IMG/VR virus record: IMGVR_UViG_2706794665_000015
Length of the DNA: 15,331 bases
DNA from: a virus
Taxonomy: Duplodnaviria > Heunggongvirae > Uroviricota > Caudoviricetes
Direction: 5' to 3' (one strand)
Shown here: piece by piece, positions 1-15,331 of the stretch
Position numbering within the stretch: position 1 is the first letter of the stretch
How the letters are laid out: every line of letters starts with the position of its first letter
Position numbers and translations under genes: made by a program
The notes under the pieces: generated by a model
What the model saw: only the letters and a program-made list of their open reading frames with translations
Told to the model about the DNA's origin: nothing
Database searches by the model: none

Positions 1-1131
1 TCAAATGACCAGTTTTTTCCACTCCTTACCGCGTACATCGTTGTAAATATCGGTCATTTTTTGATTCGAATGGCCTAGCAAAATTTTGGTATCAACCCCC
101 TGCTCTCTGAACAATCGCTCTGATAAAGATCTCTGCTCATGGAAAGAGGGTGGGGTGCCATTAGCACGCCAGTTGTAATCCACAGAATCCCGGGCTTTTT
201 TAAATGCAACGGTTAATGTTGCTGGCTTAACCATCCCGCCGCGCTTAGCTGTCCCTTTCGCGTGATGGTGGTGCAATAGCCACGGACTAAGAACGCAATC
301 GCGGCAGGATGACACTACATCATCCAGGGTGAGATTTAATTTATCGCAACGCAGAGCCAGAGGGATGGCAATCCGGGTTCCTGTTTTTTGCTGTTCGACA
401 TGAAGATAACCATCCCGGATATCCGAAAATTGCATTTTGCAAATATCTGAAAGGCGCTGGCCTGTCATCAGTGCCAGCAGCATACCGCGCTGTAAAAAGT
501 AACCATTCTTTTCCGCTGCGTTATAAATCATCATCCACTCATCAAAAGTCAGTCGCTGTCTTGATATCCGCACCTGCGGTTTTTTTGCCGATTCTGCAGG
601 GTTAAAGCCTGGCGGGACATCGCCCGTTTGCTGAGCTTCCCGGAAAACATCGATCAGTACTTTCCTGAAAATTTGTCCCATTCTGTTATGTCCTCTGGCC
701 TTGTACTCTTCCAGTACTGATACCACATCTTTTACGGTTATGGCATCTAACGGTCTGGTGCCAAAACGTTCATCAAATACCCTGAGAGGGGCCGCTTTCT
801 GTTTCAGCGTGTTGAGTTTGATCTCGCCGTTTTCATATCTTTCCTGTTGAATTTTTCTGTAATTATTCAGAAAAATGGTAACGGTTGATGAACCGCCGGT
901 ATCACTAATAATTTTCTCCTGCAGACTGAGCATTTGTTCCATTTGCTGCCGGGCAAGACGGCTGTTCGCTTCTGCTGCAATAGTTTCTGCCAGTTTCTGG
1001 TCAATACTGCCGAGACCGTGATTTTTGCCTGTTATGGGATGCCTGTAACGCCAGTAAACTTTGTTATTTCTTTTGTCAAAATACGGAGATAATCCCGGAA
1101 CATCGGTTTTATATTTTCGCGGGCGCGCCAT
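1..1131 (-). CDS. int: Phage tyrosine integrase (site-specific recombinase), complete; stop codon is the first three bases of the window
   Basis: 376-aa ORF; C-terminal region has the tyrosine-recombinase pattern (LGHSNQKMTDIYNDV with the catalytic Tyr context, upstream HHH...R cluster); sits at the prophage end next to an excisionase-like gene as in lambdoid int-xis modules. Confidence 0.9.
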   Translation of the reverse strand: MARPRKYKTDVPGLSPYFDKRNNKVYWRYRHPITGKNHGLGSIDQKLAETIAAEANSRLARQQMEQMLSLQEKIISDTGGSSTVTIFLNNYRKIQQERYENGEIKLNTLKQKAAPLRVFDERFGTRPLDAITVKDVVSVLEEYKARGHNRMGQIFRKVLIDVFREAQQTGDVPPGFNPAESAKKPQVRISRQRLTFDEWMMIYNAAEKNGYFLQRGMLLALMTGQRLSDICKMQFSDIRDGYLHVEQQKTGTRIAIPLALRCDKLNLTLDDVVSSCRDCVLSPWLLHHHHAKGTAKRGGMVKPATLTVAFKKARDSVDYNWRANGTPPSFHEQRSLSERLFREQGVDTKILLGHSNQKMTDIYNDVRGKEWKKLVI

Positions 1132-1357
1132 CTTCCAGTATCCTCTTCAAAGCAGGGTGATCTGTGGCGATCACCTCCGGCTTGTTTACCATTCCGACAA
1201 AGCGAGCTTGCGGATCCACTCGCCAGCGTCTTCCAACTTTTTTGGGGAGAGGAAATATCATTCCGGCTTTAGCGTATTTACTTAACGTACTCGGAGTAGG
1301 GACCGGTTCACTGAATTCCTCTTTTGCCCACTCAGTGAGCAGAATAAGTCTTGCCAT
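1109..1357 (-). CDS. xis: Excisionase (lambda Xis-like DNA-binding protein)
   Basis: 82-aa ORF immediately upstream of int, overlapping its start by 23 nt; the stretch LTEWAKEE...GMIFPLPKKVGRRWRV resembles the lambda Xis winged-helix region (LQEWNARQ...RIFPPPVKDGREY). Recalled similarity, not searched. Confidence 0.75.
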   Translation of the reverse strand: MARLILLTEWAKEEFSEPVPTPSTLSKYAKAGMIFPLPKKVGRRWRVDPQARFVGMVNKPEVIATDHPALKRILEDGAPAKI

Positions 1358-1421
1358 GAGCGTCGTTCGCTAATCATGGTCGCCGCCACTATAGCTGGTG
1401 GGCAACGACCGGGGTTGAACA

Positions 1422-3893
1422 TTAAAAATCAGCCTGATTTGGGATCAGTTTTTGCCAGATAGCTGAAACGTATTTTGCCTGGTAACGGGCGTCATCAAGT
1501 GCATTATGGCGCTCACCTTCGAATGGAATAGCCGTTCTGGCATCGAAGTCTATGGCTTTCCCCAGCTCAACGATTGTGCGTACATCGCGATCGTTGTAGT
1601 AACGCCACGGGCAGGGGATCCCCTGCCGTTCGTATGAACGGCGCAAAATCGTGTTGTCGAAGTTGGCTCCATTTCCCCAAACCTGAACAAAAAATTCACC
1701 GGAGTTTTCGTCGATAAATTCCCGCAATTGTAACAGTGCATCATCTAACGGGATTTCATCGGTCATAATGGCAGATTGCGCTTCGCGTGATTGCTTAAGC
1801 CACCATTTAATGGTGTCCCGATCAATGACTCCGCCAGCAGTTTCCAGATCGATAGTCTTACTAAATTCCGGTCCCATATCTCCGGTTTGCGGATCGAAAA
1901 ATATTGCACCTATTGAGATGATCGGGGCATCAGGATTTTTTCCCATGGTTTCAAGGTCGATCATTAGATGGTCACACGTCCTGCTGGTGGATGTGATTTC
2001 TTGATGACCGTTCACCTTAATTGAGTGATCTGCCGTCTCGCCAGTTTCATTATCGCTATCGTGATGCTGATTGCCGCCAGTGTTCTCCTTGTGTGGATGT
2101 TCAGCGCCTTCCATTTCCTCCGGATCATCTTCCTGAACTTCAGGCTGATACTCTTCATCGAATGTTTCCTGGTATGTTGCGTCGCCCATTACCGCGCCAC
2201 AATCAGGGCAGTTGCCGCCGCCGGTCTGACCGCAGGCGGTGCAGACTTTTTCCACTTCCTGTTGCGCCACTGATTCAGGCTGTTTCGTTTCTGGCTCGTT
2301 TTGTAACGCATTTGGGCTGTTTTGTTCCGCTTTCTGGTCGTTCTGTTCCGTTTCTTGCTGGTTCTGGTTCACAGAATCGCGGGTCTGGTTCCCCTTAACC
2401 CATTTCGGATCATTCGGGTCGCTAATCCCTTCAACAAATTCACCACGTGATACTGCAAGCAGTTCATCGGCGTCAGGCTGGCTGATATTGGCTGCCTGCA
2501 TAATTTTGTTTACTTCGTCAGCGGTAACTTTTACTGACCCTGGTTGTGCGGTCGTGTCAGATGCACCAGTATTTTGTTGTGAACCTGAGTATGTACCGTT
2601 TTTGCGGGCGAAATATTCTTCTTTCGTGATTTCAGTAGCCCCGGCAGACAGCGCCTTATCCAGACCAGAAAGTTTGTTTGCGCGACCGTATTTTTCGCCA
2701 TCCTTGTCGGTGAAGAGGAAGTAGAACGGCCCCTCACGTTCTACAGATGGTTCGACTTCCACTTTGCATTCGGTTTTTTCGTTGTCCGGAATTGCCGTTT
2801 CCACTGCATCAGTTTCTGGTACTGGCGACGAGAGAGTATCAGTTGCGCTCTGATTTGTTCCTTCATCTTCAAACACGCCCTTTGTAGTCAGGTATTCAGT
2901 AATGTATTTGTTCAGTGCCACAGGGTCTTTGTGAATGTCGATCGGACGTTCACGGACAAGGCCAAAAATAGTCTGGCGGTCGTAGCGAAGGGCATCAGGC
3001 TGTTTGCGCATTGATGCCGAGATACGCTTCCAGTCTTCGCGGTCGTTGTCGATAACTTCATTTTTTGCCCAGCGATGGATGCTGCCGTCAATGTTTCCGG
3101 CATCCACATCACCAGGCCAGAGAGCGTAGGCCAGTTCGTCATCCAGTGTTTTCCATGTCTGCTTGTATTCGCGATGAATGGCAGCAATGACCGGGTTGAT
3201 TTTTCCTGTTGAATTTTCAGTGTGCTGTTGATTGGCTCTGGCGCGGGCGAGATCAACAACAGACGTGTATTTTCCGGCTTCCTTGCGTTCACCTTCGCGA
3301 CGTTTTTTCCAGATGCGCATCTCTGCCTGAATTTCGGGCCATTTGGCACCAGGCTTACATTTATGCTTAACCCACCCGATGGCATGCAGCTTAAGCTCCG
3401 GATACATGGCGTTAACTTCTGGCATTTTCATCAACGCTTCAACGATATGTCCGTCGAATGTTGCCATGTCTTCCTGCAACAGTTCCTGCGCGCTAATCAC
3501 CATATCAACGGTGATGTTTTCACATGTGTCGAACTTAACCATGACAGCGTTCTGTACTTCAGGGGCCAGCTTGTCAAAAGTGACGTTCATCGGATCTGAT
3601 TCAGTCTCAACCGGGACAAAGGAAGCAGACGCCTCATCCCAGCGGTTTTCCTGCATATATTCAGCATCCCAGGAATCTAGGGCAGGGCGGGGTATACCGG
3701 GTTTATCCTCGCAGACAAGAAATTTATAAGCGCAGTCCTGAGCAGCCGGATAATGTTCCAGGAATTGCCAGTGAAATTTTGCGCGGGCGCGACGTTCATC
3801 ACCGGCTTCAATGGCAGTGGCTACAGCGACTGCACCTTCTTCCTTTATTGCCTGTTCGTCCGGAATGGCGGCGCAAATAAAGACTTTACTCAT
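1422..3893 (-). CDS. Prophage exonuclease, 823 aa: N-terminal domain of unknown function, acidic low-complexity linker with a Cys4 ribbon, C-terminal DEDDh (DnaQ-like) 3'-5' exonuclease domain
   Basis: Long ORF with GAGGT about 8 nt upstream of the ATG at 3893. C-terminal residues show Exo I (MIDLETMG) and Exo III (HNALDDARY) motifs of DEDDh exonucleases. Cys4 motif CTACGQTGGGNCPDCG is encoded near 2181-2250. Position between xis and dicB/ydfD matches the exonuclease slot of Qin-like prophages. Confidence 0.85.
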   Translation of the reverse strand: MSKVFICAAIPDEQAIKEEGAVAVATAIEAGDERRARAKFHWQFLEHYPAAQDCAYKFLVCEDKPGIPRPALDSWDAEYMQENRWDEASASFVPVETESDPMNVTFDKLAPEVQNAVMVKFDTCENITVDMVISAQELLQEDMATFDGHIVEALMKMPEVNAMYPELKLHAIGWVKHKCKPGAKWPEIQAEMRIWKKRREGERKEAGKYTSVVDLARARANQQHTENSTGKINPVIAAIHREYKQTWKTLDDELAYALWPGDVDAGNIDGSIHRWAKNEVIDNDREDWKRISASMRKQPDALRYDRQTIFGLVRERPIDIHKDPVALNKYITEYLTTKGVFEDEGTNQSATDTLSSPVPETDAVETAIPDNEKTECKVEVEPSVEREGPFYFLFTDKDGEKYGRANKLSGLDKALSAGATEITKEEYFARKNGTYSGSQQNTGASDTTAQPGSVKVTADEVNKIMQAANISQPDADELLAVSRGEFVEGISDPNDPKWVKGNQTRDSVNQNQQETEQNDQKAEQNSPNALQNEPETKQPESVAQQEVEKVCTACGQTGGGNCPDCGAVMGDATYQETFDEEYQPEVQEDDPEEMEGAEHPHKENTGGNQHHDSDNETGETADHSIKVNGHQEITSTSRTCDHLMIDLETMGKNPDAPIISIGAIFFDPQTGDMGPEFSKTIDLETAGGVIDRDTIKWWLKQSREAQSAIMTDEIPLDDALLQLREFIDENSGEFFVQVWGNGANFDNTILRRSYERQGIPCPWRYYNDRDVRTIVELGKAIDFDARTAIPFEGERHNALDDARYQAKYVSAIWQKLIPNQADF

Positions 3894-3985
3894 TTTGTTT
3901 TACCTCATTACAGATTTAAGGGTGAACAAATCCCTGCCATTGCTGGCATATAAGAATGAAACCGGATATTTATTACGGAACTGTT

Positions 3986-4177
3986 TTAAAGACCTGCCGG
4001 GATTTCGTTATTATCCTGGTGAATAACTTTATCGACCGGGTAACAGTTACCGGGAATTTTCTGTTCGGTTGCTGCAGTCACACACTCCTGCATTGTCCTG
4101 TGAACACTGACTGCAATATCAACTGGCTCTCCGGAAACAAGAAAAACTGTCAGAACAAGTGCAAATGCTGTATTCAT
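3986..4177 (-). CDS. ydfD: YdfD-like small lysis protein (63 aa, N-terminal signal/TM segment)
   Basis: Start chosen at the internal Met (MNTAFALVLTVFLVSG...) because AAGGA lies 8 nt upstream on the minus strand and its ATG overlaps the dicB stop (ATGA). Hydrophobic N-terminus; length and position downstream of dicB match my recollection of Qin YdfD. The ORF track's longer 81-aa version has no RBS. Confidence 0.65.
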   Translation of the reverse strand: MNTAFALVLTVFLVSGEPVDIAVSVHRTMQECVTAATEQKIPGNCYPVDKVIHQDNNEIPAGL

Positions 4178-4362
4178 TGTGCACATCCTTTTTGTATCGG
4201 ACGTAAACGGGCCAGCATTGAAAGAATGCATATTTTATTTAATAACTCCCGTTCGTGTTTTCTCTTGTTAATGGCATCTTCAGTAAATACAGGGTTACTG
4301 ATAGTGACACCAATTTCAAAACAACCTTCAGACGTATTAACGTTTGGTAATAACGTTTCCAT
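4174..4362 (-). CDS. dicB: DicB cell-division inhibitor (62 aa)
   Basis: Start at the internal Met of the 97-aa track ORF, preceded by GAGGA with a 7-nt spacer. The product METLLPNVNTSEGCFEIGVTISNPVFTEDAINKRKHERELLNKICILSMLARLRPIQKGCAQ closely matches my recollection of E. coli DicB and lies about 175 nt downstream of DicF, as in Qin. Confidence 0.75.
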   Translation of the reverse strand: METLLPNVNTSEGCFEIGVTISNPVFTEDAINKRKHERELLNKICILSMLARLRPIQKGCAQ

Positions 4363-4536
4363 TATCGCGTCCTCAACAATGAATTTTGTGATGCGGTGCC
4401 TGGTGCCTCCAGGTGACGTTAACCAGTTAACAATTAACGCCGGATACAGAGAATCCACCCATAACACTGTTTTTGGTTTTAACTGTTCCGCGTGCGCTGA
4501 GCCGCATTCACCGCATCACAAAATTCACTTTAAAAA

Positions 4537-4589
4537 GGGCGGCAGAGCAGTCACGGAGTAAAACTGATACCGCCAAACGTCACCAGAAA
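4537..4589 (-). ncRNA. dicF: DicF small regulatory RNA (53 nt; known to repress ftsZ and other mRNAs)
   Basis: Reverse complement of 4537-4589 is TTTCTGGTGACGTTTGGCGGTATCAGTTTTACTCCGTGACTGCTCTGCCGCCC, identical to the DicF sequence as I recall it, followed on the minus strand by TTTTT (plus 4532-4536). Confidence 0.85.
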
Positions 4590-4920
4590 ATTGATAACAG
4601 AGGGCGTTGCAGCGGGGTTGTCGCTTAAGCGTATGGTCAACCTGACAACCCGGTGTCCTCAACGGGGAAGGAATAACCCCGCCATACTTACCGCCGCGCC
4701 ATTTCGCGGAGTGCCACAACCGGAAGCGCACGGTCGAACTAAATTTAACGACACCGTACAGAGAGACCAATTTCGCCGTGCGCTTTCGCGTTATGCCCTG
4801 ACTTTTCAGGGACATATCCTTTCAGTAAACTGTCAGTGCCGGATGTTCACCCGTGTCCGGCGCACGCACTCCACCTGACCCGTGGAGAACTCCTTAATTA
4901 CCAACCCTCAGGAGGGTGAA

Positions 4921-5199
4921 ATGGATAAAAAGCAAATTGAGGCCCTGCAATCTATTATTGAAAAACAAGATGAAGCTATCAGGATTCTTTCATATCGCAC
5001 TGATATGATACTAAATATGCTTTCTGCATTAACGGCTGCGCTTGGTGGTACAAAAACAAACGTATACCGCGAAGTTGTTATTCAACAGATAGATAAATTT
5101 GAAAAAACCATACCAGGTATTAATGCTCATCTTGCAGAACAAGAGAAAGACCATGCTCTTATGGCAATTTCTTCAGTAGCTCTCCCGAAAGTTGAGTAG
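4921..5199 (+). CDS. Hypothetical 92-aa protein, predicted helical/coiled-coil, A+T-rich; encoded antisense to the surrounding leftward operon
   Basis: ATG at 4921 preceded by GGAGGG (4911-4916). Clean ORF with no competing minus-strand ORF across it. Visibly lower GC than flanks. Its 3' end overlaps the 3' end of the convergent 133-aa gene by 41 bp. Confidence 0.6.
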   Translation: MDKKQIEALQSIIEKQDEAIRILSYRTDMILNMLSALTAALGGTKTNVYREVVIQQIDKFEKTIPGINAHLAEQEKDHALMAISSVALPKVE

Positions 5200-5560
5200 T
5201 TTTAATTGTTGTTTTGAAATAATCACTGCTTTCACATTTGAGTGATTTCATGGCAATCCAAATGCGGGCCTCTGTGCCTGCATTTGGTTCCAGTTGCTGT
5301 AGACGTTTTGCGTCTTCCAAAAGTAAGGCGATAATGTGTTTCAGCTTCTCATCATTTGCTTGATTCTTGTTTTCAGGCGAATTCTGTCCGCCGAATAGGC
5401 GCTTCTCTTCATACAGACCTATAAAGGCACGACGCACGTTACCGGATATAGTATCGATGGTTTCTTTTTCTACGGTACTCAGGTCAAGAGTCGCCAGTTG
5501 AGAGCGAACCACATTCGATGCCATTTCCTGGAATGGTACTGGTAAATCTTTAAATTCCAT
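5159..5560 (-). CDS. Hypothetical protein (about 133 aa), second gene of the DicA-repressed leftward operon
   Basis: ORF track gives 5159..5572 (137 aa); I prefer the Met at 5560 because GAGG lies 6 nt upstream, whereas the 5572 ATG has no RBS but overlaps the upstream stop (TGATG). Occupies the position of ydfB/ydfC in Qin; identity not verifiable from memory. Confidence 0.55.
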   Translation of the reverse strand: MEFKDLPVPFQEMASNVVRSQLATLDLSTVEKETIDTISGNVRRAFIGLYEEKRLFGGQNSPENKNQANDEKLKHIIALLLEDAKRLQQLEPNAGTEARIWIAMKSLKCESSDYFKTTIKTTQLSGELLKKLP

Positions 5561-5571
5561 CGTCAACCTCA

Positions 5572-5724
5572 TCAGTCAGTGTTTCTGGTTAACCAGCGAC
5601 GCGCGCCAGCTTCAGTTTTAAACGTTTTGCTTCTGGTATACGTCATCGCGGTGAACGTACCGTCCTGGTTGGGGAACACGCCACATACCAGAGATTCGCT
5701 GTTGCCAAGATCGATAGTATCCAT
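5572..5724 (-). CDS. Small hypothetical protein (50 aa), first gene of the leftward early operon (YdfA-like position)
   Basis: The track ORF 5572..5829 starts at a TTG with no RBS, and its first 35 codons coincide with promoter and operator sequence. The first ATG (5724) is preceded by GAGGT with a 4-5 nt spacer. Confidence 0.5.
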   Translation of the reverse strand: MDTIDLGNSESLVCGVFPNQDGTFTAMTYTRSKTFKTEAGARRWLTRNTD

Positions 5725-5800
5725 GCTGACCTCATTACCCCTTAACGCCGGGTAGCGGAACTGTTTGCTGAGAACACCGTGCGGTGTCTTGATGGGTGGT

Positions 5801-5829
5801 AATTTAGTTTTCTCATGAATGTTGGTCAA
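5801..5829 (-). promoter_or_regulatory. Putative sigma70 promoter of the leftward early (dicB) operon: -35 TTGACC, 17-bp spacer, -10 TAAATT on the minus strand
   Basis: Minus-strand hexamers at plus 5829-5824 and 5806-5801, flanked and overlapped by two copies of the 14-bp operator motif; lies between the dicA stop and the first operon gene. Confidence 0.45.
5803..5816 (-). promoter_or_regulatory. Operator-like 14-bp palindromic motif copy (minus-strand ATGAGAAAACTAAA) overlapping the -10 of the leftward promoter
   Basis: 13/14 match to the motif at 6372-6385; inverted relative to the copy at 5839-5852. Confidence 0.45.
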
Positions 5830-5838
5830 GCATTTTTA

Positions 5839-5852
5839 ATGAGAAAACTCAA
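5839..5852 (+). promoter_or_regulatory. Operator-like 14-bp palindromic motif copy (ATGAGAAAACTCAA) just upstream of the -35 of the leftward promoter
   Basis: 13/14 identical to 6372-6385; internal dyad TGAG-AAAA-CTCA. Confidence 0.5.
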
Positions 5853-5867
5853 TATTTAATGCAAAAT

Positions 5868-5896
5868 AAAGCCAATACATTGAAATGTAAGGCTTT
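5868..5896 (-). terminator. Weak hairpin plus U-rich tract downstream of dicA (possible transcript end)
   Basis: AAAGCC…GGCTTT stem with a 17-nt loop, followed on the minus strand by ATTTTGCATT; large loop makes this uncertain. Confidence 0.25.
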
Positions 5897-5913
5897 AAAA
5901 TTTGTGAAGGGGG

Positions 5914-6321
5914 TTACTGATGTTTGTTACGTTTGCGAGCTTCTAGTAGCTCGGTGAATAGGCGATTAAAATTCTCAACGCGGGCACGGAGTTCGCTGAT
6001 TTGTGCTTGCTGCTCTGATTTTGGAAGTGCGCGATACAATCGCAACATCTCCAACTCATCTTCCGATAAGTCTAAGGCGCTGTTGAGTGCTACTGGTGGA
6101 TCTGGTGTTTTATCCTCGTCACCAAACAGTATCCAAGTTGGTGAACATTGCAATACCTCAGCCAGGCGATGCAAATTTTGCCCGCGCGGGGCTGTATGGT
6201 CGCTTTCCCATAGTGAAATTGATGAGCCAGATACGCCAGCGGCTTTGCTTAAATCGTTTTGACTTAAACCAACCTGTTTGCGTCTTTCTCTAATTCGTTG
6301 ACCTAAAGTTTTCTCGTTCAT
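5914..6321 (-). CDS. dicA: DicA-like prophage repressor (HTH XRE family, 135 aa, no peptidase domain)
   Basis: N-terminal HTH (QRIRERRKQVGLSQNDLSKAAGVSGSSISLWE) and overall similarity to E. coli DicA as recalled (…LQCSPTWILFGDEDK…RARVENFNRLFTELL); divergent from a Cro-like gene. Confidence 0.85.
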   Translation of the reverse strand: MNEKTLGQRIRERRKQVGLSQNDLSKAAGVSGSSISLWESDHTAPRGQNLHRLAEVLQCSPTWILFGDEDKTPDPPVALNSALDLSEDELEMLRLYRALPKSEQQAQISELRARVENFNRLFTELLEARKRNKHQ

Positions 6322-6342
6322 ATTTAGATATCTTAATAACCC

Positions 6343-6373
6343 TTGACTTGAGATTCCTTGAATGATTACTATT
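6343..6373 (+). promoter_or_regulatory. Putative rightward promoter for dicC/early-right operon: -35 TTGACT (6343-6348), weak -10 around 6366-6373
   Basis: Consensus-like -35 in the dicA-dicC intergenic region; the -10 candidates (TTACTA / TACTAT) are weak and abut the operator. Confidence 0.4.
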
Positions 6374-6385
6374 GAGAAAACTCAA
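6372..6385 (+). promoter_or_regulatory. Operator (perfect 14-bp palindrome TTGAGAAAACTCAA) at the rightward promoter
   Basis: Perfect dyad TTGAG-AAAA-CTCAA between the -10 region and the dicC RBS; two further copies occur at the leftward promoter. Confidence 0.55.
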
Positions 6386-6398
6386 CTTTGGAGGGGTG

Positions 6399-6626
6399 AT
6401 GTTTAAATCAGACGTAATTAATTTTTATGGGACGAAAGCCAAAGTAGCGAAAGCTGCTGGTGTTGATCCATCTGCTGTTTCTCAATGGGGGGAACTGGTT
6501 CCTGAAGGTCGCGCGATGCGCCTGCAAGAGGCATCCGGCGGGGAACTTCAGTACGACCCCAAAGTTTATGACGAATATCGTAAGGCAAAGCGGGCGGGGC
6601 GGTTGAACAATGAAAATCACCCCTGA
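6399..6626 (+). CDS. dicC: DicC-like (Cro analog) small regulator, 75 aa
   Basis: ATG at 6399 preceded by GGAGG (6390-6394); the track's TTG start at 6372 lies inside the operator. The product (…VPEGRAMRLQEASGGELQYDPKVYDEYRK…) matches my recollection of DicC; divergent from dicA. Confidence 0.75.
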   Translation: MFKSDVINFYGTKAKVAKAAGVDPSAVSQWGELVPEGRAMRLQEASGGELQYDPKVYDEYRKAKRAGRLNNENHP

Positions 6627-7161
6627 ACAGGTTTGTGAGGCTCTGGATGCCTGGGTATGTCGACCAGGAATGACACAGGAGCAAGCGACGATATTAATCA
6701 CGGAAGCATTCTGGGCTCTGAAAGAACGCCCGAACATCGATGTTCAACGCGTCACGTTTAATGATGGCGAGGTTGATCAACGGGCGCTGGGCGTTAACCG
6801 GGTGAAGATATTCGAACGCTGGAAAGCTATCGACACCAGGGATAAGCGGAAAAAATTCACGGCGCTGATTCCGGCAATTATGGAGGCTATCCGAATTAGT
6901 GATTTCAGGTTGTATCGTGAGATCAGTGATGGAAAAAGCATTACGTACATGATCGCCGGATTAAACAAAGAATATGGCGATGTGGTGGAGTCCGGGCTGC
7001 TTTTTGCGGATCCAGCTGTTGTGGAACGTGAGACTGACGAGCTTATAGAAAAAGCTATTGCTTTCAAGCATGCGTATCGTCAGCAATATCAATATTACTT
7101 TGCAGATAAACAAATGTCTGCCAGGGGTTTGTATGAGTATCGATGCACTACGATGGGCTAA
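6610..7161 (+). CDS. Hypothetical early protein (183 aa) in the post-cro position
   Basis: ORF starts 17 nt before the dicC stop (coupled) and continues into the replication gene; position corresponds to CII/YdaT-type regulators in related prophages. No motif I can assign. Confidence 0.55.
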   Translation: MKITPEQVCEALDAWVCRPGMTQEQATILITEAFWALKERPNIDVQRVTFNDGEVDQRALGVNRVKIFERWKAIDTRDKRKKFTALIPAIMEAIRISDFRLYREISDGKSITYMIAGLNKEYGDVVESGLLFADPAVVERETDELIEKAIAFKHAYRQQYQYYFADKQMSARGLYEYRCTTMG

Positions 7162-8173
7162 AAAGGTGAAAACCGGCAGTTCATCCAGTAAGTCTGTATT
7201 GACCTGGCTTGCTGATATGTGCGGTGCCGATTTGTGTGCATACCCGTCTGTATCTGCACTGGCAGAAGTAACGGAACTAAACAAAAAGACTGTGCAGGAC
7301 AGCTTACGACACCTGATGGAGATTGGGTTAATTGTTGATACCGGTGAGAGAAAAGGCAGAACAAAGCAAATTGTGGTGTACCGACTTATCGGTGTAGAAG
7401 AAAGTGTTGCCGAGCCTGAATACACCCAAAAACGGGAGTCTTTAAAGGTGGGTAAAATTGGTGCTGTTAATAAAAACAGTACCGAAAATGGTTATGTTTC
7501 AGCACAAAACAGACCCAAAAACGGAACTCTTAGCTGCATGGAAAATAACCAAAGACACCCAAATTTTCCATCAAAGACACCCAAAAACGGATCACGGAAC
7601 CCAAAGGAACCCAAAGATCTAAACCCCACACATAACGCACGCGAGAGTGCTCCGACCAGTGAGCAGGAAGTTTTGTCGTTACAGGCAGCACCCCTTGTAT
7701 TCCTGGATGGCCTGAGCGAACCCATCGGAAAATTTCCGATGACCGATAGCTGGTATCCGTCACGGGATTTTCGACGACGGGCTGCGTTGTGGGGGATGGC
7801 TTTGCCGGAGACAGAATTTACACCTGCTGAACTTGCCGCCTTCCGGGACTACTGGGCAGCGGAGGGGAAAGTGTTTACGCAGATTCAGTGGGAGCAGAAA
7901 TTCGCCCGTCACGTAAATCACGTCAGGGCGCAGGTTAAACCAGTCAGCAAGGGGGTAAACCATGCAGCAGCACCAGGTGGCACCGCATCACGGGCAGTTC
8001 AGGAAATTCGGGCAGCACGTGAGCAGTGGGAACGTGAAAACGGATTTATCAGCGACGGAAACGGTCTGGAAGCTGTGGGAACTCATGGGGGAGGTTTATT
8101 CGAACCGCTGGACCCAGAAGAACGGGGCCGCACCTTCGAAGCTCTGGATTGCACAGATTGGCGCGATGACTGA
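7133..8173 (+). CDS. Replication initiator (lambda O functional analog): N-terminal winged-helix domain, Pro/Lys/Asn-rich linker, C-terminal DnaT-like domain
   Basis: Start taken at MSIDALRWAKK (ATG 7133) within track ORF 7058..8173. N-terminal wHTH-like segment and a C-terminal DnaT-like motif region (…FTPAELAAFRDYWAAEGKVFTQIQWEQKFARHV…). The linker coding region carries iteron-like repeats. Confidence 0.75.
   Translation: MSIDALRWAKKVKTGSSSSKSVLTWLADMCGADLCAYPSVSALAEVTELNKKTVQDSLRHLMEIGLIVDTGERKGRTKQIVVYRLIGVEESVAEPEYTQKRESLKVGKIGAVNKNSTENGYVSAQNRPKNGTLSCMENNQRHPNFPSKTPKNGSRNPKEPKDLNPTHNARESAPTSEQEVLSLQAAPLVFLDGLSEPIGKFPMTDSWYPSRDFRRRAALWGMALPETEFTPAELAAFRDYWAAEGKVFTQIQWEQKFARHVNHVRAQVKPVSKGVNHAAAPGGTASRAVQEIRAAREQWERENGFISDGNGLEAVGTHGGGLFEPLDPEERGRTFEALDCTDWRDD
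7509..7620. repeat. Iteron-like direct repeats (core ACCCAAA, five copies) inside the initiator gene; candidate origin of replication
   Basis: ACCCAAA(A/G) at about 7513, 7557, 7579, 7600 and 7610, spaced in multiples of roughly 10-11 bp (44, 22, 21, 10); two longer copies GACACCCAAA...; falls in the linker region, as ori-lambda falls inside O. Confidence 0.5.
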
Positions 8174-8627
8174 GCAGCAAATCCGACAGGTCTGCCGCCA
8201 GTGCATGGACCGCTGCCGGGCGGGTGAAACATGGCCTCCGAACCTGGCTGAGTTTGTGGCGCTGATTTCAGAAAGCGGGGCCAATCCATTTGGCCTGACG
8301 GTGGATGCTGTGATGGAGGAGTACCGCCGCTGGCGTGATGAGTCCTGGCGATATGACGGAAGCGACAAATATCCGTGGCCTCAGCCTGTGCTGTACCACA
8401 TCTGCCTCGAAATGCGTACCAGAGGGATTGAGCGCCAGATGACGCAGGGTGAGTTAAAACGACTTGCGGAACGGCAACTGACGAAATGGGCAAAGCATGT
8501 TGGTAACGGGATGAGTGTTCCGCCAGTGCGACGACAACTGGAAGGGGCGAAACACCCGCAAGGGCCAACGCCAATTGAACGGCTGAAACAGGAATACGAA
8601 CGCCGGAAGGCAGCTGGTTTTATTTGA
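7962..8627 (+). CDS. Lambda-P-like replication protein (helicase loader), 221 aa
   Basis: C-terminal two-thirds align by eye with lambda P (YPWPQPVLYH… vs YPWKSNAHYW…; …ELKRLAERQL… vs …ELRRKAADEL…). ATG at 7962 has a G-rich RBS (GGGGG at 7951-7955). Overlaps the initiator ORF by 212 nt in another frame. Confidence 0.75.
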   Translation: MQQHQVAPHHGQFRKFGQHVSSGNVKTDLSATETVWKLWELMGEVYSNRWTQKNGAAPSKLWIAQIGAMTEQQIRQVCRQCMDRCRAGETWPPNLAEFVALISESGANPFGLTVDAVMEEYRRWRDESWRYDGSDKYPWPQPVLYHICLEMRTRGIERQMTQGELKRLAERQLTKWAKHVGNGMSVPPVRRQLEGAKHPQGPTPIERLKQEYERRKAAGFI

Positions 8628-8660
8628 ATCTGAGAAACGATTTTGTCGGAGGAAATTTTA

Positions 8661-8878
8661 ATGGAAACCGTATTTGACGCACTGAAAGCAATGGGAAAAG
8701 CCACATCGGTAGAACTGGCCGCGCGACTTGATATCAGTCGTGAAGAGGTTCTCAACGAGCTGTGGGAACTCAAAAGAAATGACGTCGTTGATAAAACTGG
8801 TCACACCTGGTTTCTGGCTGGCGAAGGTGAATCCCGGGTAACCGAAGAGCGGCCAGTAAAATCTGAAGCACAGGATAT
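8661..8878 (+). CDS. Hypothetical winged-helix-like protein, 3' end lost in the N run
   Basis: ATG at 8661 preceded by GGAGG (8649-8653); reading frame runs into the gap at 8879. Confidence 0.5.
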
Positions 8879-9153
8879 NNNNNNNNNNNNNNNNNNNNNN
8901 NNNNNNNNNNNNNNNNNNNNNNNNNNNNNNNNNNNNNNNNNNNNNNNNNNNNNNNNNNNNNNNNNNNNNNNNNNNNNNNNNNNNNNNNNNNNNNNNNNNN
9001 NNNNNNNNNNNNNNNNNNNNNNNNNNNNNNNNNNNNNNNNNNNNNNNNNNNNNNNNNNNNNNNNNNNNNNNNNNNNNNNNNNNNNNNNNNNNNNNNNNNN
9101 NNNNNNNNNNNNNNNNNNNNNNNNNNNNNNNNNNNNNNNNNNNNNNNNNNNNN
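8879..9153. other. Run of 275 N (assembly gap or masked sequence)
   Basis: Uninterrupted N characters; true length and content unknown. Confidence 1.
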
Positions 9154-9411
9154 CGGGAAGCCGCAACACAGGAAGAAATTAAAACAGAAACTGTGGCGGA
9201 CATTGTGCAGCCGTTGCCATCGTTTACCGAAACGCAAGCAGATGAGCTGATTTTTCCGTCCCTTCGCAGGGCAAACCTGGCGCTGCGCAGGGCGAAAAGT
9301 GATGTTCAGAAGTGGGAGCGAGTCTGCGCCGCGCTGCGGGAGCTGAACAAGCACCGGGATATTGTTCGACAGATTACTGATTCTTCCCGCCGTGTTGTAT
9401 CGGAAAAGTGA
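9154..9411 (+). CDS. 3' portion of a CDS whose start lies in or before the N run
   Basis: The frame is open from the first base after the gap to TGA at 9409-9411; the track's GTG start at 9193 is probably internal. Could be the C-terminus of the 8661 gene if the gap is short. Confidence 0.4.
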   Translation, partial: REAATQEEIKTETVADIVQPLPSFTETQADELIFPSLRRANLALRRAKSDVQKWERVCAALRELNKHRDIVRQITDSSRRVVSEK

Positions 9412-9426
9412 TTGCCGGAGGCGCTT

Positions 9427-9819
9427 ATGGCAAAAGTATTTACACCAGAAGAGCGGGAAGAAGTGAAGGCGCGCATTGTGGAATTCGTGCGCCTGAGCGG
9501 ACGAGAAACTTTTCGACAACTGGCAGATAAAACGGGTGTCAGTAAGACCGCTATTCGTCGTTTATCTGGTGCGCTTGCGGCCAGTGGTGATGTCTGGCTC
9601 TCTGGTTGCGGGGTATTTCCATCAGAGCAGGCGTATCGCGTATGGCGTAAGACACCGGAGAAGGCTGCTGACCCGACACTGATTCGAAAGTTACCTGACG
9701 GAGAAATACGTCGTTACAACAGACGGCAGAACATAATTTGTCGTGAGTGCCGCCAGAGCGAAGTTATGCAGCGTGTGCTGGCGTTCTATCGGGGAAACTT
9801 TCAGGAGGTGATGGAGTGA
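9427..9819 (+). CDS. Hypothetical protein with a predicted helix-turn-helix segment (130 aa)
   Basis: ATG at 9427 preceded by GGAGG (9416-9420); HTH-like stretch FRQLADKTGVSKTAIRRL; C-terminal CxxC (CRECRQ). Confidence 0.55.
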   Translation: MAKVFTPEEREEVKARIVEFVRLSGRETFRQLADKTGVSKTAIRRLSGALAASGDVWLSGCGVFPSEQAYRVWRKTPEKAADPTLIRKLPDGEIRRYNRRQNIICRECRQSEVMQRVLAFYRGNFQEVME

Positions 9820-10112
9820 GGGTCAGAGTTTATATTGCCGGTCCAATGACGGGATATGAAAATTTCAACCGTGAGGCGTTTCACAAGGCGGAAGAGGAAC
9901 TGAAACGGGAAGGGCATACCGTCTTAAACCCGGCAGTACTTCCGGACGGGCTGACACAGCCGCACTACATGGATATTTGCATGGCAATGATTCGTTGTGT
10001 GGATGCGATTTACATGCTGAATGGCTGGCAGCGGTCAGCGGGCGCTAAGGCAGAGCTGGCACTGGCGGAGAAACTGGGGCATGCAGTGATTTATCAGGAG
10101 GTGGCTCAATGA
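9816..10112 (+). CDS. DUF4406-like protein (nucleoside 2-deoxyribosyltransferase-like fold), 98 aa
   Basis: GTG start at 9816 with GGAGG upstream, needed to include the conserved VYIAGPMTG glycine-rich loop; start overlaps the upstream stop. Family call is from recalled motif. Confidence 0.55.
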   Translation: MRVRVYIAGPMTGYENFNREAFHKAEEELKREGHTVLNPAVLPDGLTQPHYMDICMAMIRCVDAIYMLNGWQRSAGAKAELALAEKLGHAVIYQEVAQ

Positions 10113-10570
10113 GAGAGGTTAACTATGAGGCGCTTCGTGAGGCAGCACAAAACTATCAGTCGACGCTGGCGTGGTATCAGGCTATCCCGGACAGCCCAAA
10201 TGCTGAACGGGATTGTGATGCGGCTCTTGCTGCGTTTAAGCGTCACATCCGTCATCGGGAAGCGGATATTATCGCTGATTTGCTGGATGGACTGGAAGAA
10301 GCAAAATCACAACTCAAAGAGCAGCGTGAGTATTACGAAGGCGTTATCTCTGATGGGAGCAAGCGTATTGCTGAACTGGAAGCGCGGGAAGTTCAATTAC
10401 CGACTCGCTACGACCTTCGATATGGACACCCGATAAATGCAGATGAGCGACATGTCATGATACCTAAAGAAAATGGCAGTTGGCTTTACCTGATTGACCT
10501 AGAACACGCATTACGCGTCTCTGGCATTCGCATCAAAGGAGAGGAGCATGGAAATAAAACCAGAGGATGA
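10109..10570 (+). CDS. Hypothetical protein (153 aa)
   Basis: ATG overlaps the upstream stop (ATGA at 10109-10112); part of a chain of coupled nin-like genes. Confidence 0.55.
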   Translation: MREVNYEALREAAQNYQSTLAWYQAIPDSPNAERDCDAALAAFKRHIRHREADIIADLLDGLEEAKSQLKEQREYYEGVISDGSKRIAELEAREVQLPTRYDLRYGHPINADERHVMIPKENGSWLYLIDLEHALRVSGIRIKGEEHGNKTRG

Positions 10571-10659
10571 GTTAAGCAATATCGTTTTATTTCCGGTAAA
10601 AGAGGATGACCCTCGTAATCAGGTTAATTTTCTTTATGAGCCATCGGAAAGACCATATT
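10548..10659 (+). CDS. Hypothetical protein, 5' portion only (runs into the N run)
   Basis: ATG at 10548 preceded by GGAGGAG; frame is open to the gap at 10660. Confidence 0.45.
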
Positions 10660-10910
10660 NNNNNNNNNNNNNNNNNNNNNNNNNNNNNNNNNNNNNNNNN
10701 NNNNNNNNNNNNNNNNNNNNNNNNNNNNNNNNNNNNNNNNNNNNNNNNNNNNNNNNNNNNNNNNNNNNNNNNNNNNNNNNNNNNNNNNNNNNNNNNNNNN
10801 NNNNNNNNNNNNNNNNNNNNNNNNNNNNNNNNNNNNNNNNNNNNNNNNNNNNNNNNNNNNNNNNNNNNNNNNNNNNNNNNNNNNNNNNNNNNNNNNNNNN
10901 NNNNNNNNNN
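10660..10910. other. Run of 251 N (assembly gap or masked sequence)
   Basis: Uninterrupted N characters. Confidence 1.
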
Positions 10911-10993
10911 CTCTGTTAAAAATTTAATCCTTAACCGGAGGGATTTCTGCACCCTCAGAACATCAGGAGGCCGCCCGAAAGGGCGGTAGTTAA

Positions 10994-11176
10994 ATGCGAA
11001 AGTTTAAAATAATTATTGAAACGGGAATAGCCGGTGGAGATTTCGAGGATGAATTCGAAGTGGATGATGATGCGACGCCTGATGAAATACATGACGAAGC
11101 AAAAGATATTTTCTTTAACTACTGCAATTACTCATATCACGAAATAAAAGACGAAGAGGAAGAGCAAAATGGCTGA
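10994..11176 (+). CDS. Small highly acidic hypothetical protein (60 aa, about one third Asp/Glu)
   Basis: ATG at 10994; A+T-rich; 20 acidic residues against 5 Lys/Arg; followed by overlapping downstream genes. Confidence 0.5.
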   Translation: MRKFKIIIETGIAGGDFEDEFEVDDDATPDEIHDEAKDIFFNYCNYSYHEIKDEEEEQNG

Positions 11177-11345
11177 TTTTGGTTCAATTAAATACAACGT
11201 CAGTTTTGAAGCATGGCATGAACTGTTAATGGACTATGCAGAGTTACGTGGTGGCAGTGCTGCTGATGCTGAAGCATGGCGTGATGATTATGAAGCAGGA
11301 AAAACTCCGGTCGAAGCATATTGTGATGAGTGGGGCGATGAATGA
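11169..11345 (+). CDS. Small acidic hypothetical protein (58 aa); not in the supplied ORF track (under 60 aa)
   Basis: ATG at 11169 overlaps the upstream stop (ATGGCTGA), GAGGAA upstream; its stop overlaps the next gene's ATG (ATGA at 11342-11345). Confidence 0.5.
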   Translation: MADFGSIKYNVSFEAWHELLMDYAELRGGSAADAEAWRDDYEAGKTPVEAYCDEWGDE

Positions 11346-11857
11346 GCGAGATTAATTATCAGGAAGGGCATGAAACGGCAGGGCAGGCAAAACCAGTTGC
11401 ATGGCGATATCGCTACGTGAAAAAAGACGTTACAGACTTTCAGGGGAAGCCGTGGGCTGGTGACTGGAAATATGTACCGACAAAAGAGGATTGTAACGAC
11501 AGGCCGAACTATGAAATTCAGGCCTTATTCATCGGCCCGCCAGTCCCGGTGACATCAGAAGGACTGGTTAAAGCCGTGCGCTTTTATGAACAGGTAAAGC
11601 GTGAGAATCCGCCAGTCGAAACAGGAGCATGGAAGGATGCTGTTGACTGGGTGCTCAGAGAGGCCTGCTGCGCTGCCATTCTGGGTAAAGCCGACAATCC
11701 ACCAGCATCCGGCAATCAGGTTAGCGAATTAACAATGTGGGTTAAACGACTGGTCAGTCAACTGAAAAAAGCTCAGCCGGACTGCAAATTACCGGAGAAG
11801 GCGATGGATTACCTGAAACGAAATGGACTGATAAGCGTGGAGGATGTTTTACGATGA
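11342..11857 (+). CDS. Hypothetical protein (171 aa)
   Basis: Translationally coupled to the upstream small gene; clean ORF. Confidence 0.55.
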   Translation: MSEINYQEGHETAGQAKPVAWRYRYVKKDVTDFQGKPWAGDWKYVPTKEDCNDRPNYEIQALFIGPPVPVTSEGLVKAVRFYEQVKRENPPVETGAWKDAVDWVLREACCAAILGKADNPPASGNQVSELTMWVKRLVSQLKKAQPDCKLPEKAMDYLKRNGLISVEDVLR

Positions 11858-11977
11858 ATATTTAGACTAAAGAGTTTGTAACGCTATGTAAGTGATTTTT
11901 TCTGGTTTAGATATTTATATGTCCGGCCAAATTGAGGTGTGTTTAAATGTAATTGCACATTGATTGTAGGGGGAATA

Positions 11978-12157
11978 ATGAAAAACGCATTGCAGTTTTT
12001 GTTTGTTGCGTTCTGGTTGTTCGCATCATGTATGCCCATCATCTTCACAGCAAGGTATATGGAAAAAATTGATGTTTTGATATTAATGTTTGGACATATA
12101 AATGCCCTTTTTTTAGGGGTGTTCATGGCGGTCATGTGCATTGAATACTGGCGGTAA
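11978..12157 (+). CDS. Small hydrophobic protein (59 aa, two predicted transmembrane helices)
   Basis: ATG at 11978 preceded by AGGGGGAA; A+T-rich; the track's GTG start at 11939 adds 13 residues with no RBS. Confidence 0.45.
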   Translation: MKNALQFLFVAFWLFASCMPIIFTARYMEKIDVLILMFGHINALFLGVFMAVMCIEYWR

Positions 12158-12212
12158 ATACAGCGAACGCCATTGGTTTAGTTGGATATTTACTGTGCCG
12201 GACAAAAACGGT

Positions 12213-12240
12213 TTGCGGGGAAATCTTAGTTAAGTAGAAT
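12213..12240 (+). promoter_or_regulatory. Putative promoter of the hok transcript (-35 TTGCGG, 16-bp spacer, -10 TAGAAT)
   Basis: Hexamers at 12213-12218 and 12235-12240, about 120 nt upstream of the leader ORF, consistent with the long structured 5' leader of hok-family mRNAs. Confidence 0.35.
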
Positions 12241-12359
12241 AACTGCGGGTGCTTGAGGCTATCTGTCTCAGGCATGAACACCAAAAGGCAGATAGAGAAA
12301 AGCCCCAGTTAACATTACGCGTCCTGCAAGACGCTTAACATTAATCTGAGGCCATATCT

Positions 12360-12419
12360 ATGCGACACATAGAGATTAGCCTCTTACGGACCGAAAGGTC
12401 AAGGAGAAGCAGGCTATGA
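12360..12419 (+). CDS. Short upstream ORF (19 codons) ending in ATGA overlap with hok; mok-like coupling element
   Basis: ATG at 12360 with GAGG upstream; its TGA (12417-12419) overlaps the hok ATG (12416-12418). Confidence 0.3.
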   Translation: MRHIEISLLRTERSRRSRL

Positions 12420-12571
12420 AGCAGCAAAAGGCGATGTTAATCGCCCTGATCGTCATCTGTTTAACCGTCATAGTGACGGCACTGGTAACGAGGAAAGACC
12501 TCTGCGAGGTACGAATCCGAACCGGCCAGACGGAGGTCGCTGTCTTCACAGCTTACGAACCTGAGGAGTAA
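12416..12571 (+). CDS. hokD: Hok-family type I toxin (HokD/RelF-like), 51 aa
   Basis: Product MKQQKAMLIALIVICLTVIVTALVTRKDLCEVRIRTGQTEVAVFTAYEPEE has the Hok signature (single TM helix then RKDLCE…); GGAG 7 nt upstream. Coordinates may be off by 1 (hand-indexed). Confidence 0.85.
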   Translation: MKQQKAMLIALIVICLTVIVTALVTRKDLCEVRIRTGQTEVAVFTAYEPEE

Positions 12572-12641
12572 GAGACCCGGCGAGGGAGAAATCCCTCGCC
12601 ACCTCTGATGTGGCAGGCATTCTCAACGCACCCGCACTTAA

Positions 12642-12671
12642 CCCGCTTCGGCGGGTTTTTGTTTTTATTTT
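12642..12671 (+). terminator. Rho-independent terminator of the hok transcript
   Basis: CCCGC-TTCG-GCGGG hairpin followed by TTTTTGTTTTTATTTT; preceded by a second perfect 9-bp stem (GGCGAGGGA-GAAA-TCCCTCGCC, 12579-12600) like the 3' fold-back element of hok mRNAs. Confidence 0.7.
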
Positions 12672-12787
12672 CAACGCATTTGAAGTTCTGGACGGTGCCG
12701 GAATAGAATCAAAAATACTTAAGTAGCGCGCAGGGATAAGAGGGATGGTCCCTTAAAGGGGAGAGCTAATTATCCGGAAGGATTCTG

Positions 12788-13039
12788 ATGATGAACATCG
12801 AAGAACTGCGTAAAATTTTTTGTGAAGATGGCCTCTATGCTGTGTGCGTTGAAAATGGAAATATTGTTAGTCATTACCGCATTGTGTGTTTGCAAAAAAA
12901 TGGGGCTGCGTTAATTAATTTTGTGGATGCCCGAGTGACGGACGGATTTATCTTGCGCGACGGTGAGTTTGTCACTTCATTACAGGTATTGAAAGAGATC
13001 GGAATAAAAGCTGGCTTTTCTGCTTTTTCAGAAGAATAA
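12788..13039 (+). CDS. rem: Rem-like protein (83 aa, function unknown)
   Basis: MMNIEELRKIFCEDG… ; GGAAGG upstream; same length and position (next to hokD, before ydfU) as Rem of the Qin prophage as I recall it. Confidence 0.65.
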   Translation: MMNIEELRKIFCEDGLYAVCVENGNIVSHYRIVCLQKNGAALINFVDARVTDGFILRDGEFVTSLQVLKEIGIKAGFSAFSEE

Positions 13040-13105
13040 ACTCATCTACAATCTTGCGCGGGGCTGAACTCCCGCTGAGTAACACCGTGCCACCGGAGAA
13101 AACCG

Positions 13106-13384
13106 ATGGCACGCAACGCAAAATATTACAAACATGATAATTCGACCGTTCTTGCCCACACGCACGAGCGGTATTCTCACGCATTTAAGTCAGACTGGTA
13201 CCAGCATCCCCCATGCACTGAAGAACAGGCCGAATGGCTCATTCAGTGTTACCGCAGGCGCGGATGCGAGGTTAAAAAAGCCCTTAGCCTCGACTACCGT
13301 CACTGGATAATCTCCGTCAGGCTTCCTTACTCTGAACGCCCACCGCGTCCGTCCCGCACATTCCAGCAACGCATCTGGAGGTAA
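13106..13384 (+). CDS. Hypothetical protein (92 aa)
   Basis: ATG at 13106 preceded by GGAGAA; stop lies 1 nt before the ydfU-like start. Confidence 0.45.
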   Translation: MARNAKYYKHDNSTVLAHTHERYSHAFKSDWYQHPPCTEEQAEWLIQCYRRRGCEVKKALSLDYRHWIISVRLPYSERPPRPSRTFQQRIWR

Positions 13385-13385
13385 C

Positions 13386-14432
13386 GTGCGGGTATTACTT
13401 CGACCTGTTCTGGTACCGGAACTCGGGCTGGTGATCGTTAAGCCGGGCCGTGAATCCATGCCGGTATTCCACAATACCCGGGTACTGGTGGAGCCGGAAC
13501 CGAAAAGCATGCGTAATCTGCCGTCCGGGGTCGTTCCTGCCGTTCGCCAGCCGCTGGCGGAGGATAAATCATTACTGCCATTTTTCAGCGACGAACGAGT
13601 GATTCGTGCTGCTGGTGGCGCTGGCGCATTGTCTGACTGGTTACTGCGCCATGTTAAATCCTGCCAGTGGCCACACGGCGATTATCACCACAGTGAAACC
13701 GTCATTCACCGTTATGGTACCGGCGCAATGGTGTTGTGCTGGCACTGCGACAACCAGCTGCGCGACCAGACCTCCGAATCACTCGGGCAACTTGCTCACC
13801 AAAACCTGTCTGCATGGATGATTGACGTCATACGCCATGCAATGAATGGCTCGCAGGAACGGGAATTATCGCTGGCTGAATTATCCTGGTGGGCGGTCCG
13901 CAATCAGGTGGCGGACGCGCTACCGGAAGCGGTATTATGTCGTTCGCTGGGGTTGCGTGCGGAAAAAATCCGCTCAATGTACCGTGAAAGCGACATCGTA
14001 CCGGGAGAGCAGACCGCCACCAGCATACTGAAGCAGCGCACAAAAAATCTTGCGCCGCTGCCTCACGCCCACCAGCAAAACCCGCCACAGGAAGAGACGG
14101 TGGTCAGCATTGCCGTTGATCCTGAGTCTCCGGAATCTTTCATGAAACGACCTAAACGTCGCCGCTGGGTTAACGAGAAATACACACGCTGGGTGAAGAC
14201 ACAGCCGTGTGCGTGTTGTGGTAAGCCAGCCGACGATCCCCATCACCTGATTGGTCATGGTCAGGGCGGAATGGGGACAAAATCTCACGATATTTTCACG
14301 CTACCGCTGTGTCGGGAGCATCACAACGAGCTTCATGCGGATCCTCTGGCGTTCGAAGAAAAGCATGGTTCTCAGGTTGATTTAATTTTTCGTTTTCTTG
14401 ATCACGCCTTTGCAACTGGCGTGCTTGGGTAA
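13386..14432 (+). CDS. ydfU: DUF968 / YdfU-like protein (348 aa) with a C-terminal Cys/His (HNH-like) motif
   Basis: GTG start with GGAGG 4 nt upstream; C-terminal CACCGKPADDPHHLIGHGQGG…CREHHNELH; position upstream of rusA/Q. Confidence 0.7.
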   Translation: MRVLLRPVLVPELGLVIVKPGRESMPVFHNTRVLVEPEPKSMRNLPSGVVPAVRQPLAEDKSLLPFFSDERVIRAAGGAGALSDWLLRHVKSCQWPHGDYHHSETVIHRYGTGAMVLCWHCDNQLRDQTSESLGQLAHQNLSAWMIDVIRHAMNGSQERELSLAELSWWAVRNQVADALPEAVLCRSLGLRAEKIRSMYRESDIVPGEQTATSILKQRTKNLAPLPHAHQQNPPQEETVVSIAVDPESPESFMKRPKRRRWVNEKYTRWVKTQPCACCGKPADDPHHLIGHGQGGMGTKSHDIFTLPLCREHHNELHADPLAFEEKHGSQVDLIFRFLDHAFATGVLG

Positions 14433-14444
14433 AAGAGGTGACTG

Positions 14445-14819
14445 ATGCTCATAGATTTGGTTTTACCTTACCCGCCGACGGTGAACACTTACTGGCGACG
14501 CCGTGGCAGCACATATTTTATCTCGGAGGAGGGAAAGCGTTATCGCCGGGCTGTGGCGCTTATTGTTCGCCAGCAGCGGCTGAAATTAAGCCTGTCCGGA
14601 AGGCTGGCGATAAAGGTGATTGCAGAGCCACCGGATAAGCGTCGTCGCGACCTGGACAATATCCTGAAAGCACCGCTGGATGCGCTGACGCATGCGGGAG
14701 TGTTAATGGACGATGAGCAGTTTGATGAAATCAATATCGTTCGTGGTCAGCCAGTATCTGGTGGACGTATGGGGGTGAAGATTTACCCCATAATGCATGA
14801 AGAGCAGGTCAAAAAATGA
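14445..14819 (+). CDS. rusA: RusA Holliday-junction resolvase
   Basis: 124-aa product with the RusA pattern (…PDKRRRDLDNILKAPLDALTHAGVLMDDEQ…), similar to the DLP12 RusA as recalled; GAGGTG upstream. Confidence 0.9.
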   Translation: MLIDLVLPYPPTVNTYWRRRGSTYFISEEGKRYRRAVALIVRQQRLKLSLSGRLAIKVIAEPPDKRRRDLDNILKAPLDALTHAGVLMDDEQFDEINIVRGQPVSGGRMGVKIYPIMHEEQVKK

Positions 14820-15331
14820 AACTGGAAGATTTACCGAAATACTACTCCCCAAAATCCCCTGGCCTGACCGATGTATCGGCCTCAACGTCAAAAGATGCGC
14901 TGAGTATCACTGATGTGATGGCCGCGCAGGGCATGACACAGAATCGGGCTGAGATGGGGTTTTCTGCGTTCCTGGGGAAAATGGGCATCAGTATGAATGA
15001 CAGGGCGCGGGCAACAGAATTACTGGCAGATTATGCACTCAGTCGGTGCGATCGTGTGGCGGCGTTGAGAAAACTTCCGGCAGAAATAAAACCGGTAGTG
15101 ATGCGCATTATGGCTTCGTATGCGTTTGAAGATTATGCCCGTAGCGCGGCGAGCAAAAAACAGTGCCCCTGCTGTCACGGAAAAAAATTTATTGAAAGCG
15201 AGGTTTTTACAAACAAGATCCAGTATCCGGATGGTAAGCCGCCGGTATGGGCAAAGTGTACGAAAGGTGTGTATCCGTCTTACTGGGAAGAATGGAAAAA
15301 AGTCAGGGAGGTGGTAAAAGTTGCCTGTCCG
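14816..15331 (+). CDS. Q-like late-gene antiterminator, 5' portion (continues past the window end)
   Basis: ATG overlaps the rusA stop (ATGA); the frame is open for 172 codons to the window edge; contains the zinc-binding CPCCHGKK…C motif and resembles Qin/DLP12-type Q proteins as recalled. Confidence 0.75.
   Translation, partial: MKLEDLPKYYSPKSPGLTDVSASTSKDALSITDVMAAQGMTQNRAEMGFSAFLGKMGISMNDRARATELLADYALSRCDRVAALRKLPAEIKPVVMRIMASYAFEDYARSAASKKQCPCCHGKKFIESEVFTNKIQYPDGKPPVWAKCTKGVYPSYWEEWKKVREVVKVACP

Follow-up and report, generated by a model that had tools for sequence, protein, structure and literature searches.

RecET is a workhorse of recombineering. RecE, the exonuclease VIII of the Rac prophage of E. 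coli K-12, digests DNA 5'-3' with a PD-(D/E)XK head that is preceded by an N-terminal part of about 600 residues. According to a statement in PMC11611040 that cites Fu et al. 2012, full-length RecE, including the region discussed below, boosts linear-linear recombination. A second group of described nucleases forms the DexA family, which comprises T4 DexA, a stand-alone protein of 227 aa, and EcD ('HREX'), an E. coli-encoded DexA homologue that, plasmid-borne, is reported to cut T4 DNA and to protect against T4 (PMC12153337).

The window analysed here is a stretch of 15,331 nucleotides (IMG/VR record IMGVR_UViG_2706794665_000015) from a lambdoid (Qin/DicB-type) prophage located beside ompW. 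One of its genes starts with ATG and encodes 823 aa plus a stop codon. Judged by its sequence, the protein is an intact three-part mosaic, consisting of a YdfE_N/YdfE_C module, a RecE-homologous middle, and a DEDDh head (Table 1), in line with the multidomain architecture proposed in the initial annotation. It is a RecE-scaffold chimera with an exchanged nuclease head, because aa 262-625, ribbon and acidic linker included, are homologous to RecE 278-591.

Table 1. Features of the exonuclease gene and their positions in the window.
Feature	Position	Strand	Remarks
Complete CDS	1422..3893	-	Many E. coli chromosomes carry identical copies under the label 'exonuclease' or '3'-5' exonuclease'
YdfE_N region, aa 1-205	3279..3893	-	Small alpha/beta subdomain aa 1-100 and helical subdomain aa 105-205
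Basic linker, low confidence, aa 206-245	3159..3278	-	pLDDT <50 at aa 224-241
YdfE_C helical domain, aa 246-345	2859..3158	-	Homologous to RecE ~278-360
RecE-like central region, aa 346-505	2379..2858	-	Short conserved motifs; NCBIfam RecE model, BLASTP, phmmer
Degenerate 21-nt tandem repeat, ~4 copies	2280..2366	-	Encodes 7-aa Q/N/E-rich units
Cys4 ribbon (predicted), aa 551-566	2196..2243	-	CTAC-x7-CPDC; also in K-12 RecE
Strongly acidic linker, aa 567-640	1974..2195	-	D+E 27%, net charge -17
DEDDh 3'-5' exonuclease head (predicted), aa 641-823	1425..1973	-	Rv2179c-like/T4 DexA family
Catalytic codons	D646 1956-1958, E648 1950-1952, D746 1656-1658, H796 1506-1508, D801 1491-1493	-	

The homology to RecE is strong (BLASTP, E = 9e-61), with ~85% identity over aa 477-625, and the acidic linker is likewise ~85% identical as far as the junction with the nuclease head; at the DNA level, recE is 77% identical over gene nt 1425-1867. 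The central region carries the motifs GPFYF...GRANK... and SRGEFVEGISDPNDPKWVKG. Both proteins have a YdfE_C-type helical domain, a PKWVKG motif, a Cys4 ribbon, an acidic linker, and a similar overall length, and both genes occupy the early-left operon slot of a lambdoid prophage. They differ in the first 260 aa, which are unrelated (YdfE_N here, an Exonuc_VIII N-terminus in RecE), in the nuclease head, and in the absence of recT downstream of the gene described here. The NCBIfam RecE model NF007259 scores 273.7 bits against an equivalog cutoff of 1269 bits, and aa 246-625 alone match model positions 271-602. Many records file the protein as RecE/exonuclease VIII, an assignment rejected here, since the protein lacks the RecE nuclease domain, scores below the equivalog cutoff, and has no RecT partner.

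The C-terminal head is matched by PF16473 (Rv2179c-like) over aa 642-813 in a Pfam search, spanning profile positions 2-177 of 177 (E = 1.4e-67, 227 bits, curated cutoff 27 bits). Among solved structures, sequence comparison retrieved a single relative, T4 DexA (8KEL/8KEN; E = 1.5e-6), and D646/E648, D746, and H796/D801 align with DexA D7/E9, D119, and H186/D191. The Exo I D-x-E, Exo II D, and Exo III H-x4-D motifs are all present. Across ten diverse aligned homologues, the five catalytic residues are invariant or nearly so. In one distant homologue, two catalytic residues are gone. A PD-(D/E)XK domain was not detected in the protein, neither in the phmmer map nor in six-frame phmmer/hmmsearch scans with the RecE nuclease, and RecE residues 591-866 give no match to it. 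The head is accordingly assigned to the DEDDh exonucleases of the Rv2179c-like/DexA family, with a predicted 3'-5' activity. Compared with T4 DexA, which has extra loops, the head shares the catalytic residues and the fold family, whereas the DexA residues proposed for tetramerisation (S87) and 5hmC recognition (W152, D169) are not conserved. The initial annotation had described the C-terminus as a DEDDh 3'-5' exonuclease rather than the PD-(D/E)XK fold of RecE, and for the head this description holds, including the conservation of the catalytic motifs. The protein as a whole, however, is not simply RecE-unlike, and the RecE homology of aa 262-625 had been overlooked.

The N-terminus is delimited by the recent families YdfE_N (PF27430) and YdfE_C (PF27432), which match the identical protein among precomputed Pfam hits. 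These families carry neither a function nor a known fold. Residues 1-205 were modelled by AlphaFold2 with high confidence, and the model matches no known fold. Within the protein family, YdfE_C is the part shared most widely. The ~330 N-terminal residues, previously described as unassigned, thus belong to two named families; the domain search attributed the protein to no well-characterised family whose known partner is encoded elsewhere. K-12 YdfE is 96% identical over aa 1-256 and is followed by IS2E. By this comparison, Qin ydfE of K-12 is the same gene cut at codon 256, with the window holding the intact copy, as had been suggested in the initial annotation. The cut falls just past the basic linker.

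Between the RecE-like central region and the head lies a low-complexity linker (aa 506-640; D+E 23%, K+R 4%, Q+N 20%, net charge -25), which contains the ribbon C551-x2-C554-x7-C562-x2-C565. This arrangement of two CxxC pairs separated by a short spacer is retained among homologues and predicted to be a Cys4 zinc ribbon. It is found in 63 of 67 distinct full-length E. coli-type homologues as well as in RecE, and is missing from distant family members. The DNA repeats upstream of the ribbon are real but weak, with Tandem Repeats Finder reporting 4.1 copies of a 21-nt unit at 70% matches (score 63). The array is polymorphic, and its copy number differs among homologues: from PKWVKG to the first CxxC, RecE has 35 aa, whereas homologues have 42, 49, or 56 aa, in steps of 7 aa. 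Ribbon, acidic Q/E/N-rich linker, and repeats were thus rightly noted before. The repeat unit was not, as the 11-mer then proposed occurs only two to three times there and the actual unit is the degenerate 21-mer.

We then placed the protein within its wider family, using a local phmmer map built from matches in a library of 1.8 billion proteins. The family is modular, and the 823-aa protein represents its DEDDh-headed type: YdfE-type and RecE-type N-termini each occur with a DEDDh, a PD-(D/E)XK, and a third head. The third head gave no match in a sequence/profile search of PDB sequences; in fold comparison it resembles Rad52 and Mgm101, and it is predicted to be a Rad52-like annealase. RecT is encoded next door in three of three cases with PD-(D/E)XK-headed members. 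For DEDDh-headed members, no annealase was found in four E. coli contexts, 80 viral contigs, and three proteins from other assemblies. With 98-100% identity in the exonuclease head, these 80 contigs do not represent independent samples. The gene itself is an ordinary, very common prophage gene, known to databases and uncharacterised. It is present in ~65-88% of complete E. coli genomes, with 41 records at an identity of at least 99% and 3533 genomes at a coverage of at least 80%, and the exact 823-aa protein is indexed in 694 collection blocks. Many copies sit in cryptic prophages, and a few homologues are frameshifted. A literature search, which also covered Rv2179c-phage and RecE/Rad52-like fusions, found no experiment on the protein and no paper on a ydfE prophage exonuclease.

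The gene lies between xis and dicB/ydfD, the position of exo-bet-gam in lambda and of recET in Rac. Directly downstream follow xis and int, with RecT in no frame, and the right arm carries RusA and a DUF968/HNH gene. No annealase, whether RecT/Redbeta, Erf, Sak, Sak4, Gp2.5, or Rad52-like, was found in the module; PHROG scans of 20 window ORFs detected neither an annealase nor Gam. Six-frame phmmer/hmmsearch scans with RecT, Bet, Gam, lambda Exo, the RecE nuclease, and the Rad52-like module returned a single match, to Gam in an antisense ORF (E = 0.002, 11.8 bits), which is noise. Both functions are likewise absent from the annotated near-identical prophages that were read and from the 80 related viral contigs, in agreement with the earlier observation that no bet/recT-like annealase or gam-like gene is nearby; the comparison relied on PHROGs, Pfam annotations, and a small set of reference proteins, and an unrecognised annealase family could escape it. 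A sigma-70-like promoter was not found directly upstream on the strand of the gene, and promoter and terminator scans remained at or below chance. The locus resembles the lambda Red and RecET SynExo systems in genomic neighbourhood, presumed expression time, and, for RecE, the scaffold, but differs from them in lacking an annealase and Gam and in its predicted opposite exonuclease polarity.

On balance, we favour the reading that this RecE-scaffold mosaic with a DexA-type head most likely trims 3' ends in phage recombination or replication after induction. What the analysis shows is the domain composition, the conservation of the catalytic residues, the homology of the middle to RecE, the lack of an annealase, and the modularity of the family; substrate, polarity in vivo, expression timing, and biological role are what we infer. 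We postulate that the early-left operon would transcribe the gene after induction and that the scaffold would carry the head, on its flexible tether, to DNA ends or to recombination/replication intermediates. There, the head would use two-metal DEDDh catalysis to strip nucleotides off 3' ends, so that 3' tails or flaps are trimmed. Host RecA or RecFOR, annealases encoded by co-resident prophages, and the phage's own RusA may then take over strand pairing and resolution. A recombination-promoting role is not obvious, because 3'-5' polarity yields 5' tails, which are unsuited to RecA loading and to known phage annealases.

A broader proposal, which we regard as tentative and rather doubtful, concerns the scaffold itself. 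The YdfE/RecE N-terminal region may be a swappable recombination adaptor that brings any of three heads to one cellular target. The DEDDh form would then be a solo end-processing enzyme, which uses recombination proteins of the host or of co-resident prophages or replaces Gam, and not a degenerate RecE. Because the N-terminal module has no recognisable fold, the idea of a targeting scaffold, here as in the favoured reading, is drawn only from its combinatorial distribution. If true, it would give a function to the large N-terminal part of RecE, and one scaffold with three natural heads offers a handle for domain-swap and interaction experiments.

We consider it unlikely that the protein is a defence or superinfection-exclusion nuclease, whose head would degrade incoming 5hmC-modified T-even DNA and shield the lysogen in the manner of EcD. 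Head and EcD belong to the same DexA family, and the gene is kept in most E. coli genomes, often within cryptic prophages. EcD, however, is a different protein, which begins with MIDTET and ends with TIPETY according to its cloning primers (PMC12153337), and it is short. The putative 5hmC-recognition residues of DexA are not kept in the head, where W152 is replaced by Y766 and D169 by A780. The 'dimer-only' substitution is absent as well, since the position of DexA D90, occupied by A78 in EcD, is D718 in the head. The signature residues are not in common, and the defence role reported for EcD is not transferable. PADLOC gave no match, the scaffold is common to RecE and a predicted annealase, and the gene is expected to be repressed in lysogens, because it belongs to the early-left operon and no promoter of its own was detected. 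When the 20-mer of the EcD reverse primer was compared with viral contigs, one chance match without a corresponding ORF was obtained.

A point against a DNA substrate in the favoured reading is the name of the Pfam family, which is that of an exoribonuclease, so RNA could be the substrate. By analogy with M. tuberculosis Rv2179c, the head would then degrade the 3' ends of transcripts, sRNAs, R-loops, or primers in phage development, which we judge quite improbable. The top Pfam match is the '3'-5' exoribonuclease Rv2179c-like domain', and some database copies bear the name 3'-5' exoribonuclease, but the one solved relative retrieved by sequence is the DNA exonuclease DexA, the scaffold is common to DNA recombination proteins (RecE and the Rad52-like annealase head), and the gene occupies a recombination-gene slot.

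A substitute for Gam appears very unlikely. In such a scenario, RecBCD would be kept off linear phage DNA by chewing back the 3' strand to leave long 5' tails, or by DNA mimicry of the acidic linker. While gam is absent from the window and from related DEDDh-type loci, is found upstream of some annealase-headed relatives, and the linker is extremely acidic, this scenario is purely speculative, and RecE shares this acidic linker without being known to inhibit RecBCD. The least credible reading takes the gene for a passenger without function, left over from a recombination module that is decaying in defective prophages: the cryptic prophage copies, the K-12 copy destroyed by IS2, the frameshifted homologues, and the distant homologue minus two catalytic residues would fit it, but the ORF is intact and identical across many genomes, and catalytic residues and zinc ribbon are conserved.

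The favoured 3'-end-trimming enzyme also has smaller counterparts. Stand-alone coliphage DEDDh exonucleases, such as PhiR55_1 (190 aa, annotated 'exodeoxyribonuclease VIII'), are ~60% identical to the head and are likewise found at the end of the early-left operon, without the 640-aa scaffold. This naming reflects a general annotation problem, as such proteins are often called 'exodeoxyribonuclease VIII' despite possessing neither its nuclease nor its polarity. In PHROGs, the predicted Rad52-like annealase is labelled 'exonuclease'.

The 823-aa window protein is best regarded as a RecE variant, so far uncharacterised, that keeps the scaffold but has a swapped head of opposite polarity and no annealase. 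Residues 642-813 of its C-terminal catalytic domain (the head) match the Pfam family PF16473, the Rv2179c-like 3'-5' exoribonuclease domain (E = 1.4e-67). By sequence, the sole solved relative is T4 DexA (PDB: 8KEL/8KEN). The DEDDh positions are occupied by D646, E648, D746, H796, and D801, which are fully or almost fully conserved across 10 aligned sequences, among them DexA, a coliphage homologue that stands alone, and seven distant homologues in fused form. A PD-(D/E)XK domain was not detectable in the window protein, and the initial annotation stands in assigning the C-terminus to the DEDDh 3'-5' exonucleases rather than to that fold.

Judged by alignment, the protein is a RecE chimera, a point missed by the initial annotation. 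The NCBIfam RecE model matches residues 246-625 (model positions 271-602), far under the equivalog cutoff, and BLASTP aligns residues 262-625 to positions 278-591 of K-12 RecE (E = 9e-61). Residues 477-625 are about 85% identical to K-12 RecE (77% at the DNA level) and hold the PKWVKG motif, the Cys4 ribbon, and the acidic linker as far as the start of the two nuclease heads; ribbon and linker are therefore features of the RecE non-catalytic region. In the literature this region has no assigned function; it can be dispensed with in basic RecET recombination but stimulates linear-linear recombination (PMC11611040). The ribbon (C551-x2-C554-x7-C562-x2-C565) does lie, as first described, inside an acidic, repeat-bearing linker: residues 506-640 comprise 23% D+E, 4% K+R, and 20% Q+N, with a net charge of -25. 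The short DNA repeats described with it exist as a degenerate tandem array, whereas the 11-mer originally quoted is not its unit. From PKWVKG to the ribbon, RecE has 35 aa; homologues most commonly have 49 aa, others 42 or 56 aa, every change being a step of 7 aa. A duplicated 7-aa unit is visible in the 56-aa variants. The coding array is genuinely length-polymorphic, its copy number differing among homologues. The K-12 Qin counterpart, described at the outset as interrupted by an IS element, is indeed a ydfE pseudogene, 96% identical to residues 1-256 and then broken by IS2E.

The window covers the half of a lambdoid prophage that lies nearer the integrase gene. In order, it carries int, xis, the exonuclease gene, a DUF1482/ydfD homologue, dicB, DicF RNA, small ydf genes, and a cI-like repressor; next come cro, YdaT, the O/DnaT-like and P genes, and accessory genes, and after these hok/sok, rem, DUF968/HNH, RusA, and the beginning of Q.

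Coordinates of features in the window
Feature	Position	Strand	Details
int	1-1131	-	
xis	1109-1357	-	
Exonuclease gene (window protein)	1422-3893	-	2472 nt
Cys4 ribbon	2196-2243		
Degenerate 21-nt tandem array	2280-2366		4.1 copies, 70% matches, score 63
dicB	4174-4362	-	
DicF sRNA	4537-4588	-	Rfam RF00039, 76.7 bits; upstream of dicB
DUF1627-type ORF	8643-9182	+	phrog_630 (253 aa) matched only by first 74 residues
Nucleoside 2-deoxyribosyltransferase-like/DUF4406-related ORF	9747-10112	+	phrog_355; among right-arm accessory genes
sok antitoxin RNA	12247-12418	+	Rfam RF01794, 106.7 bits
hokD-type toxin ORF	12416-12571	+	adjoining sok
DUF968/HNH-endonuclease-like gene	13386-14432	+	paired with RusA, before Q
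RusA Holliday-junction resolvase	14445-14819	+	before Q

Aside from the exonuclease, the DUF968/HNH-like gene and RusA are the only recombination-related genes in the window. PHROG scans of its 20 largest other ORFs returned repressors, replication proteins, a Ren-like protein, the HNH/DUF968 protein, and RusA, and no annealase, Gam, or second exonuclease. Six-frame searches of the window yielded a single noise match; the queries were K-12 RecT, the lambda proteins Bet, Gam, and Exo, the nuclease domain of RecE, and a Rad52-like module profile. In annotated relatives no annealase is listed from int as far as the head or tail genes, nor is there one in the flanks of the gene in 80 viral contigs with a 98-100% identical head. 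An annealase is likewise absent in three more distant DEDDh-headed homologues from other assemblies, where the gene is directly followed by xis and int. The earlier observation that no bet/recT-like annealase or gam lies nearby holds.

Querying 1.8 billion cluster representatives with residues 1-345 returned 175 matches. Domain mapping by phmmer on the long matches and on ORFs of fetched loci revealed two alternative N-termini, YdfE_N-type and RecE/Exonuc_VIII-type, usually followed in both cases by the YdfE_C helical domain, and each pairing with three alternative heads. A RecT gene comes directly after the PD-(D/E)XK-headed member in all three cases examined (K-12 and library proteins P0222 and P0128; E = 2e-36 for RecT after P0128); DEDDh-headed members, including the window protein, are without an annealase. 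Of 80 DEDDh proteins of the E. coli type (viral-contig loci L091-L170), about 22 have the RecE/Exonuc_VIII-type N-terminus in place of YdfE_N, and therefore E. coli prophages harbour both scaffolds with this one head. Many records name proteins of this type 'exodeoxyribonuclease VIII'. One match, the distant RecE_N-DEDDh homologue P0233 (752 aa), replaces the Exo I glutamate with K and the Exo II aspartate with A, because of which its head may be catalytically dead.

The third head, of about 280 aa, has no significant Pfam match and is a predicted Rad52-like annealase. Weak Rad52_Rad22 matches fall on its conserved motif, KKSLTDAxKKALSxLGFSADVxLGLYD, in 10 of 17 members, and an AlphaFold2 model (pLDDT 84) features the long β-hairpins and helix of the Rad52 fold. 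Its PHROG label, 'exonuclease' (phrog_2489, phrog_7838), was probably passed on from the scaffold by annotation transfer. The head is encoded in at least 564 viral contigs. Among the 80 best loci, 78 ORFs fuse it to an N-terminus of YdfE or RecE type; the ORF of locus L030 has its start 44 nt from the end of its contig, and that of L068 is split in two. Near the head, neither a separate exonuclease nor a separate annealase was detected in these 80 loci, and in some a gam homologue lies directly upstream. This picture of two N-termini and three heads, including a predicted fused annealase, is the most interesting by-product of the analysis, and it makes the role of the RecE N-terminal part experimentally approachable.

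How the window protein is built from domains is all but certain; its biological role is much less so. We lean slightly towards a post-induction function, in which the protein would trim DNA ends or recombination/replication intermediates 3'-5', with host RecA or the annealases of other prophages expected to provide the pairing. The intact DEDDh active site sits on a long acidic tether, the scaffold is common to bona fide recombination proteins, and the gene occupies the recombination-gene slot of the early-left operon; RusA is present in the right arm, and that no promoter of the gene's own was detected is weak evidence. RNA is a possible substrate of the head, the Pfam name being the one pointer to it. 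A defence role like that of EcD ('HREX'), the E. coli DexA homologue (PMC12153337), has several points against it: EcD is a different protein, the residues proposed for 5hmC recognition and for the dimer-only state are not conserved in the window protein (Y766, A780, and D718), PADLOC gives no match for the latter, and the gene is expected to be repressed in lysogens. That the protein protects ends in place of Gam is wholly speculative, an idea suggested by the missing gam gene. A functionless remnant is unlikely because the ORF and its motifs are well conserved.

The gene is common, already recorded in databases, and represented in curated domain families, and so is not a newly discovered object. 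A paper characterising it was not found in the literature. Fully identical copies are annotated 'exonuclease' or '3'-5' exonuclease'. It is matched in 4803 of 5426 complete E. coli genomes, the median number of places in a genome being two, with at least 80% gene coverage at a place in 3533. The identical protein is indexed in 694 blocks of a public assembly collection, and near-identical prophages adjoining ompW are present in many E. coli chromosomes. The order of DicF and dicB is that of K-12 Qin, and sok with its hokD-type ORF forms a type I toxin-antitoxin pair on the right arm. Close relatives have the DUF1627-type gene intact at 256 aa, and a frameshift or rearrangement has probably affected the window copy.

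Follow-up and report, generated by a model that had tools for sequence, protein, structure and literature searches.

A conserved small gene antisense to the early-left operon of a Qin/Rac-like prophage, in a slot with a predicted promoter and folded leader

A plus-strand protein gene inside the early-left operon

We analyzed a stretch of 15,331 nucleotides from a Caudoviricetes record (IMGVR_UViG_2706794665_000015), here called the window, in which the locus of interest belongs to a Qin/Rac-like prophage integrated at ompW. It has been previously reported or annotated that the genes downstream in its early-left operon, dicF-dicB-ydfD, inhibit cell division or cause cell lysis (PMC5069750; K-12 annotation). 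Within this minus-strand operon, an earlier note had described an open reading frame on the opposite strand that carries a strong ribosome-binding site, is more A+T-rich than its flanks and overlaps the 3′ end of a 133-aa gene by 41 bp. We confirmed every one of these features at the positions where it had been placed (Table 1).

Table 1. Coordinates of the features at the locus (window numbering)
Feature	Position	Strand	Remarks
dicB	4174-4362	-	
DicF sRNA, left boundary of the slot	4537-4588	-	Rfam RF00039, 76.7 bits
Conserved structured noncoding element, ~200 nt, part of the early-left transcript and next to DicF on its upstream side	4596-4800	-	GC-to-GU variation favours the minus strand
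Predicted sigma-70-type promoter of the cassette	4803-4831	+	-35 TTTTCA 4803-4808, 17-bp spacer, -10 TAAACT 4826-4831; prediction only
Leader hairpin 1	4836-4863	+	GUGCCGGAUG ... UGUCCGGCGCAC; minimum-free-energy fold and RNAalifold consensus
Leader hairpin 2	4869-4887	+	CUCCAC ... GUGGAG; compensatory stem variants elsewhere
Anti-SD:SD helix	4890-4914	+	CUCCU 4890-4894 pairs with AGGAG 4910-4914; predicted sequestration of the ribosome-binding site
92-codon gene	4921-5199	+	RefSeq WP_000358771.1 'hypothetical protein'; PHROG 18692; purifying selection
Convergent overlap of the 3′ ends of the 92-aa and 133-aa genes	5159-5199		41 bp
Partner gene of the early-left operon, 133 aa, WP_001339605.1	5159-5560	-	phrog_1363 and others
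DUF1391/ydfA-like gene	5572 to ~5724	-	
Sigma-70-like site	5829-5801	-	
Repressor	5914-6321	-	56% identical to K-12 DicA

The reading frame runs from an ATG at 4921-4923 to a TAG stop at 5197-5199, giving 92 codons within a mechanically called ORF of 4882-5199, and a strong Shine-Dalgarno (SD) sequence, AGGAGG at 4910-4915, precedes the ATG with a spacing of 5 nt. Its G+C content is 36.9% (GC3 25.8%), compared with 54.8% in the left flank (4589-4920), 42.4% in the 133-aa gene and 48.5% in the whole window. Because dicB is equally A+T-rich (35.9% G+C), the low G+C of the ORF is real yet not unique in the operon. A scan for terminator-like sites found no intrinsic terminator 3′ of the ORF on the plus strand; a 12-bp palindrome downstream, at 5258-5287, has no U-tract.

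The substitution pattern indicates that the 92-codon ORF is a genuine conserved protein gene under purifying selection. In comparisons with Salmonella and other homologues at 71-73% identity, substitutions fell chiefly at the third codon position (19/9/29, 18/9/27 and 9/0/25 by codon position in three comparisons), and dN/dS was 0.08-0.25. Among the frames scored over codons 1-60, frame +1 alone was free of stops and had the lowest dN/dS, 0.05-0.15. The earlier note had named a lack of coding conservation in relatives as grounds for refutation, and these comparisons went the other way. The alternative is that the ORF is a spurious one lying antisense to an untranslated stretch of the operon, and one might argue for it from the narrow taxonomic range of the 92-aa family, from the few copies that are truncated or frameshifted, and from the literature, where we found no transcript, transcription-start, translation or proteomic evidence for the gene (a K-12 3′-end mapping supplement included). 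We give this alternative next to no probability: the substitution analyses, with their frame-specific synonymous changes, effectively refute it, the SD is strong and ideally spaced, copies in E. coli, Salmonella and Klebsiella keep the frame unbroken at identities of 33-73%, the exact protein is present on at least 1000 contigs, and its predicted structure is confident, compact and helical.

The protein is not new to the databases, where the gene is already annotated as encoding a hypothetical protein. It is identical to RefSeq WP_000358771.1, annotated in E2348/69 and 042, and matches PHROG 18692 over its full length (E = 5.9e-63, residues 1-92 against profile positions 1-92); neither entry carries functional information. 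An AlphaFold2 model built with 13 homologues supplied (pLDDT 82, pTM 0.66) places helices at residues 3-43, 46-59 and 69-85. The maximum 19-residue mean Kyte-Doolittle hydropathy is 0.93, with no transmembrane segment, the N-terminus does not resemble a signal peptide, and the charged residues number 11 K+R against 13 D+E. The product is thus predicted to be a soluble, all-alpha, three-helix protein.

We found no Pfam match to this protein at E ≤ 1 and no significant NCBIfam family, and a Pfam scan of 13 family members returned scattered chance matches only. Among solved structures a search by sequence gave nothing (best E = 0.88), and fold searches with the pLDDT-82 model gave no significant relative either in the PDB with Foldseek (best E = 2.2) or in BFVD (best E = 0.27). 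The earlier note had offered anti-phage defence as one possible role, and the profile side of that suggestion failed, as none of the PADLOC defence-system profiles matched the 92-aa protein; the partner protein drew a HerA match at E = 0.022, which is at chance level. Since neither Pfam, NCBIfam nor PADLOC gave a match and no fold relative was significant, the functional class has to be inferred from position alone. Most likely, the product binds and modulates another protein, whether of the phage, of the host or of a competing element.

A polymorphic slot with a predicted promoter and folded leader

Comparison with Qin-like prophages, which the earlier note had proposed as a way to recognize an insertion, revealed that the 92-codon gene is present in some prophages and absent from others. 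K-12 Qin lacks it: that prophage matches window positions 4300-4906 and then carries ydfC instead, so that the breakpoint at 4906 lies 15 bp 5′ of the ATG. K-12 Rac is homologous to the window on either side of the slot, at 4378-4542 (80% identity) and 5591-5715 (86%), and carries between these flanks a plus-strand sieB that shares 4 bp with the 3′ end of ydaF. In Rac, the minus-strand genes racR, ydaG and ydaF (DUF1391) are followed by sieB, then by the kilS sRNA and kilR, again on the minus strand, and finally by recE to int. Rac sieB (b1353) therefore occupies the same slot in the same orientation as the 92-codon gene, between a DUF1391 gene and an sRNA with a cell-division inhibitor.

The sequence just upstream of the start codon is far more widespread than the gene itself. 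Of 5426 complete E. coli genomes, 848 (~16%) matched the 3′ portion of the leader, represented by the initial 41-51 nt of the query, and only 125 of those 848 carry the 92-codon ORF, with another ORF in the remaining 85%. Among 126 leader-bearing IMG/VR loci we found the 92-aa ORF in ~42, a 77-aa ORF in 44, a 91-aa ORF in 21, a 73-aa ORF in 15 and a 63-aa ORF in 4. All five types start at the same ATG position and overlap the 3′ end of the partner gene. Some 85 nt in front of the ATG are conserved in ~850 E. coli genomes, and this leader with its ribosome-binding site precedes no fewer than five distinct small ORFs. Of the four alternative alleles, the 91-aa one is distantly homologous to the 92-aa protein (28% identity, E = 9e-6), and the other three are unrelated to it. 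Because the promoter-leader part is common to several unrelated cargo genes, the slot is conserved while the cargo is swapped. Taken together, these alignments indicate that the slot at the sieB position is polymorphic in prophages of the Rac/Qin type, which is a new observation of the present analysis.

The predicted promoter of this cassette would start transcription at ~4836-4839. It matches the consensus at 8 of 12 positions and went unreported by a standard consensus scan; a weight-matrix score ranks it first within the upstream 90 nt. Across six divergent loci, the -10 hexamer of the top or second-ranked site (TAAACT, TAAGCT, TAAAAT, TATGCC, TATATC and TATTAT) ends 5-8 nt 5′ of hairpin 1, in surrounding sequence that is otherwise poorly conserved, and hairpin 1 is probably at the 5′ end of the mRNA. 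Reading the sequence around the predicted promoter by eye, we saw no LexA box and no lambda-CII-type site (TTGC-N6-TTGC), and no operator common to the immunity region emerged. The sole near-repeat, 12 of 14 nt between 4893-4906 and 5794-5807 on the opposite strand, is at about the level expected by chance.

Comparative folding indicates that the leader consists of two hairpins and a helix that pairs with the SD and shows compensatory changes, so that the leader is of the SD-sequestering kind. Hairpin 1 is paired in 97% of alignment cells and contains U-G and G-U pairs that would be A-C mismatches if read on the other strand; in the distant locus L236, GCCGGG/CCCGGC replaces GCCGGA/TCCGGC. The stem of hairpin 2 occurs as CCCGAC/GUCGGG (L136/L137), CCCAAC/GUUGGG (L238) and CACACG/CGUGUG (L009). 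In the RNAalifold consensus the anti-SD:SD helix is paired in 100% of cells (10 of 10 sequences), with a compensatory change from A-U to U-A between CUCCU/AGGAG (n = 6) and CUCCA/UGGAG (n = 4); in the single-sequence fold the SD also lies within a local hairpin. Over the whole leader alignment, 95% of cells are paired, compared with 35-49% in slid controls. The covariation score, which draws on ~6 independent lineages and three covarying pairs, was 0.172 against 0.083 for shuffles and was reached by 0 of 500 shuffles; the count of pairs changed on both sides did not exceed that of the shuffles (128 of 500). Folding was stronger on the plus strand (z = -2.76) than on the minus strand (z = -0.66), and the leader has no match in Rfam.

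The ~200-nt structured element to the left of the promoter likewise has no Rfam match. It had been a candidate for a long 5′ leader of the 92-codon gene, and it was rejected in this role because its wobble-type variation favours the minus strand.

The family in other prophages and the overlapping partner gene

The 92-aa family is restricted to Enterobacteriaceae, where it is found in lambdoid, P2-like and cI(S24)-type prophages; tblastn with the 92-aa protein against the INPHARED phage collection returned no homologue. The remote members, at 33-47% identity in distant prophages, were linked to the family in the present analysis, as was the 91-aa allele. Members are always antisense to the early lytic operon and 1-3 genes away from the immunity region. 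The gene follows ydfA and the partner gene in the window, and in P2-like prophages it immediately follows cox or a CII-like gene. In other lambdoid prophages its neighbours are, on one side, an S24-type cI (or a cI operon that includes HipA-like and DUF3037 genes) and, on the other, the first gene of the early-left operon. The repressors that accompany it are DicA-like, S24 cI or P2 C-like.

Such closeness to the immunity region could mean that the gene is not accessory and belongs to the lysis-lysogeny circuit, encoding a small modulator of a repressor, an antirepressor or a CII-like protein; small helical proteins often regulate by binding other proteins. We regard this as quite unlikely. 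The gene is dispensable in close relatives, as it is absent from K-12 Qin and its place is held by sieB in Rac and by other ORFs in most leader-bearing E. coli prophages, and most of the other alleles of the slot are unrelated to it. Furthermore, its association with several repressor types argues against a specific switch partner.

The partner gene, which would encode 137 aa if read from an upstream ATG at 5572, has a conserved N-terminal part of ~55 residues and an exchangeable C-terminal module. The same 41-bp overlap seen in the window is present in the Salmonella lambdoid loci L003, L004 and L009, and also in the P2-like loci L136, L137 and L238, in which the partner is a different protein; the overlap in L138 is 21 bp, and in L235, L236, L237, L140 and L134 the family gene overlaps no gene. 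The tails of the partner proteins (..TQLSGELLKKLP, ..THLSEALLKKCT and ..SRISEELLIQCN) resemble each other because all are encoded by the strand antisense to the conserved end of the ORF. In the window the C-terminal module is of a type that we call type A (LKHIIALLLEDAKRLQQLEPNAGTEARIWIA), which in Salmonella is also a stand-alone 71-aa gene.

Colicin immunity genes, with their opposite orientation, provide a model in which the 92-aa protein and the C-terminal module of its partner would be a cognate interacting pair, toxin-immunity-like or effector-inhibitor-like, exchanged as one polymorphic unit. The variable segment, from the ATG of the plus-strand ORF to about residue 55 of the partner, is consistent with this, as both proteins vary together: the type-A ORF adjoins the type-A module with the 41-bp overlap in E. 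coli and Salmonella, even where the module is the separate 71-aa gene, and the 91-aa allele lies beside a different C-terminal module. However, neighbouring DNA can diverge jointly without any interaction, and the linkage is loose. We did not find strict co-occurrence of plus-strand ORF type and C-terminal module: one module occurs with both 91-aa and 73-aa ORFs and another with both 77-aa and 63-aa ORFs. The type-A module is present in phages of Aeromonas, Cronobacter, Serratia, Shigella and Pectobacterium, in the same collection that gave no 92-aa match. P2-like prophages either have an unrelated partner, a CII-like helix-turn-helix protein, or lack an overlapping one altogether. NCBIfam gave a weak RelB-like match that falls short of significance (E = 0.011; 15.9 bits, cut-off 50). 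The loose linkage, the unrelated P2-like partners and the occurrence of the module without the gene led us to downgrade a cognate pair to very unlikely.

Proposed mechanism and comparison with known systems

The explanation that we favour, and to which we would give an even chance, joins these elements into a self-contained cassette of ~400 bp in the sieB slot, made up of a weak predicted promoter, a structured 5′ leader of 85 nt, the gene and the ~25 nt that follow it, all antisense within the repressed early-left operon. Transcription would begin at the cassette's own predicted promoter, at ~4837, at times when the early-left promoter is silenced by the prophage repressor, and the lysogen would thereby produce the 92-aa protein, in amounts restricted by the SD-sequestering leader. 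Upon induction or infection, a strong leftward transcript would run head-on through the cassette; because this transcript is fully complementary to the cassette mRNA, we propose that transcriptional interference and RNA-RNA pairing shut the cassette off, in analogy to the action of the P22 early-left (pL) transcript on sieB. The reverse effect, a damping of leaky read-through into dicF-dicB, may also occur, and the geometry makes such interference, which the earlier note had raised, plausible. The product would act in the cytoplasm, as a protein-binding factor, and not in the membrane like SieB.

A rival reading puts plus-strand transcription or the antisense RNA itself first: it would interfere with the early-left operon, lowering partner mRNA in the way that lambda oop lowers cII mRNA, or limiting leaky read-through into dicF-dicB-ydfD, and the protein would be secondary. 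Several observations point in this direction: the promoter-leader is far more conserved than the cargo, which comprises at least five ORFs of which three are unrelated to the 92-aa protein; the convergent 3′ overlap is kept across phage types, including loci with a CII-like partner; and the downstream genes block cell division or lyse the cell (PMC5069750). Nevertheless, we judge a main function of this kind to be unlikely. The protein is under purifying selection and is recognizable at 33-47% identity across distant prophages, which would not be expected of a by-product, and in the five family loci named above the gene overlaps no other. The two roles are not mutually exclusive.

The favoured explanation, a lysogen-expressed cassette encoding a cytoplasmic protein, is best compared with sieB. 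The sieB gene is expressed from the prophage, and the RNA sas is derived from the early-left (pL) transcript. It has been previously reported that in P22 this cis-antisense RNA switches sieB translation (PMC12197685, PMC7067206), and by analogy the regulatory logic of sieB and sas may be the same as that proposed here for the 92-codon gene. The proteins themselves differ: SieB has 162 aa and hydrophobic membrane segments, whereas the 92-aa protein is predicted to be soluble, gives no BLASTP alignment with Rac SieB at E ≤ 100 and has no match to the Pfam SieB family. The leader of Rac sieB also differs in sequence and is closer to those of the most distant family members, L140 and L237, than to that of the window. 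Superinfection exclusion was another role suggested in the earlier note; in its SieB form we set it aside, as a SieB-like mechanism is unlikely given that the 92-aa protein has neither similarity to SieB nor a membrane segment. A slot in common with sieB does not show a common function.

The layout had also been read as that of a moron expressed in the lysogen. This reading has a concrete precedent, because Rac sieB, a known lysogen-expressed exclusion gene, has the same orientation and the same flanks, and the opposite strand, the present-or-absent distribution and the A+T-richness all agree with it; a terminator of the gene's own was not found. Antisense moron loci transcribed from their own promoters have been described in Salmonella prophages (PMC12197685, PMC7067206). 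Like Hendrix-type morons such as STMMW_20121 of ST64B (PMC7067206), the 92-codon gene is present or absent, is distinct in composition and is oriented against the lytic operon, with a weak candidate promoter of its own. In contrast to them, the promoter-leader of the window is common to several unrelated cargos, no terminator is evident and lysogen expression is in our case a proposal. A further parallel is lambda oop/cII, likewise a case of convergence in which a unit and a gene of the early operon overlap at their 3′ ends, and the counterpart gene in P2-like prophages is indeed CII-like; however, oop is a 77-nt noncoding RNA that acts on cII, whereas the unit in the window encodes a conserved protein.

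A broader reading, which we put forward tentatively as possible rather than probable, is that the promoter and leader at 4803-4920 form a conserved 'expression socket' that lies within the early operons, on the opposite strand, in enterobacterial prophages of the lambdoid and P2-like kinds and beside a conserved DicF-type sRNA scaffold, into which at least five small-protein cargos (the 92-aa family, its 91-aa relative and three unrelated ones) have been plugged at the start codon. The cargos would be lysogen-specific factors in phage-phage or phage-host conflict, cytoplasmic functional alternatives to SieB, switched by head-on early transcription and an SD-sequestering riboregulator.

Lysogen-expressed prophage genes are a main source of phage resistance and of host traits, and most of the known ones lie at a small number of recognised hotspots. 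What is new here is that one conserved predicted promoter and folded leader serves several different small soluble proteins, and that members of the 92-aa family have in addition reached prophages of the P2-like and cI(S24) types, where they are again antisense and beside the immunity genes. The slot yields a short list of small genes as candidates for exclusion or defence, and its compact leader is a candidate translational switch. The locus may also be a natural case in which convergent transcription makes a gene lysogen-specific, beside the toxic dicF-dicB module. If the broader reading is true, small genes for exclusion or defence would have in this slot a hotspot that had so far gone unrecognised.

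A coding cassette at the sieB position

The window corresponds to the early region of a Qin/Rac-type lambdoid prophage of E. coli, integrated next to ompW in the closest complete genomes. Homology makes the earlier note's label of a DicA-repressed leftward operon a reasonable one; the repression itself we infer. The dicF-dicB spacer together with the start of dicB (4330-4539, minus strand) matches STnc100 in Rfam below threshold, scoring 37.7 bits where gathering requires 47. A sok antitoxin RNA (Rfam RF01794, 106.7 bits) in the prophage's late part adjoins a 51-aa Hok-like ORF at 12416-12571 (MKQQKAMLIALIVICLTVIVTALVTRKDLCEV...), together forming a hok/sok-type type I toxin-antitoxin locus at 12247-12571 (plus strand). 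Runs of N (masked or unresolved) at 8879-9153 and 10660-10910 break ORFs in the replication/late-early region.

Features of the early-left region and of the plus-strand cassette (window coordinates)
Feature	Position	Strand	Remarks
int	1-1131	-	followed by xis
823-aa exonuclease	1422-3893	-	
DUF1482/ydfD-like gene	between exonuclease and dicB	-	
dicB	4174-4362	-	
DicF sRNA	4537-4588	-	Rfam, 76.7 bits
Leader hairpin 1	4836-4863	+	RNAalifold
Leader hairpin 2	4869-4887	+	stem CUCCAC/GUGGAG
Anti-SD:SD helix	CUCCU 4890-4894 : AGGAG 4910-4914	+	RNAalifold
92-aa gene	4921-5199	+	AGGAGG 4910-4915; ATG 4921; TAG 5197-5199
133-aa partner gene	5159-5560	-	
DUF1391/ydfA-like gene	5572 to ~5724	-	
Sigma-70-like promoter	5829-5801	-	sequence scan
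Repressor gene	5914-6321	-	product 56% identical to K-12 DicA
cro/YdaS-like gene	beyond repressor gene	+	

The plus-strand ORF of 92 codons was found as the earlier note described it, with a strong ribosome-binding site and converging on the 133-aa partner gene, the two 3' ends overlapping by 41 bp. Its reported A+T-richness holds against the left flank (36.9% G+C, GC3 25.8%, versus 54.8%; partner gene 42.4%, window 48.5%), but dicB is equally A+T-rich. Compared with homologues at 71-73% identity (Salmonella and one unassigned contig), substitutions fall mainly at third codon positions, with dN/dS of 0.08-0.25; over codons 1-60, frame +1 alone is stop-free and has the lowest dN/dS of every frame scored (0.05-0.15). 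Coding conservation in relatives is thus borne out by a frame-specific purifying pattern, and the third-position bias together with the single stop-free frame excludes a spurious ORF. Judged by these substitution patterns, the ORF is a genuine gene. It is not a new sequence, since RefSeq already annotates the product as hypothetical protein WP_000358771.1 (in E2348/69 and 042). The protein matches PHROG 18692 (function unknown) over its full length, and its exact sequence occurs on at least 1000 public contigs, called hypothetical in every case.

Like the earlier note, which did not recognise the protein, sequence and fold searches found no informative relative. An AlphaFold2 model built from a 13-sequence alignment was confident (pLDDT 82, pTM 0.66) and comprises helices at residues 3-43, 46-59 and 69-85; neither a transmembrane segment nor a signal peptide was found in the sequence. 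Because the modelled protein is small, soluble and helical, it most likely acts through binding another protein.

The earlier note had proposed alignment with Qin-like prophages as a check for insertion. K-12 Qin is 94.6% identical to window 4300-4906 and divergent beyond, and its ydfC ends 20 bp past the divergence point. Because identity stops at 4906, K-12 keeps the sequence upstream of the 92-aa gene and lacks the gene. K-12 Rac (L240) has both flanks in common with the window (4378-4542 at 80% identity, 5591-5715 at 86%), and between them lies sieB on the plus strand, overlapping by 4 bp the 3' end of the minus-strand ydaF (DUF1391); next come the kilS sRNA and kilR, both minus-strand (L240 5406-6312). 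Therefore, the 92-aa gene occupies the sieB position of the sister prophage Rac, in the same orientation. A CCACC...GGTGG hairpin in the Rac sieB leader resembles the leaders of the remotest 92-aa family members (L140 and L237). The SieB protein has no similarity to the 92-aa protein.

The interval between the cassette and DicF contains a structured noncoding element of ~200 nt that is G+C-rich and highly conserved (4596-4800, minus strand). It is common to K-12 Qin, viable lambdoid phages (Evi, Tritos, mEp460 and the PPompW phages) and P2-like Salmonella prophages; in the last, the place of DicF behind it is taken by another short hairpin, which has a T-run. GC-to-GU variation favours the minus strand, and the element is therefore probably part of the early-left transcript, where it might serve the sRNA as a processing scaffold. 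Rfam holds no family for it. In strain 042, RefSeq annotates a 64-aa "hypothetical protein" over this element (WP_014639149.1; L002 2742-2936), and the matching 96-aa ORF of the window (4525-4815, minus strand) overlaps DicF and has no family match; this is probably a spurious gene call within noncoding RNA.

A conserved folded leader before interchangeable ORFs

When 5426 complete E. coli genomes were searched with window 4880-5220, the whole query was present in 125, and its first 41-51 nt, just 5' of the ATG, were found alone in ~720 further genomes, with a different annotated plus-strand gene behind the leader. A scan of IMG/VR with the 21 nt ending at the ribosome-binding site gave 126 placements, in which five types of ORF begin at an identical ATG position: the 92-aa ORF (~42 loci, 41-bp overlap with the minus-strand gene), a 77-aa ORF (44 loci, 23 bp), a 91-aa ORF (21 loci, 23 or 32 bp), a 73-aa ORF (15 loci, 11 bp) and a 63-aa ORF (4 loci, 23 bp). 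All five are on the plus strand and convergent with a minus-strand gene, the 3' end being overlapped every time. Remote homology links the 91-aa protein to the 92-aa protein (28% identity, E = 9e-6); the 77-, 73- and 63-aa proteins are unrelated in sequence, had no Pfam match and belong to PHROGs 10348, 7249 and 2605, none with a known function. The viable phage PhiR5_2 (L239, PV340546.1) has the same layout, with a 69-aa ORF of the 63-aa type at 1665-1874 (plus strand), absent from the GenBank annotation, behind the same leader. It overlaps the 3' end of its neighbour by 32 bp and is flanked on one side by an N-dependent gene of the early-left operon and on the other by a DicF-like hairpin with kil behind it.

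Conservation across E. coli, Salmonella lambdoid and P2-like loci extends over the ~85 nt 5' of the ATG; the 40-80 nt directly upstream of these are variable. RNAalifold predicts three helices in this leader. The stem of hairpin 2 reads CCCGAC/GUCGGG, CCCAAC/GUUGGG or CACACG/CGUGUG in other loci, and the anti-SD:SD helix is CUCCA/UGGAG in 4 of ten sequences. Across the ten, 95% of cells are paired, compared with 35-49% for slid partners. Covariation scores 0.172 versus 0.083 in shuffles, with none of 500 shuffles reaching it, in a sample of about six independent lineages and three covarying pairs, a number that taken alone is not beyond shuffles. Folding relative to shuffled sequence (z = -2.76 on the plus strand, -0.66 on the minus strand) favours the plus strand, as do the G-U pairs.

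In 6 of 6 divergent loci, a weight-matrix scan placed a -10-like hexamer 5-8 nt 5' of hairpin 1, which suggests a transcription start at the foot of that hairpin. The cassette promoter stays a prediction because it matches 8 of 12 consensus positions and was missed by a standard scan. The loop between anti-SD and SD (CTTAATTACCAACC, 4893-4906) matches the reverse complement of 5794-5807, the -10 region of the early-left promoter, at 12 of 14 positions; with ~0.2 such matches expected by chance, this is probably coincidence.

Antisense position near immunity genes in several phage types

Profile searches recovered 15 family proteins among 1.84 billion representative proteins and 47 clusters in a collection of 5.8 billion. 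Every named member comes from the Enterobacteriaceae (E. coli, Salmonella enterica, S. bongori and Klebsiella oxytoca); the family proteins are all hypothetical and lack Pfam domains. Members at 42-49% identity belong to prophages whose int-C-cox arrangement is of the P2 type, and they are on the opposite strand right after cox or a CII-like gene, with overlaps of 41 bp, 21 bp or none. Those at 33-41% identity are convergent to an S24-type cI gene, in the interval that separates it from the first early-left gene. At one of these loci, on a lambdoid contig (L140 5628-8268, minus strand), cI is followed by codirectional genes for a HipA-like kinase and a DUF3037 protein, and the family member is convergent just past them. 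In lambda, the cI-to-early-left interval is the site of rexAB, whose place these two genes take in L140. One Klebsiella copy adjoins an integrase. Constant across the family is a position antisense to the early lytic operon and near the immunity genes.

Two P2-like Salmonella prophages with family members also have a C4-type antisense RNA (Rfam RF01695, ~77 bits; L136 4026-4113 and L138 3873-3960, minus strand). A "Derepression" (PF25738) gene is found downstream of this RNA, giving a P1-like immI module in a P2-like early region.

The partner protein is modular, with a conserved N-terminal part of ~55 residues in two subtypes (MEFKDLPVPFQEMASN.. and MEFKDLPKEIQTIAATTLGD..) and at least four alternative, exchangeable C-terminal modules. 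In Salmonella, the module found in the window, type A, stands alone as a 71-aa gene; it was also seen in Aeromonas, Cronobacter, Serratia, Shigella and Pectobacterium phages, from a collection that yielded no match to the 92-aa protein. Strict cognate pairing of partner and plus-strand ORF is not supported: type A occurs in these phages without a 92-aa match, one C-terminal module is found with both 91-aa and 73-aa ORFs, a second with both 77-aa and 63-aa ORFs, and in P2-like prophages the family member overlaps an unrelated CII-like helix-turn-helix protein.

The short tails of different partners are alike (..TQLSGELLKKLP, ..THLSEALLKKCT, ..SRISEELLIQCN) and are the antisense reading of the conserved end of the plus-strand ORF. 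Therefore, the overlap is part of the plus-strand cassette, and various upstream genes run into it. A 12-bp palindrome (CCAAATGCGGGC / GCCTGCATTTGG, 5258-5287) within the sequence that encodes the partner's C-terminal module is kept in Salmonella homologues; it might mark the end of the plus-strand transcript, although a U-tract is absent behind it.

Proposed expression and role

The correspondence with the sieB slot, the common leader in front of swappable cargos, and the wider family with the contexts of its members are apparently undescribed; a literature search found no paper on any of them. By analogy with sieB, we assume the 92-aa gene to be an antisense prophage accessory gene expressed in the lysogen. 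There, the early-left promoter would be repressed and the cassette's own weak predicted promoter would fire, while the leader, by pairing with the SD, would keep translation low or make it conditional. Upon induction or infection, the leftward transcript, complementary to the cassette mRNA, would cross the cassette head-on and should silence the gene, through RNA pairing as well as transcriptional interference. One precedent for this silencing step is the interference between convergent promoters in coliphage 186. Another is P22 sieB, which is acted on by the sas antisense RNA (PMC12197685, PMC7067206). The most likely class of function for the 92-aa gene would be an accessory role in phage-phage or phage-host conflict.

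What the first reader, a model, noticed from the sequence alone, without database searches (positions are those of the whole stretch)
7509..7620. Iteron cluster inside the initiator gene: candidate origin of replication
Five copies of an ACCCAAA(A/G) core spaced at helical-repeat multiples lie in the DNA encoding the low-complexity linker between the wHTH and DnaT-like domains of the O-like protein. This mirrors ori-lambda inside gene O, and the adjacent sequence is moderately A+T-rich.
Basis: partly seen in the sequence, partly recalled or inferred. Interest (0 to 1): 0.5.

Follow-up and report, generated by a model that had tools for sequence, protein, structure and literature searches.

The report
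Prophage replication origin inside initiator gene
A cluster of short DNA repeats inside the replication-initiator gene of an E. coli lambda-like prophage is very probably the phage's replication origin, built on the same plan as the classical lambda origin, so it is a well-supported but ordinary kind of feature.

Summary
The repeats are real and not chance. All six ACCCAAA copies in the 15.3-kb window lie at 7424-7615 on the + strand.

The actual unit is an 11-mer, CCC(A/G)AAAACGG. There are three exact copies (7425, 7514, 7580; 0.01 expected), one near copy (7481) and two degenerate or palindromic sites (7451, 7558).

The conservation is on the DNA, not the peptide:
- The 11-mer is read in several reading frames, within this gene and between relatives.
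- Proline in the repeat is always CCC: 25/25, against 9/116 elsewhere in the genes.
- Core columns are 90% identical across six clades, against 53% for the rest of the linker and about 40% at third codon positions.

The array lies in a predicted disordered linker, between a winged-helix domain and a DnaT-like domain. It is inherited together with the winged-helix half.

A DNA-only scan of viral contigs found the terminal repeat 120 times. In 115 of these a homologous winged-helix domain is encoded just upstream.

A lambda-P-like helicase loader gene follows. This matches ori-lambda inside gene O.

No replication experiment exists, and no clear A+T-rich unwinding element was found.

Verdict: new member of a known kind; moderate-to-low interest.

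The parts
7133..8173 (+). Replication initiator gene (346 aa). It has a winged-helix N-domain (aa 1-90, nt 7133-7402), a disordered linker (aa 91-194, nt 7403-7714) and a DnaT-like ssDNA-binding domain (aa 197-267, nt 7721-7933).
   Evidence: Translation. Pfam DnaT 61.5 bits; HTH_36 20.8 bits, below its cut-off. PHROG 1032 'replication initiation protein' E=1.7e-90. PDB DnaT E=1.6e-19. AlphaFold2 pLDDT is 80-90 for aa 1-90 and below 50 for aa 91-194.
7425..7435 (+). Iteron 1, CCCAAAAACGG, read as T-Q-K-R.
   Evidence: Exact match. It is at the conserved position, nt 293 of the gene, in all 11 close relatives. Pairwise identity among clades is 0.92.
7451..7461 (+). Degenerate iteron site, GGTAAAATTGG.
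   Evidence: It aligns with the perfect CCCAAAAACGG of the Edwardsiella, Serratia and Enterobacter relatives.
7481..7491 (+). Near-consensus iteron, ACCGAAAATGG.
   Evidence: Two mismatches to the core. It aligns with ACCGAAAACGG in relatives; identity 0.81.
7514..7524 (+). Iteron, CCCAAAAACGG, read as P-K-N-G.
   Evidence: Exact match. Identity among clades is 0.89. It is polymorphic in E. coli: 7523 G>A in 18 of 80 copies and 7522 C>T in 3 of 80.
7558..7569 (+). Palindromic variant site, CCCAAATTTTCC.
   Evidence: It aligns with CCCAATTTTGG (Edwardsiella clade) and with an inverted copy CCCGTTTTTTCC / CCGTTTTTCCC (Kluyvera and Enterobacter).
7580..7601 (+). Terminal iteron plus conserved flank, CCCAAAAACGG-ATCAC-GGAACC.
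   Evidence: The core is invariant in all 11 close relatives. The composite CCCRAAAACGG-N5-RGAAYC is also conserved in phiV10 and Vibrio phage Her; Ab105-2phi and AP22 keep the RGAAYC flank behind a CCAATTTTGG/CCCAAATTTGG variant core. It retrieved 120 viral contigs by DNA alone, 115 of them with a winged-helix domain encoded upstream.
7596..7615 (+). Second repeat class: two tandem decamers, GGAACCCAAA.
   Evidence: Tandem Repeats Finder: period 10, 2.1 copies, 100% match. Between one and three GAAYC pentamers follow the last iteron in 13 of 14 relatives, against 0.1-0.2 expected per locus.
7616..7635 (+). GATCT plus the junction sequence AAACCCCACACATAA. This is the mosaic boundary between the N-terminal/iteron module and the C-terminal module.
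   Evidence: BLAST breakpoints fall at gene nt 481-489 from both sides. The junction sequence is shared with the Rac-SA53 and TL-2011b initiators, which have unrelated N-termini.
7439..7510 (.). The most A+T-rich and least stable stretch of the gene. It is a candidate unwinding region, with weak support.
   Evidence: 70% A+T. The least stable 50-mer of the gene starts at 7453 (z=2.1 against the window).
8166..8627 (+). Lambda-P-like helicase loader gene. Its start overlaps the initiator stop codon.
   Evidence: Pfam Phage_lambda_P E=3.4e-16. The ATG at 8166 is in frame with ORF 7962-8627.
6343..6372 (+). pR-like promoter of the cro / ydaT-like / initiator / P-like operon. Its transcription would run through the iterons.
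   Evidence: Promoter scan, 9/12 match. The Cro-like, YdaT-like and repressor genes are identified by Pfam.

Best explanation
The region 7421-7620 is the replication origin of this lambda-like (Rac/PPompW-type) prophage, embedded in the initiator gene it depends on.

Proposed mechanism, with each step marked as shown or inferred:
1. Transcription from the pR-like promoter expresses the initiator and the P-like loader. The gene order and promoter match are shown; the expression is inferred.
2. The N-terminal winged-helix domain of the initiator binds the CCC(A/G)AAAACGG iterons that lie in the DNA encoding its own disordered linker. This is inferred from strict co-occurrence and co-inheritance. 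The core is pseudo-palindromic (CCC-A5-GG, with CCCAAATTTGGG variants in relatives), which suggests binding as a dimer.
3. The A-tract-containing iterons, phased at about 11 bp, are assembled into a bent, O-some-like nucleoprotein complex. This is inferred.
4. Nearby DNA is unwound. Where this happens is uncertain. Candidates are the 70% A+T patch at 7439-7510 and the conserved terminal composite with the GAACC decamers at 7580-7615.
5. The C-terminal DnaT-like ssDNA-binding domain and the downstream lambda-P-like protein bring in host DnaB. This is inferred from domain homology and from the lambda O-P paradigm.
For: 1. Non-random cluster: three exact 11-mers against 0.01 expected, all in one orientation within 166 bp; all six ACCCAAA copies of the window are here.
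2. DNA-level selection: the motif is read in two to three frames within and between relatives. Synonymous sites are fixed (Pro CCC 25/25 against 9/116, p=1.5e-20). Core identity is 0.90 against 0.53 for other linker columns, and only 1 of 5000 random block sets reaches it. Third-codon identity in the winged-helix part is only 0.34-0.45.
3. No protein-structure constraint: the encoded peptide is predicted disordered (pLDDT below 50, aa 91-194).
4. Family-wide architecture: winged-helix relatives at 35-42% identity (Bcep176, AP22, Ab105-2phi, Vibrio Her, phiV10, Mcat8) all carry direct-repeat arrays at the same place. All but Mcat8 have a CCNAAAWWNGG-like core. Periods include 17 and 22 bp, which are not multiples of 3.
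5. Reverse test: a DNA-only scan for the terminal composite found 120 viral contigs. In 115 a homologous winged-helix domain ends 30-210 nt upstream on the same strand.
6. Modularity as in lambda: the winged-helix half plus iterons recombines as a unit with different C-terminal domains: DnaT here and in phiV10, Phg_2220_C in EPP-1, unrecognised ones elsewhere. The breakpoint is at 7613-7621.
7. In one relative (L103) the winged-helix ORF stops inside the array and the repeats continue past the stop codon.
8. Context: a P-like loader gene immediately downstream and a pR-like promoter upstream.
9. The lambda iterons ATCCCTCAAAACGAGGGA sit at the equivalent place in gene O, are also read in three frames, and share the CCC-AAAAC-GGG look.
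Against: 1. There is no experimental evidence of binding or replication for this element or, as far as the searchable literature shows, for any member of this initiator family.
2. There is no clear A+T-rich unwinding element beside the array. The best patch is only 70% A+T (z=2.1) and lies between iterons. The DNA downstream of the last iteron is about 50% G+C.
3. Two of the six iteron positions are degenerate in this prophage. The 7514 iteron carries a core SNP in 21 of 80 E. coli copies. SNP density in the cores is no lower than in the spacers at this shallow depth. The element could therefore be decaying in a cryptic prophage.
4. The initiator is not a Pfam Phage_rep_O member. Profile comparison with lambda O is only weakly suggestive (E=0.028), so the lambda parallel is an analogy in architecture, not demonstrated homology.
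Confidence: 0.72

Rival explanations
1. The sites are initiator-binding sites, but they are not the origin. They would serve autoregulation, copy control or handcuffing, or exclusion of related phages, and replication would start somewhere else in the prophage.
For: The comparative evidence shows a conserved DNA element linked to the winged-helix domain, but it does not show where unwinding occurs. No convincing A+T-rich element adjoins the array. The most A+T-rich DNA in 6200-8700 is the immunity/promoter region at about 6290-6440.
Against: In the experimentally studied systems with this layout (ori-lambda in O, Stx phages; PMC7466680), the in-gene iterons are the origin. The array is kept even where the reading frame is broken or the ORF ends. 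The terminal iteron has a conserved flank and a second repeat class, which suggests more than simple operator function.
Confidence: 0.12
2. The element is a relic origin. The array was the origin of an ancestral phage but no longer functions in this E. coli prophage lineage.
For: Two of the six positions are degenerate compared with the Edwardsiella-type arrays. Core SNPs affect iteron 7514 in 21 of 80 copies, and SNPs are not depleted in the cores. Variants exist with a 66-bp deletion between iterons 7514 and 7580, and with frameshifted or truncated initiators.
Against: The gene is intact here and in about 1,900 member sequences at 97% identity. Three perfect copies and one near-perfect copy remain. 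Lambda needs only two iterons plus the adjacent region in vitro (PMC7466680). Iterons 7425 and 7580 are invariant in all 80 E. coli copies.
Confidence: 0.08
3. The repeat is a peptide repeat in a low-complexity linker (PKNG-type). The DNA repeats would be a by-product of recent duplication or slippage.
For: xNGxV-like peptide repeats recur in relatives, and many spacings are multiples of 3: 18, 24, 33 and 66 bp, 78% of all spacings. A-runs are prone to slippage.
Against: The motif is read in different frames within the gene and between clades. Synonymous sites are fixed. Spacers have diverged while cores have not. The linker is predicted disordered. In L103 the repeats continue beyond the ORF. 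Periods of 17 and 22 bp occur in Bcep176.
Confidence: 0.04
4. The repeats are binding sites for another protein (the YdaT/CII-like regulator or a host factor), or a recombination 'linker' that promotes module exchange.
For: A YdaT-like gene lies just upstream. A mosaic breakpoint lies at the end of the array.
Against: The motif follows the winged-helix domain into genomes whose upstream neighbours carry no YdaT annotation or called YdaT domain: phiV10, Vibrio Her, AP22, Ab105-2phi (record annotations). In the DNA-only scan, 115 of 120 hits have the winged-helix domain upstream. The sequence shared across different N-terminal modules is the junction AAACCCCACACATA, not the iterons.
Confidence: 0.04

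Closest known systems
ori-lambda inside gene O of phage lambda, and the six-iteron origins of Stx phages 933W and P27
   Same: - Direct-repeat iterons lie inside the initiator gene, directly after the DNA-binding domain: lambda gene nt 349-433 of 900, here nt 293-458 of 1041.
- The iterons are read in several frames as a low-complexity linker.
- The iterons contain A-tracts and are about 2-4 helical turns apart.
- The N-terminal half plus iterons forms a specificity module, joined to a C-terminal half that pairs with a P-type loader encoded immediately downstream.
- The gene lies in the pR operon.
- Even the core looks similar: lambda TCCCTCAAAACGAGGGA against CCCAAAAACGG(G).

   Different: - The initiator N-domain is Pfam HTH_36-like, not Phage_rep_O; hhalign against lambda O gives only E=0.028.
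- The iteron core is 11-12 bp rather than an 18-19-bp inverted repeat.
- The C-terminal domain is DnaT-like.
- There is no distinct 40-bp A+T-rich tract downstream. Instead there is a conserved terminal composite and GAACC tandem decamers.
RepA_N plasmid replicons of Gram-positive bacteria (pSK41, pAD1 type; structures 4PQL, 5KBJ, 4PTA)
   Same: The origin iterons lie within the central part of the initiator's own coding sequence (from my own knowledge of the RepA_N literature, not checked here). The winged-helix N-domain binds them and the C-terminal domain recruits host replication proteins (also from my own knowledge, not checked here). These structures appear among the fold matches of the N-domain.
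   Different: There is no sequence-level membership (no RepA_N Pfam hit). The fold match is weak (E about 0.02, TM about 0.45) and no better than to generic winged-helix regulators. The hosts and the element type (plasmids) differ.
Phage 'replisome organizer' origins inside the initiator gene (SPP1 G38P/oriL; lactococcal TP901-1 and Tuc2009 rep)
   Same: In these systems too, repeats bound by the N-terminal domain of the initiator sit inside the initiator gene of a temperate or virulent phage (from my own knowledge; not tested here). Weak PHROG hits to DnaD-like loaders and replisome organizers were found.
   Different: The initiator families and repeat sequences differ. Nothing here was compared directly with those origins.
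Rac prophage replication region (ydaS-ydaT-ydaU-ydaV, oriJ)
   Same: The gene order is the same: repressor / Cro-like / YdaT-like / initiator with a DnaT-like C-domain. The C-terminal half is 90% identical in DNA to Rac-SA53 ydaU. Rac is reported to have an active origin, oriJ (PMC3945230).
   Different: Rac ydaU has a DUF1376 N-domain and no CCCAAAAACGG repeats. The position of oriJ is not annotated in the K-12 record, so the two could not be compared.

Membership tests
Lambda-type origin embedded in the initiator gene (architecture) | Several direct-repeat iterons lie inside the initiator ORF, just downstream of the DNA-binding domain coding region. | tested here: met
   Three exact copies, one near copy and two degenerate copies at codons 98-153, after the winged-helix domain (aa 1-90).
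Lambda-type origin embedded in the initiator gene (architecture) | The repeats are conserved as DNA, independently of the encoded peptide. | tested here: met
   Read in several frames, fixed synonymous sites, and cores 0.90 against spacers 0.53.
Lambda-type origin embedded in the initiator gene (architecture) | The iterons and the N-terminal DNA-binding half are inherited as one specificity module. | tested here: met
   Breakpoints at gene nt 481-489 from both sides. Different C-domains sit behind the same winged-helix/iteron unit. In the DNA-only scan, 115 of 120 hits have the winged-helix domain upstream.
Lambda-type origin embedded in the initiator gene (architecture) | An A+T-rich unwinding region lies directly beside the iterons. 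| tested here: inconclusive
   There is only a 70% A+T patch (z=2.1), within the array at 7439-7510. The DNA after the last iteron is not A+T-rich.
Lambda-type origin embedded in the initiator gene (architecture) | A helicase-loader gene (P type) lies immediately downstream of the initiator. | tested here: met
   Pfam Phage_lambda_P E=3.4e-16 for ORF 7962-8627, which contains 8166-8627.
Lambda-type origin embedded in the initiator gene (architecture) | The initiator binds the iterons, and the fragment supports initiator-dependent replication. | not testable with these tools
   This needs EMSA or footprinting and a replication assay.
Pfam Phage_rep_O (PF04492), the lambda O protein family | Sequence match to the family profile. 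| tested here: not met
   No PF04492 hit at E<=0.01, whereas lambda O scores 123 bits. hhalign of the winged-helix profile against lambda O: E=0.028, probability 1.8%. PHROG 'O-like' families are hit only weakly, at 1e-8 to 1e-12.
HTH_36 (PF13730) winged-helix phage initiators / PHROG 1032 | Sequence match to the family profile. | tested here: met
   PHROG 1032 E=1.7e-90 over aa 1-298. Pfam HTH_36 scores 20.8 bits here, below the 25-bit cut-off. Relatives at 35-72% identity score 30-47 bits.
HTH_36 (PF13730) winged-helix phage initiators / PHROG 1032 | Winged-helix fold. | tested here: met
   AlphaFold2 gives four helices (H3-11, H17-29, H40-47, H51-64) and a beta-hairpin wing (E67-69, E83-85), with pLDDT 80-90. 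Foldseek hits are to winged-helix proteins.
DnaT C-terminal ssDNA-binding domain (PF17948) | Sequence and fold match. | tested here: met
   Pfam 61.5 bits against a cut-off of 25. PDB 6AEP E=1.6e-19. Foldseek 6AEQ TM 0.90, rmsd 1.1.
RepA_N plasmid initiators | Sequence match to the RepA_N domain. | tested here: not met
   No Pfam hit. There is only weak fold similarity to 4PQL and 5KBJ (E about 0.02).

The most novel reading that the evidence does not exclude
The evidence does not exclude a broader reading. The array may be one instance of an ancient, so far undescribed origin design shared by a very large family of HTH_36-type phage initiators in Gamma- and Betaproteobacteria (E. coli, Klebsiella, Edwardsiella, Vibrio, Acinetobacter, Burkholderia). 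The design would have three parts: iterons with a common CCN-A/T5-NGG core; a conserved terminal composite, CCCRAAAACGG-N5-RGAAYC; and a second class of GAACC-initiated 10-13-mers that would mark the site of strand opening. The lambda iteron (CCCTCAAAACGAGGG) would then be a diverged relative of the same initiator-origin pair.
Probability: 0.3. Interest if true: 0.5.

Novelty: new member of a known kind. Interest (0 to 1): 0.33.

Why it matters
It gives a concrete, testable origin for a replication module that is very common in enterobacterial prophages. The module includes the PPompW prophages that sit in tandem with Stx2a phages, and the non-lambdoid 'Eru'-type replication units of Stx phages. 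For these units the paper checked here (PMC8951638) mentions neither iterons nor an origin of replication.

It also supplies a simple DNA signature, CCCRAAAACGG-N5-RGAAYC downstream of an HTH_36 domain. That signature could be used to annotate origins in many phage genomes. The cloned iterons might also serve as origin decoys or as compatibility markers.

Conceptually it only extends the lambda paradigm. It does not change it.

Tried and rejected
- Peptide-repeat explanation: rejected on frame, synonymous-site and spacer evidence.
The last two are a separate tandem decamer that relatives do not conserve as ACCCAAA.
- Looking for a classical A+T-rich unwinding element next to the array by 40-bp A+T content and nearest-neighbour stability: only a weak patch inside the array was found.
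- DnaA box at the junction CCACACATAA: checked by eye, no match.
- oriC-like 13-mer at GATCT (7616-7620): three mismatches out of 11 specified positions, and the GATC is broken by SNPs in 10 of 80 E. coli copies. Not pursued.
- Population-level purifying selection on the cores within E. coli: no signal. Two of 17 SNP positions fall in the 33 core bases, with 2.4 expected.
- Viral-contig scan with the protein alignment: returned only 98-100% identical copies, so it was useless for divergence analysis.
- First protein search with aa 1-100: returned mainly truncated or partial proteins.
- Literature: no paper in the searchable library contains CCCAAAAACGG as an iteron. Searches for iterons with DnaT or PF13730 gave no description of this origin.
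- The position of Rac oriJ could not be retrieved: it is not annotated in NC_000913 and the primary papers are not in the library.
- Homology of the winged-helix domain to lambda O: the profile comparison is not significant.
- The idea that the GAACC repeats are targets of the DnaT-like domain: disfavoured, because they also occur with non-DnaT C-termini.
- Rfam: no RNA family in the region.
Full report
**Context.** The window is the early region of a lambda-like E. coli prophage. The initiator gene is 98.9% identical to that of the PPompW prophages found next to Stx2a phages. The gene order is:
- integrase, 1-1131 (-), and an exonuclease, 1422-3893 (-);
- CI-type repressor, 5914-6321 (-);
- Cro/YdaS-like gene, 6372-6626;
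- YdaT-like gene, 6610-7161;
- a 346-aa initiator, 7133-8173;
- a lambda-P-like gene, 8166-8627.

A pR-like promoter lies at 6343-6372. This is the layout of the Rac prophage replication region.

**The observation.**
- ACCCAAA occurs six times in the 15.3 kb. All six are on the + strand between 7424 and 7615.
One of these (7557) is followed by T rather than A/G.
- A sixth exact ACCCAAAA lies upstream at 7424.
- Spacings are 89, 44, 22, 20 and 10 bp.
- AA periodicity at 11.0 bp is in the top 0.3% of equal-length stretches of the window.

**The actual repeat unit.** The unit becomes clear only with relatives. It is the 11-mer CCC(A/G)AAAACGG.
- It has three exact copies, at 7425, 7514 and 7580. 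The expectation is 0.01, and 0 of 200 shuffles reach three.
- There is a near copy, ACCGAAAATGG, at 7481.
- Two further sites, 7451 GGTAAAATTGG and 7558 CCCAAATTTTCC, align with good or inverted copies in relatives.

Eleven relatives with 57-67% amino-acid identity over aa 1-165 were collected from Kluyvera, Scandinavium, Enterobacter, Edwardsiella, Plesiomonas and Serratia genomes and from Edwardsiella phage EPP-1.
- In all of them the 11-mer recurs at conserved positions of the gene: nt 293, 319, 352, 385/403, 436 and 458/478.
- The copy at nt 293 is read T-Q-K-R. The middle ones are read P-K/E-N-G.
- The terminal block CCCAAAAACGGGATCCGGAATCTA is read PKNG in one clade and (P/T)QKR in the other. 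The DNA is kept while the frame differs.
- In Klebsiella-type copies with frameshifts, the same DNA is even read in the third frame.
- Selecting by peptide ([PT][KE]NG), Pro is CCC in 25/25 cases against 9/116 elsewhere in the same genes (p=1.5e-20). Lys is AAA 21/21 and Asn is AAC 35/36. The Gly third base, just outside the core, varies.
- Among six clade representatives the core columns are 90% identical, against 53% for the other linker columns. Only 1 of 5000 random block sets reaches this.
- Third codon positions in the winged-helix part are only 34-45% identical.
- The encoded peptide (aa 91-194) is predicted disordered, whereas the flanking domains are confidently folded.

The peptide explanation is therefore rejected.

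**Link to the initiator's DNA-binding domain.**
- The N-domain (aa 1-90) is a winged helix. It matches PHROG families of replication initiators, including weak matches to 'O-like' ones.
- BLAST shows that gene nt 1-483 is shared with phage EPP-1, whose C-terminal domain is different (Phg_2220_C).
- Gene nt 481/489-1041 is shared with Rac-SA53, TL-2011b and others. Their N-termini are unrelated and they lack the repeats.
- The winged-helix domain plus repeats therefore forms one exchangeable module. Its boundary is at 7613-7621.
- More distant winged-helix relatives (35-42% identity) are Burkholderia Bcep176, Acinetobacter AP22 and Ab105-2phi, Vibrio phage Her, E. coli phiV10 and Moraxella Mcat8. 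All have direct-repeat arrays at the same place. All except Mcat8 have a CCNAAAWWNGG-like core. Periods include 17 and 22 bp.
- In a metagenomic relative (L103) the winged-helix ORF ends inside the array and the repeats continue past the stop codon.
- As a reverse test, I scanned viral contigs for the DNA pattern CCCRAAAACGG-N5-RGAAYC alone. In 115 of the 120 loci returned, a homologous winged-helix domain ends 30-210 nt upstream on the same strand. Its identity to the window ranges from 30 to 100%. The loci carry one to seven iteron copies, and 22% of the spacings are not multiples of three.

**Comparison with lambda.**
- In lambda the four annotated iterons lie at gene nt 349-433 of O, directly after the DNA-binding part. 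They are read in three frames as a low-complexity peptide, and the P gene follows.
- The origin is described as iterons plus an A+T-rich tract in the middle of O. Stx phages have six iterons (PMC7466680).
- The present element matches this plan point by point. Even the core resembles the lambda iteron: TCCCTCAAAACGAGGGA against CCCAAAAACGG(G).
- It is not a member of the lambda O protein family. There is no Phage_rep_O hit, and the profile comparison with lambda O is not significant.
- The C-terminal domain is a DnaT-type ssDNA-binding domain.

**What remains weak.**
- No obvious unwinding element flanks the array. The least stable part of the gene (7439-7510, 70% A+T, z=2.1) lies between iterons, and the DNA after the last iteron is not A+T-rich.
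- All relatives instead share a conserved flank to the terminal iteron, and most follow it with two or three GAAYC-initiated 10-13-mers. In the window these are the two GGAACCCAAA decamers. Their role is unknown. They occur with DnaT and with non-DnaT C-termini alike, so they belong to the N-terminal/iteron module.
- Within E. coli, iteron 7514 carries core SNPs in 21 of 80 copies, and SNPs are not depleted in the cores.
- Rare variants have lost the 66 bp between iterons 7514 and 7580.
- No experiment on this origin type was found.

**Verdict.** The interpretation as an origin inside the initiator gene is supported by strong comparative evidence, and function remains to be shown. It is a new member of a known kind. 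It is useful for annotation and for work on Stx-associated prophages, but it is not surprising.

Noticed in passing
window 8879-9153: A run of 275 N (masked or unsequenced) interrupts the region downstream of the P-like gene. ORFs listed across it are artefacts.
   Followed up: no
window 4537-4588 (-): A full-length match to the DicF antisense RNA family (76.7 bits against a gathering score of 48), as in Qin/Rac-type prophages.
   Followed up: no
window 12247-12418 (+): A full-length match to the sok antitoxin RNA (106.7 bits), which implies a hok/sok-type toxin-antitoxin locus in the prophage.
   Followed up: no
window 2280-2366: A 21-bp tandem repeat, 4.1 copies at 70% match, inside the 823-aa exonuclease-domain ORF (1422-3893, - strand).
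   Followed up: no
window 7596-7615; L096 1970-2010; L097 1808-1850; L095 1904-1940; L094 1868-1895: A second class of repeats, GAAYC-initiated 10-13-mers (two or three in most relatives), directly follows the last iteron in relatives from E. coli to Vibrio and Acinetobacter. In the window, phiV10 and Vibrio phage Her the terminal iteron plus flank fits CCCRAAAACGG-N5-RGAAYC; the Acinetobacter phages keep the flank behind a variant core. Function unknown; it may mark the opening site.
   Followed up: partly
window 7616-7640; L002 about 3005-3030; L003 about 3000-3025: The junction sequence AAACCCCACACATA(A/G)C is shared by initiators with three unrelated N-terminal domains (HTH_36 here, DUF1376-type in Rac-SA53, another in TL-2011b). 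It coincides with the mosaic breakpoint. In Rac-SA53 and TL-2011b it is preceded by very A+T-rich DNA.
   Followed up: partly
P0002, P0004, P0005, P0007, P0008; L100 2771-3120; L101 2294-2840: Many database copies of the initiator are truncated at about 160-170 aa by frameshifts in the A-runs of the iteron region, and the DnaT-like part continues in another frame. These could be pseudogenes of defective prophages or homopolymer sequencing errors. The iteron DNA is retained.
   Followed up: partly
P0033, P0037 (E. coli/Shigella); window 7514-7580: Rare variants lack exactly 22 aa (66 bp) between the two iterons at 7514 and 7580, as expected from recombination between direct repeats.
   Followed up: partly
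window 7522-7523: In 80 near-identical IMG/VR copies, 18 carry G>A at 7523 and 3 carry C>T at 7522, inside the core of the 7514 iteron. Iterons 7425 and 7580 are invariant.
   Followed up: yes
window 7538-7546 and 7563-7571: A perfect 9-nt inverted repeat, ATGGAAAAT / ATTTTCCAT, brackets the 5' part of the palindromic variant site (7558-7569); its right arm overlaps the rest of that site.
   Followed up: no
L103 2790-2945: In a metagenomic relative (53% identity in the winged-helix domain) the winged-helix ORF is only 126 aa. Five AGTCCCAACAAYNNC repeats straddle its stop codon and the start of the next ORF.
   Followed up: partly

Follow-up and report, generated by a model that had tools for sequence, protein, structure and literature searches.

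The window, the whole 15,331-nt stretch of DNA that was analysed, comes from an E. coli prophage of the Rac/lambdoid type. It contains an integrase, a RecE-like exonuclease, cI/cro-like regulators and a YdaT-family gene, continues with a DnaT-like O gene, a P gene and the DUF1627, DUF977, DUF4406, Ead/Ea22-like and 118-aa genes, and then reaches ORF1, ORF2 and a 171-aa gene (ORF3), which are followed by hokD/sok, rem, DUF968, RusA and a Q-like antiterminator. This gene order agrees with the nin-region placement given in the first-pass annotation, as ORF1 and ORF2 lie within the variable, nin-equivalent part of the early-right operon, a stretch with replication genes on one side and the hok/Q region on the other. 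Two parts of the window are masked with N (8879–9153 and 10660–10910), and the second of these was read from a near-identical RefSeq chromosome (locus L001). The features at the locus are as follows.

10965–10970, + strand: AGGAGG, a Shine-Dalgarno-like hexamer read directly from the DNA, 23 nt 5′ of the ORF1 ATG
10970–10987, + strand: GNRA-loop hairpin G-CCGCCC-GAAA-GGGCGG-U, a structured spacer between the Shine-Dalgarno sequence and the ATG (ΔG −14.4 kcal/mol)
10994–11176, + strand: ORF1, 60 aa, DUF7167 (PF23768, PHROG 1997), from Pfam, PHROG, AlphaFold and pN/pS
11156–11159, + strand: GAGG within the codons of the ORF1 acidic tail, read directly, 9 nt 5′ of the ORF2 ATG
11169–11345, + strand: ORF2, 58 aa, a PHROG 519 three-helix module with no Pfam family, from PHROG, AlphaFold and pN/pS
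11342–11857, + strand: ORF3, 171 aa, PHROG 660 (unknown function), ATGA-coupled to ORF2 and usually third in the cassette of E. coli prophages

The two consecutive, coupled reading frames described at first were confirmed at 10994–11176 and 11169–11345, with an 8-nt overlap, ATGGCTGA, between ORF1 and ORF2, and an ATGA overlap between ORF2 and ORF3. ORF1 and ORF2 are co-translated within a three-gene cassette, in which the GAGG at 11156–11159 is likely to be the Shine-Dalgarno sequence of the coupled ORF2. ORF1 has no alternative upstream start because an in-frame TAA directly precedes its ATG.

Both products are as acidic as had been described. The 60 residues of ORF1 include 20 Asp/Glu against 5 Lys/Arg, together with 8 aromatics, and the 58 residues of ORF2 include 15 Asp/Glu against 4 Lys/Arg, together with 9 aromatics; the proposed calculation of isoelectric points gave 4.05 and 4.06, respectively. 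The combined Asp and Glu fraction is 0.33 in ORF1 and 0.26 in ORF2, compared with 0.10–0.19 in the rest of the 16 annotated proteins of the prophage stretch. The first gene alone had been called A+T-rich. This holds for ORF1, which has a GC content of 0.37 (ORF2, 0.44; whole window, 0.485), but not as a trait of the first gene only, since third-position GC is low in ORF2 as well (0.27, with 0.34 in ORF1 and 0.43–0.49 in the neighbouring genes). The low third-position GC in both reading frames makes both of them look like imported AT-rich cassettes.

Purifying selection on ORF1 and ORF2 is strong: pN/pS across E. coli variants was ~0.04 for ORF1 (for example, pS 0.32 and pN 0.013) and ~0.1 for ORF2, and searches with each protein recovered homologues of 37–57% identity in unrelated phage families. 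The pN/pS values and the distant homologues show that both reading frames are conserved as coding, a check that the first-pass annotation had asked for, and rule out the possibility that they are spurious. RefSeq lists ORF1 as WP_001224662.1 (DUF7167 family protein) and ORF2 as WP_000753058.1 (hypothetical protein). Thus, both are real genes of already catalogued families of unknown function, and both are very common in E. coli.

The hairpin between AGGAGG and the ORF1 start

The hairpin CCGCCC-GAAA-GGGCGG that had been noticed at 10971–10986, between AGGAGG and the ATG at 10994, is present as described and is extended by a G10970–U10987 pair. The + strand of the window contains two 6-bp GNRA-loop stems in all, this one included, where shuffled sequences predict 0.085. 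In the minimum-free-energy fold, AGGAGG is unpaired except for its last G, and the 81-nt fold has a z-score of −1.7. The hairpin lies within a 93-nt spacer in which there was no promoter or terminator call and no T-run after the stem, and no Rfam family matched it; readings as a terminator or a promoter were rejected on these results. Judged against the layout of the lambda nut sites, no boxA-like sequence was seen upstream, and a nut/boxB-like role was rejected on this basis and on the missing Rfam match.

In seven IMG/VR loci, AGGAGG and the stem stay with ORF1 despite a replaced upstream flank. The stem is conserved in most loci, with C-to-T changes that keep G-U pairs, and in locus L179 (CTGCCA-GAAA-TGGTGG) all six pairs are kept through a compensatory change from C-G to A-U, which is the only compensatory pair seen. 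Two loci depart from this pattern: the stem of L176 is weakened by an A-C mismatch, and that of L177 is largely lost to a 2 × 2 internal loop, while its 3′ arm reads GGGAGG, a conventional Shine-Dalgarno sequence 7 nt from the ATG. A hairpin of this kind is missing from distant DUF7167 genes, each of which is coupled directly to the gene before it.

The most likely reading of this element, from its geometry, is a split ribosome-binding site. In such sites, the Shine-Dalgarno sequence and the start codon are separated by more than 15 nt, and a stable hairpin contained entirely within this interval restores the spacing to ~5–11 nt; in phage T4 the spacing is reduced from 22 to 5 nt for gene 38 and from 27 to 11 nt for gene 25 (PMC3014915). 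Here, AGGAGG ends 23 nt before the ATG, and a hairpin of 16–18 nt leaves 6–7 nt. The arrangement is therefore like that of T4 genes 38 and 25 in having a distant strong Shine-Dalgarno sequence and an intervening stable hairpin that would restore the spacing; it differs from them in that the site is predicted and in that, among its natural variants, some have a weaker stem or gain a proximal Shine-Dalgarno sequence. Folding most likely takes the 16–18 nt of the hairpin out of the spacer and would bring AGGAGG to within ~6–7 nt of the ORF1 start. If this is true, the site is an additional example of a split ribosome-binding site outside the T-even phages.

The two stem-weakening variants and the proximal Shine-Dalgarno sequence of L177 suggest that the stem may be dispensable and could instead mask a weak proximal Shine-Dalgarno sequence. 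We consider it possible, though doubtful, that the hairpin has such a role, its 3′ arm (GGGCGG) hiding the weak proximal sequence and lowering ORF1 translation, or that it is not translational at all and is an RNA-processing or RNA-stabilising site or the remnant of a recombination joint. Several mosaic junctions do fall at or inside the hairpin, but AGGAGG and the stem travel with ORF1 over differing flanks; similarly, the z-score of the fold is modest and the GGGAGG arm of L177 appears where the stem is largely lost, but the geometry fits the T4 split sites, and the spacer has no T-run, terminator, promoter or Rfam match. A split ribosome-binding site remains our preferred reading.

Families and predicted folds of the two proteins

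ORF1 matches the Pfam family DUF7167 (PF23768) with 55.1 bits, well placed against a gathering cut-off of 24.4 bits, with residues 2–53 aligned to profile positions 1–60, and it matches PHROG 1997 over positions 1–57 (E = 9e-31). Net charge ranged from −10 to −18 in all 18 of the ORF1-family members compared, which include proteins from Enterococcus and Pseudomonas phages. Since this extreme acidity is kept throughout the family, the charge of ORF1 probably matters. Glu9, Glu22, Asp25, Ile32, Ala36 and Cys44 are invariant in the family alignment.

Structures of ORF1 and ORF2 were predicted by AlphaFold2 from alignments built from the homologues that were found. The model of ORF1 (mean pLDDT 77.5) consists of a β-β-α-β core with strands at residues 2–9, 16–23 and 45–51 and a helix at residues 29–39; the predicted core spans ~50 residues, and the acidic tail is predicted to be disordered. 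Resemblance of this fold to the anti-CRISPR proteins AcrIE2, AcrIC9 and AcrIIC3 is weak, with scores that are within the noise for 50-residue folds, and the same noise level applies to the T4 antitoxin Dmd. ORF1 differs from Dmd and the small anti-CRISPRs in having no sequence similarity to them and no nearby aca gene. With T7 Gp2, an inhibitor of host RNA polymerase (PDB 2lmc/2wnm), the predicted fold would at most share its class. Arg56 and Arg58 have a functional role in Gp2, and the ORF1 strand that would match the strand carrying them has no arginine pair in its sequence. Homology between the ORF1 family and Gp2 was rejected, with an hhalign probability of 0.3% and an E-value of 0.19. As modelled, ORF1 resembles small phage inhibitors no more closely than in its class of fold.

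ORF2 matches PHROG 519 (E = 3.3e-22) at positions 76–137 of 143, the C-terminal half of the profile. The N-terminal part of that profile probably derives from read-through fusions with an upstream DUF1187 gene, as in the protein P0153. No Pfam family covers ORF2, and no consistent Pfam match was obtained among 102 diverse relatives. A full HMMER search with an ORF2-family profile gave 149 clusters at 50% identity, nearly all of them stand-alone proteins of 50–70 aa. ORF2-like modules are also found joined C-terminally to GemA and to a ParB-like protein and N-terminally to a RIIB-like protein, and one 300-aa protein carries the module twice. The AlphaFold2 model of ORF2 (mean pLDDT 80.4), a module of ~50 residues, has helices at residues 13–27, 34–42 and 47–55, and what it matches are unspecific three-helix folds, for example UBA domains and the lid domains of AAA+ proteins.

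In the broad ORF2 family, the best-conserved and nearly invariant positions are Trp16, Trp37 and Gly44. Its members carry a median net charge of −7, but the pI exceeds 6 in 8 of the 105 that were compared. The retention of Trp16, Trp37 and Gly44, together with these non-acidic members, suggests that the ORF2 family keeps its fold and not a fixed acidic pattern. The name 'antitoxin' on one Kuttervirus homologue of ORF2 is an automatic label without support.

Distribution and genomic context

Of 5426 complete E. coli genomes, 1860 (34%) carry ORF1 DNA and 2061 (38%) carry ORF2 DNA. A protein identical to ORF1 occurs in Stx2a-converting phages and in phage ArgO145. At least 80% of a 990-bp stretch spanning ORF1 to ORF3 (window positions 10911–11900) was found in 778 E. 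coli genomes. Among close E. coli relatives in IMG/VR, the order ORF1-ORF2-ORF3 was seen in ~80 of the 81 loci retrieved with ORF1 and in 78 of the 80 retrieved with ORF2. Nearly every one of the 80 closest IMG/VR loci has ORF3 3′ of ORF2, and other genes take its place in L176 and L177.

Outside this setting, the two families are found separately, and relatives of ORF1 stand alone in virulent phages of Enterococcus, Klebsiella and Pseudomonas. A scan of genome contigs for ORF1 relatives gave three loci only. DUF7167 genes occur without ORF2 in a Klebsiella lambdoid phage; in Klebsiella Guernseyvirinae, overlapping the beginning of a DUF2800/PD-(D/E)XK nuclease gene and adjoining an SSB/annealing gene and a polymerase gene; in a virulent Enterococcus Kochikohdavirus, after a DUF3850/ASCH gene; and in a Phapecoctavirus and a Pseudomonas jumbo-type phage. 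Guilt by association was rejected for ORF1, as the 'exonuclease' neighbours in the Klebsiella (DUF2800/PD-(D/E)XK) and Enterococcus (DUF3850/ASCH) phages are unrelated to each other. Because the neighbours of DUF7167 genes in distant phages are inconsistent, genomic context gives no target for ORF1.

Relatives of ORF2 occur without ORF1 in Ackermannviridae, directly 3′ of the major capsid gene, and in a Jilinvirus. They are also present on 554 plasmids, 516 of them conjugative, mostly as one protein with 84.5% identity. The examples listed are of ~60 kb, and the one that was typed is IncI2, which is probably the replicon of most of the conjugative plasmids recovered. The order on the IncI2 plasmid is a CaiF/GrlA regulator, DUF1187, the ORF2 homologue, SPFH, NfeD and type IV secretion genes, with repA adjoining. 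ORF1 was found on 15 plasmid records only.

These distributions qualify the description of ORF1 and ORF2 as a tandem pair. The pair is adjacent, coupled and nearly invariant in close E. coli relatives, but its families are spread apart elsewhere, and their different distributions outside E. coli prophages weaken the idea of a functional pair. From the genomic patterns we conclude that ORF1 and ORF2 are probably two independently mobile modules that were joined in E. coli prophages and would not form an obligate two-part system.

Function of the acidic proteins

The explanation that we favour overall, tentatively and with somewhat less than even confidence, is that ORF1 and ORF2 are two independent accessory modules that act by protein binding, with a split ribosome-binding site ahead of ORF1. 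Judged by size and acidity, neither protein is likely to be an enzyme or a DNA binder. Their size of ~6.5 kDa, the lack of catalytic motifs, a charge unfit for DNA binding, purifying selection, spread on mobile elements and the reuse of the ORF2-type module as a terminal domain together suggest that each most likely acts stoichiometrically, through binding to a partner protein. ORF1, small and acidic, would probably inhibit a protein of the host or of a rival element at a basic surface that binds nucleic acid, in a mode that may be likened to that of T7 Gp2, T4 Dmd or the small anti-CRISPRs. ORF2 would probably be a portable binding or adaptor module, a reading that fits the fusions to GemA, ParB-like and RIIB-like proteins found in other genomes.

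Some observations run against parts of this explanation: aligning the ORF1-family profile with Gp2 gave an insignificant result (0.3%), the neighbours of distant DUF7167 genes are inconsistent, and the ORF2 family has no fixed acidic pattern, 8 of its 105 members not being acidic.

Alternatively, ORF1 and ORF2 could modulate the phage's own DNA transactions, as replication or recombination factors or as host-takeover factors such as inhibitors or regulators of a nuclease or of RNA polymerase in lytic growth, and have no part in counter-defence. Their site just after O/P, DUF1627, DUF977, DUF4406 and Ead/Ea22 would suit such a role, as would the DUF7167 gene of Klebsiella Guernseyvirinae that overlaps a DUF2800/PD-(D/E)XK nuclease gene beside SSB/annealing and polymerase genes; however, this nuclease neighbour is not conserved, and the supposed exonuclease of the Enterococcus phage proved to be a DUF3850/ASCH protein. 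The Gp2-like fold class of ORF1 points in the same direction, but hhalign found no profile similarity to Gp2, and the arginine pair is missing from the strand that matches Arg56/Arg58. Likewise, the ORF2-like modules on GemA and on a ParB-like protein would connect the family with DNA transactions, whereas the ORF2 homologue of Ackermannviridae sits after the major capsid gene. We regard this alternative as unlikely.

The first-pass annotation had proposed that the two proteins are DNA mimics or anti-defence factors, and the computation here neither supports nor refutes that proposal. ORF1 and ORF2 are like Ocr and ArdA in their very low pI, in their dense Asp/Glu (33% and 26%) with interspersed aromatics and in belonging to families of mobile elements; they differ in that the matches listed for them include no solved DNA mimic, either by sequence or by fold. 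The suggested Foldseek comparison with Ocr, ArdA and anti-CRISPR folds gave no confident link to any known family, Ocr and ArdA being absent among the matches listed, and Foldseek against predicted viral structures returned only uncharacterised small phage proteins (best E = 7.5e-3). PDB sequence searches with the family profiles gave chance-level matches only, PADLOC and NCBIfam scans of ORF1–ORF3 gave no match, and the structure and sequence searches together revealed no confident match to an unrelated known family. No aca-type HTH gene lies beside the pair, as ORF3 has no Pfam domain and the upstream 118-aa gene has a weak zinc-ribbon match only.

Searches of the literature for DUF7167, both RefSeq accessions and both PHROGs found no experimental data, and the families are absent from the supplements of the EVADES catalogue (268 anti-defence proteins) and of one accessory-gene screen. 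The searched literature mentions the families once, where AcrHub predicted, by computation alone, that Kuttervirus members of PHROG 519 are anti-CRISPR candidates (PMC9409062).

In the DNA-mimic proposal, one or both proteins would fill the DNA groove of a restriction–modification, CRISPR-Cas, BREX or RecBCD-type enzyme and so shield the induced or superinfecting phage. We place this between unlikely and quite unlikely. The charge is extreme and conserved and aromatics are scattered among the acidic residues, but proteins of ~6.5 kDa would have to form oligomers to mimic more than a few base pairs, and Ocr, ArdA and the solved DNA mimics did not appear among the sequence and fold matches listed. 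The spread over phages, and for ORF2 over conjugative plasmids as well, is typical of anti-restriction genes; however, the ORF2 homologue of IncI2 sits beside repA at the head of a block of transfer genes, behind the CaiF/GrlA regulator, and in the prophage the pair belongs to a delayed-early operon distant from the first-entering end of the phage. The AcrHub scores for PHROG 519 members (PMC9409062) and the weak fold resemblance of ORF1 to AcrIE2, AcrIC9 and AcrIIC3 favour an anti-CRISPR role, against which stand the missing aca-type neighbour and the absence from the 268-protein catalogue and the accessory-gene screen.

It is very unlikely that ORF1, ORF2 and ORF3 act as one unit, such as a complex, a toxin–antitoxin-like module or a prophage exclusion system in which the acidic pair neutralises or regulates ORF3: the three genes are coupled through the ATGGCTGA and ATGA overlaps, are found together in almost every one of the 160 closest IMG/VR loci and share the 990-bp stretch kept to at least 80% in 778 E. 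coli genomes, but other genes lie 3′ of ORF1-ORF2 in L176 and L177, ORF1 and ORF2 are apart in all distant relatives, Pfam, NCBIfam and PADLOC gave no toxin–antitoxin or defence-family match, and two acidic small proteins are combined with an ORF3 that is near neutral and has no recognisable toxin domain. A type II toxin–antitoxin pair, defined by family profiles as a toxin domain with its cognate antitoxin, was likewise not found in Pfam, NCBIfam or PADLOC. The lygF and irsA labels of the Rac record had nothing relevant behind them.

ORF1 and ORF2 are among the commonest uncharacterised genes of E. coli prophages, Stx2a-converting phages included. If either of them inhibits a host defence or a core enzyme, this would give a function to a very widespread family and provide a very small inhibitor scaffold. 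Going further, DUF7167 could be a new family of minimal acidic Gp2/Dmd-like inhibitors of a conserved host nucleic-acid enzyme or immune nuclease, and the ORF2 module a portable counter-defence or host-factor-binding domain of temperate and virulent phages and IncI2 plasmids, the two together making up a counter-defence cassette in about one-third of E. coli genomes and in Stx2a phages; we consider this quite unlikely. The two proteins are reasonable, though not outstanding, candidates for counter-defence or partner screens, chiefly because extreme acidity runs through the whole ORF1 family and because the ORF2 module has spread unusually widely over mobile elements.

ORF1 and ORF2 can also be compared with the mosaic accessory ('moron'-like) genes of lambdoid nin and Ead/Ea22 regions. 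They are like these genes in being small, AT-rich and translationally coupled, in being swapped as cassettes between replication and late-control genes, and in having mosaic joints at the borders of the cassette. Unlike them, ORF1 and ORF2 have relatives far beyond the lambdoid phages, in virulent phages of Gram-positive and Gram-negative hosts and on IncI2 plasmids.

Base composition and upstream boundary of the acidic ORFs

The third-position GC contents of the two small acidic ORFs (window 10994–11345), 0.34 for the DUF7167 gene ORF1 and 0.27 for ORF2, lie far below those of the flanking genes (0.43–0.49) and are consistent with import of both ORFs from a lower-GC mobile-element pool. The window contains two N runs (8879–9153 and 10660–10910), the second of which covers most of the upstream gene encoding WP_000403785.1, a 118-aa protein with a weak zinc-ribbon match. 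The masked sequence at 10660–10910 was taken from L001, an almost identical RefSeq chromosome locus, and the 118-aa gene ends 93 nt before the start of ORF1. In many assemblies, the TAA ahead of the ORF1 ATG is replaced by GAA, and gene callers then extend ORF1 upstream across the hairpin, yielding ‘DUF7167’ proteins of 84–109 aa with N-termini such as MNFIKSLTGGISAPSEHQEAARKGGSE (homologous proteins P0002–P0009 and P0163; related loci L176–L178). These extended N-termini are probably annotation artefacts.

Other contexts of the ORF2-type module and DUF7167

The three-helix module of ORF2 (window 11169–11345; seen also in proteins P0226, P0259, P0266 and P0295 and at loci L182 and L183), which has no family in Pfam, follows the pattern F..W...L...A...G.S.AD.DAW.EDY..G.TP..A and occurs as a fused domain in GemA, ParB-like and RIIB-like proteins. 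A stand-alone homologue, in most cases 84.5% identical, is carried by 554 plasmids, including 516 conjugative ones; the one example typed is IncI2. The plasmid gene order is CaiF/GrlA, DUF1187, ORF2 homologue, SPFH, NfeD and T4SS, and repA adjoins this block.

In two virulent Klebsiella Guernseyvirinae (L002 and L003, positions 3001–4525), a gene for a 454-aa DUF2800/PD-(D/E)XK nuclease overlaps, at its start, with the DUF7167 gene, and genes for a Gp2.5-like SSB and a DNA polymerase adjoin the pair. A 55-aa DUF7167 protein in record ON107243 is wrongly named ‘PD-(D/E)XK phosphodiesterase’.

ORF3 and the hokD/sok region

Features downstream of ORF2 (window coordinates)
11342–11857: ORF3, 171 aa, PHROG 660
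about 12247–12571 (L001 5337–5661): hokD toxin gene and sok, Rfam RF01794
12582: strong tetraloop hairpin after hokD/sok, GAGGGA-GAAA-TCCCTC
12641: strong tetraloop hairpin after hokD/sok, ACCCGC-TTCG-GCGGGT
about 12580–12661 (L001 5670–5751): sub-threshold isrK match directly downstream of hokD

No Pfam domain was recognised in ORF3, whose start overlaps the end of ORF2 in an ATGA that couples the two genes. The Ead/Ea22-like gene at 10109 encodes an N-terminus (MREVNYEALREAA...) similar to the MSEINYQ... of ORF3, as do other genes found in place of ORF3 in related prophages. This likeness suggests common recombination joints at gene starts.

The sok antisense RNA at hokD gave a full-length match to its Rfam family (106.7 bits). 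The isrK match scored 26.6 bits against a gathering score of 50 (E 0.004); isrK is an Hfq-binding sRNA from a Salmonella prophage.

Follow-up and report, generated by a model that had tools for sequence, protein, structure and literature searches.

The early region of a lambdoid prophage of E. coli contains, just upstream of the toxin gene hok, an A+T-rich island in which a small open reading frame (ORF) can be read, and the question raised by this locus is whether that frame is a gene and, if so, what its product might do. The window (the whole stretch of 15,331 nucleotides that was analyzed) is the early region of a Qin-like prophage and is 99.9-100% identical to the RefSeq chromosome NZ_CP032204. 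Gene order in that chromosome begins with a cI-like repressor, Cro, a YdaT-family protein, DnaT-like and P replication genes and several DUF accessory genes, and continues with a 171-aa hypothetical gene, a gap, hokD, rem, a hypothetical gene, DUF968/YdfU, RusA and Q. The small ORF falls in the annotation gap between the 171-aa hypothetical gene and hokD, among the following features:

11342..11857, + strand: upstream early-operon gene, 171 aa, function unassigned (phrog_660, E=4e-75; RefSeq 'hypothetical protein')
11858..12199, unstranded: A+T-rich island, mosaic module carrying the small gene (36% GC; ~98-100% identical among prophages with strongly differing flanks)
11884..12141, - strand: antisense 85-aa shadow ORF ('hornerin' or hypothetical in three phage records; rejected as a gene)
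11968..11973, + strand: Shine-Dalgarno AGGGGG, 4 nt 5' of the ATG (from the sequence; AGGAGG in the 11971 G>A allele)
11978..12157, + strand: very likely small gene, type A, for a predicted two-helix inner-membrane protein of 59 aa (ATG 11978-11980, TAA 12155-12157)
12212..12240, + strand: inferred hok mRNA promoter, TTTGCG / 17 nt / TAGAAT (read from the sequence; just 5' of the Rfam sok match)
12247..12418, + strand: hok mRNA leader with the mok/sok region (Rfam RF01794 sok, 106.7 bits, E=1e-24)
12402..12417, + strand: junction sequence, with GGAGAAGCAGGCTAT within it (K-12 homology starts at 12402; L003 and L079-L083 break at 12417)
12416..12571, + strand: hok (HokD-type) toxin gene, 51 aa (PF01848 HOK_GEF, E=1.2e-23; RefSeq hokD)

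The original prediction described a hydrophobic 59-aa ORF with a good ribosome-binding site in low-GC DNA between the accessory genes of the early operon and hok, and this description is borne out. The frame runs from the ATG at 11978 to the TAA ending at 12157, with AGGGGG 4 nt upstream and hok following at 12416-12571, and its product is MKNALQFLFVAFWLFASCMPIIFTARYMEKIDVLILMFGHINALFLGVFMAVMCIEYWR; in 61 of 200 related loci an 11971 G>A change produces a perfect AGGAGG Shine-Dalgarno. GC content is 0.35-0.39 over 11700-12150 vs about 0.5 on either side (0.364 for the island, 0.378 for the ORF), and the island is 37% T, the strand being T-rich. The ORF ends 55 nt upstream of the hok/sok promoter, and a mechanical ORF list also gives a 72-aa GTG-started version of it, from 11939.

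Considered as a single sequence, the small ORF is within chance expectation. When the 343-nt T-rich island was shuffled 2000 times with its dinucleotides preserved, 23% of the shuffled sequences had an ATG-ORF of 59 codons or more and 31% had an open frame of 72 codons or more; translation of a T-rich strand yields Phe, Leu, Ile and Val as a matter of course. Equally long ORFs in 23-31% of shuffles favor an explanation in which the frame arose by chance, the island being non-coding A+T-rich spacer or regulatory DNA 5' of the hok promoter and the hydrophobic reading incidental. Annotation points the same way, in that RefSeq/PGAP makes no call: the entry is 'none' in 40 of 40 sampled rows of the sequence type found in the window (type A) and in 26 of 26 rows of a second type, B, described below. 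The exact 59-aa sequence occurs on at least 1000 contigs (submitter annotations, UniRef), as 'membrane protein' or hypothetical, while three phage records containing the island (ON470612, ON470619, PV340562) annotate the antisense ORF instead. No Pfam family matched the protein at E<=0.1, and no PHROG, NCBIfam, PADLOC or PDB-sequence relative was found. Searches of the literature found the peptide sequence of type A or type B in no paper, and work on hokD, relBE and Qin gave nothing relevant; the accessible portion of a CFT073 Ribo-seq preprint reports new small membrane proteins, one of which, SMP7, belongs to the microcin/F1C island and not to the type B locus (10.64898/2026.09.28.754932).

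The island is present in 1569 of 5426 complete E. coli genomes (~29%), and ST131 and ATCC 25922 are among the carriers of the family, but all copies are at least 95% identical and such near relatives are too close to be informative for a coding test. The second subfamily, type B (P0085/P0080), came to light when phmmer was run exhaustively against 1.84 billion representative proteins; it is exactly 59 aa long and 44% identical to type A without a gap. Type B is found in about 1045 of the 5426 complete genomes, including Nissle 1917, ST131 and CFT073 (NC_004431.1 1,651,669-1,651,848), and some genomes, e.g. NZ_CP124332, hold both types. Its locus is a prophage remnant at the Rac attachment site, with the order ttcA, integrase fragment, ~700 bp of A+T-rich DNA, ORF B, truncated hok remnant (81-82% identical to hokD over 62 nt), ABC-transporter fragments, uspF and ompN. 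Profile searches of the protein database, metagenome contigs and GTDB species genomes returned only A and B and no third subfamily; the family thus comprises two lineages, both restricted to E. coli/Shigella.

It is the comparison with this diverged homologue, and not the length of the ORF in a single sequence, that argues for a gene. The DNA of the two ORFs is 60% identical with coincident start and stop positions, and its 180 aligned columns contain no gap event, vs 5 in 126 columns upstream and 1 in 46 downstream, where the flanks are 52% identical. The proportion of non-synonymous differences (pN 0.33) lies well below that of synonymous ones (pS 0.72), giving a dN/dS of about 0.19 that is rough, as dS between the types is saturated; the five other frames show pS/pN of about 0.8-1.7 and/or stops, four of the five with stops in both types. 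When the substitutions were re-dealt over sites of the same base, 17.5 +/- 2.5 identical residues were expected vs 25 observed (P=0.002), the frame was stop-free in 1.9% of trials (P=0.019), and 0 of 20000 trials were stop-free and also reached the observed BLOSUM score. Agreement in length, start and stop, the lack of indels as against six in the flanks, the excess of amino-acid identity and a pN well below pS in this frame only all weigh against a chance ORF. The same comparison bears on the start codon: in type B an in-frame TAA six codons upstream rules out any start but the shared ATG, so that the 72-aa GTG form of type A is not the conserved product, and AGGG is retained 7 nt 5' of that ATG. 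Based on these sequence comparisons, which depend on a single deep split between two lineages, we suggest that 11978-12157 (+) is very likely a genuine protein-coding gene without RefSeq annotation, and regard a chance ORF as improbable.

A further possibility is that the real gene is the antisense 85-aa ORF (11884-12141, minus strand), which is the longest ORF of the island, is annotated in ON470612, ON470619 and PV340562, and belongs to a sequence cluster of 157 members. The corresponding frame of type B, however, contains 2 stops, pS and pN are about equal (0.41 vs 0.40), and there is no PHROG match; this ORF behaves as a shadow of the plus-strand gene, was rejected as a gene, and has almost no probability of being the true coding frame.

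The small gene persists in relatives of the window, 199 of 202 type A loci having an undisrupted ORF. The copy in ECMA0423, the sole one of intermediate divergence, is a pseudogene with three 1-nt deletions and a stop at codon 28, beside an intact hok and a likewise decayed upstream gene. (That ECMA0423 and type B might be allelic remnants of one chromosomal site was considered and rejected, as only the hok piece matches between them.) Nucleotide diversity (pi) is 0.006 in the ORF, the lowest value of the neighborhood, 0.013-0.015 in the rest of the island, 0.026-0.041 in the hok promoter and leader, and 0.16 over 11777-11857, the 3' end of the upstream gene. All 10 polymorphic sites of type A are non-synonymous (A16V, M28I, I31V, M37I, H40Y, A43V, L44I, V48G and M53T; also V52G), one allele carrying Tyr in place of the otherwise conserved H40; all 3 of type B are non-synonymous as well, with no synonymous site in either type. 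About one fifth to one quarter of random changes are silent, so that 0 of 13 corresponds roughly to P=0.01-0.07 by our own estimate, a mild excess.

This 13:0 pattern points to relaxed or diversifying recent selection rather than to recent purifying selection. The exclusively non-synonymous polymorphism inside type A is also what can be said for a chance ORF at this level, together with disruption in ECMA0423 and 2 other loci of the 202 and with frameshifted versions at T7 and G4 runs among proteins from read-archive (Logan) assemblies. T-run frameshifts are absent from the 202 type A loci, however, and errors in the reads or in assembly may therefore account for the Logan variants. A phase-variable gene or pseudogene operating through homopolymer frameshifts (T7 at 12108-12114) was rejected on the same count of 0 in 202.

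Taking the frame as a gene, the next question is what it encodes. The original prediction of a two-helix protein agrees with the AlphaFold2 model, which from a shallow alignment places helices at residues 2-24 and 30-58 (mean pLDDT 73), and with a GRAVY of 1.2; hydropathy is high in both types, as expected of two helices. The product is thus predicted, with good confidence, to be an inner-membrane helical hairpin. The hairpin is generic, and comparing its model with the folds of viral and PDB structures yielded nothing at E<=0.001. Charged residues stand at both ends (K2 in type A, R2-K3 in type B, R59 in both), and the loop at 26-32 is neutral in type A and carries a net charge of -2 in type B. 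The positive-inside rule predicts the side of the membrane from such charges; since the ends are positive and the loop is neutral to acidic, the predicted topology is N-in/C-in, with K2 and R59 in the cytoplasm and the short loop in the periplasm.

The two types share three motifs, S17-C18-x-P20-I-I-x-T24, L36-M-F-G-H-x-N-A-L-x-x-G-V-F49 and E56-x-W-R59. The identical residues lie in the C-terminal half of helix 1 (S17, C18, P20, I21, I22, T24), in the N-terminal half of helix 2 (L36, M37, F38, G39, H40, N42, A43, L44, G47, V48, F49) and near the C-terminus (E56, W58, R59). On the predicted topology, the conserved residues would occupy the periplasm-proximal halves of both helices, while the cytoplasm-proximal halves and the loop vary. 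G39, A43 and G47 form a small-xxx-small-xxx-small run, and N42 is predicted to be a buried polar residue in mid-membrane; both kinds of feature are classic drivers of helix-helix association.

The invariant S17-C18, with K or R among the first residues, allows another reading of the N-terminal half. The protein could be a lipoprotein precursor rather than a hairpin, with a signal peptide at 1-17 and a lipobox (L-F-A-S|C in type A, I-V-I-S|C in type B) cut by signal peptidase II; what remained would be 42 aa long, held by a lipid anchor and with a single membrane helix towards the C-terminus, in the manner of small phage exclusion or lysis lipoproteins. The pattern {DERK}(6)-[LIVMFWSTAG](2)-[LIVMFYSTAGCQ]-[AGS]-C matches type A, the A16V/I31V/M37I/H40Y allele and type B, ending in each at C18; a lipobox of the PROSITE type has its Cys at positions 15-35 and K/R within the first 7 residues. 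By our own rough estimate, however, ~10% of such one-Cys helices fit the pattern by chance, and position -3 is Phe in type A. The hydrophobic stretch continues for 7 residues past the Cys (MPIIFTA / VPIILTS), unlike in mature lipoproteins, and AlphaFold models residues 2-24 as a single continuous helix. Lipoprotein cleavage is accordingly the less likely reading of the two, and both the cleavage and its 42-aa product appear unlikely. It would be a structural variant, compatible with either functional reading discussed below (interference or pore).

The position of the gene within the prophage family can be considered next. By synteny, the original prediction had placed the ORF in the slot in which Qin carries relBE and had supposed that this slot exchanged its cargo. 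To the left of the island, related prophages differ in the upstream gene: its 3' end has two alleles of deep divergence, and three versions of the gene carry deletions; to the right, the hok leader falls into two haplogroups. The slot itself is variable, since homology among hok loci without the island starts at about 12200 and in phage vB_EcoS-689R5 the hok module is bordered by other accessory genes instead, Ea22 and EaA among them. Most hok loci are without the island (a hok match in 4942 genomes vs the island in 1538).

The Qin prophage of K-12 matches the window from 12402 onward only. In the locus of PhiR42_1 (ECOR13; L003), which is 100% identical to K-12 over flxA to rem, positions 1-1118 and 5918-8714 match K-12 Qin at 99.7-100%, and 1119-5917 is absent from K-12. 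Judging from these matches, K-12 Qin descends by deletion from a phage like PhiR42_1, the small gene having been lost in a large deletion. PhiR42_1 itself has the island with an intact ORF, the sok/mok leader, a 3.27-kb block (IS + flxA + ydfV + relBE) and hokD in that order, with the block sitting exactly between the leader and the hokD start codon and the 15-nt GGAGAAGCAGGCTAT at both junctions. The same left junction into the block is found in four IMG/VR loci (L079, L080, L082, L083), again together with the sok/mok leader and an island whose ORF is intact. Because island and relBE co-occur in PhiR42_1, relBE can be understood as an insertion downstream of the island and not as its replacement; as read from these junctions, it is inserted, along with flxA and ydfV, between the hok leader and hokD, cutting hokD off from sok/mok.

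Of the original picture, then, exchange at a variable slot stands, and a swap for relBE does not; nor does the ORF occupy the place of relBE, which lies between the sok leader and hokD, with the island upstream. We view the small gene as an accessory cargo module in the early-right operon of Qin-like lambdoid prophages, linked historically to hok/sok, separable from it and unrelated to relBE.

The link with hok could also be functional. In both lineages the gene is encoded directly 5' of hok, in the same orientation and without an intervening terminator, an arrangement that would suit a Hok immunity or modulator protein, or an upstream frame tuning hok expression by translation. The island is absent from most hok loci, however, and homology among loci with hok only begins at ~12200; in PhiR42_1 the ORF is 3.3 kb from hokD; type B is intact in about 1045 genomes with its hok half deleted; and ECMA0423 retains hok with the ORF destroyed. 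Since either gene can persist where the other is lost, and since the island is missing at most hok loci, functional dependence on hok is unlikely, and we give a partnership of this kind very little credence. Scarcely more probable is an ancient membrane cassette of two genes, hok and the small gene, in which the 59-aa product, anchored by lipid or as a hairpin, would act as a partner on the periplasmic side of the inner membrane. If true, such a cassette might serve, e.g., in gating or guarding against Hok-type pores or in blocking phage DNA entry, and the small protein would be an unrecognized component of prophage hok loci that kept its own function after hok decayed (Rac-site remnant, CFT073, Nissle 1917).

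Returning to the view of the small gene as separable cargo, its promoter signals differ between the two lineages. No promoter-like sites were seen within the type A island on either strand and no terminator-like sites in 11600-12600, hence none separating the small gene from the hok promoter. Since type A is without a recognizable promoter or terminator of its own, its transcripts would come from the early promoter by read-through, on induction or infection, and early-operon expression is moderately likely. Type B has a perfect extended -10, TGATATAAT, at L208 4918-4926; its antisense promoter-like site is not conserved in type A, and no adjacent partner ORF is common to the two types. No Rfam family was found in the island, sok being matched only at 12247-12418, and mRNA leader folding is not significant (z=+0.29 for type A, -1.38 for type B).

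Once made, the product would insert into the inner membrane as a hairpin. The conserved periplasm-proximal halves, the G39/A43/G47 run and the mid-membrane Asn suggest that a conserved surface in the outer leaflet may bind another membrane helix by specific helix-helix association. Most likely, the protein would bind or occlude a host inner-membrane protein and so interfere with the host or a rival phage (exclusion or host take-over). This proposal, drawn from residue patterns only, is tentative. It is favored because the conserved surface is specific, because recent changes are all amino-acid changes, and because type B survives behind a perfect extended -10 in more than 1000 genomes, where a strong toxin would hardly be tolerated.

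The same residues could instead serve self-assembly. A membrane-damaging small toxin (GhoT/OrtT-like or viroporin-like) would oligomerize through G39/A43/G47 and N42 and depolarize the inner membrane, with host shut-off, abortive infection or lysis timing as the outcome. Size and two-helix anatomy resemble those of GhoT, an E. coli membrane toxin of 57 aa, and the conserved small-xxx-small residues, the polar Asn/His/Ser/Thr inside the membrane and the adjoining membrane toxin hok fit this idea as well; with the operon repressed in the lysogen, an antitoxin would not be needed. The families of GhoT/OrtT, Hok and the holins gave no match, however, and no antitoxin gene, antisense promoter or structured leader is conserved between the types. 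A potent toxin is also hard to reconcile with an intact type B in about 1045 genomes behind TGATATAAT, unless it is silenced. Pore self-assembly is therefore less likely than partner binding, and both the toxin and its suggested working strike us as rather doubtful. For the explanation as a whole, i.e. an early-operon accessory gene for a hairpin that interferes through a partner, an even degree of belief is a compromise over its layers.

No class of bacterial genes escapes annotation more often than that of small membrane proteins, and here a very common member has been missed, with a gap in RefSeq at both type A and type B loci and the wrong strand annotated in three phage records. Comparing the two lineages establishes with reasonable confidence which strand and frame are read and where translation starts, so that annotation can now include the gene. 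Prophage mini-proteins of this kind have repeatedly proved to be exclusion, toxicity or host-control factors, and a phenotype of the small protein, if found, would add a very common factor of that sort. The picture of the Qin relBE-hokD region is corrected at the same time, relBE being an insertion that separates hokD from its leader.

Several known systems can be set beside the small protein. GhoT/OrtT (PF10753) is similar in length (59 vs ~57 aa), in having two predicted transmembrane helices and no soluble domain, in occurring in E. coli, and in lying in or beside toxin-type loci, but the small protein has no Pfam (E<=0.1) or PADLOC match and no GhoS-like partner gene, and its setting is a prophage early operon. 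Hok/Gef peptides (PF01848) are likewise small, hydrophobic, of the inner membrane and of prophage or plasmid origin, and adjoin the small gene in two lineages. Hok, however, consists of one N-terminal helix and a periplasmic tail under mok/sok control, whereas the small protein has two helices and no HOK_GEF match, antisense RNA or leader fold. The marks of a type I toxin-antitoxin system are absent from the type A island, in which no Rfam match, promoter, terminator or structured leader was found.

Pinholin S21-68 and class II holins share a length of about 60-70 aa, two transmembrane helices and an origin in lambdoid phages. The small gene differs in lying upstream of rem, ydfU, rusA and Q, outside the lysis cassette, and in having one start codon, no dual-start motif and a C-terminal tail of 4 residues (E-Y-W-R). 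A holin reading was rejected, failing on position (upstream of Q) and anatomy and with no holin family match. The sole profile signal was sub-threshold, TIGR03647 with type B (E=0.031; 14.5 bits vs a cut-off of 26.05) and none with type A. This family, the small subunit of a sodium/substrate symporter, is a two-helix accessory membrane peptide of ~77 positions, but the score is far under the cut-off and for type B only, and the neighbors are phage genes with no transporter gene among them; the signal is most likely a compositional match.

Colicin lysis proteins, entericidins and Cor/Llp are small bacterial or phage lipoproteins, which the small protein resembles in its positive N-terminus, hydrophobic run, lipobox-like xSC at residue 18 and precursor size, and from which it differs in remaining hydrophobic beyond the Cys and then having a second hydrophobic helix. 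T4 Imm and HK97 gp15 are small phage inner-membrane exclusion proteins. Like the small protein, they are short, lack an enzymatic domain, are narrowly distributed and evolve fast, and they act through contact with membrane components, as the small protein may do; there is no sequence relationship, and they are expressed where protective, vs a type A gene without its own detectable promoter. Both types of the small gene encode 59 aa, share the three motifs, the middle one in the form L36-x-F-G39-x-x-N42-A-L44, and stand 5' of hok in a lambdoid prophage or remnant. As judged from these comparisons, they are a new, narrowly distributed family of small proteins in E. coli/Shigella, in two lineages, which belongs to none of the families tested and is of a familiar general kind.

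The 171-aa upstream gene (phrog_660) has two alleles at its 3' end (window 11777-11857), which differ by up to 31%, and also exists in deletion forms lacking either 11615-11692 or 11615-11777. The adjoining A+T-rich island, which carries the small gene for a predicted two-helix membrane protein (type A), is nearly invariant. Variation in the 3' end of the upstream gene beside near-invariance of the island thus marks the stop codon as a sharp boundary of recombination.

Within type A, a common allele combines a perfect Shine-Dalgarno sequence, AGGAGG (changed at window 11971), with the replacements I31V, M37I and H40Y, and so loses His40, a residue otherwise common to type A and the second subfamily, type B. 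No synonymous polymorphism was found in the small ORF. The His40-replacing allele, together with this absence of synonymous polymorphism, hints that type A alleles have diverged functionally. The ORF also contains a run of seven T followed by four G (window 12108-12118), and protein clusters from Logan (read-archive) assemblies include +1 frameshift versions (T8 or G5) with 55-aa products. Inspection of 202 type A loci showed neither frameshift, and the Logan versions are probably sequencing or assembly errors.

One copy of the island is visibly decayed:

L086 (CP178302, strain ECMA0423) 3870-4240: island copy, ~90% identical

This copy carries three separate 1-nt deletions and one 3-nt insertion; the deletions sum to -3, so that the original frame is regained near the end, and codon 28 is a stop. 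The upstream gene is frameshifted as well and an integrase abuts the region, while the adjoining hok encodes an identical protein.

Type B belongs to what is left of a decayed prophage at the Rac attachment site, flanked by ttcA and an integrase fragment on one side and by uspF on the other:

L208 (type B locus) 5001-5180, and NC_004431.1 1651669-1651848, + strand: small-gene homologue, type B
L208 ~5235-5310, directly downstream of type B: truncated hok remnant

The type B gene, which is without annotation, is present in ~1045 complete genomes of E. coli, among them CFT073, Nissle 1917 and ST131. A perfect extended -10, TGATATAAT, precedes it by ~75 nt (L208 4918-4926). Only the 3' half of the neighboring hok remains, at 81-82% identity to hokD; its first half has been lost by deletion together with the hok promoter and the mok/sok region.

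Elsewhere in the window, Rfam gives a weak match to IsrK, an sRNA of Salmonella prophages (12580-12661; 26.6 bits vs a gathering score of 50), which overlaps the 3' end of hok and its terminator (12640-12657). Further features are:

Window 13106-13384: 92-aa ORF (phrog_1212), between rem and the DUF968/ydfU gene
Window 8879-9153 (275 nt) and 10660-10910 (251 nt): two masked N runs

A homologue of the 92-aa ORF is named "toxin to Rem" in one phage record and Rem is named "antitoxin" in another, both as annotation labels only. According to an identical RefSeq locus, the masked runs affect the DUF1627 gene and a hypothetical gene following the Ea22-like gene.

In Qin-type prophages, the sok/mok leader is separated from the start codon of hokD by a 3.27-kb block (IS, flxA, ydfV, relB and relE) placed exactly between the two, and the 15-nt GGAGAAGCAGGCTAT is found at each junction of the block:

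Window 12402-12417: site at which Qin-type prophages carry the block
L003 (PV340562, phage PhiR42_1) 4700-4715 and 7990-8005: block junction sites

K-12 Qin is derived by deletion from a PhiR42_1-like phage; the missing segment (L003 1119-5917) carries the replication genes together with the island, sok leader and IS.

Follow-up and report, generated by a model that had tools for sequence, protein, structure and literature searches.

The question raised by this locus is whether the small Hok-family toxin gene found in the window (the whole 15,331-nucleotide stretch of DNA that was analysed, from IMG/VR virus record IMGVR_UViG_2706794665_000015) belongs to a complete type I toxin–antitoxin system with its own regulatory architecture, as the original prediction held. 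Reading of the sequence combined with comparison to relatives places a complete hok/mok/sok type I toxin–antitoxin locus at positions 12213–12667. On this evidence, the locus is a real, intact hok/mok/sok cassette under predicted antisense-RNA control, carried by an E. coli lambdoid prophage, and the cassette is probably working. The more specific reading, namely, an intact type I cassette of the hokD/hokW subgroup that is a moron of a lambdoid prophage and operates by the mechanism proposed below, appears very likely to us. The cassette lies in the nin-like region of the lambdoid (DicF/DicB-type) prophage, between the early genes and rem/Q. The suggestion that the locus is self-contained stands, in that each element of the architecture occurs here and is conserved in homologues; as a very common moron, though, the locus is nothing unusual. 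An unannotated 59-aa ORF upstream of it (11978–12157) has no matches in Pfam, PHROGs or NCBIfam. The features discussed below are the following.

12213–12240, plus strand: candidate hok promoter, with −35 TTGCGG (12213–12218), a 16-nt spacer and −10 TAGAAT (12235–12240), from sequence and conservation
12247–12667, plus strand: predicted full-length hok mRNA, about 420 nt, with the start at 12247 taken from the start of the Rfam model and the end from the T run of the terminator
12247–12258, plus strand: tac (translational activator), GGGUGCUUGAGG, which pairs with 12621–12633 in the MFE fold
12257–12297, plus strand: 5' stem-loop, CTATCTG (12259–12265) with CAGATAG (12289–12295), from the Rfam consensus structure
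12298–12366, minus strand: predicted Sok antisense RNA, about 69 nt, with ends mapped from the annotated 933W SokW misc_RNA via alignment A2
12301–12306, plus strand: ucb, or anti-SD box, AGCCCC, invariant or nearly so in 25 sequences
12348–12351, plus strand: mok Shine–Dalgarno (SD) sequence GAGG, 8 nt upstream of the mok ATG, from sequence and conserved in alignment A3
12360–12419, plus strand: mok leader ORF ('mini-mok'), 19 codons plus TGA, from sequence and relatives
12373–12402, minus strand: candidate Sok promoter, with −35 TTGACC (12402–12397), an 18-nt spacer and −10 TAATCT (12378–12373), from sequence and conservation
12401–12406, plus strand: hok SD AAGGAG, from sequence, with CAAGGAG invariant in A3
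12416–12571, plus strand: hok toxin gene, 51 aa, from the ORF, Pfam and RefSeq identity
12539–12551, plus strand: segment within the hok coding region, paired with 12414–12425 around the hok start (helix 6, MFE fold)
12579–12600, plus strand: 3' UTR hairpin GGCGAGGGA-GAAA-TCCCTCGCC, with a 9-bp stem (12579–12587/12592–12600; helix 13 of A3)
12621–12633, plus strand: fbi (fold-back inhibitory element) UCUCAA-C-GCACCC, complementary to tac, from the MFE fold, relatives and covariation
12640–12667, plus strand: intrinsic terminator AACCCGC-TTCG-GCGGGTT (stem-loop 12640–12657) followed by a T run, from a terminator scan

Toxins of the Hok/Gef family are membrane proteins of about 50 aa with an N-terminal transmembrane helix and the motif RK-x-LCE-[VI]-R, present here within TRKDLCEVR. 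The assignment of the ORF at 12416–12571 to this family, made originally from the sequence, is borne out by its matches to Pfam PF01848 (HOK_GEF; E 1.2e-23, 82.9 bits with a cutoff of 22) and to PHROG 251, 'MokW-like host killing' (E 2.8e-33); the NCBIfam Hok subfamily models match as well, but under their strict cutoffs. The protein is identical to RefSeq WP_000813254.1, an accession shared with K-12 HokD, and is 92% identical to HokW and 42% identical to the R1-type Hok. HokD, the same RefSeq protein, is reported to be toxic when overexpressed (bioRxiv 10.1101/2025.08.07.668861), and sokW neutralises the toxicity of HokW (PMC8621323).

Of the sigma-70 consensus, 3 of 6 positions are matched by the −35 hexamer of hok and 3 of 6 by the −10 hexamer of Sok. 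A consensus promoter scan of 11900–12900 called neither of them, returning a single site at 12680–12709, so their assignment rests on comparative conservation. Both are conserved in position across genera. A TAnnnT hexamer is located exactly 6 nt upstream of a GGGTGC or GGGCGC start in essentially all relatives, and most of these have TTG near −35; in the window, the hexamers of the hok promoter delimit the span first proposed for it. On the opposite strand, the plus-strand sequences GGTCAA (12397–12402) and AGATTA (12373–12378) read as TTGACC and TAATCT, exactly at the positions first proposed for an antisense promoter, and conservation of the block CTCCTTG(A)CC..GTAAGAGGC-TA[AT][TC]CT extends from Photorhabdus through E. 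coli to the R1-type plasmid. The −35 hexamer of Sok overlaps the hok SD on the other strand. In hokW-sokW, which is 91% identical, mutation of the sokW promoter abolishes the antitoxin activity (PMC8621323).

The transcripts that would arise from these promoters have recognizable counterparts. The Sok RNA had been expected at about 12300–12366, in agreement with the span mapped from the annotated SokW of 933W, and is predicted to consist of a single-stranded 5' tail, a long hairpin and a U-rich 3' end (−29.5 kcal/mol, z −5.6). The hok leader matches the Rfam family RF01794 on the hok-sense strand at 12247–12418, over the entire model (1–157 of 157), with 106.7 bits (gathering score 59) and E 7.6e-24. 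The inverted repeat reported in the leader is the real, conserved 5' stem-loop of this family, with the CAGATAG arm as given and the CTATCTG arm at 12259–12265 rather than 12260–12266; overall, the observation was confirmed, with two one-base slips in its coordinates. The terminator scan likewise recovered the predicted intrinsic terminator at the downstream end.

Folding of the predicted transcript, a check suggested along with the original prediction, yields a whole-transcript MFE structure of −167.7 kcal/mol (z −8.1) that includes the tac/fbi helix. The fold was assessed in an alignment of 25 sequences from six genera (Escherichia to Photorhabdus, Erwinia) and an R1-type plasmid (A3). The consensus structure has 96.1% of the cells paired, compared with 39–47% in slid-partner controls, and 23 pairs with compensatory changes, compared with 1–11 in these controls; none of 500 shuffles reached the observed values. 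Covariation in this alignment supports the proposed mRNA fold. The tac/fbi helix (helix 1) is paired in 100% of the cells and shows a UA/CG compensatory change, at tac position 4, which covaries with its fbi partner (UA in 17 sequences, CG in 6 and UG in 2). The 5' stem-loop (helix 2) is 99% paired, with two compensatory pairs; helix 6 (columns 192–203 with 320–332), which also appears in the MFE fold, is 97.8% paired, with three; and the 3' hairpin (helix 13) is 95% paired, with four.

A tac/fbi duplex of 12–14 bp is found in nearly all relatives at the same position and at a conserved distance past the stop codon. Of 2000 versions of the 3' UTR of the window obtained by dinucleotide shuffling, 74 (3.7%) equal its energy, −19.8 kcal/mol, which, taken from the window alone, is of marginal significance and not convincing. 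Only part of the architecture appears to exceed chance in the window by itself, and it is the comparative evidence, that is, the RF01794 match, the positional conservation of the promoters across genera and the covariation in the mRNA, that is decisive. The 9-bp stem described downstream of hok as a fold-back exists, as the hairpin at 12579–12600, but it is not the fold-back inhibitory element, which had been missed and lies further downstream, at 12621–12633. The R1 counterpart of this hairpin is the 'last stem-loop of Tr-hok' (PMC9841398), and the hairpin presumably caps the processed hok mRNA at its 3' end.

In the full-length fold, the AGCCCC box pairs with the mok SD (GAGG region); the box corresponds to A70–C74 of R1 (R1 numbering as in PMC9841398). 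Direct reading of the sequence shows that the box region could alternatively pair with tac, G2, G3, G5, C6, U7 and U8 of tac facing C12306, C12305, C12303, G12302, A12301 and A12300, with one mismatch, which matches the R1 contacts G4–C72, C5–G71 and U6–A70 (PMC9841398).

These elements suggest the following course of events. The weak promoter at 12213–12240 would produce an hok mRNA of about 420 nt that, by homology, starts at approximately 12247. In the full-length RNA, as shown by folding and covariation, tac pairs with fbi, the AGCCCC box holds the mok SD, and the segment 12539–12551 holds the hok start region; with all these sites sequestered, the RNA would, by analogy with R1, be neither translated nor bound by Sok. 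Slow trimming of the 3' end to the hairpin at 12579–12600 would then, on the R1 model, remove fbi, allowing tac to pair with AGCCCC and thereby freeing the mok SD. This open tac/ucb form was not recovered when 3'-truncated RNAs were folded to their MFE structures: in the RNA 12247–12622, 5'–3' pairing with the leftover sequence was retained, whereas the 5' end of 12247–12604 folded into a local hairpin similar to the metastable structure that has been described, and the mok SD was paired in both, so that the refolding step continues to be taken from R1. A constitutive, unstable Sok RNA of about 69 nt, running from 12366 to 12298 on the minus strand, would pair with the mok initiation region and block it, by analogy with R1 and hokW-sokW. 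Once the supply of Sok stops, ribosomes would translate the 19 codons of mok through the hok SD, and, on terminating at the UGA, which shares bases with the hok AUG, would initiate Hok, a putative 51-aa inner-membrane toxin.

By analogy, the role of the cassette is most likely the same as that of hokW-sokW, for which experiments published in 2021 established a functional type I system that promotes release of the phage (PMC8621323): the cassette would be silent in the lysogen and would add to membrane damage and lysis at induction or upon failure of Sok transcription. A possible but less probable alternative is that the cassette is active primarily in post-segregational (post-excision) killing, which would stabilise the prophage, or in abortive infection against superinfecting lytic phages that block host transcription. 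R1 hok/sok stabilises plasmids and lowers T4 plating, according to the summary given in PMC8621323, hok is approximately fourfold enriched in prophages (bioRxiv 10.1101/2025.08.07.668861), and the combination of a stable mRNA with an unstable Sok suits any trigger that stops transcription. However, hokW-sokW, the only close relative tested, aided the release of its own phage after mitomycin C rather than defence (PMC8621323), and hok is not enriched near defence systems (bioRxiv 10.1101/2025.08.07.668861). The chromosomal hokA, hokB and hokC are reported, in work cited in the same preprint, to lack post-segregational killing. Sequence does not separate these roles, which, moreover, are not mutually exclusive; for prophage biology, the locus is another instance of a very common moron whose role (lysis timing, maintenance or defence) is debated.

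A different doubt concerns the mok leader ORF. As originally described, a 19-codon upstream ORF ends on the hok start: it begins with the ATG at 12360, crosses the hok SD and terminates with the TGA at 12417–12419, which overlaps the hok ATG (12416–12418) as ATGA. This mini-mok is shorter than the 68–71 codons that are usual in the family, and its start lies 56 nt from the hok ATG. In approximately 100 of the 119 unique loci, mok is long, with a 57-nt, in-frame or a 58-nt, R1-like spacing; R1 mok itself has 70 codons and a 58-nt spacing (numbering in PMC9841398). The 2-nt shorter mok of the window could be viewed as a frameshift that weakens or abolishes the coupling, so that the locus, albeit structurally complete, is disarmed and persists as neutral prophage baggage, with Hok hardly ever made, as is the case for the chromosomal hok loci that are inactivated in K-12. 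The prevalence of long mok is compatible with this possibility, and natural inactivation of hok is frequent: K-12 hokD has lost its leader, and two other loci (L133 and L173) carry an ISNCY element at the hok start.

Several observations, however, make such disarming unlikely. The 56-nt spacing recurs in three lineages that are unrelated to one another, in each case with an intact hok, tac/fbi and Sok promoter, and the exact allele of the window is present in about one-seventh of the complete E. coli genomes. A mok stop codon located past the hok SD and overlapping the AUG is the classic layout of termination–reinitiation. Mutagenesis of R1 indicates that translation of mok is required up to the hok SD and start but is dispensable past the hok start (PMC9841398); the mini-mok, presumably translated up to the hok start, satisfies the rule that ribosomes need only reach the hok initiation region. 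Against this stands the finding that, in R1, Hok is abolished by all five substitutions that place a stop codon in mok ahead of the hok start (PMC9841398), as the stop codon of mini-mok sits right at that boundary.

On balance, we favour the view that mini-mok is functional and represents a third, naturally recurring coupling design, in which a 56-nt spacing and an AUGA overlap would link mok to hok via termination–reinitiation. If so, the 56-nt, 57-nt and 58-nt designs between them use, in different relatives, every one of the three frames of the same leader nucleotides, which would be a natural demonstration that the translation of mok matters and its product does not, and would provide natural support for the R1 conclusion on translation of mok up to the hok start. 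The mini-mok is the only mildly fresh point of the locus.

The notion that the upstream promoters, small ORF and hairpins arose by chance beside a genuine hok, comparable to the leaderless hokD of K-12, could draw on the empty promoter scan at both sites and the marginal tac/fbi duplex energy but is refuted, to the point of having practically no probability, by the full-length Rfam leader match (E 7.6e-24), the conservation of every element in position across genera and the covariation statistics that back the mRNA structure, with annotated and experimentally tested equivalents in 933W/Sp5 (PMC8621323) also speaking against it.

The locus is ordinary, belonging to the commonest prophage morons of E. 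coli, and it is already known, with the same DNA present in many records and a 91%-identical relative tested experimentally. AR_0013 and about 770 further E. coli records (the count is for an exact 100-nt allele) contain identical DNA, annotated there as hokD. The hok genes of the 5,426 E. coli genomes occupy about 9,000 places. The annotation of the identical record indicates that relBE is not in the prophage. At such loci, RefSeq gives the hokD coding sequence only and omits mok and Sok. Beyond annotation, the importance of the locus is little.

Among the known systems, hokW-mokW-sokW of the Stx2 phage 933W and the Sakai prophage Sp5 is prophage-borne, as is the cassette described here. The DNA of 933W is 91% identical over 12243–12643, carries annotated mokW, hokW and sokW, and shares tac, the 5' hairpin, ucb, the Sok hairpin, the Sok promoter block, the hok SD, the 3' hairpin and fbi. 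The hokW-sokW locus of 933W/Sp5 is annotated in the GenBank record. The two differ as follows: mokW starts 57 nt upstream of hokW, in frame with it, and its annotation is that of a 70-aa Hok with an N-terminal extension, whereas the spacing in the window is 56 nt, with the mok stop codon on the hok AUG; the Sok promoter is TTGACC-18-TAATCT in the window and TTGCCT-17-TAACCT in 933W; the terminator and the 3' flank diverge past 12643; and hokW lies near the right end of 933W, whereas the window cassette is in a nin-like region adjoining rem.

Alignment to chromosomal hok loci, another suggested check, identified the hokC(gef)/mokC/sokC-type loci of Escherichia species at 75–77% DNA identity, with Hok about 80–82% identical, and K-12 hokD from 12402 onward. 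The hokC-type loci share the conserved elements of A3, and two of them, from E. ruysiae (L017) and E. whittamii (L019), likewise carry a mok of 19 codons at the 56-nt spacing; the hokC-type loci differ in that their Sok hairpin region is shortened (gap across A3 columns 87–106), the −10 is TATAAT and the flanks are unlike.

The archetype of the family, hok/mok/sok (parB) of R1, is plasmid-borne, and the role in post-segregational killing is established there. It has the same order of elements and the same logic. The tac sequences compare as GGCGCUUGAGGC versus GGGUGCUUGAGGC; the AGCCCC box is shared, and so is the mok SD, GAGG in both, 8 nt before the mok AUG (G105/A106 in R1; PMC9841398). The R1-type Sok promoter reads TTGCGC..GTAAGAGGC-TATCCT, and tac/fbi and other helices are kept between the R1-type locus and the window through compensatory changes. 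The DNA is too diverged for blastn, and a blastn search against plasmids reached no R1-type hok/sok; the R1-type locus used here (L005) was fetched by tblastn with the R1 Hok sequence as the query, to which 100% matches exist. Equating L005 with R1 proper was set aside, given that its mok has the 57-nt in-frame spacing compared with 58 nt in R1 (PMC9841398).

Finally, hokD (relF) of the Qin prophage of K-12 is more than 99% identical in DNA from 12402, within the hok SD, through rem, and the downstream neighbours (rem, a DUF968 gene and the antiterminator) are common to both. K-12 hokD keeps the hok SD, the ORF, the 3' hairpin, fbi and the terminator but lacks the hok promoter, tac, the 5' hairpin, ucb, the Sok RNA and its promoter, and the mok start, everything 5' of 12402 being replaced by relB-relE, with relE immediately upstream. 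The statement that K-12 hokD sits downstream of relBE, which is missing from the window, thus proved correct. For two loci in which the leader and hok are 3.3 kb apart (L133 and L173), a relBE insertion that had duplicated a 15-bp target was considered, but their ORFs reveal an ISNCY transposase abutting the leader, the insertion point of the element coinciding exactly with the hok start; such an IS-associated rearrangement is not clean evidence for the origin of K-12 hokD. Compared with K-12, the window carries the undisrupted form of the hokD locus and shows what its ancestor apparently looked like.

The hok locus of the window has the layout that the original prediction had described from the sequence alone. 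The features discussed here, including two in the surrounding DNA, are the following.

4537-4588, minus strand: DicF antisense sRNA, full-length match to Rfam RF00039 (76.7 bits, E = 8.7e-16)
11978-12157, plus strand: 59-aa hydrophobic ORF (MKNALQFLFVAFWLFASCMPIIF...), with a GGGGG Shine-Dalgarno (SD) sequence just upstream
12213-12218 and 12235-12240, plus strand: putative hok promoter, TTGCGG and TAGAAT, read from the sequence
12348-12351, plus strand: GAGG 5' of the mok ATG, read from the sequence
12360 (ATG) to 12417-12419 (TGA), plus strand: mok, the upstream ORF, 19 codons, TGA overlapping the hok ATG as ATGA
12402-12397 and 12378-12373, minus strand: putative promoter of the antisense RNA Sok, TTGACC and TAATCT, read from the sequence
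12416-12571, plus strand: hok ORF, 51 codons, encoding MKQQKAMLIALIVICLTVIVTALVTRKDLCEVRIRTGQTEVAVFTAYEPEE, from direct reading of 11900-12900 and ORF listing
12579-12587/12592-12600, plus strand: 9-bp hairpin
12640-12657 plus T run, plus strand: terminator, from a terminator scan

The product of the hok ORF matches Pfam PF01848 (Hok/Gef; E = 1.2e-23) and PHROG 251 ('MokW-like host killing'; E = 2.8e-33) and, by homology, is the Hok/Gef toxin claimed at this position. The 19-codon upstream ORF with its stop codon over the hok ATG, the candidate hok promoter (12213-12240), and the stem and intrinsic terminator 3' of hok were all found as described, with the two minus-strand hexamers exactly at their claimed coordinates. 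The inverted repeat is present as well, with CTATCTG at 12259-12265 instead of 12260-12266, the only slip found; overall, the observation was confirmed, and its interpretation is supported.

A consensus promoter scan of 11900-12900 called neither the hok nor the Sok promoter. Both putative promoters are well supported, not by consensus strength, but because their positions and sequence blocks are conserved across relatives. A TAnnnT hexamer (TAGAAT, TATAAT, TACAAT, TATATT, or TAGTAT) lies exactly 6 nt 5' of the GGGTGC/GGGCGC start across the relatives, where a TTG near -35 is usual, even with unrelated flanks. The Sok promoter block, CTCCTTG(A)CC...GTAAGAGGC-TA[AT][TC]CT, is kept in loci ranging from Photorhabdus to E. 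coli, as well as in the R1-type plasmid, and is absent from K-12 hokD. In many phage relatives, homology starts between the -35 and -10 elements of the hok promoter (about 12227), so that the -35 region (TTTGCGG, ATTGGCG, GTTGGCA, or none obvious) varies with genomic context while the -10 element and the transcript do not; the start of the mobile unit appears to lie within the promoter. The only promoter-like site called by the scanner in 11900-12900 (TTGAAG-18-TAGAAT, 12680-12709, plus strand) closely follows the hok terminator and precedes rem (12788-13039), a position that suggests a separate promoter for rem.

An Rfam scan of the whole window yielded two matches at the gathering threshold, DicF and 'sok'. 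The latter (RF01794; 12247-12418, plus strand, full length, 106.7 bits against a gathering score of 59, E = 7.6e-24) covers tac (the 5' mRNA element), the 5' hairpin, the Sok-target hairpin, and the mok region. Although named 'sok antitoxin', this family runs along the hok-sense strand, beginning at the mRNA start and ending at the hok AUG; a match to it therefore marks the hok leader rather than the Sok-encoding strand, and here it validates the leader, not the antisense RNA as such.

On folding, the predicted full-length transcript (12247-12665) proved to be structured (-167.7 kcal/mol, z = -8.1), with the 5' GGGUGCUUGAGG paired with the 3' UCUCAA-C-GCACCC (12621-12633), the tac/fbi helix that the original prediction had missed. 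This fold also has the AGCCCC box (12301-12306) paired with the mok SD, and 12539-12551 paired with the hok start region. Folding of the predicted Sok RNA (-29.5 kcal/mol, z = -5.6) leaves the 5' tail single-stranded, ahead of a long hairpin and a U-rich end. Within the window by itself, the tac/fbi duplex exceeds chance only marginally (74 of 2000 shuffles match it), which led us to assemble relatives: 53 loci taken from one genome per species, and 120 from viral contigs. A direct search found a duplex of 12-14 bp, its distance past the stop codon conserved at about 45-50 nt, in nearly all of them; in Photorhabdus, tac is GGGCGC and fbi is GCGCCC. An alignment of 25 loci (Escherichia, Kluyvera, Citrobacter, Pseudocitrobacter, Photorhabdus, Pantoea, Erwinia, Kalamiella, and one R1-type plasmid) gave a consensus structure of 70 pairs, 23 with compensatory changes. 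Paired cells amount to 96.1%, compared with 39-47% when partners are slid by 1-3 columns, and two-sided changes occur in 23 pairs compared with 1-11; the structure, being derived from the same alignment, is somewhat favoured in this count, but the margin is large, and none of 500 shuffles attained the observed values. The 9-bp hairpin is helix 13 of this structure, with four compensatory pairs, and is the presumed counterpart of the terminal stem-loop that protects the processed mRNA of R1 (PMC9841398). The open form did not emerge when truncated RNAs were folded for minimum free energy.

In the same 25 loci, Hok codon 47 (Tyr47; 12554-12557, plus strand), TAC followed by G (UACG), is invariant, including the synonymous third base. 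According to a 2026 preprint (10.1101/2025.08.07.668861), A-to-I editing of hokD mRNA, as of hokB, recodes a Tyr to the second Cys; the Tyr47 UACG would be that edited site.

The spacing between the mok and hok ATGs falls into three classes among 119 unique loci: 57 nt (about 90 loci), with mok in frame with hok, the annotated 68-72-aa 'Mok'; 58 nt (11 loci), the R1 arrangement (mok ATG at 116, hok ATG at 174; numbering of PMC9841398); and 56 nt (13 loci), the 19-codon 'mini-mok' with its stop fused to the hok start. The last class comprises the window clade (8 unique sequences), hokC-like loci of E. ruysiae and E. whittamii (2), and Erwinia/Kalamiella loci (3), and arose more than once, given that the peptides of these groups are unrelated. 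Between them, different relatives use all three reading frames of the same leader nucleotides (12363-12415 and relatives), giving ..LASYVPKGKEK.., ..VPLTDRKVKEK.., and ..ISLLRTERSRRSRL. Two indels account for the frame differences, one of 2 nt following ATGC and one of 1 nt within GG(T)CAAGG; the second also decides whether the Sok promoter has TTGACC with an 18-nt spacer or TTGCCT with one of 17 nt. Mutagenesis of R1 showed that mok translation is needed up to the hok SD/start, whereas stops past the hok start are harmless (PMC9841398); mini-mok extends just that far and is probably functional. The exact 100-nt allele (12335-12434) is present in an estimated ~770 E. coli records (1,502 at >=99% identity minus 733 partial K-12-type matches); among 60 evenly spaced rows sampled, 10 were identical over the full length and 9 were partial matches of the K-12 type. 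This recurrent design is one of two modestly new points of this analysis.

The locus itself is an already known, very common prophage cassette, with identical DNA in public genomes. The E. coli AR_0013 chromosome carries the surrounding 701 bases with 100% identity. Of 5,426 complete E. coli genomes, 4,938 match some part of this stretch, at as many as 9 places in one genome, and 79 phage records match too, including mEp460, HannyBb, PPompW phages, and Stx phages, with the annotations MokW, gef, or host killer. In AR_0013, the locus belongs to a lambdoid prophage integrated beside tRNA-Ser/mtfA, in the order integrase, exonuclease, dicB, repressor/cro, replication genes, several small genes, hokD, rem, a DUF968 gene, rusA, antiterminator, lysis genes, and terminase; of the cassette, the hokD coding sequence alone is annotated in RefSeq, and neither mok nor Sok. 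The DicF match, together with dicB, which the identical record annotates in that early-left region (L001, 5342-5530), marks the prophage as Qin/DicF-type lambdoid. The 59-aa ORF, in the AT-rich gap 5' of the hok promoter, is unannotated in that record and lacks matches in Pfam, PHROG, and NCBIfam; it may be a moron encoding a small membrane protein, or an ORF that arose by chance. More generally, hok genes are about fourfold enriched in prophages (bioRxiv 10.1101/2025.08.07.668861).

Phage 933W, with mokW, hokW, and the SokW antisense RNA annotated in GenBank, is 91% identical to window 12243-12643. Carried over by alignment, the SokW ends fall at 12366 (5'), seven bases downstream of the TAATCT hexamer, and 12298 (3'). 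Hok of the window is 92% identical to HokW and 42% to Hok of the R1-type plasmid. HokW is toxic and is neutralised by sokW expressed from its own promoter, mutation of which removes protection; after mitomycin C, sokW is lost and HokW appears, RecA-dependently, and deletion of hokW-sokW halves Sp5 phage release (Takada et al., PMC8621323).

Every cis element and the closed-form helices are present and conserved, and we commit to the canonical hok/sok pathway as the mechanism. The full-length mRNA would be closed, undergo slow 3' trimming, and refold; Sok would then block mok, and Sok decay would permit coupled translation of Hok. R1 and hokW-sokW are the basis on which we infer toxicity, Sok binding, RNase III cleavage, and the processing and refolding of the mRNA. 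By analogy with the latter (PMC8621323), aid to lysis and release on induction appears to be the likeliest role; prophage maintenance or abortive infection, as originally proposed, is a possible one.

The contrast drawn with K-12, where relBE precedes hokD, is right: there is no relBE near the locus or in the annotated AR_0013 prophage, whereas K-12-type Qin, with the same RefSeq protein (WP_000813254.1), has relB-relE immediately upstream. Two viral contigs (L133, 9119-13265, and L173) carry an intact leader (promoter, tac, Sok, mok start) ending at ...GGCTAT; directly after it come a transposase gene of the ISNCY family (9369-10709; NCBIfam E = 7e-140) and a K-12-like flxA-ydfV-relB-relE-hokD block, 99.3% identical to the K-12-type locus. 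The layout is that of an IS insertion or a rearrangement at precisely the hok start codon, splitting leader from toxin. In pairwise alignment, homology between K-12-type Qin and the window starts at 12402 (AGGAGAAGCAGGCTATG...), with only three mismatches up to 12800 and unrelated sequence 5' of it. Hence, K-12 hokD retains the hok SD, ORF, 3' hairpin, fbi, and terminator, but has lost the promoter, tac, the 5' hairpin, ucb (the AGCCCC anti-SD box), Sok with its promoter, and the mok start. This clear view of the losses is the second modestly new point: judging from the alignment, the window is the undisrupted form of the K-12 hokD locus.
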